Program-made: the position numbers and the translations under genes
Part shown: positions 1 through 41,636 of the stretch, piece by piece
Layout of the letters: each line of letters opens with the position of its first letter
Numbering within the stretch: position 1 is the stretch's first letter
IMG/VR virus record: IMGVR_UViG_3300017780_003067
Coordinates: 1-41,636 of that record
Length of the DNA stretch: 41,636 bases
Reading direction: 5' to 3' (one strand)
Source: a virus
Taxonomy: Duplodnaviria > Caudoviricetes
Notes under the pieces: model-generated
What the model saw: only the letters and a program-made list of their open reading frames with translations
Told to the model about the DNA's origin: nothing
Database searches by the model: none

Positions 1-101
1 GAAATCTAGGCTTTCCTTTAACATGGCATGGTCTTCACTTTTGCCATTATCTTTGTTTGCTCTTTGTGTTCACGACCCCTCGCAATCACATCACAAATAT
101 A
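1..101 (-). ncRNA. Putative structured small RNA, copy A (runs off window start)
   Basis: Minus strand reads TATATTTG-N3-TGTGATTGC...AGATA-ATGGCA-AAAGTGAAGACCA-TGCCAT...AAAGCCTAGAT. The same blocks occur in the same order at 19319-19401. Confidence 0.6.
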
Positions 102-232
102 GCAATACTTTTTAAATCCAAAACATTATATTTACAAAATGAATCAGCAAGCTATCAATAGCCCTAATCAGACAATAGTAACGTCACACGATAGAAGTCG
201 CAAGGTTACATTAATCATAAACACAAAGTAAA

Positions 233-814
233 ATGAGAAAGTCCAGTTTTCTAGGATGGTACGCAATTGCCATAACAGCCCTTATAATTATTTTGTTTTG
301 GAAAGGATGCGGAGTCAATCCAAAGCCTGTAATAACAAAGAAACAGGGCAAAGAAGTAATAATAAGCAGTACAAGAAACGTCTATATAGATACAATTGTA
401 AGATTAAGAGAAATAATCGCAAAAACTAAGCCTAAAATTATATACCGTTACCTGAAACCAACTCATGACTTTACAGAAAATCAACCTAACTACGTTTATA
501 GTCCATGTGATTCAATCGTAATTCAATCCGATACAGGAACTAAAGAAGGTGTAAAATATGCTATTAGAGACACGTTAAGCGGAAATAGTGTAATAGGTCG
601 TTCAATTCGTTTTAGCGTGCCACAAATCACAATTAATACTAAAATAGTAGATTCAATTAAAGTATTACGAGTAGATACCGTTTATATAACCACTAAAGAA
701 AAGAAAAAGCGATTTAGCGTAAACATTGGAGGCGGTTATGGATACTCATTATCTTCACCAATTCCACAGCCTCAAATTAATATTACAGTCGGATTTAAGT
801 TATTTAGCTTTTGA
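233..814 (+). CDS. Putative spanin-like lysis accessory membrane protein
   Basis: N-terminal hydrophobic segment followed by Cys (WKGC); C-terminal amphipathic beta-strands ending in F (NIGGGYGY...VGFKLFSF). Confidence 0.5.
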   Translation: MRKSSFLGWYAIAITALIIILFWKGCGVNPKPVITKKQGKEVIISSTRNVYIDTIVRLREIIAKTKPKIIYRYLKPTHDFTENQPNYVYSPCDSIVIQSDTGTKEGVKYAIRDTLSGNSVIGRSIRFSVPQITINTKIVDSIKVLRVDTVYITTKEKKKRFSVNIGGGYGYSLSSPIPQPQINITVGFKLFSF

Positions 815-838
815 ATGGGATAATTTGTTCCTAGATAA

Positions 839-970
839 CTAAAACAAATTCTTATAATACCCTACAAGCCACGCACCAGTTATAAAATAATAAACATTAA
901 CATCTTTTAGTATCAATTGCAAGCATATTATTAAAATATACAATAGCCCACTTATTAAATTTTGTCTCAT
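839..970 (-). CDS. Small hydrophobic protein (43 aa)
   Basis: Own translation MRQNLISGLLYILIICLQLILKDVNVYYFITGAWLVGYYKNLF; lies directly downstream of 996..1199. Confidence 0.3.
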   Translation of the reverse strand: MRQNLISGLLYILIICLQLILKDVNVYYFITGAWLVGYYKNLF

Positions 971-995
971 ATTTTTTTGTTTTTCGACTTCCATT

Positions 996-1199
996 TTATT
1001 TATCTAATAGCGTTAAGTTATAAAATGTTTCATCATCTAAAAGGTCATGAGACTTTCTAGCAATCATAATCAGAGTGTCAATAATTTCGTCCTTTAAAGG
1101 AGTATTTCTTTTAGATTTGCTGCCTTTTTTAGCCAAATAAGCTAATTTGCTTATTGTATTTTCGCTTTCTTCTGAAAGCACTACGTTTGTTTTTGCCAT
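996..1199 (-). CDS. Small putative DNA-binding protein (RHH-like)
   Basis: 67 aa, N-terminal beta-strand pattern (KTNVVLS) then helices; TAAGTTTG promoter element at 1219-1226. Confidence 0.5.
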   Translation of the reverse strand: MAKTNVVLSEESENTISKLAYLAKKGSKSKRNTPLKDEIIDTLIMIARKSHDLLDDETFYNLTLLDK

Positions 1200-1218
1200 T
1201 GTCTTATTATTTATTTAG

Positions 1219-1261
1219 CAAACTTAGTCATAATTATTTTAAATAACTACAACTAAGTTTA
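1219..1261. promoter_or_regulatory. Inverted repeat containing a leftward -7 promoter element
   Basis: AAACTTAGT (1220-1228) and ACTAAGTTT (1252-1260); minus-strand TAAGTTTG matches the Bacteroidota -7 consensus TAnnTTTG. Confidence 0.5.
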
Positions 1262-1309
1262 AATAATAAATACAGATAATTATAATGTACTTAACTTATT
1301 ATAAATCAA

Positions 1310-1347
1310 TAGTGCAAAATACAGTTGCTGATATACATTCGTTATGC
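1310..1347 (+). other. attI-like left terminus of the cassette array
   Basis: GATATACATTC-GTTATGC: core GTT at 1341 with no attC hairpin to its left; the ATAC-N4/5-GTT spacing resembles the right arms of attC2 and attC8. Confidence 0.5.
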
Positions 1348-1377
1348 GATATGGTATAAGTCCAACCATATCGCATA
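1343..1377 (-). terminator. 13-bp hairpin closing leftward transcription of the array
   Basis: TATGCGATATGGT (1343-1355) pairs with ACCATATCGCATA (1365-1377), immediately after the stop of 1383..1865; no clear U-tract. Confidence 0.45.
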
Positions 1378-1382
1378 GTTTA

Positions 1383-1865
1383 CTAATTAAGCAATTTTTT
1401 AAGTAACTCTAATTCACTTTCTGACATTGAATTTACTTTATCAACCAGAGACAACATCTTTTCTATTTTGTAAAAATCTATTGAATTAATTTGAGAAAGC
1501 ATTCTTTCAAGATTTGTTTTTGTACCCTCAATGCTTTTTCTCGTATTTTCAGAAATAGAATCCAACTTTTTAAACGTATCATTTGCTTTTTTATAGATGT
1601 CCTCTATTTCTAAAACATAAGCATCTTGGCATTTAGAAAAAGCGTCTTTTATACCTATAAGTTTCGCTGAATACTTTACAGTACTTTCATCTATTTGCCT
1701 TAATTCATCATTTAACCATTCTTTTTCGCTTGCTAAATAGTTTTTTAGAATGGTTTCTTGCATTACTTTATTATCTTTTGCAAGTTCAAACTCTTTTTTC
1801 AAAGTAGGAGTTACGTAAACTGCAACATATTCACTTCTTTCTTCTTTTTTTGATTCGGTTGACAT
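1383..1865 (-). CDS. Cassette 1 hypothetical coiled-coil protein
   Basis: 160-aa helical ORF filling the cassette GTTATGCGAT(1341)...ATCGCATAAC(1918). Confidence 0.8.
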   Translation of the reverse strand: MSTESKKEERSEYVAVYVTPTLKKEFELAKDNKVMQETILKNYLASEKEWLNDELRQIDESTVKYSAKLIGIKDAFSKCQDAYVLEIEDIYKKANDTFKKLDSISENTRKSIEGTKTNLERMLSQINSIDFYKIEKMLSLVDKVNSMSESELELLKKLLN

Positions 1866-1911
1866 TTTATTTATTGTTTAAATTGTTACTAATGAATTAA
1901 AAACCACAATC

Positions 1912-2040
1912 GCATAACACTGTGCTTTTAAAATTTGGGGCTTTACTGGTCATTTGGGCGGTTTTGCCTCTCAGTAATCTACAACTGTTGACACTTCCGT
2001 ATTATTTAGCCCCAAATTTCATAAGCACCTAGCGTTAGCG
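1912..2040 (+). repeat. attC-like site 1 (129 bp)
   Basis: GCATAAC-ACT-GTGCTTTTAAAATTTGGGGCT...AGCCCCAAATTTCATAAGCAC-CTAGC-GTTAGCG. Confidence 0.85.
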
Positions 2041-2046
2041 GTAATA

Positions 2047-2820
2047 CTAAAATCCGCATCGCTGCCTAGCAATCTCGTAATATTTTAATTCCTTTTCAAT
2101 CCCTATAAACTTTCTATTGAGTTCTTTTGCAGCTAAACAAGTTGTGCCAGAACCCATTGTATTATCCATTACCATGTCATTTTCGTTAGAAAATGCACTA
2201 ATCAATGTTTTAAATAAAGGAATCGGCTTTTGTGTTGGATGCAACCCAAGTTCTCTATTGCACTTTAAAACACTACTACTATGTTTAGTATTACTTGTGG
2301 TATCAATAGCCTTTATTTTAGCATTACCTATTACATCTGGCGTGCTAATTCTATTATTTCTACTTTCATTCCTTTTGTCTTTTTCTAATCTTATTACTTT
2401 TTGTGGGTTATATGTTGGTGGCTTTTTATAAAATACTAATATGTTTTCATGAAAATTTAGCCATCTTTTTTTTGCTAATAATGGATTTGATGGGTTTGGT
2501 TTTTCAAATATTAACTCGTATTTAAACAGCTTAGTATTGCTCATTACCAATGCACTTGTAAATGGTTGTGAAGCGGTCAAAACTATTGCTCCGTTATCTG
2601 TAATTATTCTTTCGTATTCCTTCCAAAGTTTATCAAAAGGCAAAATAGTATCCCATTTACAAGCCGTTGTTCCATATGGCAAATCAGCCAGAATTAATTG
2701 AACTGACTTGTCAGGTATCAAAGGAAATACATCAAAGCAATCAGCATGGTATAAAGTACTACCGCTAACACTGTATTTTATAAAATCGGGGCGGTCTTCT
2801 ATTGGGTTAGTTTCTTGCAT
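2047..2820 (-). CDS. Cassette 2 orphan DNA methyltransferase (N6-A/N4-C, beta-type order)
   Basis: Motif IV ADLPYG precedes HPTQKP and motif I DNTMGSGTT; the start codon lies inside attC2. Confidence 0.92.
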   Translation of the reverse strand: MQETNPIEDRPDFIKYSVSGSTLYHADCFDVFPLIPDKSVQLILADLPYGTTACKWDTILPFDKLWKEYERIITDNGAIVLTASQPFTSALVMSNTKLFKYELIFEKPNPSNPLLAKKRWLNFHENILVFYKKPPTYNPQKVIRLEKDKRNESRNNRISTPDVIGNAKIKAIDTTSNTKHSSSVLKCNRELGLHPTQKPIPLFKTLISAFSNENDMVMDNTMGSGTTCLAAKELNRKFIGIEKELKYYEIARQRCGF

Positions 2821-2893
2821 TTAGTTACTATTTTAGCGGTGGATAATTACGGCTTCGGAAAGCCCCTATTTTCTTAAATACTTAGCGTTATGC
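2763..2893 (+). repeat. attC-like site 2 (131 bp)
   Basis: CGCTAAC-ACT-GTATTTTATAAAATCGGGGC...GCCCCTATTTTCTTAAATAC-TTAGC-GTTATGC. Confidence 0.85.
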
Positions 2894-2899
2894 GATACC

Positions 2900-3100
2900 T
2901 TATAAATCCTTGCGTTGTTCATTTCTAATTGCTTCGTATGCTGCAATTTCAACCCTAGCAAAGAACTCATCATACGTTTCGCCATTTTTTGCATAAAATT
3001 TGTAATCATCGGCTTTTATGCGCCATCTAATTTCCTTTGTCTTAAAAGGGAGTTTGGGGCGTTTTGCCCCTTCTCGCTTTCCTCCGTGTCCGTTTGCCAT
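2900..3100 (-). CDS. Cassette 3 small basic DNA-binding protein (GGxRxGA family)
   Basis: MANGHGGKREGAKRPK; near-identical to 6836..7048 but 4 codons shorter (CAA to TAA). Confidence 0.8.
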   Translation of the reverse strand: MANGHGGKREGAKRPKLPFKTKEIRWRIKADDYKFYAKNGETYDEFFARVEIAAYEAIRNEQRKDL

Positions 3101-3402
3101 TATTTTGCTTGGTATTCTATTGTTTTAGGAATAAAAACATGTCCGTCTGGAACGCTATCTCTGTAAGAACCTAAAAATATAGCCCAATCCGTTCCAAATG
3201 AATCTATATTGTAAACAGTGTTGTTTGATTGATTTGCAAAATTTTCTTTTACCTCTTCAATTGCTTCTTCTAATGTTTCTGCCTCTAATTGAAAGCCACA
3301 CAAACCACATAGTTTTTCTCTTTTGCCATTATCATTAAAATGATTGCTATATCCTCTTTTAAGGTCTCTTTTGGCGTTTGTTGTGAATCTAAGAAAGTAC
3401 AT
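3100..3402 (-). CDS. Cassette 3 variable hypothetical protein
   Basis: 100-aa ORF after the TATATTTG element (3423-3430); TAATG overlap with the downstream small gene. Confidence 0.8.
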   Translation of the reverse strand: MYFLRFTTNAKRDLKRGYSNHFNDNGKREKLCGLCGFQLEAETLEEAIEEVKENFANQSNNTVYNIDSFGTDWAIFLGSYRDSVPDGHVFIPKTIEYQAK

Positions 3403-3422
3403 ATCTTTGTCGTTTTGTTATA

Positions 3423-3467
3423 CAAATATACGCAATCATCTTGAATTAGTTGCTAATTATTCAAGAT
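3423..3467 (-). promoter_or_regulatory. Cassette 3 internal promoter with inverted-repeat operator
   Basis: -7 TATATTTG at 3423-3430; ATCTTGAAT (3438-3446) / ATTCAAGAT (3459-3467); conserved in cassette 9. Confidence 0.6.
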
Positions 3468-3508
3468 TATTTTCAAAATATTTCTAACTGACTGAAAGAA
3501 AGGCAATC

Positions 3509-3570
3509 GCATAACACTACCTATACGCAAGCTTCGTTCCTCAGCCATGCGTATAGCTTTAGCGTTAGCG
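3509..3570 (+). repeat. attC-like site 3 (62 bp)
   Basis: GCATAAC-ACTAC-CTATACGCAAG...CATGCGTATAG-CTTTAGC-GTTAGCG; nearly identical to attC5. Confidence 0.88.
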
Positions 3571-3576
3571 GAAGCC

Positions 3577-3771
3577 CTAAGACAAAACCCATCGAAGCAT
3601 TTCAATCTTTTGGTTAGCTACTGTTTCTTTTTCTTGCAAGTTACCATATGCAGTAGAACCATTTTCACGTTCATAATCAGACCATTTATATTCTGACTGC
3701 TGTTTTTTCCAATATTTAACTTCATCTTGAAGTTGGCTTATTTTACTTTCTATTTCGTCTTTACGTTTCAT
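3577..3771 (-). CDS. Cassette 4 hypothetical protein
   Basis: 64-aa helical ORF filling the cassette GTTAGCGGAA(3564)...TTCCGCTAAC(3815). Confidence 0.75.
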   Translation of the reverse strand: MKRKDEIESKISQLQDEVKYWKKQQSEYKWSDYERENGSTAYGNLQEKETVANQKIEMLRWVLS

Positions 3772-3808
3772 TGTTGTATTGTTTTTTATGATTAAAAGAA
3801 GGGTATTC

Positions 3809-3941
3809 CGCTAACACTATATTCTCGCATTTGTGGGCGTTATGGCTTCATTTTGCGGTTCGCTTGCCTTACATCAGCCGTTTTCGGTGGATAGGTCGCC
3901 CCGATCTAAGCCCACAAAAGCGTGAATATTTAGCGTTATGC
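3809..3941 (+). repeat. attC-like site 4 (133 bp)
   Basis: CGCTAAC-ACT-ATATTCTCGCATTTGTGGGC...GCCCACAAAAGCGTGAATAT-TTAGC-GTTATGC. Confidence 0.85.
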
Positions 3942-4145
3942 GATACCTTGTAAAAGTTCTTGGTACTTCTTTTGCATCGCTGTTTTGAGTCTAGCAAAAA
4001 ACGCCTCATATTCTTCGTTTGTGGAGAACTTTTCAAAATCTTGACCAGTAACTCGAATTGAAATAGTTTTTGTTTTGAAAGCGTAAAGAGTGGGGCGTTT
4101 TGCCCCCTCTCGCTTTCCTCCTCTAGTTTCTTTTTTCGTAGCCAT
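3936..4145 (-). CDS. Cassette 5 small basic DNA-binding protein (GGxRxGA family)
   Basis: RGGKREGAKRP...KTKTISIRV; stop codon is the TAA within the core site at 3935. Confidence 0.8.
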   Translation of the reverse strand: MATKKETRGGKREGAKRPTLYAFKTKTISIRVTGQDFEKFSTNEEYEAFFARLKTAMQKKYQELLQGIA

Positions 4146-4315
4146 TATGCTATTTGAACAGTGATAGAATCTCTATATTTTATCAACTCTAAAATCCATT
4201 CTTTCCACTCTGAATCTGGAAGTTCATTTAAAGGTTTGCCAGCTCTTTTTAATTGAGAATTAATTTGAACATTTAATGCTCTCCATTCGTCTCTAAGTTT
4301 TATAGCGTTTTTCAT
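4145..4315 (-). CDS. Cassette 5 variable hypothetical protein (56 aa, not in ORF track)
   Basis: Own translation MKNAIKLRDEWRALNVQINSQLKRAGKPLNELPDSEWKEWILELIKYRDSITVQIA; TAATG overlap with 3936..4145. Confidence 0.75.
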   Translation of the reverse strand: MKNAIKLRDEWRALNVQINSQLKRAGKPLNELPDSEWKEWILELIKYRDSITVQIA

Positions 4316-4337
4316 GTCTTTGTCGTTTTATCTGATG

Positions 4338-4368
4338 TAAAGGTACGACTTATTTTGAATACTGCAAA
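4338..4368 (-). promoter_or_regulatory. Cassette 5 internal Bacteroidota-type promoter
   Basis: TTTG-N19-TACCTTTA on the minus strand (consensus TTTG-N19/21-TAnnTTTG). Confidence 0.7.
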
Positions 4369-4434
4369 CAATAATCAATAATATTTTACAATTATTTTCA
4401 AAATATTTCTAACTAACTGATAATAAAGGCAATC

Positions 4435-4496
4435 GCATAACACTAGCTATACGCAAGCTTCGTTCCTCAGCCATGCGTATAGCTTTAGCGTTAGCA
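4435..4496 (+). repeat. attC-like site 5 (62 bp)
   Basis: GCATAAC-ACTA-GCTATACGCAAG...CATGCGTATAGC-TTTAGC-GTTAGCA. Confidence 0.88.
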
Positions 4497-4502
4497 GTAA
4501 TA

Positions 4503-5285
4503 CTACATTCCATCTCCGAATGAAGTTACTACTGTAAATTCTTTTTCTTTTCTTTTTTCTTCCACCCTCTTTAAAGAAATATTAAAATAATCCATATTAT
4601 TCTCAATTCCGATAAAGTTTCTATTGGTGTTTATACAAGCAATTCCTGTGGTACAACTTCCAAAAGTATTGTCAAGTATTGTATCATTTTCGTTGGTATA
4701 TGTTTTTGTCAAGTTTTCTAAAAGCTCTAATGGTTTTTGGGTTGGATGCAATCCCCTATTACCACCTGTTGTGCTATTATTTGCTTTTATAATGCTTTGT
4801 GGAAAAGCAACATCAATATTATCAGTTCTTTCTGCATTAGGGTCAAATAAGCCATAACAAGTTGTTGCGGTTGCTACTTTTTTATTAGGTCTTATATTTT
4901 TGGCTATTTTAATAGTTTTTTGTGGGTTATAAGTCGGTTGCTTATCATAAAATATTAAAATATCTTCGTGTTTTCTCATTGGCATTTTATTAGCGTTTAA
5001 ATGCCCTGTTGAATGGCTTTTTTCATATACAAGGGAATATTTCAACCATTTCAAATTTGAACAACCAAGCACACTTGTAAAAGGTTGTGAAGCAAAAAGC
5101 ACAACAACTCCATTAGATTTTAAAATTCTCTTATATTGCTCCCAAATCTTATCTAATGGCAATAAACTATCCCATTTGTTTTGAGTTGTACCATACGGCA
5201 AATCCGCAATAATTGCATCAATACTTTTATCAGGTATCAATTTCATTTGTTCTATTGTATCCCCGTATCTTAAATCTATTGTCAT
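4503..5285 (-). CDS. Cassette 6 orphan DNA methyltransferase (N6-A/N4-C)
   Basis: ADLPYG, HPTQKP, DNTFGSCTT (motif I with G-to-C variant), FIGIE. Confidence 0.92.
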   Translation of the reverse strand: MTIDLRYGDTIEQMKLIPDKSIDAIIADLPYGTTQNKWDSLLPLDKIWEQYKRILKSNGVVVLFASQPFTSVLGCSNLKWLKYSLVYEKSHSTGHLNANKMPMRKHEDILIFYDKQPTYNPQKTIKIAKNIRPNKKVATATTCYGLFDPNAERTDNIDVAFPQSIIKANNSTTGGNRGLHPTQKPLELLENLTKTYTNENDTILDNTFGSCTTGIACINTNRNFIGIENNMDYFNISLKRVEEKRKEKEFTVVTSFGDGM

Positions 5286-5376
5286 AATTTTATTTTAATA
5301 TTTCCCAACCGCTCAAAAAAGAAAAGAAAAAGGTTCAGTTCTCCGAATGAGCATTTGTGATTAATTACCGTACTAC

Positions 5377-5442
5377 TGCTAACACCACCTACACGCAAGT
5401 TTTGTGAAAAACAAAACCTGACGTATAGCTTTAGCGTTAGCC
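5377..5442 (+). repeat. attC-like site 6 (66 bp)
   Basis: TGCTAAC-ACCAC-CTACACGCAAGTTTTG...CAAAACCTGACGTATAG-CTTTAGC-GTTAGCC. Confidence 0.85.
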
Positions 5443-6279
5443 GCAATACGCAGACACCCTGCTAACGGCAATTTCAAAATACTTTTCATCTTTCTCTATT
5501 CCGATAAAGTGCCGACCTGTTTTTTTGCAAGCGACACCTGTTGTTCCTGAACCCATACAATTATCTAAAACCGTATCGCCTTCGTTGGTGTATGTTTTTA
5601 TTAAATATTCCATTAATGCCACAGGTTTTTGCGTTGGATGTACTTTGTCTTTTAAATCCACAGGAAAATAAATTACACTTTTAGCCAAGTTTTTATCAGC
5701 TTCAAAATCTTCGTGTGATTTTATTTTAGTTGGGTTCGGTCTTGGTAGCAAGTCTTTCATCGTTTGCGTTCTTTCAACTTCTCTTTGTGGCTGTCTTGGC
5801 TTCCTATCGGTCTTTTGTGAATTATATGTTGCTTTTATTCTTGCATTGTGAGTAAATCCACCTTTTGAAAAAACCAAAATTTCTTCGTGTATTTTCAATG
5901 GCTGATAACTGCCAGCTAAGAAGTTTGCACACTTATCTTTCTCCCAAATAAAAGTATGTTTAAATAGTTTTGTGTTACTCATTACAACTGCACTTGTAAA
6001 AGGCTGCTGTGCCGATAAAACAATACTTCCGTTATCTTTTATAATTCTTTCGTATTGTTTCCAAAGTGGCTCAAATGGAATAATTAAATCCCAAACGGCT
6101 TCCGTTGTATTATAAGGCAAATCGCACAAAATCATATCCACTGACTTATCAGCAATCTTGTCCATTTCCACAAGGCAATCACCCTGATAGAAAGTACTGC
6201 GGCTAACAGCAGCTATACAAAAGGCGGGTTTTAGTGGTTCAATCATATTTTCGTTTTCAAATAAAGTTTTCTGCATCAT
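5437..6279 (-). CDS. Cassette 7 orphan DNA methyltransferase (N6-A/N4-C)
   Basis: CDLPYN, HPTQKP, DNCMGSGTT; starts inside attC7 and stops in the core site at 5436. Confidence 0.92.
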   Translation of the reverse strand: MMQKTLFENENMIEPLKPAFCIAAVSRSTFYQGDCLVEMDKIADKSVDMILCDLPYNTTEAVWDLIIPFEPLWKQYERIIKDNGSIVLSAQQPFTSAVVMSNTKLFKHTFIWEKDKCANFLAGSYQPLKIHEEILVFSKGGFTHNARIKATYNSQKTDRKPRQPQREVERTQTMKDLLPRPNPTKIKSHEDFEADKNLAKSVIYFPVDLKDKVHPTQKPVALMEYLIKTYTNEGDTVLDNCMGSGTTGVACKKTGRHFIGIEKDEKYFEIAVSRVSAYCG

Positions 6280-6333
6280 ATTAAATTTAGTGTTTCAAAA
6301 TCCCGCCCTTCGTATAGCTGCGAAACGTTAGGT
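6201..6333 (+). repeat. attC-like site 7 (133 bp)
   Basis: GGCTAAC-A-GCAGCTATACAAAAGGCGGGTTTT...AAAATCCCGCCCTTCGTATAGCTGC-GAAAC-GTTAGGT. Confidence 0.88.
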
Positions 6334-6364
6334 GAAAACTTAGAAAGGCTGACGCATTTGCTGG

Positions 6365-6748
6365 CTAATTCCTAAAACTACTAGAAATCATATCTTTGAT
6401 CCGTTGCGTTTCGCCCTCTCCATAAACTAGGTCGTAAAAATTCTCAGACGCTTTGTTTATATCGTTTACCTCAAAATGACTAAATAAAATTTCAATTGAT
6501 AACTTATCCGATAATAAAGAATCTAATTCTTTATCAACAAGCCTTATCCATTCTAAAGCTGACTTTGTTGCACCACCACAAAGTCTTGCACCAAATAAGC
6601 GGTGAAAAGCCTCTAAATCTTTCTTCCCGACTTCATGTAATAAACTGTCAGAAATTGAACGGTGATATTGATTTAAAAACGCAATTACAACAAAATGCCA
6701 AGATTTGCTGTTTTTTGGATAATTTTCTAATAAATATTTATTTATCAT
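6365..6748 (-). CDS. Cassette 8 hypothetical protein
   Basis: 127-aa ORF filling the cassette GTTAGGTGAA(6327)...TTCACCTAAC(6793). Confidence 0.75.
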   Translation of the reverse strand: MINKYLLENYPKNSKSWHFVVIAFLNQYHRSISDSLLHEVGKKDLEAFHRLFGARLCGGATKSALEWIRLVDKELDSLLSDKLSIEILFSHFEVNDINKASENFYDLVYGEGETQRIKDMISSSFRN

Positions 6749-6786
6749 GTTTTAACAAATTTATACAGTTGAAAAAAAAGTCGTTC

Positions 6787-6841
6787 ACCTAACACTGTAT
6801 AGAAGCCATTGAAGGAACGGCTTCTATACCTAGCGTTATGC
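6787..6841 (+). repeat. attC-like site 8 (55 bp)
   Basis: ACCTAAC-ACT-GTATAGAAGCC...GGCTTCTATAC-CTAGC-GTTATGC. Confidence 0.88.
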
Positions 6842-7048
6842 GATACCTTGTAAATCCCTACGTTGTTCATTTCTAATCGCTTCGTATGCTGCAATTTCAA
6901 CCCTAGCAAAGAACTCATCATACGTTTCGCCATTTTTTGCATAAAAGTGGTAGTCATCGGCTTTTATTCGCCATCTGATCTCTTTAGTTTTAAAAGGGAG
7001 TTTGGGGCGTTTTGCCCCTTCTCGCTTTCCTCCGTGTCCGTTTGCCAT
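6836..7048 (-). CDS. Cassette 9 small basic DNA-binding protein (GGxRxGA family)
   Basis: Paralogue of 2900..3100; stop in the core site at 6835. Confidence 0.8.
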   Translation of the reverse strand: MANGHGGKREGAKRPKLPFKTKEIRWRIKADDYHFYAKNGETYDEFFARVEIAAYEAIRNEQRRDLQGIA

Positions 7049-7332
7049 TAGTTTATTGGGAATGAAAATACAAGATCATTGAATTGTTTGATTTGGCTTT
7101 TCTCACAAACAACTGCTTTTTCTGGATGGTAGATTATATATTTAGTTGTGTAGTTCATTTTGTGGAAATTAAACAAATCAAACCATTCAACAGAATAAAC
7201 TATAACATCAGCAATTTTAGCTTCTCTAATAGTTACACACTCTTTTACTTCTTCATTTGAAATGCCACATTTTGAAGAAATTGAATTGTAGATAGTGTTT
7301 AGTTCGCTTTGGATGTTTAATAAAGTTGCCAT
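7048..7332 (-). CDS. Cassette 9 variable hypothetical protein
   Basis: 94-aa ORF with TAATG overlap; no visible similarity to 3100..3402 despite shared flanks. Confidence 0.78.
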   Translation of the reverse strand: MATLLNIQSELNTIYNSISSKCGISNEEVKECVTIREAKIADVIVYSVEWFDLFNFHKMNYTTKYIIYHPEKAVVCEKSQIKQFNDLVFSFPIN

Positions 7333-7372
7333 TTGTTTTTCAGTTAATCTTAGCTTCGTTGCTTTCGATATA

Positions 7373-7418
7373 CAATATTACGCATTAATCTTGAATAAGT
7401 TGCTAATTAATCAAGATT
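7373..7418 (-). promoter_or_regulatory. Cassette 9 internal promoter with inverted-repeat operator
   Basis: -7 variant TAATATTG at 7373-7380; AATCTTGA...TCAAGATT inverted repeat as in cassette 3. Confidence 0.55.
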
Positions 7419-7459
7419 ATTTTTAAAATATTTCTAACTGACTGAAAATAAAGGCAATC

Positions 7460-7526
7460 GCATAACACTACCTATACGCAAGTTTTGTGAAAAACAAAAC
7501 CATGCGTATAGCCACGCTCGTTATAA
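7460..7526 (+). repeat. attC-like site 9 (67 bp)
   Basis: GCATAAC-ACTAC-CTATACGCAAGTTTTG...CAAAACCATGCGTATAG-CCACGCTC-GTTATAA. Confidence 0.85.
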
Positions 7527-7527
7527 G

Positions 7528-7686
7528 CTATTTTAAAACAGACCACTCCGATAGCTTACTATTCACCATGTCTTTCAGTTCATCGACTTTTGACACTGGC
7601 ACACGAAAAGCAATAGTAGTGGTAGGTTCGTTGTATTTAGGTTTAGCACCCGAACCTTTTCGGGTGCCACCTGATTTTTTAAGCAT
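7528..7686 (-). CDS. Cassette 10 small basic DNA-binding protein (52 aa, not in ORF track)
   Basis: Own translation MLKKSGGTRKGSGAKPKYNEPTTTIAFRVPVSKVDELKDMVNSKLSEWSVLK; same GGxRxG family; overlaps the stop of 7679..7933. Confidence 0.78.
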   Translation of the reverse strand: MLKKSGGTRKGSGAKPKYNEPTTTIAFRVPVSKVDELKDMVNSKLSEWSVLK

Positions 7687-7933
7687 TGTATGATTTTTTA
7701 TATTTCATCAACAATTTCATTGCGTAAAGATTTGCAGCAGTTTCGTCAGAAAATGATTTGTATTTTGGAGATTCGCCATCAGTTACAAAAACAACATCAA
7801 AGTTGTTATCTGATTCTTTTTGTACAAATGCTGAATAAGAATCAATAGGAGAAAATGTTTTAGTAGAAAGTACGTTGAAAGTATATTCTGTTTGATCAGG
7901 AGTGTTGATGATTTGTACTGTTGAAGTTGTCAT
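7679..7933 (-). CDS. Cassette 10 variable hypothetical protein
   Basis: 84-aa ORF downstream of the promoter at 7957-7987. Confidence 0.78.
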   Translation of the reverse strand: MTTSTVQIINTPDQTEYTFNVLSTKTFSPIDSYSAFVQKESDNNFDVVFVTDGESPKYKSFSDETAANLYAMKLLMKYKKSYNA

Positions 7934-7956
7934 ATCGCTGTTCGTTTTATCTGATG

Positions 7957-7987
7957 TAAAGGTAACACTTTATTTTGATTCTGCAAA
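7957..7987 (-). promoter_or_regulatory. Cassette 10 internal Bacteroidota-type promoter
   Basis: TTTG-N19-TACCTTTA; shares CGTTTTATCTGATGTAAAGGTA with cassette 5. Confidence 0.7.
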
Positions 7988-8037
7988 CTATTTCAAAAAG
8001 AAAGTGAAAATAATTTTCGAGCGACAATAAAAACAGC

Positions 8038-8091
8038 ATATAACACTGTATAGAACGCAACTAAAGTGTGCGTCTATTCTTAGCGTTAGTT
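8038..8091 (+). repeat. attC-like site 10 (54 bp)
   Basis: ATATAAC-ACT-GTATAGAACGCA...TGCGTCTATTC-TTAGC-GTTAGTT. Confidence 0.82.
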
Positions 8092-8457
8092 TCAATCTTG
8101 TAAGACGAGTTCTTCGCCAAAAAGAGCAAAATATAAGTTCTGTAACTGGTGTACAAATTCAATCAATCTTAAACATGTACCTAGAAACCAAAATTCATTT
8201 CCAATAAAATATATGTCATTATTTTTGTCAAAATACCACATCTCGAAATCTTCCGAAATAAATCCAAATCGACCCTTAAAGTAATTATTTAATACAATCG
8301 GCTCTATGTCTTCAAATGAAGTCTCATGGTATGACTCCCCATTAAATGTAGTAAAATTTATTCCTGTTTTTGTAACTGACTCGACCAGTGTTAGTGTCTT
8401 ATCTAATAATACTAAATTGTTTAATGTATACATATTTTCAAATTTTACGGTTGACAA
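8092..8457 (-). CDS. Cassette 11 hypothetical phage protein
   Basis: C-terminal IEFVHQLQNLYFALFGEEL motif recalled from Bacteroidota phage proteins; the start may be the ATG at 8433. Confidence 0.78.
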   Translation of the reverse strand: MSTVKFENMYTLNNLVLLDKTLTLVESVTKTGINFTTFNGESYHETSFEDIEPIVLNNYFKGRFGFISEDFEMWYFDKNNDIYFIGNEFWFLGTCLRLIEFVHQLQNLYFALFGEELVLQD

Positions 8458-8470
8458 AAAAAAGACTAGA

Positions 8471-8559
8471 AACTAACATTGTGTTCAAAAAACGGCAGAT
8501 ACGGTACTACTTTCGATACTGCATTCAGAAGCCGTTTCATGAACACTTCTTCGTTATGC
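8471..8559 (+). repeat. attC-like site 11 (89 bp)
   Basis: AACTAAC-ATT-GTGTTCAAAAAACGGC...GCCGTTTCATGAACAC-TTCTTC-GTTATGC. Confidence 0.82.
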
Positions 8560-8847
8560 ACAATGCTTAGAGGCGTACGCATTAGCAAGTTCACCCAATT
8601 TTTCTTCCTTATAATGAGATCCAACTGGGTTGCCATTTAATGCTCCTTGAAGCTGGTCAACTACTCGTTGTTCATAACCTTTTTTATAGGCATCAATTAT
8701 CTGTTGTTTCTCTTTTTCTAAAAAACTTTCAGCTTTTGACTTTATTATAATTGCTTGATTTTTAGCTCCAATTGCTTCATCTGGCAATACTTTTACGATA
8801 GTATCAATATTCTCAACTAATTCTTGTAATACTGTTTTTTGTGACAT
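8554..8847 (-). CDS. Cassette 12 hypothetical phage protein
   Basis: Likely start MSQKTVLQ; EKEKQQIIDAY motif; stop in the core site at 8553. Confidence 0.78.
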   Translation of the reverse strand: MSQKTVLQELVENIDTIVKVLPDEAIGAKNQAIIIKSKAESFLEKEKQQIIDAYKKGYEQRVVDQLQGALNGNPVGSHYKEEKLGELANAYASKHCA

Positions 8848-8893
8848 ATTCTTATTATTTAAATTGGTTACTAGTGGACAAAAAAGCACGTGT

Positions 8894-9017
8894 GCATAAC
8901 ACATTATTAGCGTTATTGCCTTTCATACGGTTTGATTCTGTACTCATAATTCAGTCTATTTTGTGGTTAAAATTCATTTTTGATAGGCAATAAACGCCAA
9001 TACGTGTCTCGTTATTC
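8894..9017 (+). repeat. attC-like site 12 (124 bp), right end of array
   Basis: GCATAAC-ACATTATTAGCGTTATTGCCT...AGGCAATAAACGCCAATACGTGT-CTC-GTTATTC; the TTA is the stop codon of 9012..9329. Confidence 0.8.
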
Positions 9018-9329
9018 AATTTCAAAATATGAAGTACCAAAAGCATCTTCAAAAGTGCCTTTTTCTTTGTGCAGTTCAATCCAATCGTTTATCATTTTAA
9101 TTTCTGATTCTGAATGGTTGCTAAATTCAATCTCAAAGCTATCGTAATCAATATCAAAACCTGAATCTTGAGGTTCCCATCTTGTTTCTGGCGAACACCA
9201 TTCGTTTACTCGAACGTCAATATCAACCTGAAACGAATTTTCTTCATCATCTGTATCAATGTCCTTAGAGACGGTGTACGTGTAGAAGTTCTCATAATTG
9301 TGTTTCCTGCAATCTATTAAAGTAGCCAT
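9012..9329 (-). CDS. Acidic hypothetical protein
   Basis: 105 aa, very D/E-rich; second gene of the leftward operon leading into the array. Confidence 0.75.
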   Translation of the reverse strand: MATLIDCRKHNYENFYTYTVSKDIDTDDEENSFQVDIDVRVNEWCSPETRWEPQDSGFDIDYDSFEIEFSNHSESEIKMINDWIELHKEKGTFEDAFGTSYFEIE

Positions 9330-9331
9330 TA

Positions 9332-9529
9332 TTATAGATATAAATTGTGTAAAATTCTTTGTTTTGATACACTATCTATTTTTTGGAGTATCTCTAATTT
9401 AGAGAAATGATTCTTAACCGAGACAAGATTTATTTCTTCCATTGTGTCAATTGTGGTGCAAACATCAACCATCATATATTGTGGTGAAAGTTCGCCTGTT
9501 ATTTGTATTGGTGTTATTATCGTTGTCAT
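9332..9529 (-). CDS. Hypothetical protein
   Basis: 65-aa first gene after the leftward promoter. Confidence 0.7.
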   Translation of the reverse strand: MTTIITPIQITGELSPQYMMVDVCTTIDTMEEINLVSVKNHFSKLEILQKIDSVSKQRILHNLYL

Positions 9530-9551
9530 TTGCGTTCCTGATTAACTGATG

Positions 9552-9624
9552 CAAATGTATAACAAAGATTTTAATAAAAAAACTTTTTTTTGGGTTGTTT
9601 TTAAGTTTTTTTAGTTTACCTTTG
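9552..9624. promoter_or_regulatory. Divergent early promoters
   Basis: Leftward TACATTTG (9552-9559); rightward TTG(9595)-N19-TACCTTTG (9617-9624). Confidence 0.7.
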
Positions 9625-9644
9625 TCAAACAATAAACGCAAAAC

Positions 9645-9800
9645 ATGTCACAGCGAAAAGTAAATATTGGAGTGGATTTCATAGGGTCACTTAACGAACT
9701 AAAGACTCTATATAAGGAAGAAAAAGGCGTAAAAGTAACACAGCAAGAAACTGTTGAGTTAGCAATTACGGAAACTCTTAAACGCAAAAAAAAGAAATAA
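9645..9800 (+). CDS. Small RHH-like regulator (51 aa, not in ORF track)
   Basis: Own translation MSQRKVNIGVDFIGSLNELKTLYKEEKGVKVTQQETVELAITETLKRKKKK; Cro-like position. Confidence 0.65.
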   Translation: MSQRKVNIGVDFIGSLNELKTLYKEEKGVKVTQQETVELAITETLKRKKKK

Positions 9801-9802
9801 CC

Positions 9803-10000
9803 ATGACAACTCAACAATTTTCAAACCTAAGTACAACGCAGCAAATGTGCTTAGTATCGGCAAAGGTTTCAGGTAGTACTCCTTTTTTTATTGAAAGGCT
9901 AAAGACTACAATAGAAAAGAACAACCTATTGTGTATGATAGGGATGCCGATTGAACTATCAACGGCATTAGTGAAATTAAAAAAGTGGCAATCAAATTAG
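9803..10000 (+). CDS. Hypothetical protein
   Basis: 65-aa ORF in operon order. Confidence 0.6.
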   Translation: MTTQQFSNLSTTQQMCLVSAKVSGSTPFFIERLKTTIEKNNLLCMIGMPIELSTALVKLKKWQSN

Positions 10001-10040
10001 TATCAACCATAAACAGTAACCAATTTAAACAATCAATTAT

Positions 10041-10652
10041 ATGGCTAGTATAGTAGCAACAAACACAGGCGGTGGCGATTTTGCACCAATGGAAGCAGGA
10101 ATGTACGTTGCACGTTGTGTGCAAATGATTCAAATCGGTACAGTTACCGAAAACATTCAAGGCAAAGAAAAGACTTTACATAAAGTAAGGTTTGGTTTTG
10201 AGTTCCCAACAGAAACGAAAGTTTTTAAAGAAGAAAAAGGAGAACAACCTTATTTCTTGTCGAAGGAATACACACTTTCAATGCACGAGAAATCAACACT
10301 AAGATTACACTTAGAAACATGGAGAGGTAAAAAGTTTACAGAAGATGAAAGCAAGTCTTTTGATGTTACAAGACTACTAAAAGTACCTTGCATGATAAAC
10401 GTAGTTCACAAGGTAAGCGAAAAATCAGGCAAGACATTTGCCGAAATTGGGAGTATTTCACCTTTGATGAAAGGCATGGTTTGCCCTGAACAAATAAACG
10501 AAACTTCTTTGCTTTGCTACGATGATTTCAACGAACAACTTTTTGAGTCTTTGCCTGATTTTTTAAAGGATAAAATCAAAAGTTCGGTTGAATACTTTGC
10601 GATGAAAAATGTTTCGCAAGAACCACATCCAGCTGACGACTTAGCGTTTTAA
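10041..10652 (+). CDS. Putative single-stranded DNA-binding protein
   Basis: G-x-Y-x-ARC, SKEYTLSMHEKSTLR...WRG, acidic C-terminal tip DDLAF. Confidence 0.65.
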   Translation: MASIVATNTGGGDFAPMEAGMYVARCVQMIQIGTVTENIQGKEKTLHKVRFGFEFPTETKVFKEEKGEQPYFLSKEYTLSMHEKSTLRLHLETWRGKKFTEDESKSFDVTRLLKVPCMINVVHKVSEKSGKTFAEIGSISPLMKGMVCPEQINETSLLCYDDFNEQLFESLPDFLKDKIKSSVEYFAMKNVSQEPHPADDLAF

Positions 10653-11083
10653 TGAATAACACATCAATTGATTTGGTAGGCTTAGAGCTTACCAAATCAA
10701 ATATCGAAAAGATAGCAAGCGATTTAACAAAGCAAGTTGACGAAGGCTTTCAGGATGCGATTGAACTTGATTGCAAGTTGAAATTTGTCGAGTCAACTGT
10801 AAAAATTGCAAGAGAAAAACTAAATAGTAAAGCCATATTTCAGGCACACAATAGGCATGAAATAAATTCCGTAAAAACTATAGTAAAAACTGGGCATGCT
10901 TTGTTAAACTATGAAGAAGATGATGCTTATAAGAAGCTAAAAGAACGACTGGAGGAACGAAAAGAACACCTAAACTTAGCTTTTAAATCAAAAGACGAAA
11001 TTGTTATAAGTGGGGAAGTCATTCCAAAAGTAAGCATAAAGTCGTACGTAAAATATTCAATTACCTATACTTTTCCTAAATGA
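10652..11083 (+). CDS. Hypothetical phage protein
   Basis: 143 aa, TAATG-coupled to the upstream gene. Confidence 0.75.
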   Translation: MNNTSIDLVGLELTKSNIEKIASDLTKQVDEGFQDAIELDCKLKFVESTVKIAREKLNSKAIFQAHNRHEINSVKTIVKTGHALLNYEEDDAYKKLKERLEERKEHLNLAFKSKDEIVISGEVIPKVSIKSYVKYSITYTFPK

Positions 11084-11457
11084 AAACACAGGCAGAAATA
11101 ACAGCTTCATTGAACGCAATTAGAACATGCCTAGATATTGATGTAGTAGGTGCAATAATTGAGGACGTGCAAAATAAATGCCTTTCATTAACTCAATTGA
11201 TGGGATTAAGTGCAGAAACTACTGCAAGTGCAAAAAAGCTACTTGGAGAAAAGGAAGTTGAAATATTTATTACAAAAGACTTAGACAAGTTAGCACCACA
11301 AAAGGCAATGAAACTATTAAAGTCTTATTGTAGTCACGAAATCGCTACTTTGGAATATGCTGAAAGGCTTAACTCTGGACTCGTACATTCGATAGATGCG
11401 CTAAGAAGTACAATGTCACTTTACAAATCAGAAATGCAAAACGGATTAAGACAATAA
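11080..11457 (+). CDS. Hypothetical helical phage protein
   Basis: 125 aa, overlaps the upstream gene. Confidence 0.75.
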   Translation: MKTQAEITASLNAIRTCLDIDVVGAIIEDVQNKCLSLTQLMGLSAETTASAKKLLGEKEVEIFITKDLDKLAPQKAMKLLKSYCSHEIATLEYAERLNSGLVHSIDALRSTMSLYKSEMQNGLRQ

Positions 11458-11469
11458 AAATTTAAAACA

Positions 11470-11664
11470 ATGACAACAAGACAAATACCACAGCGAGAAT
11501 ACGCTCAAACTATTAGAAGCGGAGAGTACAATAGAAAATCAAATAATTGCCCTATAACGGGTATTAGAGAAGATTTTGATATGGATTTATTTTGTGGTCG
11601 CAAATCAAAAGTAGAAGTTCACCCAAGAAAACCTAAAACCTTACAAGATGAAAAAGCATTATAA
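11470..11664 (+). CDS. Hypothetical protein
   Basis: 64-aa ORF in operon order. Confidence 0.6.
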   Translation: MTTRQIPQREYAQTIRSGEYNRKSNNCPITGIREDFDMDLFCGRKSKVEVHPRKPKTLQDEKAL

Positions 11665-11890
11665 CATGACAGGCGAAAGCGACTTTGAAGGTAACGAAGC
11701 TTTTTTTGAAGAAAACAGACCAGTTGCATTAAGCATAGCGGATCTAGTTTTAACGCTTATTTTTTTAGTTTGCTTTTTTGGTTCTATTTATTTGTACTTT
11801 CAGAATAGAACTTTGAAATGCGAACTGGAGCAAAAGCATTTACTACTAATGGATTTGGGCAAACTTTTAGAAAAGAAAAATGGCAAATAA
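11648..11890 (+). CDS. Single-pass membrane protein
   Basis: One hydrophobic segment (LVLTLIFLVCFFGSIYLYF). Confidence 0.6.
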   Translation: MKKHYNMTGESDFEGNEAFFEENRPVALSIADLVLTLIFLVCFFGSIYLYFQNRTLKCELEQKHLLLMDLGKLLEKKNGK

Positions 11891-11973
11891 ACCACCAACA
11901 AAATATCAGAGCCGAAAATGGTATTCAGCTCAGAAACTAAAAAAGTTGTTAATCAGGTTTAAAGAAAAAGCGT

Positions 11974-12279
11974 ATGAATGGGACTTCAAAAATTAAATGG
12001 GACTTTTGCGAAAAAACTCCACAAATAAGCAGCCCTTGGGTATTTACTGTAGCAAAATATGATTTTTCTCTTCCTGTCTGGATAACCGAAAAGAAAAATT
12101 GCAGGATTGAAATAACCACCGACAAAGAAGAATCATGTTACAAGAGCGTAATATGGTGGTTTAACCGAGGGGTTGAAATTGTGACAGGTGCAGAAGAAAT
12201 ACAAAGCATTTCTAAATGTGTCGAGCTTACAGATATTAGAGTAAATGAACTTTTTAACTCATTAAAAAATGGTGAATAA
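11974..12279 (+). CDS. Hypothetical protein
   Basis: 101-aa ORF in operon order. Confidence 0.65.
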   Translation: MNGTSKIKWDFCEKTPQISSPWVFTVAKYDFSLPVWITEKKNCRIEITTDKEESCYKSVIWWFNRGVEIVTGAEEIQSISKCVELTDIRVNELFNSLKNGE

Positions 12280-12682
12280 AGTTAAGATTCAGAAAGAACG
12301 GCTTAAAACAGCAATAGAAAGCGGTGGTAGTTCAGTTCAAAAGCTAATCAAAAAGAACCCTAAAAACAAGTACAACGCTATTCAAAAAGAATATAATGGA
12401 GTAATGTACCATTCAACAAAGGAAGCTAATTACGCTCAAAGATTAGATTTAGGAATTAAAGCTAAAGTAATTGAAAAATGGGAACGGCAATTAACTTTCA
12501 AGTTAAATGTAAATGGTATTTTAATTTGCAAGTACATCCTTGATTTCAAAGTGTTTTATTCAGATTCAACCATACGACACATTGATGTAAAAGGCGCAAA
12601 GAAAGGACAAGCGTATAATATGTTTGTCATAAAACAAAAGTTAATGAAAGCAATACACAATATAGACGTAGAAATAGTATAA
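12269..12682 (+). CDS. DUF1064-like PD-(D/E)XK nuclease
   Basis: NKYNA...G-x-x-Y-H-S-x-KEA...Y-x-x-DF...IDVKG. Confidence 0.8.
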   Translation: MVNKVKIQKERLKTAIESGGSSVQKLIKKNPKNKYNAIQKEYNGVMYHSTKEANYAQRLDLGIKAKVIEKWERQLTFKLNVNGILICKYILDFKVFYSDSTIRHIDVKGAKKGQAYNMFVIKQKLMKAIHNIDVEIV

Positions 12683-12683
12683 A

Positions 12684-13148
12684 ATGAGCGCACAAATAGA
12701 AACTAAAGAGCAAGCTGTCCCTGTAAAAAGGGATGCTTTTGATTGTCTTGCAATATTAAGAGCAATACTTTTATTGACAGAAGACATTTTAAACGAACTG
12801 AAAGTAAACTCCGATTTTCGTGATCCTGAATTTGCAAAGGCAAACATGGAACTTAGAAAAGTAGTTGACAAAAGATTAAAAGCTTCTATAAAAAAAGAAA
12901 GTCCTGAAACACAAGTCACTTATTGGGAATTGGCTCAAAACATGGTTAAGTCTTTGAATCAATCTGCACAGCTTGTTTTTATGGATTCTGTTGCAAAAGA
13001 ACAAAGCAAAGAAGGGCTGTGGTTTGCAACTGAATACAATGGTGTGAAAGGTTACGCACAATGGCACGATGGATGTTACTGGCTACCACGCAATCCAATT
13101 GGATTAAAAGAGCCACAAATAAAAGTTTTAGGTGAAATGGTTCAATAA
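12684..13148 (+). CDS. Hypothetical protein
   Basis: 154-aa ORF in operon order. Confidence 0.7.
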   Translation: MSAQIETKEQAVPVKRDAFDCLAILRAILLLTEDILNELKVNSDFRDPEFAKANMELRKVVDKRLKASIKKESPETQVTYWELAQNMVKSLNQSAQLVFMDSVAKEQSKEGLWFATEYNGVKGYAQWHDGCYWLPRNPIGLKEPQIKVLGEMVQ

Positions 13149-13378
13149 TGGCAAAGCAAGAAACAAGAAAGTTGTCAGAAAATGACAAGTCACTCATCGG
13201 CAAATACAAAACCGTATTTACCTCCGAAATTGTAGTAATTGCAAGTAAAGACAAACTTGGAAATGAGTATCTTGAATGGGCAAATGTAGTCGGATTTGCA
13301 AAGACACCACTTTTTGAGAAGGTAGAAGCAAAAGAAATTGAACGTAAAATAAAAGCAAAATTATTAACCAAAATATGA
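13148..13378 (+). CDS. Hypothetical protein
   Basis: 76 aa, TAATG coupling. Confidence 0.65.
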   Translation: MAKQETRKLSENDKSLIGKYKTVFTSEIVVIASKDKLGNEYLEWANVVGFAKTPLFEKVEAKEIERKIKAKLLTKI

Positions 13379-13548
13379 AGATAGTAGCTGGAGAAAGAAA
13401 TGATGGTCGCAAGCCGTTTGATTTTGATGTGACAGATCGGAAGACAGGCGAAAAGTTTAAGTTTAGCAAAACTGGAATAAGTAGGCTAGAAGCGTGGACT
13501 GAACTTGAAAAGCAAAAAGGCAATAATTGGGATATAAAATGGGCTTAG
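13375..13548 (+). CDS. Hypothetical protein (57 aa, not in ORF track)
   Basis: ATGA overlap; MKIVAGERNDGRKPFDFDVTDRK...WDIKWA. Confidence 0.55.
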   Translation: MKIVAGERNDGRKPFDFDVTDRKTGEKFKFSKTGISRLEAWTELEKQKGNNWDIKWA

Positions 13549-14090
13549 CAAAGCGATACGGTTACTGTATTTGCCACAATACAATGTCAAGTTTGAACGC
13601 TAAAGGCTTATGTCCGATTGGAGCAAAGGAAAGACACGAAAAGAGCGCAAAATCAAAAGGAATAATTACTAAAAATGCGAGAAATGTCGAGAATCTCGCA
13701 ATAAGCAAAGGATTTACGATTAAAAAGAAAGAAGATGGAATATGTAACAGAGCAAGAGAAGATAGAGTGGAAGGATGCGATGGACAACTTAGATCGAAAG
13801 ATAAGAGTTTTAAGAAGACGAAAACCAAAATCAACTACCGTTCTGAAAAAGGCAAAGAACTGGCGAAACAGGAACTACTATTATTTCAAAAGTTATTTCA
13901 AGAACGACCGCCATCGTGCGAATATTGCGGAACTGAAATAACTGTATTCAATCCTACTAATTATCATCATGTTAGAACTAAAGGCTCACATCCTGAACTT
14001 AGATTAGTAGAAAGTAACATAGTTAAGATTTGTATAGAATGTCATTTAAAAGAACATGGTTTTAAACCTAGAAAAAATGGAAACGATTAA
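13539..14090 (+). CDS. HNH endonuclease
   Basis: CEYC...HHV...N...CIECHLKEH. Confidence 0.8.
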   Translation: MGLAKRYGYCICHNTMSSLNAKGLCPIGAKERHEKSAKSKGIITKNARNVENLAISKGFTIKKKEDGICNRAREDRVEGCDGQLRSKDKSFKKTKTKINYRSEKGKELAKQELLLFQKLFQERPPSCEYCGTEITVFNPTNYHHVRTKGSHPELRLVESNIVKICIECHLKEHGFKPRKNGND

Positions 14091-14208
14091 ATTCAGAAAC
14101 GGCTACTTACAGCCTGAAACAGACCCCTCGCATGGGGACAAAGTTCTAGTACTTACACTAGCAATTACAGCAGTATTATTCACCATCATTCAAACTTGTA
14201 TTTTATGA
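14077..14208 (+). CDS. Small membrane protein (43 aa, not in ORF track)
   Basis: METIKFRNGYLQPETDPSHGDKVLVLTLAITAVLFTIIQTCIL; fills the gap and has an ATGA overlap downstream. Confidence 0.5.
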   Translation: METIKFRNGYLQPETDPSHGDKVLVLTLAITAVLFTIIQTCIL

Positions 14209-14498
14209 GCAATGAAAAACTAATGATTAGTCATGGTGGTTTACTTTTTGATCTTGATGCAAAAGATCCGATGAACTTAGAAAAGGCAATTGAAGTCATG
14301 CGAGTACATCAGAACTGGCGACTTGGAGAAGACTCTGAACTACTCAAAGAATCGGTACTTGTAGAAGCGATAGGCGTTGTTTTATCTGAGCTTGAAAGGT
14401 TGACTAAAAAGCTAGGTGAAAGTCTCCCAAATGGCGGATTTTGTGCAAAAGATTGCAAGAATAGTATGAAGCCAACTAAAGAAAACGACAAGGCATGA
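14205..14498 (+). CDS. Hypothetical phage protein
   Basis: AIEVMRVHQNWRLG motif; ATGA overlaps at both ends. Confidence 0.7.
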   Translation: MSNEKLMISHGGLLFDLDAKDPMNLEKAIEVMRVHQNWRLGEDSELLKESVLVEAIGVVLSELERLTKKLGESLPNGGFCAKDCKNSMKPTKENDKA

Positions 14499-14794
14499 AC
14501 TGTATTAGCGACAACCAAAAAGGACTAGATTTTTACATTGACAGGTACATGCAAATGTTCTGTGATAAACATGAAATCGAATATGACGATAGCTACTGGA
14601 TAGGTGGCAAAGGCGAAGTAATTGAGATCGGAGACATGTTTATCAACTTTAGCGATGTACGTTTAGACTTGGAGCAAAACGTAACTAAAGGCATATTTAC
14701 CAATTGGTACTGGACTGTTTTGGAAAGTAAACTACCTCATATTAATTATGCAAGTTGGGTAAAAGGTTTACGACATAAAGATTTAAAATCATGA
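14495..14794 (+). CDS. Hypothetical phage protein
   Basis: 99 aa; FCDKHE...YWIGG...INYASW. Confidence 0.75.
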   Translation: MNCISDNQKGLDFYIDRYMQMFCDKHEIEYDDSYWIGGKGEVIEIGDMFINFSDVRLDLEQNVTKGIFTNWYWTVLESKLPHINYASWVKGLRHKDLKS

Positions 14795-15003
14795 CAACTG
14801 AATCACAAAATAAGCGCATCCTAGAGCATTTGAGTTTAGGGCGTACATTAACATCATTGGAAGCTTTATCGTTGTTTGGTAGTCTGCGTTTGGCTGCAAG
14901 GATAAGCGACATTAGAGCGAACGGGAACAACGTAATTTCTGAAATGGTTCAGGTTGGCAACAACAAGAAAAAAGTAGCTAGGTATAGTTTATATATCGGT
15001 TAA
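14791..15003 (+). CDS. Winged helix-turn-helix protein
   Basis: SQNKRILEHL..G..LTSLEAL..FGSLRLAARISDIR. Confidence 0.8.
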   Translation: MTTESQNKRILEHLSLGRTLTSLEALSLFGSLRLAARISDIRANGNNVISEMVQVGNNKKKVARYSLYIG

Positions 15004-15008
15004 TTTTG

Positions 15009-15135
15009 TATATTTGTAACGCAATGCAATAGCAAAGCCTTTTCGTCTGGAAGCGAACTGCAAGAACTTGTCTTAACGACAAATAAACCTCGATTTACAT
15101 CGTCTTCCAGCGGTGTTTTTCGGGGTTTTTTATTT
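15009..15135 (+). promoter_or_regulatory. Promoter plus structured leader/terminator upstream of replication genes
   Basis: TATATTTG (15009-15016); hairpin AAACCTCGA...TCGGGGTTT plus U-tract; loop CTTCCAG (15104-15110) complements CTGGAAG (15047-15053). Confidence 0.6.
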
Positions 15136-15142
15136 TAATACA

Positions 15143-15415
15143 ATGGAAGAAATACAATGCAAAGCCTGTTATTCTAAGGAATACATAACAGAAAAATCAG
15201 GGCAACACATAAAAGCGGTTTGTGCCAAATGTGGTACTTACATCAAGTTCTTGCCTCAAAACAATCCGATTGAGCGGATGCCATTTGGTAAGTTTAAGGA
15301 TACGCCAATAAAAGAGGTTGACGATAAAAAATATCTTTTATGGGTACTTGATAAATGCCAAGTAAAAGGTTCTTTGAAACTTGCAATTGAGAATCGTATT
15401 AAGTATTTGAACTAA
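15143..15415 (+). CDS. Zn-ribbon plus MPFGK-motif (DUF3820-like) protein
   Basis: CKAC...CAKC, then MPFGKFKDTPIKEV...YLLW. Confidence 0.7.
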   Translation: MEEIQCKACYSKEYITEKSGQHIKAVCAKCGTYIKFLPQNNPIERMPFGKFKDTPIKEVDDKKYLLWVLDKCQVKGSLKLAIENRIKYLN

Positions 15416-16221
15416 TGAATGGATATGAATTAAGTCGTAATTGGTGGGATTTTTGTTTTGAAAATCCTGAAAAAATTAATCCAAATCATTCTGCAATATA
15501 TTTCTTTGCAATTGAGCATTGTAACCGTTTGGGATGGAAGTCTAAATTTGGATTTCCTACACAAATGGCTATGGATGCAATTGGTATCAAAAAACATGAA
15601 ACATACATTAAATATTTCTATGATTTATGTAATTGGGGTTTCTTTATTTTGGTTCAAAAATCAACAAATCAATATTCTAGTAATATAATAAGCCTATCAA
15701 ATGGAATTACAAAAAACGGTAAAGCATTGGGTAATGCAATTCTAAAGCATGTCGAAAGCACAGGGGAAAGCACATGGGAAAGCAATAATAGTATAGATAA
15801 ACCAGTAACAAAGAACCTTAAACATAATAAACAATCAAACAATACATCACTTGCAAGTGATGTGATGATTGCTTTTAATAATATTTCAGGAAAAGATTTA
15901 CAATTGCTTGATTCAAGGAAAAAAGATATTGATTCAAGAATAAAAGAAAATTTTACTATTGAAGATTTTAAGATAGTCATTGAACACAAATGGAAGCAAT
16001 GGGGGAATGACGAAAAAATGTCTACACACTTTAAGCCTGAAACTTTATTTTGTAAAAAGCATTTTGCTAGTTATTTAGAAGATGCTAAAACAAAAACATT
16101 AAAATTAGTAAACTCTACAAAAGGAAAAGAACCAAATCCAGACCATTACGCAAACGAAGAAACTTACTTATTTGCTTGCAGAAATGCAGGAGTAACTCCA
16201 AAAGACTACTACAATGCTTGA
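15415..16221 (+). CDS. Phage replication initiator protein
   Basis: N-terminal wHTH-like region, iteron-coded linker, C-terminal FTIEDFKIVI...W...KPETLF domain. Confidence 0.75.
   Translation: MNGYELSRNWWDFCFENPEKINPNHSAIYFFAIEHCNRLGWKSKFGFPTQMAMDAIGIKKHETYIKYFYDLCNWGFFILVQKSTNQYSSNIISLSNGITKNGKALGNAILKHVESTGESTWESNNSIDKPVTKNLKHNKQSNNTSLASDVMIAFNNISGKDLQLLDSRKKDIDSRIKENFTIEDFKIVIEHKWKQWGNDEKMSTHFKPETLFCKKHFASYLEDAKTKTLKLVNSTKGKEPNPDHYANEETYLFACRNAGVTPKDYYNA
15721..15784 (+). repeat. Putative origin iterons inside the initiator gene
   Basis: AAAGCA (one AATGCA) at 15721, 15733, 15744, 15755, 15767, 15779, spaced 11-12 bp and followed by an A-rich tract. Confidence 0.6.
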
Positions 16222-18154
16222 AAATAAAATAACAATATTTAAAAACATACTAGAATTAGAGCCTAATTATATCACAATTAAACAGGCACTAGATAGGATA
16301 AAAAATGGGAAAAGTAAGCAAAAGGTAGTTGCTATTAGGAACGCAAAAACAAAAGACGAAACGCAAAAACTGAAAAAGGATTTACCAAGCGTGTGTTTTT
16401 CGGGTGTGTTTCCAAAAGGTAGAAAGGACGCTGAAATAATAGAACATTCAGGATTTATGGTTTTAGATTTTGACGATGTAGATAATATTTATGAATATAA
16501 GACAAAGCTATTTGAATTAAAATATGTGTTGTCTACATGGGTAAGTCCGAGTGGTAATGGAGTAAAAGCATTAGTTCGTATTGCAGATGGTAAAAAACAT
16601 CGAGAACATTTTGAAGCATTACGAGACTTAATACCTGAAATTGACCGATCAGGTATTAATGTTAGTCGTGTTTGTTACGAGTCATTTGACGAAGATATTT
16701 TTATAAAAGAAACATGTGAGCCTTTTGCAAAATACAAGATTGTCGAAACATACAAAGAGCAAAAGAGACAACCAACAAACAATGACACTTTCGAGAAAAT
16801 ACTAAAATGGCTTACAGGTCGTGGGGATGCTTTCAGAACTGGTTCGAGAAACATGTTTGTATTTAAACTTGCTTCTGCATGTTGTCGGTTTGGTCTTGCC
16901 GAAAGTGAATGTTCAAGCAATATAGTTTTTTCGTTTTTAAACGGTTCTAATGATTTTACTACAAAAGAGTGTGAACAAACGGTTGCGTCAGCCTACAGGT
17001 GCAATTCCGCAAGTTACAACACCGCTTTTTTCTCTGATTCTATTTTGGTTAGTAGAGGAACGATGAAAGAGGTTGAAATTGACGAATCAATTTATGATTT
17101 AGAAGTAAAACCAAAGGATGTATTTTTTGGTGAGGATGTAAAAAAAGATGCACTTAATATTTTCCATTATGGACATAAATCGGCAACTTCTACATACATG
17201 GGTAGAGTTGATTATCACTTCAAATGGAAGCGAGGTGAAATAACAGCAGAAAGCGGTATCGGTAATTATGGCAAAAGCACTATTTTAAAATACATGTTAT
17301 TATTAAAAGTTGTAGTTGAAAACGTAAAGATTGCGCTTTTTGTGCCAGAAGATTTTCCAGCAGAAGAGTTTTATCATACATTAGTCGAAATGTATTGCGG
17401 TTGTGATTGTACTCCAAAAAATCCAAATAAACCATCTACTGAATATTATGATGCTGTTTATGATTTTGTTTCGGCTCACTTCTTTTTTGTTTATCCAAAA
17501 ACAATTTCACCAACTCCGCAATATATAAAGGAAAGGTTCTTAGAATTAATAATTAAGCGTGACGTTTCGTTTTGTGTTGTTGATCCATTTAATCAAATGA
17601 GTAATAATTATGCAATTGTTGGTGGAAAAATAGACCAGTATCTTGAAATTACATTAGCTGAATTTGGGCAATTTACAAGGGATAATAATATTCATTTTAT
17701 CATTGTGTTGCATCCTAATTCAGAAGCATTAAAGAAACTGCCAGATGGCAATTATAACATGCCACACGTAGGTAATTTCGCAGGTGGTGCAATGTGGAAT
17801 AATAAGATGGATAACATATTTGTCTATCACAGACCATTAAGAGAATCAGAGCCAGAAAATCCAATTTGCGAATTAAGATTTATCAAAATAAAAAGACAGT
17901 CAATAGTAGGAATCCCTGGGCTATTACAATTTGAGATGAGTAACAGATCAAAGCGTTTTATTGTAGATGGTGAAGATTGGTTACAGATTGCAATTGATAG
18001 AAATTCAAAAGAACAAACTAAAACAATTCATCAAGAAGTAGTTCAGATGGCTAAATATGATGAACTACCAGAAAAGCCTATCAATGTACTTGATTTAGCA
18101 GTACTAAACAGAAACGAAATAATACTAACCGATAACGAAGAATGCCCATTTTAA
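16214..18154 (+). CDS. Primase-helicase (VirE-N/BT4734-like AEP + PriCT + SF4 helicase)
   Basis: HSGFMVLDFD, SPSGNGVK, R-x-CYESFD; GSRN; Walker A GIGNYGKS; VVDPFN; GGAMWNNKMDN. Confidence 0.85.
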   Translation: MLENKITIFKNILELEPNYITIKQALDRIKNGKSKQKVVAIRNAKTKDETQKLKKDLPSVCFSGVFPKGRKDAEIIEHSGFMVLDFDDVDNIYEYKTKLFELKYVLSTWVSPSGNGVKALVRIADGKKHREHFEALRDLIPEIDRSGINVSRVCYESFDEDIFIKETCEPFAKYKIVETYKEQKRQPTNNDTFEKILKWLTGRGDAFRTGSRNMFVFKLASACCRFGLAESECSSNIVFSFLNGSNDFTTKECEQTVASAYRCNSASYNTAFFSDSILVSRGTMKEVEIDESIYDLEVKPKDVFFGEDVKKDALNIFHYGHKSATSTYMGRVDYHFKWKRGEITAESGIGNYGKSTILKYMLLLKVVVENVKIALFVPEDFPAEEFYHTLVEMYCGCDCTPKNPNKPSTEYYDAVYDFVSAHFFFVYPKTISPTPQYIKERFLELIIKRDVSFCVVDPFNQMSNNYAIVGGKIDQYLEITLAEFGQFTRDNNIHFIIVLHPNSEALKKLPDGNYNMPHVGNFAGGAMWNNKMDNIFVYHRPLRESEPENPICELRFIKIKRQSIVGIPGLLQFEMSNRSKRFIVDGEDWLQIAIDRNSKEQTKTIHQEVVQMAKYDELPEKPINVLDLAVLNRNEIILTDNEECPF

Positions 18155-18156
18155 TT

Positions 18157-18453
18157 ATGACACTACAAGAAATAAAAACAATAGTTTGCGAGTCGTTTCA
18201 AATTGAAGAAAACGACTTTGTAATATTTGGCAGACAGATAACACACTCTTACGCTCGCTTTGCTTACTTTGTCCTTTGTCGAAAGCATACACTAGAGACA
18301 CTTAAAACCATCGGTGAGAGTGTACAAATGAAACATCAAAACGTAGACAAGGGAATCAAAAGACATGGTGAACTAATCGAAAAAAGAAAAGATTATGCCT
18401 TAGCTTATCGTAATGCGGATGCAAGGGTTAAACAATTGAGAAACAACGATTAA
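18157..18453 (+). CDS. DnaA C-terminal-like HTH protein
   Basis: IVCESF...AR...LCRKHT..TLKTIG....HQNV. Confidence 0.7.
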   Translation: MTLQEIKTIVCESFQIEENDFVIFGRQITHSYARFAYFVLCRKHTLETLKTIGESVQMKHQNVDKGIKRHGELIEKRKDYALAYRNADARVKQLRNND

Positions 18454-18498
18454 GGAGTGATTTACTAGAATAAGGGAAGAAACAATAATTTAATAAAA

Positions 18499-18741
18499 AT
18501 GATACGACAAATCACAATACCCATAGAACACGAGGAATTTATGGATGCAGTACTCAAAGAAATGAGCCTAACATGCGACAAAAAGCCGCTTGCAAGTTCG
18601 GCTTACTATCCAGAACCAGACCAAAGCAAGAAAAGTAAAAGCTACTTGATGTACGACATAAAAGTAAATGAAACACTAGCTTATGTCATTGGAATGAAGG
18701 TAGAACGCAAAATAAACGAATCATGCAAGACAGAATTGTAG
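18499..18741 (+). CDS. Hypothetical protein
   Basis: 80-aa ORF in operon order. Confidence 0.6.
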   Translation: MIRQITIPIEHEEFMDAVLKEMSLTCDKKPLASSAYYPEPDQSKKSKSYLMYDIKVNETLAYVIGMKVERKINESCKTEL

Positions 18742-18932
18742 AAATAGTAGTAAACAGATTTATCCAGCGGTCGGAACTTGGAATAAAGAAATACGGAACT
18801 ACTTTAGACAAGAACGAACTCCCTTTAATTGACTGGTTACAGCATTCGATAGAGGAGAAAATGGACGACATACTTTACATGCAAAGGGCAATTGAAGAAA
18901 TTAAGGCAAAGGAATTAAAAGAAAAGTTATGA
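18723..18932 (+). CDS. Conserved phage protein, all-alpha NTP-pyrophosphatase-like
   Basis: RSELGIKKYGTTLD...WLQHSIEEKMDDILY (EExxD pattern). Confidence 0.6.
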   Translation: MQDRIVEIVVNRFIQRSELGIKKYGTTLDKNELPLIDWLQHSIEEKMDDILYMQRAIEEIKAKELKEKL

Positions 18933-19312
18933 AAACGACAGCGGAAAAAATAGCAGTAATGCAAGCTTATGAAGATGGAAAGAAAATTCAGGTAGATTTT
19001 GATTTTGGAACATCTACTACTTTTGTGGTAAAAACTATAAATGGAGAATTAGAATGGGATTGGAAATATACTTTATATTCTATTGTAGAAGAACAGCAAA
19101 GAGTACCTTTTGATTATACAGACATCCAAAACTTATTATGGAAAAAGTTTAAGCATAAAAACGATAGGTACGAAGAAGTTTTTTGCGTAGGTGCTAATGA
19201 AGTAGGTGTAATATTGCCATGCAAAAAAGTAATTTATAACGAATTGTCTGAACATTGGCTAAAATGGAACGACCTATTAAAAGTTTGGGAAGAGTGTAGT
19301 AAAGTAAAATAG
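18929..19312 (+). CDS. Hypothetical phage protein
   Basis: IAVMQAYEDGKKIQ...WDW; ATGA overlap. Confidence 0.75.
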   Translation: MKTTAEKIAVMQAYEDGKKIQVDFDFGTSTTFVVKTINGELEWDWKYTLYSIVEEQQRVPFDYTDIQNLLWKKFKHKNDRYEEVFCVGANEVGVILPCKKVIYNELSEHWLKWNDLLKVWEECSKVK

Positions 19313-19318
19313 TTTTGA

Positions 19319-19422
19319 TATATTTGCATTGTGATTGCTCGCAACAATCGAAGATATTGCCGAAAAGTGAAGACCAACGGTAATTTTCCTAAAGCCTAGA
19401 TGTTGCGAGCGTCTGGGCTTTT
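19319..19422 (+). ncRNA. Putative structured small RNA, copy B
   Basis: Own -7 TATATTTG; hairpin ATTGCCG-AAAAGTGAAGACCAA-CGGTAAT; terminator AAAGCCTAGAT/GTCTGGGCTTT; TGTTGCGAGC (19401-19410) complements GCTCGCAACA (19337-19346). Confidence 0.65.
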
Positions 19423-19610
19423 CTGTTTAGTAGCCGTTCCAAAACACTAGCAACAAAATAATTAATAATTTGTATATTTGCTTATTTAGATTCTGTATAA
19501 ATAAGTAATATTTGTGAATATTTTCGTAATGATTGTAACATGTGTCAAATATTACCGTATATTTGTATCAGATAACAGCAACGAAGCGGTTATTCTTAAA
19601 TAAAAAGACA

Positions 19611-19979
19611 ATGACAACTTTCACAATCAGAGACAAAGAATCAGGTAACGTAATCGAATCAGGTCTTTCAGAAATTGAAGTAAAACAAAGACTTCAAGAG
19701 TTAGAAGATGAGGACAAAGCAGATGGATCATTCACAATTGATTTCTACGAAATAGTAGAAGATAAAATGGAAAGCAACGCATTAACAGTTCAAAATCTTA
19801 TCGCCATTTTTAGAAGAGAAAATTCTGAATTAGAAACTAAATATTTCAGAACACAAACTAGATTTGATGACTATATCGCCTCTTTTTGTAAAGAAGGTGG
19901 TTATGTAGAAAAGGAATTGACTGAAGATCAATTAGCAGAACAGGCATTTAATTTCTTAGAATACGATTATAATGCTTAA
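19611..19979 (+). CDS. Acidic hypothetical protein (moron-like, own promoter)
   Basis: TATATTTG at 19558-19565; probable start MTTFTIRDKESG. Confidence 0.75.
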   Translation: MTTFTIRDKESGNVIESGLSEIEVKQRLQELEDEDKADGSFTIDFYEIVEDKMESNALTVQNLIAIFRRENSELETKYFRTQTRFDDYIASFCKEGGYVEKELTEDQLAEQAFNFLEYDYNA

Positions 19980-20142
19980 CTGTATTATTCTGACAAAGGA
20001 AGAGGAAAAGCCTGAGTGCTTTTCCAACCTTTCCAAAATGGCAAAAGCGAAGGGAGTAAATGTTCGCAAATACGATTCAAAAGAGTTCCCTTTTTTGATA
20101 ACCGAAACAGGGCAAACATGCTGGAAACTACCACGTTTATAA
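19972..20142 (+). CDS. Small hypothetical protein (56 aa, not in ORF track)
   Basis: MLNCIILTKEEEKPECFSNLSKMAKAKGVNVRKY...LPRL; overlaps the upstream stop. Confidence 0.55.
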   Translation: MLNCIILTKEEEKPECFSNLSKMAKAKGVNVRKYDSKEFPFLITETGQTCWKLPRL

Positions 20143-20148
20143 TAAATT

Positions 20149-20832
20149 ATGGAAGATTTTGAAATTGATAATATTGAAGATTTTAACCTAGAATTAGAAT
20201 TTGAAATTGAAGAGGTATTTGAAACAAGATACATAAAGCCGCCAAGATCAAAAGAAAGGGCAGCTCATTTACTAAAGTACGACAACGCAAAAAAACTAGC
20301 GCAAGATTTAAAGCCAACAAAAGGCATGTGCGCTCACGTCATTGTAAATGGCTCGTTTATATTTGGAGACTTTGTAGAGTGTTTTCTTGTAGAAAATGGC
20401 ATAATAGCAAAGAAAATGACACTTTCAACACTATCAATGGGTTACGAAAGTGTAGATAGCTTGCTCGAATTAATGGAAACTGGCTATATACAAAACCTAG
20501 ATTTAATAGTTTCAGGATTTCATTTTTCTCACAAACGCCATACTATTGTTCAATATACTTACGACCATTTAGACATAGAAGATCGTTTTCAACTGGCAGT
20601 TGCAGACTCACATACAAAAGTATGCCTAATAGAAACAGAACATGGGAATAAAGTTGTAATAAAAGGAAGCGCAAATCTGATAAGTTCTGGATGTATAGAA
20701 GAGTTCTCAATAGAAGAAAATACTGAATTGTACGATTTTTATTATCTTTACCACCAAAATATCGTAGAAGTCTATAAAACAATAGATAAAACGGTAAGAG
20801 GTAAAAAACTTTGGAACGCTATTAAAAATTAA
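20149..20832 (+). CDS. Phospholipase D-superfamily (single HxK) nuclease-like protein
   Basis: SHTKVCLI...VVIKGSANL. Confidence 0.7.
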   Translation: MEDFEIDNIEDFNLELEFEIEEVFETRYIKPPRSKERAAHLLKYDNAKKLAQDLKPTKGMCAHVIVNGSFIFGDFVECFLVENGIIAKKMTLSTLSMGYESVDSLLELMETGYIQNLDLIVSGFHFSHKRHTIVQYTYDHLDIEDRFQLAVADSHTKVCLIETEHGNKVVIKGSANLISSGCIEEFSIEENTELYDFYYLYHQNIVEVYKTIDKTVRGKKLWNAIKN

Positions 20833-20836
20833 AATT

Positions 20837-20965
20837 ATGGCAGCATATGCAAAAGGGATGAGCAGGAAGCAAGCAATTGCAGCTAAAAGAGGAGAAACAA
20901 AAACACCAAAAAAACGTGGATTAAGACCAGCCAAAGACAAGAAAGTGACAGGAGTTCCATTTTAG
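20837..20965 (+). CDS. Very basic 42-aa peptide (not in ORF track)
   Basis: MAAYAKGMSRKQAIAAKRGETKTPKKRGLRPAKDKKVTGVPF; exactly fills the gap before the terminase small subunit. Confidence 0.55.
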   Translation: MAAYAKGMSRKQAIAAKRGETKTPKKRGLRPAKDKKVTGVPF

Positions 20966-20977
20966 TAAAAACTATAT

Positions 20978-21358
20978 ATGACTAAGTTGCAAGAGGTTAG
21001 AAGTGCCAAAAGTGACACTTTAAAAAAGACATTGATAGAATGCCTAGGTAGAAGTCTTGGCATAGTATCACACGCATGTAAAAAAGCAAATACAACAAGA
21101 AAGACTTTTTATCAATATTGCCAAGAAGATGCTGATTTTAAGTCAGAAGTTGACGACATCGCAGAAAACGCTATTGACTTTGCAGAATCTAAACTATTAG
21201 AATCAATAAAAAACGGTTCTGATACGGCAACTATCTTTTATCTGAAAACAAAAGGCAAAAAACGTGGGTATGTAGAAAGGTCAGAAACGGAACTTTCAGG
21301 TAAAACAGAACAAATTATTAGAGTTCGAGTACAAGGAGAAGAAAATGACAACGATTAA
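20978..21358 (+). CDS. terS: Terminase small subunit
   Basis: HTH (LGIVSHACKKA...RKTFYQY), ATIFYLKTKGKKRGYVER; position upstream of terL. Confidence 0.8.
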   Translation: MTKLQEVRSAKSDTLKKTLIECLGRSLGIVSHACKKANTTRKTFYQYCQEDADFKSEVDDIAENAIDFAESKLLESIKNGSDTATIFYLKTKGKKRGYVERSETELSGKTEQIIRVRVQGEENDND

Positions 21359-21536
21359 AGAATTAGTACCATTAGCTTATTTGCTTATTTGGGCAATATT
21401 ATACGTGTTTTATCAGTTCAAACTAACTGATTCAGCAAGGTCAAGCCGTTTGTTTGTTGATTACATTCAAAAACAAAGTTGGTTTGTGTTTTTATCTTGG
21501 GGATTGTTGACGTACTTTATTGGATTAAGAATATAA
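21345..21536 (+). CDS. Small membrane protein with two hydrophobic segments
   Basis: 63 aa, between terS and terL. Confidence 0.55.
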   Translation: MTTIKELVPLAYLLIWAILYVFYQFKLTDSARSSRLFVDYIQKQSWFVFLSWGLLTYFIGLRI

Positions 21537-21589
21537 TTAGTGTCTATAATTGCGTGTTTTTAGCTTAAAACATAGGATAAATCTAATAA

Positions 21590-23050
21590 ATGCTAATAGA
21601 GTGGGGCAAATGGGAACGACAAATAAACAAAGCATTTTTACCCTTGCTAGAATGCAGGGATAGATATGTAATTCTTTACGGCTCACGTGGTTCAAGTAAG
21701 TCCGATTTTGTTAGTAAGCAGTTAATCTACAATTGTCTTACCCATAAGTATTTTAAGTGCATTCTTTATCGTAGAACCTATAATACGATAGGGGAATCAA
21801 GTTACGAGACGATAAAGCAGAACATCATAGCGATGGGTTTAGAATCGCTATTTGAGTTCAGAAAACAACCACTAGCAATAGATTGTATAAATGGCAACAG
21901 GTTTATTGCACGTGGTGGCGATAACGCTTTAAGCCTAAAATCTATCAAAGACCCTACTTGCGTTTGGTATGAAGAGGAAGTGCCAACAGAGGAAGATTTT
22001 GCTACAATAACACTAACAATTCGGGCAACTTACGCTACAATCTTGCAGGAGTGGTTTACAATCAATCCGCAAGTCGAAGGGGATTATCAGGACAATTGGT
22101 TTTGGAAACGTTTTTTCAAAAATAGAGAAGGTTTAAGTTTTAGGACAAAAACACAAGTCGAATTACAAGATGGCGAAATAGTGGATTCGCATGTAACCGT
22201 ACATCATTCAACCTACAATGATAATCGTTGGCTAAGTAGTCAAGTAAAAGCCTTAATTGAAGGATATAAAGACACAAACGAATATCTTTATTCAGTTTAC
22301 GCAAAAGGGCTTTGGACAACAAAAGAAACAGGTGGTAATTTCTATAAACATTTCCAAAGAAGCAGACACGTTCAAAACGTAGAATACAATACAGAATTAC
22401 CTTTGCACATCAGTATAGATTTTAACGTGAATCCTTACATGACATGTGTTGTGGTTCAGATTGTAGAAAAGCAAATCAGGTGTATTGACGAAATCTGTTT
22501 GCCATATCCAAGAAACACATCTCTAGCTGTATGTGCTGAATTTAAGACTAGATACCGTACACACAATGCAGGATTGTTTGTATATGGCGATCCGCAAGGG
22601 TTAAAGAATTATACTGCAGTTAATGCAGTAGTGCGAACCAAAGAGGAAGATTACAACGAATTTGCGATTATTTTAAAAGAGCTTAAAGATTACCGACCAG
22701 TTAACCGAGTCCCACGTAGTTACCCTCCTGTTAAGCTAAGAGGGGATTTTGTTAATGCCATTTTTAACCATTGCGAGCAAGGTGTAGAAATTATAGTTTC
22801 CGAAAAATGCCCGAAATTGATTGCTGATTTTATGTATGGTAAAGAAGCAAGCGATGGAACAAAACACAAAGAGAAAGTAAAAGATTCTGAAACTGGGGTG
22901 ACTTATGAGAAATATTTTCATGCCTCGGATGCCACAGATTATTTGATTACGTCTGCTTTTAAAACAGAAATGTCCATATTTGACAAGGGAGTAAAAGGAG
23001 TTGTTTTTGAAACTATTGAACAAGAAAAGCCGTTAAGTAGGTACTTTTAA
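21590..23050 (+). CDS. terL: Terminase large subunit (PBSX-like)
   Basis: Walker A GSRGSSKS, Walker B VWYEEE, TINP, nuclease DFN...GD...HASDATDY. Confidence 0.92.
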   Translation: MLIEWGKWERQINKAFLPLLECRDRYVILYGSRGSSKSDFVSKQLIYNCLTHKYFKCILYRRTYNTIGESSYETIKQNIIAMGLESLFEFRKQPLAIDCINGNRFIARGGDNALSLKSIKDPTCVWYEEEVPTEEDFATITLTIRATYATILQEWFTINPQVEGDYQDNWFWKRFFKNREGLSFRTKTQVELQDGEIVDSHVTVHHSTYNDNRWLSSQVKALIEGYKDTNEYLYSVYAKGLWTTKETGGNFYKHFQRSRHVQNVEYNTELPLHISIDFNVNPYMTCVVVQIVEKQIRCIDEICLPYPRNTSLAVCAEFKTRYRTHNAGLFVYGDPQGLKNYTAVNAVVRTKEEDYNEFAIILKELKDYRPVNRVPRSYPPVKLRGDFVNAIFNHCEQGVEIIVSEKCPKLIADFMYGKEASDGTKHKEKVKDSETGVTYEKYFHASDATDYLITSAFKTEMSIFDKGVKGVVFETIEQEKPLSRYF

Positions 23051-23135
23051 AAGCATAACAGTAACGCATATTTTCATATAATAAAATAATTGGCACAAAA
23101 CAAAAGTGCAATCCTAGCTTTTGTAATTTTGTGTT

Positions 23136-23969
23136 ATGAGTTACTTTCTACGAGACAAAGACTATAACGGGCAAATAAGAGAGGTTAATCTTGGGCAGGT
23201 TCAAGTCGATACCGAATCAAGGCGAACGATGGAACTTGTCGCACAAGCTGAACTTACATCTTACTTGTCGAATCGCTACGAATGTGACGTTATTTTTAAA
23301 CCGTTACTTACGTTTTCGATTACTGACGAATACGCTTGGAATGATAGAATAGATTTAACAGGTTCTACATATTCGGCAGCTACTGTTTATACAAACGGTA
23401 CACGAGTTGTTTACTCAGGTAGTGTTTATGAAAAGAACGCAACTACTGGCGGTTATGTGGCAGGAACTTTGCCAACAAATGCTACTTACTTTACTTTGTT
23501 AGGAGTTGAGGGTGTTTACTACGTTACAACTCCAAGTGATTATAAAGGGCGTTTATTGTATGAAGAAACCAATCAAGTAAAATATAATGGGAACTTCTAC
23601 GAAAGAACCGCTTATGAAACAGGGGAGACATCTGGTATTTTGCCTGATAATACAACATTTTGGACGTTAATAGAAAACGATACTATTACCGTTGGGACAT
23701 TGCCAAACGATGCAACAAAATGGACGTTTGGAGACAATCGAAACCAACAAGTAAAAACATACCTAATTGATATTTGTTTGTATCATTTGCATTCAAATAT
23801 AAACCCTCGCAATATTCCGCAGTTAAGAATTGACCGTTACAATAACGCAATAAATTGGTGTAAAATGGTTAATCGTTCTGAAATAACAGCCGATTTGCCT
23901 GAAATATTACCAGTTCAAGGGCAAGTAATATCTTATTCTAGCAATACAAAACTTCCACAATATTTCTAA
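23136..23969 (+). CDS. Mu gp36/DUF1320-like head-tail adaptor with internal insertion
   Basis: N-terminal AQAELTSYLSNRY and C-terminal DICLYHLHSNINPRNIPQLRIDRYNNAINW flank about 140 aa of repeats. Confidence 0.7.
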   Translation: MSYFLRDKDYNGQIREVNLGQVQVDTESRRTMELVAQAELTSYLSNRYECDVIFKPLLTFSITDEYAWNDRIDLTGSTYSAATVYTNGTRVVYSGSVYEKNATTGGYVAGTLPTNATYFTLLGVEGVYYVTTPSDYKGRLLYEETNQVKYNGNFYERTAYETGETSGILPDNTTFWTLIENDTITVGTLPNDATKWTFGDNRNQQVKTYLIDICLYHLHSNINPRNIPQLRIDRYNNAINWCKMVNRSEITADLPEILPVQGQVISYSSNTKLPQYF

Positions 23970-23970
23970 G

Positions 23971-26025
23971 ATGCGAAAAGCAAAACAACATATTGAGGTC
24001 GAAAACGTGACACGCAAAAAAGCACCACAGGCAAAGGTTGACCAAACCATGCCGATGCAATTGTATAGGATTACCCAAAACATTGCAGTATGGCGTGATG
24101 CTGTCAATCAGGCTGAAAGTGTATCTAACCCAAATAGAACCGAGTTAATCAGGAACTACAATGACATTACGTTAGACCCTCATTTGACCGCTTTAATGCA
24201 GTCGAGGAAAAATAAAGTATTGTCTAAGGAGTGGAATTTTTACGATACAAAAGGCGTAGAAATTGAGGGGCTTGATTCAATCATAAAACAGCCGTGGTTT
24301 ATCAAATCATTAGAGTATGCTTTTGATTCTATATTTTATGGTTATTCGCTTATCCAGTATGGAGACGTAATAAACGACACGTTCCAGTCATGCGAATTAG
24401 TACCGAGGGAATATGTCAGCCCAGAGGGACAAGTAGTAAAGGATATGCCAAACAGCTCTTACAATCAAGGTAAGCCGTTTAACGAAAGACCTTATTCGGA
24501 TTGGTGTTTATTTGTTGGGGATAAAAAAGACTTGGGATTACTTTGCAAGGCTAGTCCTTTGGTTATCTATAAAAAGTTTGTAACTGCTAACTGGTCTGAA
24601 TTTGCAGAAATGTTTGGGATGCCTTTACGTATTGGGAAAACAGATATAAACGACCCTACTTCATTTTCGAACATGAAGAAAGCCGTTCATACAATCGGGT
24701 CAAATGCCAGTGCAGTTATTTCTGTTGACGATGTAATTCAATTCGTAGAAGCTACTAAATCAGATTCATTTAATGTGTATGACAAGTTCATAGATCGAAT
24801 GAATTCTGAATTGTCTAAGCTTGTAGTTGGGCAAACAGGAACTACAGACATGGGTAAAAATCGTGGCTCTGACGATGTACATGAAAATGTTGCCGATGAA
24901 TACGGTTATCGTGACCAGTGGTTTTTAGAAGCATTCATTAACACTAAATTTATCCCTTTCCTTCAAAACTTAGGTTTTGATATTCCAAAAGGTGCGATTT
25001 GTAAAGTTGATGAGCAAGATGAATTTGAAACAGCGGAACTAGCTAAATTAGCTACTGATTTATTGAAGTACGGAACTATCGAGGAAGATTTTATTCTTAA
25101 AAAGTTTGGTATACCATTTAAGCAATTTGCCCCACAAGTACCGAATGGAGGTTCGGGCGCAAAAAAGCTTAGTATAGAAGACAAGGTGAGTAACATGTAC
25201 TCACAATTGCATTCGTGTTCAATCTGTAATGTAGAGGGTGAACAAAGCGAAGGTGAAACGTTATTTGAAGGGCTGTTTTCTAATCAGGATTTTGAGGATG
25301 TCGTACAAGCTATATTCTATAAGCTAATAACGACTTCAAAACCACCGATTAATCTTTACAAAGCATACGGCACATTATTTGAAAAAGGCATAAACAAAGG
25401 AGTCGAGTTTGCGATTGAATTTGGCAAACCTGACCCTTTGATGTTGGAAGCGTTAAAAGATAACTCTTGGAATTTTGCAGCTGCTAAGACGTGGCAATTT
25501 ACTAAGGACATAGAGGCGCAAATAGTAGATGAATTTGGCGACAAAAGAACGTTTAAGGAATTTGCTAAAGCAGTTGATTCAATTGGCTTGACGTATAATA
25601 AAACATGGCTTAACACTGAATATGAACTAAGCATTTCAAACGCCCAGAACGCAAGTCAGTGGGATAGTTTTGAACGTGATAAAAAAGTGTTACCTTTCTT
25701 AAAGTATCAAACGGTTGGAGATGCGAGGGTAAGAGATTCGCATAGAAGGTTGGATGGTATTATCAGAAGAGTAGATGACAAATTCTGGAATAGTTACGCT
25801 CCTGCAAATGGGTATAATTGCCGTTGTATGTTGATTCAACTAGAAAACGCAAAGGAAAGCGATGTTTCAGGACTAGAGTTTACGGATAAAGAAGTACCGA
25901 AAGAATTTAGGTTTAACCCTGCAAAAAAGAAGCGGATTTATCCTAAAGATCATCCGTATTACGAGGTTTCAACCAAGTACCGTGACGACAAAAACAATAA
26001 CTTTAATTTGCCAATAAGACCGTAA
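23971..26025 (+). CDS. Portal (DUF935/Mu gp29-like) fused to Mu gpF-like head morphogenesis domain
   Basis: DPHL...LGLL.KA...WSEFAEMFGMPLRIGK...SKLVVGQT; C-terminal YQTVGDARVRDSH..LDG...NGYNCRC. Confidence 0.88.
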   Translation: MRKAKQHIEVENVTRKKAPQAKVDQTMPMQLYRITQNIAVWRDAVNQAESVSNPNRTELIRNYNDITLDPHLTALMQSRKNKVLSKEWNFYDTKGVEIEGLDSIIKQPWFIKSLEYAFDSIFYGYSLIQYGDVINDTFQSCELVPREYVSPEGQVVKDMPNSSYNQGKPFNERPYSDWCLFVGDKKDLGLLCKASPLVIYKKFVTANWSEFAEMFGMPLRIGKTDINDPTSFSNMKKAVHTIGSNASAVISVDDVIQFVEATKSDSFNVYDKFIDRMNSELSKLVVGQTGTTDMGKNRGSDDVHENVADEYGYRDQWFLEAFINTKFIPFLQNLGFDIPKGAICKVDEQDEFETAELAKLATDLLKYGTIEEDFILKKFGIPFKQFAPQVPNGGSGAKKLSIEDKVSNMYSQLHSCSICNVEGEQSEGETLFEGLFSNQDFEDVVQAIFYKLITTSKPPINLYKAYGTLFEKGINKGVEFAIEFGKPDPLMLEALKDNSWNFAAAKTWQFTKDIEAQIVDEFGDKRTFKEFAKAVDSIGLTYNKTWLNTEYELSISNAQNASQWDSFERDKKVLPFLKYQTVGDARVRDSHRRLDGIIRRVDDKFWNSYAPANGYNCRCMLIQLENAKESDVSGLEFTDKEVPKEFRFNPAKKKRIYPKDHPYYEVSTKYRDDKNNNFNLPIRP

Positions 26026-26082
26026 TGTGCGATAAATTAAAAGGTATTACAAGTATTTGCCAAAAGTGTAAAGAAGTGAAAA

Positions 26083-26625
26083 ATGGCGAGCAAATGGGGA
26101 TTAAAAGAAAAACTTGCAAGCTTGCAGAAGATGAAAAGCACGTTACCAACGGTTCTAGGAAACAAGATTAAAAACTTTACCTTAGAAGCATTTAGGAAAC
26201 AAGGTTTTACAGATTCAGGTTTTCAGCGTTGGAGGCCACGAAAGAAAAACAAAGATGCTGGTAGGGCAATCTTAGTAAAGACAGGTAAATTAAGACGTTC
26301 AATAAAAGTCAGTAGGGCAAATTGGACAAGAGTAGTAGTGGGTAGTTATGGTTTGCCATATGCTCAAATACATAATGAAGGTGGCAGTATTGAAAAAAGT
26401 AGTAGAACGGCAATACTCTCATTCAAGAGTTATAAGCGTGGTAAAAACAAGGGTAAAACATTGTTTGCAAAAAACAACAAGAAAGCAAGTTACTCCCAAA
26501 AAGCAGAAATAGGAGCGCATTCAATAAACATGCCTAAAAGGCAATTTATAGGAAGGTCGCAAAGATTAGAACGAGAATTGAAAGGAATTATAGATGGTCA
26601 ATTTAGAAAAATAGTAATTAAGTAA
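26083..26625 (+). CDS. Virion morphogenesis protein (Mu gpG-like)
   Basis: ILVKTGKLRRSI...YAQIHNEG...MPKRQFIG. Confidence 0.85.
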   Translation: MASKWGLKEKLASLQKMKSTLPTVLGNKIKNFTLEAFRKQGFTDSGFQRWRPRKKNKDAGRAILVKTGKLRRSIKVSRANWTRVVVGSYGLPYAQIHNEGGSIEKSSRTAILSFKSYKRGKNKGKTLFAKNNKKASYSQKAEIGAHSINMPKRQFIGRSQRLERELKGIIDGQFRKIVIK

Positions 26626-27140
26626 TGACAACCCAATTCTATACCGACATAAGTAATAGGCTACAAACGTTGTCTTGGTTCACGTACTTCAAATTATTTA
26701 ACAACCAGTTTGAAAGCATGGAAGAACAACAAGAACAAACGTTCCCAAACTTGTCTATATTTATGGAGTTCCTAGAACCTGTCGAAGTATTGTCTTTGAT
26801 GGGGGGTGTTCAGATGTACGATGCTACTATTCGCTTTCATTTGTACCTTATAAGTTACGAATTAGAAGATTTGGACATGTTTACGTACAAACAAGAGCTA
26901 CATGCTAAATTGCAAGGATTCTTTCCAACTGATAGTAGCAGAATGAATCGTATATCAGAAAGTCCTGACCAAAATCACAATGGGTACATGGTTTGGAAAT
27001 TGGATTACAAATGTCAAATACCAGATGAAAGTGGAAGTTTTTATGCCAATGTCGTAGATGCTGCACCAATAACGCTAGATTTGACTACTGAATTGATAAT
27101 TGATAACGAAGTGATTAGAACTGGTAAATTTCCCGAATAA
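26625..27140 (+). CDS. Putative tail terminator/neck protein (gp37-like)
   Basis: LFNNQF...FPNLSIFMEF...LHAKLQG; position. Confidence 0.6.
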   Translation: MTTQFYTDISNRLQTLSWFTYFKLFNNQFESMEEQQEQTFPNLSIFMEFLEPVEVLSLMGGVQMYDATIRFHLYLISYELEDLDMFTYKQELHAKLQGFFPTDSSRMNRISESPDQNHNGYMVWKLDYKCQIPDESGSFYANVVDAAPITLDLTTELIIDNEVIRTGKFPE

Positions 27141-28003
27141 TGGCACTAAGCATTGACCAAACAAAAGAGATAATAAGGGCAGCAAAAAATACAGACCCTG
27201 TAATTTCTGATATTAAATTTGCCAACGAGGGCGGTTCACAGGTAGGCACTGCAAATGCGTGGGCTTATTTACACGCTTTGGCTAGTAATTTGCTTAGTCA
27301 GTTGTTTGATAAGCATTTGACCGATACAACAGAGGTACTAAAAAACAATATTGCAGCTACTCCAATTTGGATAAAAAATAAAATGCTTGCTTTCCAATAT
27401 GGGGATCAAGTTGTAATGAACGAAGATACTGGGGTGGTAGAATATGAGGTTATTGATACTGACAAGCAAATAATTACCCAGTGTTCAGTAAAGAATGCTA
27501 ATTACGGGGAAGTAAATATTAAAGTTGCAAAAGGTGGTACAAGCCCAGTTGCTTTAGCTTCTGGAGAGTTAACATCAGCTCAGTCTTATTATGCAAATCT
27601 AAACCCAGCAGGTATAAGGTATAATATTATATCCCTAGAGGCTGATAGATTGCTTATTAGAGGAACTGTTTATTATAATGGTCAATACCAAGATTCTATT
27701 CAAACGGATGTTGAAACAGCAGTTAACGCATATTTAGCAGCTTTGCCATTTGATGGAGCTATGGTAATTAAAGACCTAGAAACTGCGATTAATAACGTTG
27801 ATGGAGTTGAAGATATAGTAATTGAAGAGTTATCTGCAAGGGACGAAACAACCGACTTTGCAGATAGAACTAAATTAATAGATGATTACAAACTTACAAG
27901 CGTTGGGAATCGTAAATGGGATTCTGTTTCTGGCTATATGATAACAGAAGACGAAAGTGGGGAAACAATAAGTGATACCTTAGAATATTTAATAAATGGC
28001 TAG
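27140..28003 (+). CDS. Baseplate J-like wedge protein
   Basis: AFQYGD...IKVAK...PAGI...LPFDG...LETAINNVDGV. Confidence 0.65.
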   Translation: MALSIDQTKEIIRAAKNTDPVISDIKFANEGGSQVGTANAWAYLHALASNLLSQLFDKHLTDTTEVLKNNIAATPIWIKNKMLAFQYGDQVVMNEDTGVVEYEVIDTDKQIITQCSVKNANYGEVNIKVAKGGTSPVALASGELTSAQSYYANLNPAGIRYNIISLEADRLLIRGTVYYNGQYQDSIQTDVETAVNAYLAALPFDGAMVIKDLETAINNVDGVEDIVIEELSARDETTDFADRTKLIDDYKLTSVGNRKWDSVSGYMITEDESGETISDTLEYLING

Positions 28004-28676
28004 TATCTATCAATTTACAATAAGTCTTTTTGTTGACAGGAACTTGCCACCTGACAAGCGTTATGAGCCTATGTCTAATTGGGTGACGGCACTTTTAAGC
28101 CCTATCCAATACATTCAAAAAATGCTCTACCGATTTGTTTATGGTTCAAGCGATGGGGTGTTTAACATACTTACATCTTATTCATTTGGGACATTTATAA
28201 AGTATCAAAATAAGGTGTATTTTAAATGGACGGATGGTTCAAATACTACCGACTATCCAAATATTGATACGTCAAATTGGTATAAAATAATGGATGGGAT
28301 TTTTGGGATAGAAGTCAAAAAAAACTGGTATTCTGGACGTTTGACATTAGAATATATTTTAAATACATTCTTTGGGACTACATATTTGAATCCAATTGAT
28401 GGAACTTCTGATATTTACATAACAAATCCAGTACGTGGCGATGTTTATTTTACCAGTTATGCACAACCAATAGGAAGCCCTGTTTATAAATTAGCTTTAA
28501 ATTCATTGGCAGCAGTTTATGATGGGGCTGCAAATATTAATAGTGTAATTTCGTTTACTATAAACGTACCAATTGCAACTTACACAGCACTAGGAGACGA
28601 TCCAGAAGCAAAAGTAAAATCAGTAATAAAAGATTATGTTTACGCAGGCATTAACTATTCAGTAACAACATATTAA
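27996..28676 (+). CDS. Baseplate wedge/tail protein (I-like)
   Basis: LPPDKR...LEYILNTFF...FTINVP...YAG; follows the J-like gene. Confidence 0.55.
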   Translation: MASIYQFTISLFVDRNLPPDKRYEPMSNWVTALLSPIQYIQKMLYRFVYGSSDGVFNILTSYSFGTFIKYQNKVYFKWTDGSNTTDYPNIDTSNWYKIMDGIFGIEVKKNWYSGRLTLEYILNTFFGTTYLNPIDGTSDIYITNPVRGDVYFTSYAQPIGSPVYKLALNSLAAVYDGAANINSVISFTINVPIATYTALGDDPEAKVKSVIKDYVYAGINYSVTTY

Positions 28677-28677
28677 A

Positions 28678-29520
28678 ATGAAAAAATTAGATTGGACTCC
28701 CGTAACGGCTGCAAATGGACTTGTCTTTGAAGAGCAAACCTTTGAACACATGAATAATGGGCATAAGGATAGTTATATTGCATTTGTAAAAGCAAATATA
28801 CCCAGCGCATGGCATACTGGAAAGTTAGTTGTATTGTACGGTTGTGTCGCTACTGGAACAAATCCAGGGGCAAGGACATTAACGTCAGGGGCTGTTTATT
28901 ATAGTGGGGAAGTTTACCAAGTTGACTCAGCTTCTTTTTCAACAACTGGTAGTCAAATAGGAATATGGACACTTACCGATGTTGACAGCGGTACTGATGA
29001 ATCAACCATTAAAACGGCTTCAAGTTCATTCACAGATCACGTTTTAGTTAATTCTAAATTTGTATTTGCTGCTGGGTTGTCAGGAACAGGGACTTTTGAC
29101 GAAAACAGTACAAACATTTTGTACTATCAAGATGGATTATATGAAGTATTGTCATATACACTAGGTATATTGGCAACTTCTAGTTATGTCACAACACCTA
29201 CTTCTTACATATCTACACCTTCTACAATTGTAACATTAACCCCAAGTACAACAAAATCAAATGCAAATGTATTAGTTTTGTTTTCGGCAGAAGTAACCAG
29301 CGCAACAACATCAGGTACTACAAGTAGGATAAATATCAAAAAGAATGGTACTACTATTAGAACTCAGGCTTGTACTCCAGAGCTTTCTGGGCAATCAGCT
29401 ATATCTATGCAATGTATAACATCTTATGTTGCTTCTGATATATTTACTGTTACAGCGGAAACAAGCGCAAGTGACTCTAATATTAATAACTATCAGCTTA
29501 TTGTAAAATCTTTATTTTAA
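28678..29520 (+). CDS. Tail fibre/baseplate-attached protein
   Basis: VVLYGC...SGAVYYSGEVYQV N-terminal domain; S/T-rich beta C-terminus. Confidence 0.55.
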   Translation: MKKLDWTPVTAANGLVFEEQTFEHMNNGHKDSYIAFVKANIPSAWHTGKLVVLYGCVATGTNPGARTLTSGAVYYSGEVYQVDSASFSTTGSQIGIWTLTDVDSGTDESTIKTASSSFTDHVLVNSKFVFAAGLSGTGTFDENSTNILYYQDGLYEVLSYTLGILATSSYVTTPTSYISTPSTIVTLTPSTTKSNANVLVLFSAEVTSATTSGTTSRINIKKNGTTIRTQACTPELSGQSAISMQCITSYVASDIFTVTAETSASDSNINNYQLIVKSLF

Positions 29521-29992
29521 AATATTTTATTTCAGTTTTTATTATAATAACCCCTTCATAATTGTTGGGGTTATCTATTTTTATGCCTTGTATTGTATAA
29601 TATGTTTTGTTATATGTGTTTAGTATAATTTCATCATCATTTATCCCTAATGGCAAATAATACGTTGGATTAGCCATAAAAGAATTATATAAACCACCTA
29701 AAGTAAGCCTACATTCATACTTTCTTCGTGGGTACATATAAGCAACTTGTTTGTAATGACTTCTACCTTTTGAATCAGTATAATCAAAGAAAAAAGTATG
29801 GGTAATATCTTCTGTATAGTCAACACCATAACCGATACAACTTTTTATAAAAACTTTAGGCTCGCTAATGTAAAACTTTAAAGTATCTCCTACATATTTA
29901 TCAGTACCATCGTTTTCGTATGTAGCCCAATATTGAGCGTTCACATTTAAACTACTTACTCCGATTGCGATTAATAATAGTATCTTTTTCAT
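29498..29992 (-). CDS. Secreted protein with putative T9SS C-terminal sorting domain (moron)
   Basis: Signal peptide MKKILLLIAIGVSSLNVNA-Q; C-terminal LGIND...YYTIQGIKIDNPNNYEGVIIIK...KIKILQ; opposite strand with own TAATATTG (30015-30022). Confidence 0.55.
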   Translation of the reverse strand: MKKILLLIAIGVSSLNVNAQYWATYENDGTDKYVGDTLKFYISEPKVFIKSCIGYGVDYTEDITHTFFFDYTDSKGRSHYKQVAYMYPRRKYECRLTLGGLYNSFMANPTYYLPLGINDDEIILNTYNKTYYTIQGIKIDNPNNYEGVIIIKTEIKYFKIKILQ

Positions 29993-30044
29993 TTTGTTGT
30001 TTTTAAGTATTACGCAATATTATAAATAAAAGTTGGCACAAAAT

Positions 30045-30076
30045 AAAAAAGCCTAAACTAAAATAGTATAGGCTTT
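30045..30076 (-). terminator. Rho-independent terminator
   Basis: AAAGCCTA / TAGGCTTT stem with a minus-strand U-tract, downstream of 30109..30312. Confidence 0.6.
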
Positions 30077-30108
30077 AAAGTTTAACCATAATCTAACTCA
30101 AACAACAA

Positions 30109-30312
30109 TCAAAATCTTGTTTTCCCTTGACGTTCTTTTAGTGTTTGCACAAGTTCGGGTCTTCTATCGTAATATTCTTTCATTGCTATGCAAACAATAT
30201 CAGAAATTGCAATATTGTTGTCGTATGCCTCTTGTGATACCATCCCCTTAATTTCGGGGGCAACGTAACCTACCACCCTCCTAGTTTTGCAATAATTTTT
30301 GTATTCTGACAT
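30109..30312 (-). CDS. RHH-like regulator divergent from the head operon
   Basis: RRVVGYV (beta) then two helices (ISDIVCIAMKEYY). Confidence 0.6.
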   Translation of the reverse strand: MSEYKNYCKTRRVVGYVAPEIKGMVSQEAYDNNIAISDIVCIAMKEYYDRRPELVQTLKERQGKTRF

Positions 30313-30373
30313 CTGTATAAAATAGATTAGCACAAAACCAAATACATTTTTGTAATAATGTCAAATTTACGAC

Positions 30374-31498
30374 ATGATATTACAGCACAAATATATAAAC
30401 AATTTTGACAACTCTACAAAAGAGGCTGTTATGTATTTGTACGGTGATATAGGATATGACGTTAATGGCTCTTATTTCGCACAGGAAGTTGATTGGCTAG
30501 TTTCTAACGGATGCAAGAAAATCAAAGTCAATATCAATTCAGGAGGCGGTCTAGTTATTGACGCTTATTCAATTTTCGCATCTCTTTATAGTTGTTCTGT
30601 TCCAGTTGAAACGGTAAACGTTGGAATCGCTGCAAGTGCTGCTGGTTGGTGCTGGTTGGCTGGTAACGAGTGTAAAATGATGGATTACTCCATTTTTATG
30701 ATGCACAACGCCAAAGGAACTGACGGAATAGAAGACGAAGTAAGCCAAAAATTTACCGATTCAATCAAGAAAATCATTTCATCAATGTGCAATAAATCCG
30801 AAATGGAAATAGGCGCAATGATGGCCGATGAAACATTTATGGATAGTTCGCAAATGATTAATTGCGGAATGTTAAAGCCTGAAAATGTTATAGTTACATC
30901 TAAGAAACCAAAAATATTAGCAAACGATGTAAAAGGCATCTATGCTATTTGCAATCAGTTCTTAACAACTGACCAAGTTCCACAAACCCAAAAACAAGTA
31001 AAAAAAATGTCGAAAGTAAACTCAATGCTAAAGCTGTCCAATGAGGCAAGCGAAGAAGCGCAATCAGAGGCACTTAGCAAAGTGTTATCTGACAAAGAGG
31101 CACTTGAAACCAAATTGGCTGAATTGCAAAATGAAGTCGTTTCGTTACAGGATAGCCTTAAAGCCTACAAAGATGCTGAGGATGCAATGAAAGAAACAAT
31201 GGTTTCTGAATTGATTGAAAACGGTATCAAAGAAGGTAAAATAGAAGATTCAACCAAAGAAGTTTGGTCGAATCTTGCAAAGGTATCTTACGAAGATGCA
31301 AAAAAAGCACTTAACGGAATTGGTGTAAAAAAACCAGCTCACGTGAATGTTTTTACGCCTGAAACACCATCTAACGATCCACGTGCAACATGGTCTATTA
31401 GAGATTGGGAGCAAAAAGATTCAAACGGTCTTTTGAAAATGAAGACTGAAAACAACGCAGAATACACAAGATTGTTCAACGCATTTTACAAAAAATAA
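30374..31498 (+). CDS. ClpP-like prohead protease with C-terminal scaffold
   Basis: INSGGG, GIAASAA, FMMHN, ETFM; coiled-coil C-terminal half. Confidence 0.9.
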   Translation: MILQHKYINNFDNSTKEAVMYLYGDIGYDVNGSYFAQEVDWLVSNGCKKIKVNINSGGGLVIDAYSIFASLYSCSVPVETVNVGIAASAAGWCWLAGNECKMMDYSIFMMHNAKGTDGIEDEVSQKFTDSIKKIISSMCNKSEMEIGAMMADETFMDSSQMINCGMLKPENVIVTSKKPKILANDVKGIYAICNQFLTTDQVPQTQKQVKKMSKVNSMLKLSNEASEEAQSEALSKVLSDKEALETKLAELQNEVVSLQDSLKAYKDAEDAMKETMVSELIENGIKEGKIEDSTKEVWSNLAKVSYEDAKKALNGIGVKKPAHVNVFTPETPSNDPRATWSIRDWEQKDSNGLLKMKTENNAEYTRLFNAFYKK

Positions 31499-31500
31499 TC

Positions 31501-31836
31501 ATGGCAACTATTAACTATCCATTTGGTTCGGCTGATGCCTTGACCATAGCAGCAACTGGAACAACCGCTGCAACTATTACAGAACAAGAAACATATGTGG
31601 CAACATTGCCAACGTTAACAGGTAATGCTACATTAGATTTAACTCTTTCAAGTGAGTTAAAAGCTGGTGCAAAACTTCATTTAAAGGTAAAGACAACCGC
31701 AACGGAAACATTCACTTTCGGGACTGGAATTGATGCACCTGTAGTAACTGGCGTTGCTGGTAAAACTTGGTGTCAGTCGTTTTGGTACGATGGAACTATT
31801 TTCCTTCCATGTGGCTCAAAAATTCAAATTGACTAA
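31501..31836 (+). CDS. Putative head decoration protein
   Basis: T/A-rich beta protein between the protease and the capsid gene. Confidence 0.5.
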   Translation: MATINYPFGSADALTIAATGTTAATITEQETYVATLPTLTGNATLDLTLSSELKAGAKLHLKVKTTATETFTFGTGIDAPVVTGVAGKTWCQSFWYDGTIFLPCGSKIQID

Positions 31837-31863
31837 TTAATCACACTATAAACATTTACTAAA

Positions 31864-32799
31864 ATGGCTTTACAAAAGGAAATTTGGATTTCAGATATTG
31901 AGTCCAATCTATACGCAAACAACGCTTTCTTAGGTGTAATCGGTAAAGACGATTCGGCTTACGTAAACTACAAAACAGTTCATTTGCCACAAGCAGGTTC
32001 TAAACCTACGGTAGCTATTGACCGTGCAAGCTTACCAGCTGCAATAACTCAAAGAACTGACGCTGACAAATCTTATACTTTGAAAGAGTTTACTACTGAC
32101 CCTATCTTAATTCAAGATACAGAGGCAGTTCAAGTATCTTACAATAAACGTCAAGACGTATTGAGCGACCATATCAAACAATTGAGTTCAAGTGTTGCTA
32201 ATAATACTTTGTATTCATGGGCTGCAAGTGGTTCGACTCGTATTGTTCGTACTTCTGGATCATCTGTTTCAGGTGCTTTAGCTCCTAGTGCAACTTCTAC
32301 ACGTAAGGCAATCACTTTGCAAGATGTTCAAGATGCAAGAACTATTCTAGCAGGCGATGACATAAATCAAGATGATGAAATGTATTTGATTATGCCAGCT
32401 TCTATGTATTGGTCGCAATTTGTAGGAATTGACAAAATTTCTAAATTCTTAGAATTTGGTGCAAATACGGCTGTTTTGCCTACTGGTATCATTAACAAGA
32501 TTCTTGGGATGAATATAGTAATTCGTTCGAGCGTTGTTGTTTATGATAACACAGGCACTCCAGTTATCAAAGCAACAGGTTCAAATGGTTTACCATCAAG
32601 CCCTACAACATCAGACAATATGGGTTGTATATTAACTTCTAAATATGCAGTTCGTAAGGCAATTGGACAGACAAGTGTATTTGAAAGAATGGGAGACCCT
32701 ACTTTCTATGGTGACGTATTTAGTGCTTTAGTTTTGCATGGTGCAACACAAGCAAGAACAAACCAAGAAGGTATCGTTTCAATCATACAAGCAGCCTAA
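31864..32799 (+). CDS. Major capsid protein
   Basis: MALQKEIW...VHLPQAG...SYNKRQDVL...DPTFYGDVFSA; size, position, followed by a terminator. Confidence 0.85.
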   Translation: MALQKEIWISDIESNLYANNAFLGVIGKDDSAYVNYKTVHLPQAGSKPTVAIDRASLPAAITQRTDADKSYTLKEFTTDPILIQDTEAVQVSYNKRQDVLSDHIKQLSSSVANNTLYSWAASGSTRIVRTSGSSVSGALAPSATSTRKAITLQDVQDARTILAGDDINQDDEMYLIMPASMYWSQFVGIDKISKFLEFGANTAVLPTGIINKILGMNIVIRSSVVVYDNTGTPVIKATGSNGLPSSPTTSDNMGCILTSKYAVRKAIGQTSVFERMGDPTFYGDVFSALVLHGATQARTNQEGIVSIIQAA

Positions 32800-32802
32800 A
32801 TG

Positions 32803-32827
32803 AAAGGGGTGTAAAAGCCCCTTTTTT
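32803..32827 (+). terminator. Rho-independent terminator after the capsid gene
   Basis: AAAGGGGT-GTAAAA-GCCCCTTT-TTT. Confidence 0.8.
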
Positions 32828-32853
32828 GTTTTAACCTTTAAATTATAAAACAA

Positions 32854-34374
32854 ATGGCTCTACCAGATATTAGATTTACATTAAGCACCAACGGATTAGG
32901 TCGACCTTTAGATGGGAAAGATCATTATTCGTCTATGGTGTTTTATACGGCTGCTTATCCAAGTGGTTTTGATGGAAGCAATCAAATCAAGAAAGTATTT
33001 TCGCTTTCGGATGTTGAGGATTTAGGAATAGTTGGAGACTACTCAAATGAGACGTTAGGAACTGGAGGTAATTATGCAATGTCGGTTACTTCTGCTACAA
33101 ATGGTGATACCATCGAATTTAAAGCCACTATTTTAGGAACAGTTGTTAGTTTAGGAGTTGCAACGTTTGTAACAGCAATGACAACAACAACATTTGCAAC
33201 AGCTGTAAGAACTGCAATAAATGAAGGAACGGCAACGCATGGCTTTACGGCTGGCGGTTCGGTAGCAAACGTATTGTTGACTTATTCAACATCTGGATGG
33301 GGTACAAATATAGTTTTATCGGCAACGGTAACAGGAACGGTAACAGCTCCAACTATTACCCAATTTACAGGTTTTGCGAATGATCCATACATTCATATTT
33401 GGTATCATGCAAAAAGATATTTCATTTCGCAACCAAATGGAGTTCTTTGGTTAGGTATTTTCCCAACTGCTGGAACTTTGAACTTTGAAGAAATTACGAC
33501 TATCCAGAACTATGCAGAAGGTCAAGTACGTTTGTTTGGTGTTTATTCGAACACTACAAGTACAGCTTTTGCAACTGGTCAAGTAACTACTTTGCAAGGT
33601 ATTTCAGATGATAACTATGACGATCATAGACCGTGCGACATTATCTATACACCAAACATTAACGGAACTGCATTAAGCGCATTAGCTGACCTTTCGGCTT
33701 TGACCGCTAAGAACGTTCTAGTTGATATTGGTCAAGATGGTGACGCAGAAGGTAATGAGTTATACATCTACCTAGGTAAGTCAATTGGAACATTAGGCGC
33801 ATGTTTGGGGACTGCTGCATTTGCAAAAGTTCACGAAAATTTAGGCTATGTTGCTAAGTTTAATCTTGCTGCAAGCGATACTGAATTTGCTGTACCTGCT
33901 TTTTCTAATGGTGTAAAAGTACGTGACCAATCAACTAGCTTACTAAATGTATTGTATGCTTATCATTGGACATTTATTAAAAAACACATTGATTATACAG
34001 GAACGTATTTTGTAGATGCAAAAACGGCAATTGCAAACACTTCTGATTATTGCACTCTTGAAAATAACAGGACAATAAATAAGGTAATAAGGAACGTAAG
34101 AACTTCTTTAATGCCTCAATTGAATGGCCCCGTTTATGTAGATGCAACAAGCGGAAAACTAACAGCCGATCAAATTGGCTACTTAGAAAGTTTGGCAAAT
34201 GCACCAGTTGAGCAAATGGAAAAAGATGGCGAATTATCAGGCTACAAGGTTATTATAAACCCTGAGCAAGATGTACTTTCAACGGGGAATTTGGAGTTAA
34301 CAATCCAGAACGTACCAGTCGGGGTGAGCCGTAATATTAACGTAAATGTTGGATTCGTAACTAAAGTATCATAA
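32854..34374 (+). CDS. Tail sheath protein
   Basis: DY..LENNRTINKVIR...GELSG..V.INPEQDVL...VPVGVSRNI.V.VGF. Confidence 0.85.
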   Translation: MALPDIRFTLSTNGLGRPLDGKDHYSSMVFYTAAYPSGFDGSNQIKKVFSLSDVEDLGIVGDYSNETLGTGGNYAMSVTSATNGDTIEFKATILGTVVSLGVATFVTAMTTTTFATAVRTAINEGTATHGFTAGGSVANVLLTYSTSGWGTNIVLSATVTGTVTAPTITQFTGFANDPYIHIWYHAKRYFISQPNGVLWLGIFPTAGTLNFEEITTIQNYAEGQVRLFGVYSNTTSTAFATGQVTTLQGISDDNYDDHRPCDIIYTPNINGTALSALADLSALTAKNVLVDIGQDGDAEGNELYIYLGKSIGTLGACLGTAAFAKVHENLGYVAKFNLAASDTEFAVPAFSNGVKVRDQSTSLLNVLYAYHWTFIKKHIDYTGTYFVDAKTAIANTSDYCTLENNRTINKVIRNVRTSLMPQLNGPVYVDATSGKLTADQIGYLESLANAPVEQMEKDGELSGYKVIINPEQDVLSTGNLELTIQNVPVGVSRNINVNVGFVTKVS

Positions 34375-34376
34375 TC

Positions 34377-34793
34377 ATGGCTTTACCACTAATAAACGGA
34401 AGAACTTATGATTACAGTTCGATAATCGTAAACATTATGTCAGTACCAGTGGCTGGAGTTACAGCCATTGAATACTCGGACGATCAGGAAATGGAAGACA
34501 ATTACGGGGCTGGAACTATGCCAGTTAACCGTGGTTTCGGAAAATATAAGGCAATGGCAAAGATTACCTTGTATATGGAAGAGGTCGAAGCCATAACTGC
34601 ACTTGCAGTAGGTGGTAGACTTCAAAATATACCAGAATTTGATATTATTGTGGCTTATGTTAACTCTTCTAATTTGCCAGTTACGCATAAATTACGTAAT
34701 TGCAGATTCAAAGGCAACAACCGAAAATCAAAGTCAGGAGACACTAAGATAGAGGTTGAGCTTGAGTTGTTAATTTCACACATAACTTGGTAA
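34377..34793 (+). CDS. Tail tube protein
   Basis: LINGRTYDY...GVTAIEY...YGAG..PV.RGFG; follows the sheath gene. Confidence 0.85.
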   Translation: MALPLINGRTYDYSSIIVNIMSVPVAGVTAIEYSDDQEMEDNYGAGTMPVNRGFGKYKAMAKITLYMEEVEAITALAVGGRLQNIPEFDIIVAYVNSSNLPVTHKLRNCRFKGNNRKSKSGDTKIEVELELLISHITW

Positions 34794-34794
34794 A

Positions 34795-35070
34795 ATGGCT
34801 AATTACACTTTAAAAGTTCCACTTTCATCAGAGCAAAAGGAATTTGCTGAAATGGTAATCAAAGAACTAGAAGACAGAATTTTGTTTACAATGGTTCAAA
34901 AGGCAATGCAAAATGATGAACTGCAAGCGGTTGAAATTATGCTTAATGGTCTTTGGGTTTCGGGCGATCCAGTTAAAAAGATTACTGATTCTCTTTATGC
35001 CTTGCGTTCAGCCACAAGAACATTATTACCGTTACTTAGCGTTGCTGATGGGGAGTTAAAAAAAAATTAA
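34795..35070 (+). CDS. Tail assembly chaperone (G-like)
   Basis: Between tube and tape measure; ends in an A9 slippery run (ELKKN). Confidence 0.8.
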   Translation: MANYTLKVPLSSEQKEFAEMVIKELEDRILFTMVQKAMQNDELQAVEIMLNGLWVSGDPVKKITDSLYALRSATRTLLPLLSVADGELKKN

Positions 35071-35249
35071 TTCAGTGGAAAGTATCTGAACTTGATACCG
35101 AGGATGAGTTAAGGAAACGAAACGCATTACTTCGGTATCATTTTCATTTAAACCCTGATTTGTTGAGTGATGATGAATTTGCTCAAAGGTGGTGTGAGTT
35201 AGAATGGGTGTTAAAACAGGAAGCTAACAAGATTACAGGAAATGGCTGA
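35058..35249 (+). CDS. Tail assembly chaperone -1 frameshift extension (T-like)
   Basis: Open -1 frame without ATG: LIQWKVSELDTEDELRKRNALLRYHFHLNPDLLSDDEFAQRWCELEWVLKQEANKITGNG. Confidence 0.8.
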   Translation, partial: KKKLIQWKVSELDTEDELRKRNALLRYHFHLNPDLLSDDEFAQRWCELEWVLKQEANKITGNG

Positions 35250-36696
35250 AAAGGTCGAATACATATTAAGTCTAAAGGATTTATTTACTCCTAAAATGCA
35301 ATCTGCTATTTCGGAAACGGAAAAGCTAGATAATGCTATGGGTAAAGTAAATAGATCAACAAATACGACAAGTAATTCTTTGCTTTCTTTTGGAAATATC
35401 ATCAAAGGTGCTGCATTGGCAGGTCTTGGACTACTTGCTAAAGGTGCTTTTGATTCAGCAATGAAGTTTGAAGCATTAAACAATCAATTAGGATTTGCTT
35501 CTGGTTCTATGAAGCAAGGTGGGCAAGATTTTGAGTACATCAAGAACCTTTCTAATGAAATGGGTCTTGAATTGGTAACGGCAACCGAATCATTCGCAAA
35601 GTTTTCGGGGGCTGCAAGGGGAACTATATTACAAGGACAAGGCGTAAAAGATATTTTTGAAGGTGTTGCAATGGCTTCGACTGTAATGCACCTTTCGGCT
35701 GAACAAAGTAGCGGTGCTTTTACAGCATTAGAGCAAATGCTTTCAAAGGGAAAAGTATCAGCCGAAGAACTTAGGGGGCAATTAGGAGAAAGAATACCAG
35801 GGGCTTTTCAAATCGCTGCACGTTCAATGAACATGACAACAATGGAATTAGACAAAGCTATGTCTAATGGTCAAATAATGTCTGATGTGTTTTTGCCTAG
35901 ATTCGCAGCCCAATTGAAAAAAGAATTTGGCGGTGGCATGGCAAATGCAGCCAATTCTATGCAGTCAAACATGAATAGAATAAGTAATTCGTGGACTTTG
36001 TTAAAACTGACTTTAGGGGAGGGATTAGGCGGTGTTTTTGCTTCTGGAATGGAAGGTATTCAGAGGGTATTTGCAGGGATTAACCAAGGAATTGACTATT
36101 TAAAACAGAATATAGTTTCATTACAAGGCATATTTCAGCCACTTATTGACGTGGTTGTTTATACTTGGGACATGATTAAAGGAGTATTTACTTCTTTCAA
36201 TTTAGGGGAAATGTTTAATACGTGGGCTAATGCTTTAGGGGCTGTTTTTTACATTCTAAAACCATTTGCAATTGTGTTGATAGATACACTTGGATTTGCT
36301 TTAAAGGTCGTTATAGGCTTAGTAAATGGAGTCGCTGAACTTGTTTTAGGTATAGGGAAACTATTTGGCTATCAAGAAAAGAAATTAGGAATAAAACTAG
36401 ACGATAAAGATGTATTAGGACAATCCAAAGCCATGCAAACGGCAATGGGTACTAATGCGCCAACTTCTGCGTTAGGTTCGCCAAAAACTACAAATACAGG
36501 TTTAGAAAGTAGAGCCACGCAAGTAAGCGGTTCAAAGCCTACAAGTATTGTTATCAATGTGGGCAAACTTGTTGAAACGCAAAATTTCAACGGTGCTATT
36601 GATAACATAAAAAACATTGCACCAAACGTACGTGACGAAATGATTAAGATTTTCTTGTCAATGTTAAATGACTCACAACAATTAGCATCGGTATAA
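35242..36696 (+). CDS. Tape measure protein
   Basis: ALEQMLSKGKVSAEELRGQLGERIPGAFQIAAR domain; 484 aa. Confidence 0.9.
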   Translation: MAEKVEYILSLKDLFTPKMQSAISETEKLDNAMGKVNRSTNTTSNSLLSFGNIIKGAALAGLGLLAKGAFDSAMKFEALNNQLGFASGSMKQGGQDFEYIKNLSNEMGLELVTATESFAKFSGAARGTILQGQGVKDIFEGVAMASTVMHLSAEQSSGAFTALEQMLSKGKVSAEELRGQLGERIPGAFQIAARSMNMTTMELDKAMSNGQIMSDVFLPRFAAQLKKEFGGGMANAANSMQSNMNRISNSWTLLKLTLGEGLGGVFASGMEGIQRVFAGINQGIDYLKQNIVSLQGIFQPLIDVVVYTWDMIKGVFTSFNLGEMFNTWANALGAVFYILKPFAIVLIDTLGFALKVVIGLVNGVAELVLGIGKLFGYQEKKLGIKLDDKDVLGQSKAMQTAMGTNAPTSALGSPKTTNTGLESRATQVSGSKPTSIVINVGKLVETQNFNGAIDNIKNIAPNVRDEMIKIFLSMLNDSQQLASV

Positions 36697-37340
36697 TGGC
36701 AGCAGAAGATTTTATCCCTAACCAGCCATTACCTAGCGTAAAAAAGCCTCAATTAATTTTGAGTTCTTTTGGGTTAAAATTACTAAAGCCTAGATTCTAC
36801 AAGCAAGGACAAGGGCTTAATTTGCTTAGTGTAGATGATGAATTACGTCCAACTACAAACAAAGGTACACTTGGATTGCCTGTTTTTGGAGGTATAGTTT
36901 TTAAAGCTGGTTCTTATATAAACAATAATGGCGAAACAATAAATTACGGCAAAGAAGGTGCGCAAGACTTACTGATTGAATGCTGTTTGATTGAAGTTGG
37001 ACAACAAAGACAAATTGTGTCAACAAAGATACAAGGCAAAGATGCGAGCGTAAAGCAATTCATTTCAAATGGAGACTATGGAGTAACTATTAGGGGTGTA
37101 TTAGCAAGTTCTATACCTAATGTTTATCCTGATTCAGATATGAGGGCTTTACAGACTATTTGCAATGCAGAAGTAGCTGTTTCAGTTCAATGCCCTTATT
37201 TGGAAGACTTTTTTCAGATAGGTCAAATAGTAGTTCAATACGCAAGTTTTCCGCAATTAGAGGGCAATATTACCGTTCAACCTTTTGAACTTAGATGTCT
37301 TTCGGACGAACCTATAATCTTGAAAACAAAAGATGCTTAG
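36696..37340 (+). CDS. Tail/baseplate tube-initiator-like protein (DUF6046-like)
   Basis: IVSTKIQGKDASVKQFISNGDYGVTIRG...CLSDEP. Confidence 0.7.
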   Translation: MAAEDFIPNQPLPSVKKPQLILSSFGLKLLKPRFYKQGQGLNLLSVDDELRPTTNKGTLGLPVFGGIVFKAGSYINNNGETINYGKEGAQDLLIECCLIEVGQQRQIVSTKIQGKDASVKQFISNGDYGVTIRGVLASSIPNVYPDSDMRALQTICNAEVAVSVQCPYLEDFFQIGQIVVQYASFPQLEGNITVQPFELRCLSDEPIILKTKDA

Positions 37341-38346
37341 ACCTGATTGCATAGTGACATTTACACAACAAAACGGACGTTCAGAAACGATAGTTTTTAA
37401 TGGCGTAAATGATATGCCTATACGATCAAGTTTTAAAAACATGACAGATACTTGTGAAATTGTTTTGGCTCATAAGTACACATGGAAAGGTCAGGACGTA
37501 TTTTCTTCTACTAATCCTATTCTAAAAGTTGGGGATAAGGTTAATATTGAAATTGGTTATAACAATACTTTAGAAACTGCATTTACTGGGTATATCACAG
37601 GATTAACAACTGAAGAAAAAACGGTAATAAAGTGTGAAGACGAATTGTGGATACTCAAAAGAAAGTTGGTAAAAAATAAGGAGTGGCAAAAGGTTTCATT
37701 GAAAGAATTATTGGCTTATACTATTGGAAGTACTTTGCCTTATGTTGCTACTTTGGAGTATGAAGATTTGGGTAGGTTTTCGATTATCAATAGCCCAACT
37801 GTCGCAAAGGTACTTGAAAAGCTAAGAACTGATTTCCACATGGAGGTATTTATGCGAGAAGGAACTTTGTATATAGGAAGAAAGTACTTATACGACTTTA
37901 ACAAAACAAAAGACAAAAGCAAAGAACATACTTTTGAGTTTCAGGAAACGATAATAGATTCTAACCTAGAATGGGAGACAACTGACACGAGCCGATACTT
38001 TGTAAAAGTTATCGGGATAAGACGTGAGGGTAAAAAAAATAAAAGGCGTGAGGTCATTGTAGGAGATACCACAGGGGCGCAATTAACAGCGCATTATTAC
38101 GGTGATTATTCAGAATCACAGCTCAAAGAAATGGGCGAACAATACTTGACAGGTGTTGTTTATGATGGGTATCGTGGCAGTTTTAGGGCTTTTGGCGAAC
38201 CATTTGTACGTCATGGTGACAGGATAAACCTAGTTGATAAAAGGCAACCAGAACGAAACGGAACATACTTTTGCAAAGGAGTTGATTATGATTTCGGATG
38301 GAACGGATATTTTCAAAACATAGAATTAGGTACTAGGCTATTATGA
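37333..38346 (+). CDS. Baseplate hub (Mu gpP / late control D-like)
   Basis: TDTCEI...GDKVNIEIGY...FTGYI...YDGYRGSFRAFGEP. Confidence 0.8.
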   Translation: MLRPDCIVTFTQQNGRSETIVFNGVNDMPIRSSFKNMTDTCEIVLAHKYTWKGQDVFSSTNPILKVGDKVNIEIGYNNTLETAFTGYITGLTTEEKTVIKCEDELWILKRKLVKNKEWQKVSLKELLAYTIGSTLPYVATLEYEDLGRFSIINSPTVAKVLEKLRTDFHMEVFMREGTLYIGRKYLYDFNKTKDKSKEHTFEFQETIIDSNLEWETTDTSRYFVKVIGIRREGKKNKRREVIVGDTTGAQLTAHYYGDYSESQLKEMGEQYLTGVVYDGYRGSFRAFGEPFVRHGDRINLVDKRQPERNGTYFCKGVDYDFGWNGYFQNIELGTRLL

Positions 38347-38840
38347 GAGAAATATTAGACTCGTTAAAACAGCTCATACTAAGTATGTTACCTAGACAAC
38401 CTTTGTTTGCCGAAGTTATTAGTTATGAAGACGCAACAAATACTATTACTGTTAAGCCTACGACTGATTCAGATAATATAGAAGGTGTTTCTTTAGATGC
38501 ACAAGGGGACAAGGACAAAGGTTTTTTTGCAGTTCCAAAAGCAGGATCTGATGTATTAATAGGGTTTATTAATAACGAACCTTATGTAAAGATGTATTCA
38601 GAAGTAGATTTAATTGTATTAAAAGAAAATTTGTATAGCTCTGTTAAGGCAGAAGAAATTCAAACACAACTTTACAAATTAGATAACCAATTACAGGCGG
38701 TTATAACATCATTAAAAAACTGGACTCCAGTTCCTAATGATGGAGGGGCAGCATTAAAAACATATTTTGCAGCTCAAATAGTATCAAATGAAAGAGCTGA
38801 TTTTGATGATATTATTAACGAAAACGTAAAACATGGCTAG
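38343..38840 (+). CDS. Baseplate spike-like protein
   Basis: OB-fold-like VPKAGSDVLIG; VPNDGGAALK. Confidence 0.65.
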   Translation: MREILDSLKQLILSMLPRQPLFAEVISYEDATNTITVKPTTDSDNIEGVSLDAQGDKDKGFFAVPKAGSDVLIGFINNEPYVKMYSEVDLIVLKENLYSSVKAEEIQTQLYKLDNQLQAVITSLKNWTPVPNDGGAALKTYFAAQIVSNERADFDDIINENVKHG

Positions 38841-39129
38841 ATCAGACTTTAAACTAGATTCAAATATTTTAGTAATTAAAAATAATGATTTGGTTATTGG
38901 GCAATCAGACCAACAACATATATCTGATTTGATAAACTCACATCTTGGATGGTATCGTGAATTTCCTTTAGTGGGGGCAAGTGCGAGCGACTATATAAAC
39001 TCTCCAAGTAATGCAATACCAAATTTTGAAAGTGCGATAAAAGAATCGTTAAAATCAGATGGTTATCAGCAAAAAATACGAGTTAACGAATTTACAAGCG
39101 AAAGTCAAGATATTGTAATTTATGAATAG
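38833..39129 (+). CDS. Baseplate wedge protein (gp25/gp46-like)
   Basis: DLVIGQSDQQHI...GWYREFPLVG. Confidence 0.65.
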   Translation: MARSDFKLDSNILVIKNNDLVIGQSDQQHISDLINSHLGWYREFPLVGASASDYINSPSNAIPNFESAIKESLKSDGYQQKIRVNEFTSESQDIVIYE

Positions 39130-39628
39130 TTTACAAATACAGGATGGACAAAACATTTATGATATCGCCACTAAGCAATTTGGGGATGTATCTAAAGTAT
39201 TATCTATTGTATTAGATAACAATGAAAATCTTGATTATGATTTAACAGGAGTTAGTAAGATAAACTATACATCAGGCAATTTTATAATACCAACTATTTC
39301 AAAAGTATTACAAAAAGAAGCTATAAAACCAACAAGCTATGTTACTGTTTACGGACAAAACATATATGATGTTGCATTACAACTATACGCAGACACTTCT
39401 AATGTTTTTTCGATTACAAATACAAGTCTTGATGATGATATAGAACATAATCAATCAGTTACAATAAAAACCTATAAATCTAAACTAACAGTCCAAAAAA
39501 ATGCTATTGATTTATCAGGCAGAATAATTGGCACAAAACAATATTTACAAGAATTTTACAAATATATTGGCACTGAAACTAGGATAATACTTACGACAGA
39601 GTCAGGAATAAAATTTATCATTGAATAA
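39122..39628 (+). CDS. Double LysM-like baseplate protein
   Basis: GQNIYDIATKQFGD and GQNIYDVALQLYAD. Confidence 0.7.
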   Translation: MNSLQIQDGQNIYDIATKQFGDVSKVLSIVLDNNENLDYDLTGVSKINYTSGNFIIPTISKVLQKEAIKPTSYVTVYGQNIYDVALQLYADTSNVFSITNTSLDDDIEHNQSVTIKTYKSKLTVQKNAIDLSGRIIGTKQYLQEFYKYIGTETRIILTTESGIKFIIE

Positions 39629-40437
39629 TGGCTGATGAAGTAATAAAAATATCCGAGTTGCCCGATATCGGTACATTAGATGGTACTGAATTAGTACCTA
39701 TTGTAAAAGATGGAGTTACTTCTCAAACTACAACACAAGAGATAGCAGATTTAAGTGGAGGAAGCGGTTCAGGAACTTCATTAACCGACACAATAACAGC
39801 AGGTGAAAATTTAGTTGAAAATGATTTAGTATATCTTAGTACAGATGGTAAGTATTGGAAAGCTGATTATCTAACAGTTGCTACATGTTCGACTGAATTA
39901 AGATTGGTTACGGATGCTACAATAACAGCTAATGCTACTGGAGAGTCTTTAACAATAGGTTTAAAAGCAGGTTTTACTTTAACGGCAGGGGAGTTATACT
40001 ACGTTGGTGCGAGTGGTGCGATATGTTTATACAATGATATTCCCGATACAGAAGGTATAATTGTAAGAAGCGTTGGAACGGCAAAAAGCGCAACTGAATT
40101 AGAGTTCAATCCTGATCAATTTTATGTAGAAACTACTTTAAGTCCGACAGGTCAGACTGGAATAGTTCGAATAGTAGAAACTAGATCAGGTGTAACGGCA
40201 ACATTGGGGAATGCTTCAATGACTGATTATGTAGAAAATTGCACAGGTACAAATACTTTAACCTTGCCGACTGCAATAGGAAACACAAACAAATATACGG
40301 TAACGCTTGTAAGTGGTTCGACTACAATAAATACAACAAGTTCACAAACAATAAATGGGAGTACGTCAATTGTAATGAGTACGCCTTTTTTAAGTTTAGA
40401 TTTTATTTCAAATGGTTCTAATTGGTTAATAAGATAA
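39628..40437 (+). CDS. Putative tail fibre/structural protein
   Basis: KISELP...GTELVPIV N-terminus; AGENL...VY; TLTLPTA...TING C-terminal beta domain. Confidence 0.6.
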   Translation: MADEVIKISELPDIGTLDGTELVPIVKDGVTSQTTTQEIADLSGGSGSGTSLTDTITAGENLVENDLVYLSTDGKYWKADYLTVATCSTELRLVTDATITANATGESLTIGLKAGFTLTAGELYYVGASGAICLYNDIPDTEGIIVRSVGTAKSATELEFNPDQFYVETTLSPTGQTGIVRIVETRSGVTATLGNASMTDYVENCTGTNTLTLPTAIGNTNKYTVTLVSGSTTINTTSSQTINGSTSIVMSTPFLSLDFISNGSNWLIR

Positions 40438-40441
40438 GAAA

Positions 40442-41599
40442 ATGAGTTACCAACCGCCATATATTAACTTAGTAATTGTCGAGTCAGTAAATAATCTACC
40501 TGATGCTGTTGGTGATGTAATTACCTTGGTCGCTAATACTACTTATTTCATTACCAACACATTAGACTTAACTGGCAAAAGACTTGTATGTGGAGAAAAC
40601 ACTGCATTAATAGGAGGTTCAAGTGAGAATTGCAGAATAAAATCTACTGGTTTAGTTAGTGCCTTGATTACATCTGTTTATTCATTACCTATTAGAAATC
40701 TAACAATAGAAGCTGCGATAGCTTTAGATTTAGATGGGGATGGAACAACAACAGCGTTAGACTGGTTTGGGGTTAATTTTACTGATTGTGCCGTAATTGG
40801 AACGATTAAAGACTATTCTAATTTTATAATGGCTGATTCAGCTTTCCTTAATAGCGGAGGGTTGACATTTGATGGAACGATTGGAACAATTGGTTTTTCG
40901 CAATGTTTATTTAATTGCAATTCAAGTAACACAGCAATCATTTTACCTGCAACACTTACTGTAAGTCGAAGGTTTAGAATTATCTATTCATCATTTATAG
41001 TTTTAAGTGGTGAAACTGGAATAAATGTAAATGCAAGTGCAACAATATCAACAGAATCATACATCTTAGACACCGTTAACTTTGCAGGTGGTGGTACATA
41101 TCTTTCAGGGTTAGACCATACCTCTAACGATTCATTATTTACTAATTGCACAAATATTACAAATACAGCTGTTAACGGTCAATTGTATATGCAATCCAAC
41201 GCAACAGCTACGACTGTAAGTGTAATAGATACATTTTACAAAATAGCTGGAACAACAAGTGCAAGTGCTGACAATGCAAAGTTTAGTCATTCAAATAATA
41301 GATTAACTTGTGATGCTGTAATTAATAGAAAGTATCTTATACAAGCTACTTTATCATTTACATCAAGTGCAAATAATATTTGTGAGTTTGGATTTTACGA
41401 TAGTCAGCTTGCAGGAATCAGAACACCTTCAAGGACAAAATCAACAGCTAATTCAGGTGGTAGAGCCGAAAGTGTTACTTTGTTTTGTATTGTAAACATG
41501 GATAATGGTGATTATATTGAAGTACATTGTGCGAATAAAACAGGAGCAAATAACATAACGGTTGACAACCTTAATTTTATTGTTACTGAAATAAGATAA
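40442..41599 (+). CDS. Putative fibre/receptor-binding protein (beta-helix-like plus C-terminal beta-sandwich)
   Basis: Repetitive N/T/F beta pattern; C-terminal GDYIEV. Confidence 0.55.
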   Translation: MSYQPPYINLVIVESVNNLPDAVGDVITLVANTTYFITNTLDLTGKRLVCGENTALIGGSSENCRIKSTGLVSALITSVYSLPIRNLTIEAAIALDLDGDGTTTALDWFGVNFTDCAVIGTIKDYSNFIMADSAFLNSGGLTFDGTIGTIGFSQCLFNCNSSNTAIILPATLTVSRRFRIIYSSFIVLSGETGINVNASATISTESYILDTVNFAGGGTYLSGLDHTSNDSLFTNCTNITNTAVNGQLYMQSNATATTVSVIDTFYKIAGTTSASADNAKFSHSNNRLTCDAVINRKYLIQATLSFTSSANNICEFGFYDSQLAGIRTPSRTKSTANSGGRAESVTLFCIVNMDNGDYIEVHCANKTGANNITVDNLNFIVTEIR

Positions 41600-41636
41600 G
41601 ATATGGCTAAGTACGCAAAGAAAATAGGGAAAGTAA

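Follow-up and report, generated by a model that had tools for sequence, protein, structure and literature searches.

A mobile array of twelve reversed gene cassettes in a recombinase-free phage, likely operated in trans by an IntI-related recombinase of Bacteroidota

Organization of the cassette array

The window, i.e. the whole stretch analyzed here (41,636 nucleotides, positions 1 to 41,636 of viral record IMGVR_UViG_3300017780_003067), carries on its plus strand twelve units that tile positions 1341-9010, each beginning with GTTA and ending in TAAC followed by an imperfect palindrome. A recount in the window placed all 13 GTTA positions, including the closing one at 9011, exactly where a preliminary description of this DNA had put them. 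The palindromes measure 54-133 nt with their 7-nt boxes, or 48-127 nt from TAAC to GTTA. The sites open with TAACACT in eight of twelve cases and end with TAGCGTTA in eight of twelve, again as first described, and their loops are highly variable (42% column identity). A site detector applied to the 41.6 kb made 14 top-strand calls, namely the 12 array sites (scores 20-34.5) and two weak ones (17.5 and 18.5).

As had been stated, the units hold either one gene or two (eight with a single ORF, four with a pair). Every one of the 16 cassette genes is encoded on the minus strand, the reverse of what a textbook cassette would show, and forward genes read from a promoter at the head are not found here. 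This orientation is absent from the preliminary description.

Three units encode DNA methyltransferases matching PF01555. Unit 2 (2034-2886, hairpin 2766-2890) carries an N6/N4 DNA methyltransferase gene (2047-2820, E 1e-32), and units 6 (4490-5435, hairpin 5380-5439) and 7 (5436-6326, hairpin 6204-6330) carry methyltransferase genes at 4503-5285 and 5437-6279, respectively; in units 2 and 7 the first ATG of the gene falls within the unit's own hairpin. These three of the 16 genes were the only ones assigned to a named family with PHROGs, Pfam and PADLOC. The remaining single ORFs comprise a 160-aa gene (1383-1865) in unit 1 (1341-2033, hairpin 1915-2037), a 64-aa gene (3577-3771) in unit 4 (3564-3934, hairpin 3812-3938), a 127-aa gene (6365-6748) in unit 8 (6327-6834, hairpin 6790-6838), a 121-aa gene (8092-8457) in unit 11 (8085-8552, hairpin 8474-8556) and an ORF at 8554-8904 in unit 12 (8553-9010, hairpin 8897-9014). 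Gene pairs are located in unit 3 (2887-3563; genes 3100-3402 and 2900-3100; hairpin 3512-3567), unit 5 (3935-4489; 4145-4315 and 3936-4145; hairpin 4438-4493), unit 9 (6835-7519; 7048-7332 and 6836-7048; hairpin 7463-7523) and unit 10 (7520-8084; 7679-7933 and 7528-7686; hairpin 8041-8088). The start of unit 3 is 91% like that of unit 9. A PHROGs 'recombinase' match on 3100-3402 (E 2e-4) covers 59 residues and was discarded as too short to count. The cassettes with methyltransferase genes likely serve to shield the phage from restriction by its host; the proposed role of the whole region in anti-defence is supported for these three genes and lacks support for the other 13.

The record has a completeness rating of 100% and is classed as linear; no match to PF00589, the tyrosine recombinase family, was present in it. 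This agrees with the reported lack of an integrase in the window, and the array fits the CALIN layout of at least two clustered attC-type sites with no integrase in the record.

Matching ends and folding of the bottom strand

In 10 of the 12 units, the first 10 nt and the 10 nt that close with TAAC are perfect reverse complements of each other, and the two remaining units have perfect complementary runs of 9 and 6. At the six variable positions, 70/72 match the unit's own start as opposed to 26/72 for the adjacent GTTA. When unit starts were permuted, none of 200,000 permutations reached 70 matches (mean 33.7). The matching of ends within a unit is therefore beyond chance.

Bottom-strand folds of the circular form were more stable than 100 dinucleotide shuffles (z = -3.0 to -10.3), and the bottom strand folded better than the top strand in 12/12 cases, in line with the folding that the preliminary description had anticipated. 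With a strand-neutral detector, the bottom strand was the more stable one for 115/120 host sites, 203/207 phage sites, 28/30 sites of Muminvirus (see below) and 11/11 sites in the window, and this bias holds in all four sets whatever the direction of the genes. It bears on the possibility that the hairpins are RNA terminators or processing sites at which modules are swapped by short-homology recombination. In this phage the better-folding strand is indeed the mRNA strand, and three ORFs start within hairpins. However, in chromosomes, where the mRNA corresponds to the other strand, it is again this strand that folds better; six terminator-like sites compare with an expectation of 4.6 +/- 2.4, and there was no Rfam match at gathering score, the single match being at chance level. 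Function as RNA would moreover leave unexplained why matching ends lie 250-900 nt apart and why a recombinase sits at array heads. We consider this explanation extremely improbable.

Position 11 is A or G, allowing a wobble on the bottom strand, in 67/71, 105/106 and 16/16 in-register units. The inner stem of integron attC sites carries two extrahelical bases. A constant single bulge in the inner stem was not found among the host, phage, Muminvirus and window folds, with the proviso that minimum-energy folds may shift bulges in A runs. A single unpaired base occurred at L+15 in 2/120 host, 4/207 phage, 0/30 Muminvirus and 3/11 window folds, which rules out a constant extrahelical T at this position, and at L+9 in 2/120 host folds and in none of the other sets. 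The AAC/GTT core is present in 12/12 sites of the window. The full GTTRRRY box, taken with RYYYAAC as the consensus written in PMC9892861, occurs in 1/12 unit starts here, 9/101 host starts and 16/158 phage starts.

Units are gained, lost and reordered at GTTA

In Muminvirus, a group of cultured Flavobacterium phages, the backbones are near-identical, and the differences consist of whole units, the breaks falling at GTTA. Eleven records with Muminvirus-type arrays showed seven distinct orders, and one unit changes position. The point where identity ends lay 0-4 nt ahead of the G or 4-5 nt beyond it in 28/29 junction comparisons, and 22 of the 29 were clean on both sides. Sites and units are related, here and in the other sets, and their counts represent non-independent events. 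Phages mumin6-1 and mumin6-3 differ by a 506-bp unit and are otherwise 99.9% identical over 9 kb. The Muminvirus records are free of recombinase genes, and their exact-unit differences extend to the head, where units were gained and the upstream identity is 0 nt.

Units of the window itself were recovered in other surroundings. In phage mymlan6-1, matches to unit 6 start from 4489 (92%) and stop at 5449 (90%), unit 7 has 80-83% matches over exactly 5435-6330 in Muminvirus-type records, and a 77% match to unit 10 starts at 7519 in a recombinase-bearing viral contig (L163). In contigs from other samples, units of the window are joined in new orders; sequencing run X1, possibly the window's own source, was left out of the counts. 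No RNA dataset was listed as containing this DNA, an outcome that has no bearing on its expression. One contig from run X2 joins 2656-2885 (unit 2) to 1340-1446 (start of unit 1) with zero differences, a joint that fits a circle and a reordered array alike. Runs X2 and X3 contain the whole of unit 4 in a different flanking context (match 3563-3939/3942), and a match to unit 8 in X2 starts at 6327 behind different sequence. Of the 12 joints listed at 96% likeness, only four coincide with a GTT that separates two units; in three of these four, one side is no longer than 30 nt. Unit 12 has the same body and flank in X2 with a different 104-nt hairpin interior, and the same gene body with a different hairpin was seen in 6/13 right-hand comparisons. 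Because one gene body can carry different hairpins, some change takes place away from GTT.

These comparisons show that units are gained, lost and reordered at GTTA among relatives. The prediction that relatives would differ by whole cassettes is supported. Its refinement, junctions exactly at G^TT, holds at the resolution of the comparison, which confines breaks to GTTA and not to one base; some hairpins were swapped elsewhere. Searches for a close whole-genome relative of the phage found none; nine loci reached through the 203-aa protein at 10041 lacked arrays and differed in gene order. No viral sequence matched a pattern built on the opening letters of units 3, 5 and 9, and a hairpin-end pattern gave five loci, none with units.

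An IntI-related recombinase accompanies such arrays elsewhere

In Bacteroidota chromosomes and in other phages, a recombinase lies beside such arrays that is related to IntI and lacks the IntI insertion. Eight candidate enzymes scored 189-219 bits, in two stretches, against TIGR02249 (cut-off 265). Alignment to VchIntI4 (2a3v) gave two separate stretches with a gap at the IntI insertion, the candidate enzyme being about 40 residues shorter between them. The best NCBIfam scores were obtained with XerA-like and IntI models, below all curated cut-offs. Canonical IntI was accordingly rejected as the likely enzyme. Phage and host enzymes form separate branches in the tree (98/95), both apart from true XerD. 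The host form, of about 370 aa, has an N-terminal extension of about 90 residues, its gene points toward the array, and it was found in 50/101 sampled Flavobacterium genomes (E<=1e-110). A 28-nt pattern from site 7 identified 122 loci in bacterial genomes, and going by title 77 of the 80 listed belong to Bacteroidota; the chromosomal cassettes at these loci are forward in 90/97 cases (two loci overlap). At 80 viral loci with an enzyme of about 267 aa, every detected unit lies on the opposite strand and 205/217 genes are reversed. Leef_1 and Ingeline_1 are cultured phages whose enzyme is only distantly related. Four family-like sites were called upstream of the Leef_1 enzyme, two of them with matching own ends, and one weak site was called in Ingeline_1.

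The motif TATA-N5-GTT occurs within 260 nt behind the recombinase at 20/28 Flavobacterium-genus loci compared with 27/900 background windows. The array of the window begins with the same motif (TATA-5 nt-GTTA, 1325-1350, plus strand) with no hairpin ahead, and this attI-like element is a likely candidate for the docking site of the IntI-related enzyme. Its GTT ranks first of the 1818 GTT positions in the window when the matrix combines 38 phage heads with 8 host heads, and fourth and third with the separate matrices, although the match is modest (score 7.5, runner-up 7.1). The Muminvirus head misfits the head matrices (ranks 28, 1179 and 66 of 1680), though units are gained there.

For the phage described here, the enzyme most likely acts in trans and would be supplied by the host or by a co-infecting phage. 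The host recombinase originally suggested is only one of two options, since there are other phages with a branch of the enzyme encoded in their own genomes. By our own estimate, a host-type enzyme is the somewhat probable source, a co-infecting phage a credible though less probable one, and any other source improbable. The candidate enzymes are tied to the arrays by position alone, and the host is one that we infer for the phage.

The array could instead be a frozen relic whose ancestor lost a phage-type recombinase by the head and which now changes solely by homologous exchange with other phages. Reversed genes are a hallmark of enzyme-carrying phages, and the separate branches of phage and host enzymes and the swapping of hairpin interiors on the same gene agree with such a history. 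On the other hand, the ends of the units still match, and the recombinase-free Muminvirus records are separated by unit-exact differences, among them gains at the head that share no upstream identity, even if junctions that arose elsewhere could still be spread by homologous exchange. We regard a relic as unlikely.

Proposed mechanism and implications

We consider it quite probable that the twelve units are mobile reversed cassettes behind a likely docking site, run in trans by an IntI-related Bacteroidota recombinase. The travelling form of a cassette would be a circle, with a single long arm made by folding of its bottom strand. Outside the core, this arm would pair over 9-10 bp, continue through a T.G wobble at position 11 and add 4 further bp; inside, it would have a 2-4 nt bulge and then a stem of about 20 bp. 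The recombinase would act on the folded bottom strand with crossover at GTTA, and the circle would use the double-stranded head, or a different site, as its point of insertion. Such a system would equip phages with exchangeable genes against restriction by the host. Insertion would be favoured over excision because the outer arm is mismatched in the array. We propose that the genes are reversed because reading in this direction runs with the leftward early region of the phage; in enzyme-keeping phages, the cassette genes would be read toward the head and the recombinase gene.

A broader reading is plausible, if somewhat short of probable in our judgement: Bacteroidota and their phages may share a separate, insertion-less Xer/IntI-type system with forward chromosomal and mirror-image phage cassette pools, in which lytic phages free of recombinase genes hijack the host enzyme during infection to load and reshuffle counter-restriction genes. 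If so, a common gene-capture system that standard models would miss exists in a phylum reported to have almost no complete integrons (PMC9024848, accessible part), and Bacteroidota phages swap accessory genes through the same sites as their hosts. The gene-by-gene mosaicism of these phages would have a site-specific explanation, and an enzyme that acts on folded single strands without the IntI insertion would bear on the origin of integron integrases from Xer-type enzymes.

Relation to known systems

The array shares with integrons a candidate tyrosine recombinase of IntI/Xer kinship, a hairpin-free putative head site, one-gene units, the AAC...GTT core, ends that match within the unit, the bottom-strand folding bias and gain at the head. 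It differs in that the phage lacks the enzyme, the candidate enzyme lacks the IntI insertion, GTTRRRY is mostly missing and the phage genes are reversed. A textbook integron site has a 7-bp box, whereas the outer arm here has 9-10 + 4 bp. The integron cassette architecture of the preliminary description hence survives as a mobile array with crossover at GTTA and a folded bottom strand, and not with respect to gene direction or a canonical IntI. XerC, XerD and XerA, recombinases of simple sites, resemble the candidates in their best NCBIfam scores and in the Xer-sized catalytic domain; unlike them, the candidates score below curated cut-offs and are tied to arrays of hairpin cassettes.

Our search, which covered mostly listings and abstract openings and few subscription papers, found no publication on the present system. 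The view that such arrays are uncharacterized in Bacteroidota phages nevertheless needs qualification, as an attC cluster with methyltransferases is known from Polaribacter phage P12002L (PMC9892861). In the accessible part of that paper, Qi et al. (2023) describe integrase-less attC-type clusters, or phage CALINs, in virulent phages; 14 additional phages, none of Flavobacterium, have two to four sites each, compared with 12 in the present array. IntI is assumed as the enzyme there, and reversed genes, a separate enzyme and shuffling among isolates are not noted in that part. Ordinary attC sites handled by a canonical IntI of some host would agree with the polarity, the core and the bottom-strand bias, and IntI1 recombined 5/6 phage sites tested (PMC9892861). 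Against this textbook reading, GTTRRRY is rare in window, host and phage starts, the inner stem has no constant single bulge, the enzymes adjoining arrays lack the IntI insertion, and the sole family-type site tested, P12002L attC1, was not recombined by IntI1 (PMC9892861). In addition, the accessible part of PMC9024848 names one complete integron in Bacteroidetes proper, that of Salinibacter ruber. We judge this reading very unlikely and retain the IntI-related enzyme.

The variable methyltransferase region of Muminvirus (Nilsson et al., 2020; PMC7077304) is an array of the same kind, in which the sites are undescribed and the word 'integron' does not occur in the main text as far as accessible. 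That study reports 15 methyltransferase genes across 35 genomes, and phages plating poorly on strain LMO6 lacked one methyltransferase (PMC7077304). Cassette exchange would explain such differences tied to plating efficiency, and cultured Muminvirus would offer a ready test system. Finally, the hairpin to which P12002L attC1 maps is of the family type and follows a methyltransferase gene in reversed orientation, and attC2, which maps ahead of the methyltransferase unit, is probably the head site.

The cassette array and its unit ends

The 41,636-bp phage record, which is rated complete, has tail-type genes and genes for a terminase, a capsid protein and a primase/helicase; no tyrosine recombinase was found in it. 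In the preliminary description, twelve integron-like cassettes had been proposed, and its figures held on recounting: GTTA occurs at the 13 positions given, there are 12 hairpins, and the motif counts agree. The window array is real and behaves like an integron cassette array, yet several tests of integron membership gave negative results.

The TAAC end of each of the 12 window units was compared with the unit's own start and matched at 70 of 72 variable bases, versus 26 of 72 with the start of the neighbor; a permutation control had a mean of 33.7 and reached 70 in 0 of 200,000 trials. Such own-end matching is the pattern that would be expected of units existing as circles. Beyond the 9-10 bp arm, all 12 window units have an A/G position and then four further pairs, in register or offset by one. 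In related sets, chosen on 7 bp only, the share of units with a match was 4% at position 11 and 68-86% at positions 12-15. Among in-register units, A or G occupied position 11 in 67/71 host, 105/106 phage and 16/16 Muminvirus cases (cultured Flavobacterium phages with comparable arrays), which makes a T.G pair possible on the bottom strand only. Mismatches at positions 5-10, counted in kin sites that are not independent, permitted wobble on the bottom strand in 48 cases, on the top strand in one and on neither in 68.

The bottom strand was the better-folding strand for forward and reversed genes alike, indicating that the bias tracks the site and not the mRNA, and terminator-like matches were no more frequent than expected by chance. 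The fold has a one-sided bulge of 2-4 nt adjoining the core, with a conserved T and A at positions L+7 and L+15 of the hairpin site; a constant single extrahelical base was not found in the folds examined.

Cargo genes and their orientation

All 16 cassette ORFs lie on the minus strand. Three encode N6/N4 DNA methyltransferases and no named family was found for the others. Four units are two-gene modules on the minus strand (2900-3402, 3936-4315, 6836-7332 and 7528-7933), in which a variable gene is followed by one for a small basic protein of 52-70 aa with a GG-K-R-x-G motif; these modules are possibly self-regulated. In units 5 and 10 a TAnnTTTR element is preceded at 19 nt by TTTG, an arrangement of the Bacteroidota promoter consensus type, and units 3 and 9 have an upstream inverted repeat in common. 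Among the paralogous units 3, 5 and 9, it is the right-hand hairpin that is common to all and not the left-hand one. The hairpin is thus assigned to the upstream side of the gene, which puts the genes in the opposite orientation to those of textbook cassettes. In three ORFs the first ATG falls within the hairpin of the same unit (2766-2820, 6204-6279 and 8897-8904), so that the loop may encode the N-terminus.

Whole-unit differences among relatives

A blastn search matched cultured Baltic Flavobacterium phages, the variable region of which consists of reversed arrays like that of the window; a recombinase is absent from these Muminvirus-type phages. The expectation that relatives would differ by whole cassettes with breaks at GTT was borne out in their arrays, where identity ended within a few nt of the G in 28 of 29 junction comparisons. 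On the left, it ended 0-4 nt before the G in 15/16 cases, the sole exception being a site missed by the detector, and on the right 4-5 nt after the G in 13/13, with altered hairpin ends in six of the 13. Seven unit orders occurred among 11 records, and one unit occupied differing array positions. A single 506-bp unit distinguishes phage mumin6-1 from mumin6-3, the two being otherwise 99.9% identical over 9 kb, and filifjonk9-1 has an additional unit at the head, the candidate docking site at the array start.

For units 6 and 7 of the window, homologues at 80-92% occur in Muminvirus-type phages, with matches starting at the GTTA of the units. On a contig from another sample the end of unit 2 is joined to the start of unit 1 with zero differences. 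This joint and three shorter ones from other samples, in which the hairpin of unit 1 is connected with units 5, 8 and 12, are four of the 12 joints listed. Unit 4 had different flanks in two runs of other samples. Certain gene bodies occur with different hairpins, which speaks against exchange at GTT alone and indicates that a second, probably homologous, route also acts.

Recombinases in Bacteroidota and phages

With a 28-nt pattern derived from site 7, 122 bacterial loci were found in one third of the collection, and 77 of the 80 among the matches listed were from Bacteroidota. Shared cassettes and sites suggest that Bacteroidota are also the host of the window phage. The cassettes of the bacterial loci were forward in 90 of 97 cases, and several arrays stand behind a co-oriented tyrosine recombinase of 350-390 aa and a TATA-N5-GTT head. 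This head motif followed the host recombinase in 20/28 loci versus 27/900 background windows, and of 101 sampled genomes of the genus Flavobacterium, 50 had the recombinase. The host-type enzyme scored below all NCBIfam cut-offs and aligned to the canonical integrase VchIntI4 in two pieces, the IntI insertion being skipped.

A form of about 267 aa is divergent from the arrays in 80 viral loci, in 39 of which the head lies about 30-66 nt from the estimated enzyme start; 205 of 217 genes in these arrays are reversed. Host and phage forms fell on separate branches of a tree that had no IntI outgroup. With a pooled matrix, the window head (1325-1350) ranked first among 1818 GTT positions by a narrow lead; the Muminvirus head did not fit the head matrices. 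No recombinase remnant was noticed in the window where phage-type enzymes start. An AATCAA-type motif, which resembles the IHF consensus, appears to recur in several phage heads (loci L153-L230) and in the window (1303-1315), at a distance of about 25-40 nt in front of the GTT of the head. Between the head and a 67-aa gene (996-1199), a 32-nt imperfect inverted repeat (1208-1272) overlaps a promoter-like element.

We infer that the enzyme brings a folded bottom-strand site together with a double-stranded head or another site and that strand exchange takes place inside GTTA. An outer arm that is full in circles and mismatched in array sites would favor capture. The window phage probably uses a borrowed enzyme. 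Its reversed layout appears to link the cassettes to the phage pool, yet the host enzyme would most often be at hand, and either may be the source.

Three further loci were noted. The cultured Polaribacter phage Leef_1 (L272:2246-6852) encodes a distant recombinase relative in divergent layout, with family-like hairpins upstream, and is a candidate for a complete system. Chryseobacterium plasmid NZ_CP041688 (L275:5980-13020) encodes a full-length recombinase, followed by units in forward orientation and, beyond these, by a group II intron gene. On Acinetobacter plasmid NZ_CP041297 (L274:3519-5640), a truncated host-family recombinase (51% identity) immediately precedes tet(X3), which has GTTA before it and TAACA with a partial arm after it; the ends match at 7/10 positions by eye, and no complete site was called by the detector. 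The plasmid may here have captured part of the chromosomal system.

Relation to published arrays

A literature search of limited coverage found no published account of a system of the window type. In 10,705 phage genomes, Qi et al. (2023, PMC9892861) found 17 clusters lacking an integrase, that of Polaribacter phage P12002L with methyltransferases among them, and IntI1 recombined five of six phage sites. The site on which IntI1 failed is a hairpin with the layout of window-type sites. For Bacteroidetes proper, a single complete integron is named by Neron et al. (2022, PMC9024848). A missing methyltransferase was linked to lower plating efficiency by Nilsson et al. (2020, PMC7077304), with the sites unremarked in the main text. 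In P12002L (L271:5185-5250), the published attC2 oligonucleotide corresponds, on the top strand as assigned here, to the sequence that precedes the first of the reversed methyltransferase units, which would explain the 'divergent' sites reported for this phage.

Follow-up and report, generated by a model that had tools for sequence, protein, structure and literature searches.

A 41,636-nt virus record (IMGVR_UViG_3300017780_003067; Caudoviricetes), analysed over its whole length and referred to here as the window, carries an array of 12 units. Each has a body that runs from a GTT to its own AAC and holds one or two reversed genes, and behind the genes lies the unit's own folding DNA site (Table 1). 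We hold, with a probability of roughly 70%, that this is a mobile cassette array from which an integron-like tyrosine recombinase, provided either by the host (probably a member of the Bacteroidota) or by a co-infecting phage, likely cuts units out as circles and puts them back. The unit boundaries, the pairing of each unit's own ends, the GTT-precise gain and loss of units in relatives, the reversed genes, and the recombinase-free genome are established.

Table 1. Features of the array. Units 1–12 each begin at their GTT; all genes listed are on the minus strand.
Feature	Interval	Strand	Own AAC end	Genes	Hairpin	Family	Observations
ORF where relatives have recombinase	996..1199	-		67 aa		no known family	
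Leader and first insertion site (attI-like, without hairpin)	1200..1344	+					first GTT at 1341
Unit 1	1341..2033	+	1918	ORF 1383-1865	1916-2036		seen after unit 2 hairpin in metagenome run X2
Unit 2	2034..2886	+	2769	N6/N4 DNA methyltransferase 2047-2820	2767-2889	PF01555	start codon within hairpin; no Met from hairpin to first methyltransferase motif
Unit 3	2887..3563	+	3515	small ORFs 2900-3100, 3100-3402	3513-3566		promoter-like box at 3430
Unit 4	3564..3934	+	3815	ORF 3577-3771	3813-3937		3563-3939 found with 0-1 differences in other flanks, metagenome runs X2 and X3
Unit 5	3935..4489	+	4441	small ORFs 3936-4145, 4145-4315	4439-4492		run X2 joins hairpin 1 directly to this unit (2029 to 3931)
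Unit 6	4490..5435	+	5383	DNA methyltransferase 4503-5285	5381-5438	PF01555	ends and hairpin are those of a unit of phage mymlan6-1; middle differs
Unit 7	5436..6326	+	6207	DNA methyltransferase 5437-6279	6205-6329	PF01555	stop codon in GTTA, start within hairpin; counterpart in 11 fetched loci (80-83%), all alignments beginning at its GTT
Unit 8	6327..6834	+	6793	ORF 6365-6748	6791-6837		run X2 contig matches from 6327 on; preceding sequence different
Unit 9	6835..7519	+	7466	ORFs 6836-7048, 7048-7332	7464-7522		91% identity to unit 3 across 243 nt
Unit 10	7520..8084	+	8044	ORFs 7528-7686, 7679-7933	8042-8087		
Unit 11	8085..8552	+	8477	ORF 8092-8457	8475-8555	phrog_10066, function unknown	
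Unit 12	8553..9010	+	8900	ORF ending 8554	8898-9013		run X2: flanks unchanged, hairpin interior (104 nt) different
Last unit, without hairpin	9011..9640	+		ORFs 9012-9329, 9332-9529			own-end match at best 8/10

The genes of all 12 units are reversed relative to the attC top strand, and three units encode DNA methyltransferases. The array had been placed at 1341..8900 in a preliminary description; the start holds, and the end lies further on, since hairpin 12 reaches 9013 and a last unit follows from 9011. A GTT at 8912, inside hairpin 12, was rejected as a unit start. Past the ORFs of the last unit, divergent promoter-like boxes lie at 9559 (minus) and 9617 (plus), in a scan for TAnnTTTG, which we take to be the promoter box. 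At the other end, the leader folds weakly (−3.9 kcal/mol over 1285–1356), and a contig from metagenome run X2 is 100% identical to it across 1183–1344 and stops at 1344. The recombinase gene of relatives starts 38–55 nt ahead of the GTT equivalent to 1341; family searches with the window's ORF 996..1199 returned no match, and its close homologs number only six. An Rfam search of the window gave 0 matches, and PADLOC gave methyltransferase-type matches only. ORF 3100–3402 of unit 3 has a weak PHROG "recombinase" match (E 1.7e-4).

As had been proposed, the unit ends complement their own far end and not the neighbour. Positions 1–4 are invariant in all 12 units; at the variable positions 5–10, own ends match in 70 of 72 cases, compared with 26 of 72 for the neighbouring unit. 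Permuted pairings of left and right ends gave a mean of 33.7 matches, with none of 200,000 reaching at least 70 (p<1e-5), and when look-alike units were removed (7/12 kept), own ends matched in 40 of 42 cases (p=0.0002). Position 11 is mismatched in 11 of the 12 units, positions 12–15 match in 25 of 48 cases (17.7 expected, p=0.004), and own-end matching at positions 15–30 and 31–60 equals chance. The end pairs quoted earlier, including those of the methyltransferase cassettes at 2034/2769, 4490/5383, and 5436/6207, were all located. However, the covariation over hundreds of bases attributed to them did not hold up: matched length is 10–15 bp, the paired ends lying 250–900 bases apart, and the exception is a low-complexity inverted repeat inside the methyltransferase frame of unit 6. 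When the units were circularised in silico at GTT, the resulting site folded better than the in-array hybrid in 12/12 cases; the bottom strand likewise folded better than the top in 12/12. Sites combining AAC...GTT boxes with a foldable bottom strand, of which at least two were sought, number 12, and complementarity of the R box to its own far end, a trait of attC cassettes, is present.

The earlier statement that the extended stem is confined to the circle goes too far, as linear single-stranded DNA could pair the same bases with the body looped out. Own-end matching had also been taken as the signature of a circle. The matching is real, but no circle was seen, and the matching is not special, because a classical Vibrio integron has it too (13/13 through position 8, with pairing to position 8–9). 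Matched cassette ends by themselves are expected integron behaviour; the unusual traits are the enzyme, the reversed genes, and a longer stem that contains a fixed wobble. The proposed crossover does fall at GTT. Since GTTA never varies in the window, the window's own units do not locate it; junctions of Freya_1 and Freya_10 differ at the base before the G and at position 4, which places the exchange within the GTT triplet or right at its borders.

The same features recur in 173 distinct related bodies, delimited by hairpins alone. Own-end matches there have frequencies of 0.82–0.88 at positions 5–9, 0.64 at 10, 0.03 at 11, 0.74–0.77 at 12–14, and 0.62 at 15, with chance levels further out. 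Of 130 well-paired bodies, 107 have A opposite C at position 11, giving a T·G pair on the bottom strand only. The bottom strand folds better than the top at 114/115 sites, and the circle better than the hybrid, again at 114/115. In predicted folds, the R'-L' arm has a bulge of 3–4 nt, next to the crossover, as well as single bulges; neither a two-sided central spacer of 5–6 nt nor extrahelical bases along the R''-L'' arm appear in these folds, whose sites were picked by a detector that favours the R'-L' bulge shape. A strict hairpin detector returned no hairpins in Freya or Ingeline. Genes are reversed in 166 of the 173 related phage units, and the first ATG lies inside the hairpin in 50 of 125 reversed ORFs. 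In four bacterial loci, 10 of 11 genes run in the direction of the attC top strand. Bacterial units with top-strand genes retain A/C at position 11; the wobble therefore tracks the DNA strand, not the mRNA.

That the units have moved, as first suggested, is borne out by GTT-exact gain and loss in cultured relatives and by reordered joints in metagenomes. Near-identical Flavobacterium phages in culture differ by exact GTT-to-GTT units; for example, mumin6-1/6-4 and sniff9-1/9-2, each pair 99.9% identical, differ by one unit of 506 bp and 439 bp, respectively. Among nine cultured phages, 23 of 31 distinct block edges, which are not independent events, fall at GTT (chance 11–14%), and the other eight fall at AAC (two), within hairpins (five), or within a body (one). 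Overlaps at these gain/loss junctions are only 3–8 bases. Freya_10 has 4,942 additional bases at the GTT adjoining its recombinase, in which just two bodies passed the own-end pairing rule. Nine loci share recombinase and leader, followed by seven different first units, as expected of an attI-type leader that serves as the cassette entry point. In runs X2 and X3, joints lie at unit borders or a few bases off. One X2 joint (2885 to 1340), placing unit 2 ahead of unit 1, would fit a circle of two units as well as an array in another order. Single-unit circle joints were absent among the joints listed for two sets of four runs, searched as contigs only, which drop rare forms. Gene middles and hairpin arms are also swapped between relatives, and the inner arms vary in sequence with pairing kept; together with the off-GTT edges, the swaps indicate that homologous recombination acts too. 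Searches of IMG/VR for close relatives with 996–1199, 233–814, 9012–9329, and an exact end motif found none, nine loci found via the 10041 protein held no array by the rule applied, and a scan of metagenomes recovered no record but that of the window itself.

The whole record (CheckV 100%) has no match to PF00589, PF00239, PF01797, or the recombinase family profile; thus, a phage-encoded tyrosine, serine, or Y1 recombinase was ruled out, and no intI gene lies beside the array. Many relatives have a tyrosine recombinase and leader at the array head, and like sites occur next to the same recombinase family in bacterial genomes. Of 20 bacterial recombinase loci, five have sites on the expected side, eight have a single site on the other strand beyond the gene end, and seven have none. 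Only 2 of 39 IMG/VR array loci contain the recombinase inside the fetched flank. The genome count, 134/301, includes XerC/XerD, with about 110 left at E<=1e-50 (hand count). Among cultured phages, Freya, Leef, and Ingeline have the enzyme, and Muminvirus and Lillamyvirus lack it. Compared with 2A3V and Vibrio IntI, the relatives' enzymes lack the IntI insertion of ~40 residues; of the 21 family proteins, 19 have a motif spacing of 54–59 aa (two not measurable), versus 99–100 in three of four IntI. They score 96–209 bits on TIGR02249, for which the cut-off is 265 and a real IntI reaches 494. Their top model is NF040815 (site-specific tyrosine recombinase/integron integrase), mostly under its cut-off of 220. 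In size and lack of the insertion they resemble XerC/XerD, but they carry the N-terminal domain PF13495, sit at cassette arrays, and, in a tree of 34 proteins, group with IntI apart from Bacteroidota XerC/XerD (support 100/99); of nine outgroup proteins, five were checked and best matched XerC/XerD models, and the Leef and Ingeline recombinases were left out by the motif filter. On the basis of scores, missing insertion, and tree, host IntI was downgraded as the acting enzyme. PMC8138268 holds the insertion essential to integron function, and in PMC4889954 insertion-less recombinases near attC are judged not to be IntI.

The alternative that survives best, although unlikely, is an ordinary CALIN, in which some host's standard IntI moves standard attC sites. 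As in integron cassettes (Nivina 2016, PMC5027507; Cury 2016, PMC4889954), a gene is followed by a downstream folding site with AAC/GTT triplets, in-array sites are hybrids, own ends are complementary, the bottom strand is preferred, sizes agree, and a leader beside a divergent tyrosine recombinase receives new units. The phage CALINs of Qi 2023 (PMC9892861), such as that of Polaribacter phage P12002L, are likewise integrase-less attC clusters with methyltransferase cargo, and five of six phage sites worked with IntI1. However, P12002L_attC1, the one family hairpin, failed, though in a construct with mismatched flanks; it lies between two reversed methyltransferase genes, and the preceding unit has matched ends. 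Qi 2023 reads the phage sites as ordinary attC in divergent directions, whereas our mapping suggests that its attC2 is the array leader on the opposite strand; the Muminvirus and Lillamyvirus arrays are absent from its tables. Further departures from the classical form are an outer stem that measures 10–15 bp, against 8–9 bp in the Vibrio integron, and has T·G fixed at position 11, reversed phage genes that often start in the hairpin, and unpaired bases mainly on the arm opposite the classical extrahelical bases, as a one-sided bulge adjoining the crossover (predicted folds, with the detector favouring this shape). This detector finds one site in the Vibrio integron locus, and the TIGR02249 scores of the adjacent recombinases also argue against a standard IntI.

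It is quite improbable that the same enzyme acts with no free circle, the ends pairing across a looped-out body in linear single-stranded DNA or double-stranded sites recombining, as the lack of single-unit circle junctions among the listed contig joints and an enzyme without the part that IntI uses on single-strand substrates might suggest; own-end pairs extend the hairpin stem in exact register only if the unit is closed at GTT, and inner arms that vary yet stay paired argue for a fold. Least probable of all, despite bottom-strand genes whose mRNA holds fold and wobble, start codons inside hairpins, swapped arms and gene middles, and a genome without a site-specific recombinase, is a reading in which hairpins and matched ends serve as signals in RNA or for expression, and genes are exchanged through homologous or micro-homology recombination where short words are shared, given the A/C kept in top-strand bacterial units, the short junction overlaps, and the recombinase and leader heading the array in many relatives.

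According to the preferred reading of a mobile cassette array, units would be gained, lost, and reordered at GTT. The bottom strand would fold, and the two ends of an excised unit would close the outer stem. Insertion, whether at the leader or at another site, may favour this full stem as its substrate, which would explain why both ends change together. The enzyme would come from the host or a co-infecting phage, its identity being suggested by where its gene lies next to arrays of this kind. The likely role of the methyltransferases is to shield phage DNA against host restriction.

The insertion-less enzyme, the longer stem with fixed T·G, and the reversed phage genes set these arrays apart from textbook integrons. 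More tentatively, and just short of even odds, the arrays may belong to a second, unrecognised integron-type system in Bacteroidota and their phages, in which a sister of IntI, lacking the supposedly essential insertion, acts on a 15-bp T·G arm complete only in the closed cassette, and lytic phages carry the cassettes as reversed copies and borrow the host enzyme to reshuffle anti-restriction methyltransferases. Our results suggest that current integron tools miss or misread such arrays. Two questions surround integrons: the origin of their integrases' ability to recombine folded single strands, and the way in which cassettes arise. If the tentative reading is true, the system would represent a living intermediate that links Xer-type with integron recombination; an insertion-less enzyme paired with a longer-armed substrate would make the first question directly testable, and cultured phages exist with and without the enzyme. 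Cassette movement could also account for the methyltransferase differences linked to plating efficiency (Nilsson 2020).

Each of the 12 bodies of the array begins with GTTA and ends with TAAC, with hairpin interiors of 40-119 nt between them. At the variable positions 5-10, counted inward from GTT, 70/72 own-end positions match, compared with 26/72 for neighbouring ends, so the own-end complementarity of the preliminary description is real. In a permutation of left/right end pairing that had been specified beforehand, 0 of 200,000 arrangements scored as high as the observed one. When the units were circularised in silico, the closed site folded better than the in-array hybrid in 12/12 units, and the bottom strand folded better than the top in all 12. 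Own ends mismatch at position 11 in 11/12 bodies, and positions 12-15 match above chance (25/48; p=0.004). Past position 15 no own-end pairing was found, the one exception being an inner repeat of low complexity in unit 6; covariation over hundreds of bases, as first described, did not hold up, while the core meaning of the observation is right.

Matched cassette ends alone are ordinary, as a complementary 7-bp R box is a textbook integron feature (PMC5027507). In a classical integron of Vibrio anguillarum, own ends match in 13/13 cassettes through position 8, in 10/13 at position 9, in about half at 10-11, and then at chance level. The array family departs from classical integrons in degree and shape. 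Across 173 distinct bodies, defined from consecutive hairpins alone without use of end pairing, own-end pairing reaches position 15 with an interruption at 11. These bodies came from the window and from comparison loci L011-L154, which comprise 126 loci (flanks of 80), cultured phages, and recombinase loci; as a hairpin motif served as the seed and related phages recur, the counts are not independent. At position 11, A stands opposite C in 107/130 well-paired bodies, which gives T·G pairing on the bottom strand alone. For 115 sites, the predicted folds have a 15-bp outer stem and a one-sided bulge of 3-4 nt, with single bulges on the same arm; by contrast, the extrahelical bases of classical attC sites are described on the opposite arm (PMC5027507).

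Units move, as the preliminary description had claimed. Within their first 11 kb, the phages mumin6-1 and 6-4 differ by a single 506-bp unit, and a single 439-bp unit distinguishes sniff9-1 from 9-2; in both pairs, the piece gained or lost is a body plus its downstream hairpin. Among nine cultured phages, 23/31 distinct block edges fall at GTT (chance, 11-14%), with two at AAC, five in hairpins, and one in a body. Reordered joints were taken from sequencing runs of other studies, with run X1, which may be the source, not counted: 2656-2885 is joined to 1340-1446 with zero differences, unit 4 and its hairpin are found between different flanks, unit 5 comes after hairpin 1, and a leader contig ends at 1344. 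Baltic Flavobacterium phages also carry units 6 and 7. Among the contigs of the examined runs, no closed single unit was seen. Freya_10 carries 4,942 bases more than Freya_1, inserted at a GTT 47 nt from the recombinase, and the junctions place the crossover within GTT or at the edges of this triplet. G^TT as the exact point would follow from IntI chemistry.

Minus-strand orientation is shared by all main ORFs of the window's units. The methyltransferase start codon of units 2 and 7 must lie inside the unit's own hairpin, because the stretch from that hairpin to the first motif has no Met. Across the window and loci L016 and L014, the unit 7 hairpin occurs with two different sets of arms, both still paired, each enclosing a conserved loop in which the protein N-terminus is encoded. 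Unit 6, which has a 10-nt direct repeat close to each end, is nearly identical to a mymlan6-1 unit over its first 210 and last 230 bases, while the central part of the methyltransferase diverges, as though a specificity region had been swapped within a fixed frame. Four two-gene units each combine a variable ORF with a small basic protein bearing a GG.R.G motif, some having their own promoter-like box; their proteins, with no match in Pfam or NCBIfam, are possibly small regulator or toxin-antitoxin-like pairs.

Coordinates of features in the window, or in a comparison locus where one is named
Feature	Position	Remark
Minus-strand ORF, 65-67 aa	996-1199; L012 1397-1594	found where the recombinase would sit, in phages that lack the enzyme; no family match
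Inverted repeat, 32 bp (78%)	1208-1272	between leader and the 996-1199 ORF
Promoter-like box	1226	overlapped by the inverted repeat
Leader copies, Polaribacter phage P12002L	L209 29236 and 37262	
Two-gene units	2887-3563; 3935-4489; 6835-7519; 7520-8084	
Unit 6	4490-5435	
mymlan6-1 counterpart of unit 6	L011 2822-3774	
Inner inverted repeat of unit 6	4540-4600 and 5290-5340	frames the gene
Unit 7 hairpin	6205-6329	
Promoter-like box	9559	

A recombinase accompanies 2/39 IMG/VR array loci within the flanks retrieved, divergently oriented, with 41-50 nt between it and the first GTT; in nine loci of one clade, the leader is fixed and the first units are of 7 kinds. The array-adjacent enzymes have PF13495 and PF00589 domains, score under the IntI cut-off, and are missing some 40 residues of the IntI insertion. 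A midpoint-rooted tree of 34 proteins splits them, together with four IntI, from nine XerC/XerD-like proteins (100/99); support for their own clade is 88/86, and the Freya recombinase sits on a long branch. The cultured phages Freya, Leef, and Ingeline (L224-L227) have an array-type recombinase, and a GTT leader lies some 47-55 nt upstream of it; two integrases are listed for Leef and for Ingeline. Homologs at E<=1e-50 occur in about 110 of the 301 genomes sampled from the phylum to which G001, a Saprospira record, belongs. At 20 bacterial recombinase loci, sites lie on the expected side in 5, a single site on the other strand in 8, and none in 7. These eight loci (L190, L193, L197, L199, L200, L204, L205, and L207) have a different layout, the one site being situated past the recombinase 3' end, on the recombinase's own strand. 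Across four extended bacterial loci, 10/11 genes point the same way as the site, the opposite of phages, and A/C at position 11 is retained. The enzyme-site link is one of position rather than of function.

Our search of the openly searchable literature found no published account of this cassette system. CALINs carrying methyltransferases have been described in phages (Qi 2023, PMC9892861). In that study, P12002L_attC1, which maps onto a site of the array family, was the only one of six sites not recombined by IntI1, and its test oligonucleotide had mismatched flanks; attC2 of that study corresponds to the leader on the opposite strand. Four recombinases intermediate between IntI and Xer, near attC sites, were judged not to be IntI (Cury 2016, PMC4889954), and Bacteroidota have been included among the integron-bearing phyla (Ghaly 2021, PMC8618304). 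One methyltransferase has been linked to plating efficiency in a paper whose main text lacks the word "cassette" (Nilsson 2020, PMC7077304). The integrases of Freya, Leef, and Danklef were taken as signs of lysogeny in an article whose accessible text contains neither "integron" nor "cassette" (PMC8776804).

The window, 41.6 kb long, is an entire IMG/VR virus record with a completeness rating of 100%; its genes include those for terminase, portal, capsid, tail sheath, and baseplate. A Bacteroidota host is probable, since cultured Flavobacterium phages give the closest DNA matches to the array. The whole record encodes no tyrosine, serine, or Y1 recombinase, and the phage would depend on an enzyme of the host or of a co-infecting phage. 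Most likely, the bottom strand folds once single-stranded; the recombinase would then cut out a unit between two hybrid sites, closing of the unit would complete the outer stem, and the full site would insert either at the leader or elsewhere, at a further site. Roughly 11-14 bp of duplex are needed for a complete arm of a tyrosine recombinase, which would explain why an enzyme that lacks the IntI insertion goes with a longer stem. Further variation comes from homologous exchange, which affects gene middles and hairpin arms. Transcription likely runs leftward from the promoter-like box at 9559 and from similar boxes within some units. The array of the window is a member of an integron-like family that departs from integrons in three defining respects.

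What the first reader, a model, noticed from the sequence alone, without database searches (positions are those of the whole stretch)
1341..9624. Inverted logic: genes run against attC polarity and are fed from the distal end
Seen: on the + strand the sites read TAACA...(AG)CGTTA with the longer spacer on the right, as on canonical attC top strands. The related cassettes 3, 5 and 9 share their right-hand site but have unrelated left-hand sites, so each attC travels with the cassette on its left. All cargo genes are on the - strand, so the attC lies upstream of its gene, opposite to the usual gene-then-attC arrangement. The phage's leftward promoter (TACATTTG, 9552-9559) and genes 9332..9529 and 9012..9329 read directly into the array. 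Five stop codons (3936, 5437, 6836, 8554, 9012) are the TAA within the GTTA core. Inference: a phage-adapted cassette class expressed from the phage early promoter and internal promoters instead of a Pc beside attI.
Basis: partly seen in the sequence, partly recalled or inferred. Interest (0 to 1): 0.8.

Follow-up and report, generated by a model that had tools for sequence, protein, structure and literature searches.

The report
Backwards integron-style cassette array in phage
A freshwater phage, likely of Bacteroidota, keeps its accessory genes, including three DNA methyltransferases, in twelve swappable units bounded by the hairpin sites that Bacteroidota chromosomes use for gene cassettes, but every phage gene points the opposite way to the bacterial ones, so the genes are likely read from the far end of the array and likely shuffled by a borrowed host recombinase.

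Summary
Confirmed. Positions 1341-9014 hold one insertion half-site and 12 hairpin sites bounding 12 cassettes with complementary ends. All cargo genes lie on the minus strand and the phage has no recombinase. In 19 cultured Flavobacterium phages with this layout, cassettes are gained, lost and moved at the right-hand G|TT, and no shared block starts at a left core. The same site family in Bacteroidota genomes carries sense genes (107 of 111 cassettes) downstream of an IntI-like recombinase and attI-like site; phage cassettes were antisense in every set. The system is not a textbook integron: sites lack the L''-arm extra bases and the host enzyme lacks the IntI insertion. Expression from the distal promoter and from promoter-bearing cassettes rests on motif position only; no RNA data. 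Likely mechanism: host enzyme in trans, insertion site at the 3' end of the early operon, so new cassettes are appended and host cassettes would be silent. Closest paper: Qi et al. 2023 (phage CALINs); no description of the inversion found in 10 searches. This scan noted the pattern on at least 8 other genomes.

The parts
1327..1344 (+). attI-like primary insertion half-site (TATA-N5-GTTA); crossover G1341|T1342
   Evidence: no hairpin; its heptamer complements site 1; modest match to host attI profile, rank 7 of 780 cores, 1.3 bits against a host median of about 12.6
1342..2034 (+). cassette 1; gene 1383-1865 (-), PHROG 29607; hairpin site 1 at 1915-2037
2035..2887 (+). cassette 2; N6/N4 DNA methyltransferase 2047-2820 (-), starting inside hairpin site 2 at 2766-2890
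   Evidence: joined to the start of cassette 1 in new order in run X2
2888..3564 (+). cassette 3; genes 2900-3100 and 3100-3402 (-), -7 box at 3423-3430; site 3 at 3512-3567
3565..3935 (+). cassette 4; gene 3577-3771 (-); site 4 at 3812-3938
   Evidence: found core-to-core, with its right hairpin and other flanks, in runs X2 and X3
3936..4490 (+). cassette 5; genes 3936-4145 (stop in core) and 4145-4315 (-), promoter TTG-19-TACCTTTA at 4338-4345; site 5 at 4438-4493
4491..5436 (+). cassette 6; DNA methyltransferase 4503-5285 (-); site 6 at 5380-5439
5437..6327 (+). cassette 7; DNA methyltransferase 5437-6279 (-), stop in core, start inside site 7 at 6204-6330
   Evidence: site 7 region 92% identical in Lillamyvirus phages; same site subfamily in an estimated 390 stored genome stretches
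6328..6835 (+). cassette 8; gene 6365-6748 (-); site 8 at 6790-6838
6836..7520 (+). cassette 9; genes 6836-7048 (stop in core) and 7048-7332 (-), imperfect -7 box 40 nt before the start; site 9 at 7463-7523
7521..8085 (+). cassette 10; genes 7528-7686 and 7679-7933 (-), promoter TTG-19-TACCTTTA at 7957-7964; site 10 at 8041-8088
   Evidence: the only cassette with a 6/7 end match
8086..8553 (+). cassette 11; gene 8092-8457 (-), PHROG 10066; site 11 at 8474-8556
8554..9011 (+). cassette 12; gene 8554 to about 8850-8904 (-), stop in core; site 12 at 8897-9014
   Evidence: another hairpin body stands between the same flanks in run X2
9012..9529 (-). distal platform genes 9332-9529 and 9012-9329; the latter stops in the last core
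   Evidence: same geometry in sniff9-2 (CDS ends 8831, core 8830) and P12002L (CDS ends 32279, core 32278)
9552..9559 (-). predicted leftward early promoter, -7 box TACATTTG
   Evidence: consensus TAnnTTTG per PMC9723704; activity untested
9617..9624 (+). predicted rightward promoter (TTG-19-TACCTTTG) of the divergent replication and structural arm

Best explanation
This is an integrase-less array of 12 gene cassettes whose genes all run against the polarity of their hairpin recombination sites; it is likely shuffled in trans by the IntI-like tyrosine recombinase of a Bacteroidota host and likely transcribed from the distal early promoter and from promoter-carrying cassettes. Shown here or in relatives: the unit is G|TT to G|TT with the hairpin at its right end; units are gained, lost and moved in sister phages, with new ones arriving at the fixed left half-site; host arrays use the same sites with sense genes. 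Inferred: the ancestral insertion site lay at the TAA stop of the last gene of the leftward early operon, head-on to transcription. Each insertion therefore appends a gene to the 3' end of a transcript without separating older genes from their promoters, which reverses the integron gradient. Only antisense cassettes are expressed and kept, while host cassettes, some of them defence genes, would land silent. Starts inside the hairpin are a phage-side adaptation.
For: Site array and end complementarity are far above chance. Breakpoints in 19 cultured phages fall at right cores: 25 of 31 left block ends and 21 of 25 right block ends. mumin6-1 and mumin6-3 differ by one 506-bp unit cut at G|TT. 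A 439-bp unit lies mid-array in four phages and first in lillamy9-7; there are 9 different first units among 19 phages, while the distal order is conserved in the 15 chains that were followed to the end. The window's own cassette 4 occurs core-to-core in two other runs, and cassette 2 is joined to cassette 1 in one. Orientation: host 107 of 111 and 6 of 6 sense; phage 10 of 10 (window), 21 of 21 (cultured), 2 of 2 and 33 of 33 (IMG/VR) antisense. Host recombinase is followed by an attI-like motif in 25 of 31 loci. Host and phage cassettes share one end signature: 6 paired bases, a fixed mismatch, then 4 paired. Two phage-type antisense cassettes sit inside host arrays, L176 and L196. No recombinase in the window, mymlan6-1 or P12002L, with a positive control. 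-7 boxes lie 19-23 nt before 5 of 19 leftward starts examined. 16 of 107 host cassette proteins hit PADLOC at E<=1e-8, several only by a domain. Nilsson et al. 2020 link one methyltransferase of such phages to plating efficiency, by correlation.
Against: No recombination or expression experiment. The window's half-site scores only 1.3 bits on the host attI profile, and the cultured-phage and P12002L insertion sites score below zero. The 9552 promoter lacks a -33 TTG, and TAnnTTTG occurs 35-36 times per strand in this genome. Three junctions lie on the left-core side, so hairpin bodies do not always stay with their gene. Six of the window's sites have a 2-base offset, which is rare in the host sample (10 of 187); the true host and enzyme are unknown. 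The samples are biased: host loci came from one site subfamily (80 of an estimated 390 stretches), viral loci from homology to one window gene.
Confidence: 0.7

Rival explanations
1. The inversion is selected for strand mechanics rather than expression logic. With antisense genes, the strand that folds (minus) would be both the lagging-strand template for a fork moving with transcription and the displaced strand during transcription, which would raise shuffling rates. This is compatible with the best explanation as a second driver.
For: Loot et al. 2017 show that bottom strands on the lagging template fold and recombine more. A replication-initiator-like gene lies to the right of the array at 15415-16221. 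With the cores held paired, the minus strand folds more stably in 12 of 12 sites.
Against: The origin and fork direction are not known; only weak short repeats were found in the initiator gene. The recombined strand was not measured for this site family.
Confidence: 0.15
2. The sites work in the other polarity, so the array is canonical on the minus strand, with crossover at the left core and each hairpin belonging to the gene on its right.
For: Occasional extra bases lie on the right arm, which would mimic extrahelical bases of a minus top strand. Three junctions lie on the left-core side.
Against: 0 of 31 shared blocks begin at a left core. Host attI lies on the TAACA side in 6 of 6 loci. 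Host genes are sense to the same subfamily. The unpaired half-site is on the left.
Confidence: 0.03
3. Units move by homologous or microhomology recombination between similar repeats (phage recombinase or RecA), and the hairpins are relics or serve mainly as RNA structures and start sites.
For: No integrase in the phage. Related repeats are abundant. Some breakpoints lie in hairpin arms or genes (6 of 31). Antisense starts in the GTT phase occur in 20 of 46 long phage sites against 6 of 171 host sites.
Against: Junctions join dissimilar sites that share only GTTA. Insertions at the left site share as little as 4 bases. Each cassette keeps its own variable 6-base end complementarity, which homologous exchange would not require.
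Confidence: 0.1

Closest known systems
Integrons (IntI, attI, attC cassette arrays); Nivina et al. 2016 PMC5027507, Loot et al. 2017 PMC5371416
   Same: Hairpin sites with AAC/GTT cores, crossover at G|TT, hairpin travels with the unit on its left, new and re-inserted units arrive at one primary site, cassette ends are complementary.
   Different: Genes are antisense to the sites. Expression is predicted to enter from the distal end with no Pc beside attI. There are no L''-arm extrahelical bases (2 of 187 host sites, 0 of 34 phage sites). The associated recombinase lacks about 42 residues where IntI4 has its insertion and is co-oriented upstream of the array. Top-strand insertion in integrons flips gene and site together, whereas here the gene is flipped relative to its site.
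Phage CALINs, Qi et al. 2023 PMC9892861, especially Polaribacter phage P12002L
   Same: Integrase-less attC clusters in virulent phages with DNA methyltransferase cargo; P12002L has this same layout.
   Different: That paper reports 'divergent' attC directions in P12002L and ascribes them to mosaicism. Its attC1 is a site of this family and did not give a verified recombination junction with IntI1. Its attC2 maps to the array's left-end insertion site read in the other direction. Systematic inversion, active shuffling and the host enzyme are not described in the parts I read.
Homology-independent gene integration with an attC-like 140-bp downstream stem-loop in Riemerella anatipestifer, PMC13148043
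   Same: Bacteroidota; a gene plus a downstream hairpin of similar length integrates as a unit in the canonical gene-then-hairpin order.
   Different: No recombinase, attI or phage link is identified in the section read. Identity with this site family was not checked by sequence.
Muminvirus / Lillamyvirus variable methyltransferase region, Nilsson et al. 2020 PMC7077304
   Same: The same region; methyltransferase content varies among isolates and correlates with plating efficiency.
   Different: The word 'integron' does not occur in the main text; in the passages seen the cassette structure is not described.

Membership tests
Integron (complete) | Integrase gene in cis | tested here: not met
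   no tyrosine recombinase in the genome
Integron (complete) | IntI-specific insertion in the catalytic domain of the cognate enzyme | tested here: not met
   host enzymes hit TIGR02249 in two pieces below the cut-off; 22 residues stand where IntI4 has 64; that this enzyme is the cognate one is inferred
Integron (complete) | attI primary insertion site at one end of the array | tested here: inconclusive
   met in sister-layout phages (9 different first units); the window's half-site has the core and a weak profile match only
Integron (complete) | Pc promoter beside attI reading into sense cassettes | tested here: not met
   genes face the half-site; no plus-strand TAnnTTTG box between 1190 and 1341
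attC site | Inverted cores YAAC/GTTR closing a hairpin, with crossover at G|TT | tested here: met
attC site | Extrahelical bases on the L'' arm | tested here: not met
   extra left-arm bases in 2 of 187 host, 0 of 24 cultured-phage and 0 of 10 window sites in the tally; the 12 window alignments show one offset gap in site 10
attC site | Recombined as a folded single bottom strand | not testable with these tools
   only predicted stability; minus strand lower in energy in 12 of 12
Gene cassette | Moves as a discrete unit with its downstream site | tested here: met
Gene cassette | Gene lies sense, upstream of its attC | tested here: not met
   12 of 12 antisense
CALIN | Cluster of same-orientation attC-like sites without a nearby integrase | tested here: met
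   12 sites in 7.1 kb
CALIN | Detection by the IntegronFinder or HattCI attC models | not testable with these tools

The most novel reading that the evidence does not exclude
Bacteroidota and their lytic phages share one undescribed integron-like system (recombinase without the IntI insertion, sites without extrahelical bases), and gene orientation acts as a firewall. Phages hijack the host enzyme to reshuffle counter-defence genes in an append-only early operon, while host defence cassettes that enter the phage, and phage cassettes that enter the host, are silent.
Probability: 0.4. Interest if true: 0.88.

Novelty: new variant of a known kind. Interest (0 to 1): 0.72.

Why it matters
Integron cassettes are thought to need sense orientation to a promoter beside attI and an integrase whose insertion reads extrahelical bases. 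This system appears to break both rules while keeping G|TT crossover and insertion at a primary site. It explains a hypervariable methyltransferase region in cultured lytic Flavobacterium phages and offers a ready phage-host pair for tests. It points to widespread cassette arrays in a phylum where IntegronFinder 2.0 reported almost none. It also bears on the open question of how cassettes are made.

Tried and rejected
Viral scan with a loose two-core pattern: 120 loci, essentially chance matches with no arrays. A 22-base site 3/5 pattern gave 0 viral hits. The small-gene query gave 7 weak loci with no sites. Cassette 7 DNA was not found in 301 sampled genomes of the phylum of G001; without a known positive this shows nothing. 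The search for sense-oriented host homologues of phage cassette genes gave only distant methyltransferases among the 40 best hits shown, so an origin by flipping host cassettes between their inverted ends is neither shown nor excluded. The host recombinase in viral contigs gave 1 distant locus in a low-sensitivity search. No RNA holder was listed; X1 may be the source of the window and was not counted as independent. The sigma-70 promoter and terminator scan was at chance level (48 against 38.1 +/- 8.0; 6 against 4.3 +/- 2.5). Reading 9557-9563 as the left core of a 13th, decayed cassette (6 of 7 match, no hairpin) was left unresolved. One 'sense' unit in the chain analysis was an over-run past the array end, and 4 of 19 chains stopped early. 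Of the 4 antisense host calls, L159 looks like a shadow ORF and L138 is ambiguous. No structure or complex predictions were run.
Full report
Setting. The window is a whole 41,636-base virus record with terminase, Mu-type portal, major head, primase/helicase and initiator-like genes on the plus strand from 9645 onward. Among four host tyrosine recombinases used as tblastn queries, none hit the window, mymlan6-1 or P12002L, while all hit the control locus. A run holding 97% of the region's words is a freshwater metagenome and may be its source. The Bacteroidota host is inferred from related phages and from the site family.

The observation. There are 12 hairpin sites and one half-site at 1341. 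All read TAACA...CGTTA on plus, with extra bases on the right arm near the core. The detector gives 11 hits in the array, 1 elsewhere, and a mean of 0.095 in 200 shuffles. Each unit between two right cores has complementary ends: 11 of 12 exact over the three free heptamer bases (0 of 100,000 permutations), and 10 of 12 perfect over 10 bp. All cargo ORFs are on minus; three are N6/N4 methyltransferases and three others have PHROG hits. The five named stops are the only ones in cores. End complementarity is symmetric and does not decide polarity.

Polarity from cultured phages. A distant BLAST of the array hit 31 Flavobacterium phage records among 299. I fetched 19 genomes of the Baltic Sea set; all have a leftward block of small genes and methyltransferases. 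Shared-block ends were mapped without reference to sites (grouped by eye). Of 31 left ends, 25 begin within 13 nt of a right GTTA core, 3 in the right arm, 3 inside genes, and none at a left core. Of 25 right ends, 21 lie at a right core (7 junctions) and 4 on the left-core side (3 junctions). mumin6-3 lacks one 506-bp unit of mumin6-1, with the upstream hairpin left in place. A 439-bp unit is mid-array in four phages and first in lillamy9-7. Nine different units follow the fixed left site, while the distal order is conserved in the 15 chains that ran through; 4 chains stopped early. For the window's own cassettes, contigs of runs X2 and X3 hold cassette 4 core-to-core with other flanks, X2 joins cassette 2 to cassette 1, and X2 also shows a different hairpin between cassette 12's gene and the distal gene. 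So the hairpin normally belongs to the unit on its left, with occasional replacement.

Host comparison. In 41 of 79 loci, 111 non-redundant cassettes were defined, 107 with sense genes; in recombinase-anchored loci 6 of 6 were sense. Phage cassettes were antisense in 10 of 10 (window, detector), 21 of 21 (cultured phages), 2 of 2 and 33 of 33 (6 of 76 IMG/VR loci). Two of the four host exceptions (L176, L196) look like phage cassettes inside otherwise sense arrays. Upstream of host arrays lies a co-oriented tyrosine recombinase. It matches TIGR02249 in two pieces below the cut-off and lacks about 42 residues relative to IntI4. In 25 of 31 loci it is followed at 60-125 nt by TATA-N5-GTTR, whose heptamer complements the first downstream site in 6 of 6 testable cases. 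This fixes plus as the attI-to-attC direction. The window's half-site fits the motif weakly (rank 7 of 780); the cultured-phage insertion sites do not fit the profile. Host and phage cassette ends share a signature of six paired bases, a fixed mismatch (mostly A/C) and four paired bases. Left-arm extra bases are nearly absent. Sampling is biased by the queries used.

Expression. The -7 consensus TAnnTTTG is from PMC9723704 (passages). Boxes lie 19-23 nt before 5 of 19 leftward starts examined: 1199, 3402, 4315, 7933 and 9529. Two carry a TTG at 19 nt; the 9552 box does not, though it shares the following CATCAG with those two. Promoter-bearing cassettes 3, 5, 10 and perhaps 9 would feed the units to their left. 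The distal flank gene stops in the last core in the window, in sniff9-2 and in P12002L. In integron logic the sequence after the last site is the original right half of attI, so the empty site likely lay at that stop codon; this is inference. ATG-started antisense frames cross the left core in the GTT phase in 20 of 46 long phage sites and 6 of 171 host sites. No RNA data were available.

Mechanism. Most likely (0.7) a host enzyme acts in trans at G|TT on a phage site that faces the early operon head-on. Insertions then append genes without displacing older ones from promoters, and only antisense cassettes are expressed. Host cassettes include defence-like proteins (16 of 107 PADLOC hits, some by domain only) and would be silent in the phage. 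Rivals: strand mechanics (0.15), homology-driven exchange (0.1) and reversed polarity (0.03).

Literature. Ten searches were run; none listed a paper describing antisense phage cassette arrays or this Bacteroidota system, but subscription papers are missing from the library. What I saw of each paper: Qi et al. 2023, parts 1-4 of 7 and supplement part 1 of 2 (figures and the Dryad annotation file not seen, and they may show gene directions); Nilsson et al. 2020, passages (Table S13 not seen); PMC13148043, passages and section 11; Nivina et al. 2016, passages; Loot et al. 2017, abstract and sections 6 and 12; PMC9024848, PMC8138268, PMC8618304, PMC13616975, PMC9723704 and bioRxiv 2024.07.02.601686, passages. 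That the IntI insertion is what contacts the extrahelical bases is recalled; Nivina et al. state that the integrase contacts two such bases, and PMC8138268 states that the insertion is essential for integron function. The scan's own notes show the same pattern on at least 8 other genomes (consulted); they are leads, not support.

Verdict. It works like an integron array but fails several membership features, so it is a new variant of a known kind. Interest 0.72.

Noticed in passing
all 12 cassette ends, e.g. window 1341-1356 and 1903-1918: The terminal inverted repeat is 10 bp, then a fixed mismatch (A/C in 64 of 87 host and 47 of 59 phage cassettes), then about 4 more paired bases. It could form only in the excised circle and might replace extrahelical bases as a recognition feature.
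   Followed up: partly
L176 and L196, last detected cassette of each array: Phage-type antisense cassettes inside bacterial sense arrays; the L176 gene starts in its hairpin. This suggests traffic from phage to host.
   Followed up: partly
L121 (P12002L) about 29175-29241: The site tested as 'attC2' by Qi et al. 2023 maps to the left-end insertion site of the array, not to a hairpin site of this family.
   Followed up: partly
window 6204-6330 and cultured phages: The same methyltransferase cassette carries two different hairpin arm sequences around a conserved loop that encodes the N-terminus (92% against 72% identity).
   Followed up: partly
window 2888-3564, 3936-4490, 6836-7520, 7521-8085: Four cassettes share a layout of promoter, variable small gene and a small gene with a GGxRxGAxxK start, like copies of an early-operon head.
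   Followed up: no
window 1208-1272: A 32-bp inverted repeat overlaps the -7 box (1219-1226) of gene 996-1199, just left of the half-site; possible operator.
   Followed up: no
window sites 6 and 11 (ORFs 5282-5446 and 8466-8636, minus): Short frames cross the hairpin and end just before or overlapping the cassette gene's start; possible leader peptides.
   Followed up: no
L335: A 170-kb viral contig holds at least 16 sites and 15 antisense cassettes in 12.8 kb, about half of them methyltransferase-sized.
   Followed up: no
L275-L322: Several host attI-like regions have a short direct repeat about 40 nt upstream of the core, like DR sites of attI1 (seen by eye).
   Followed up: no
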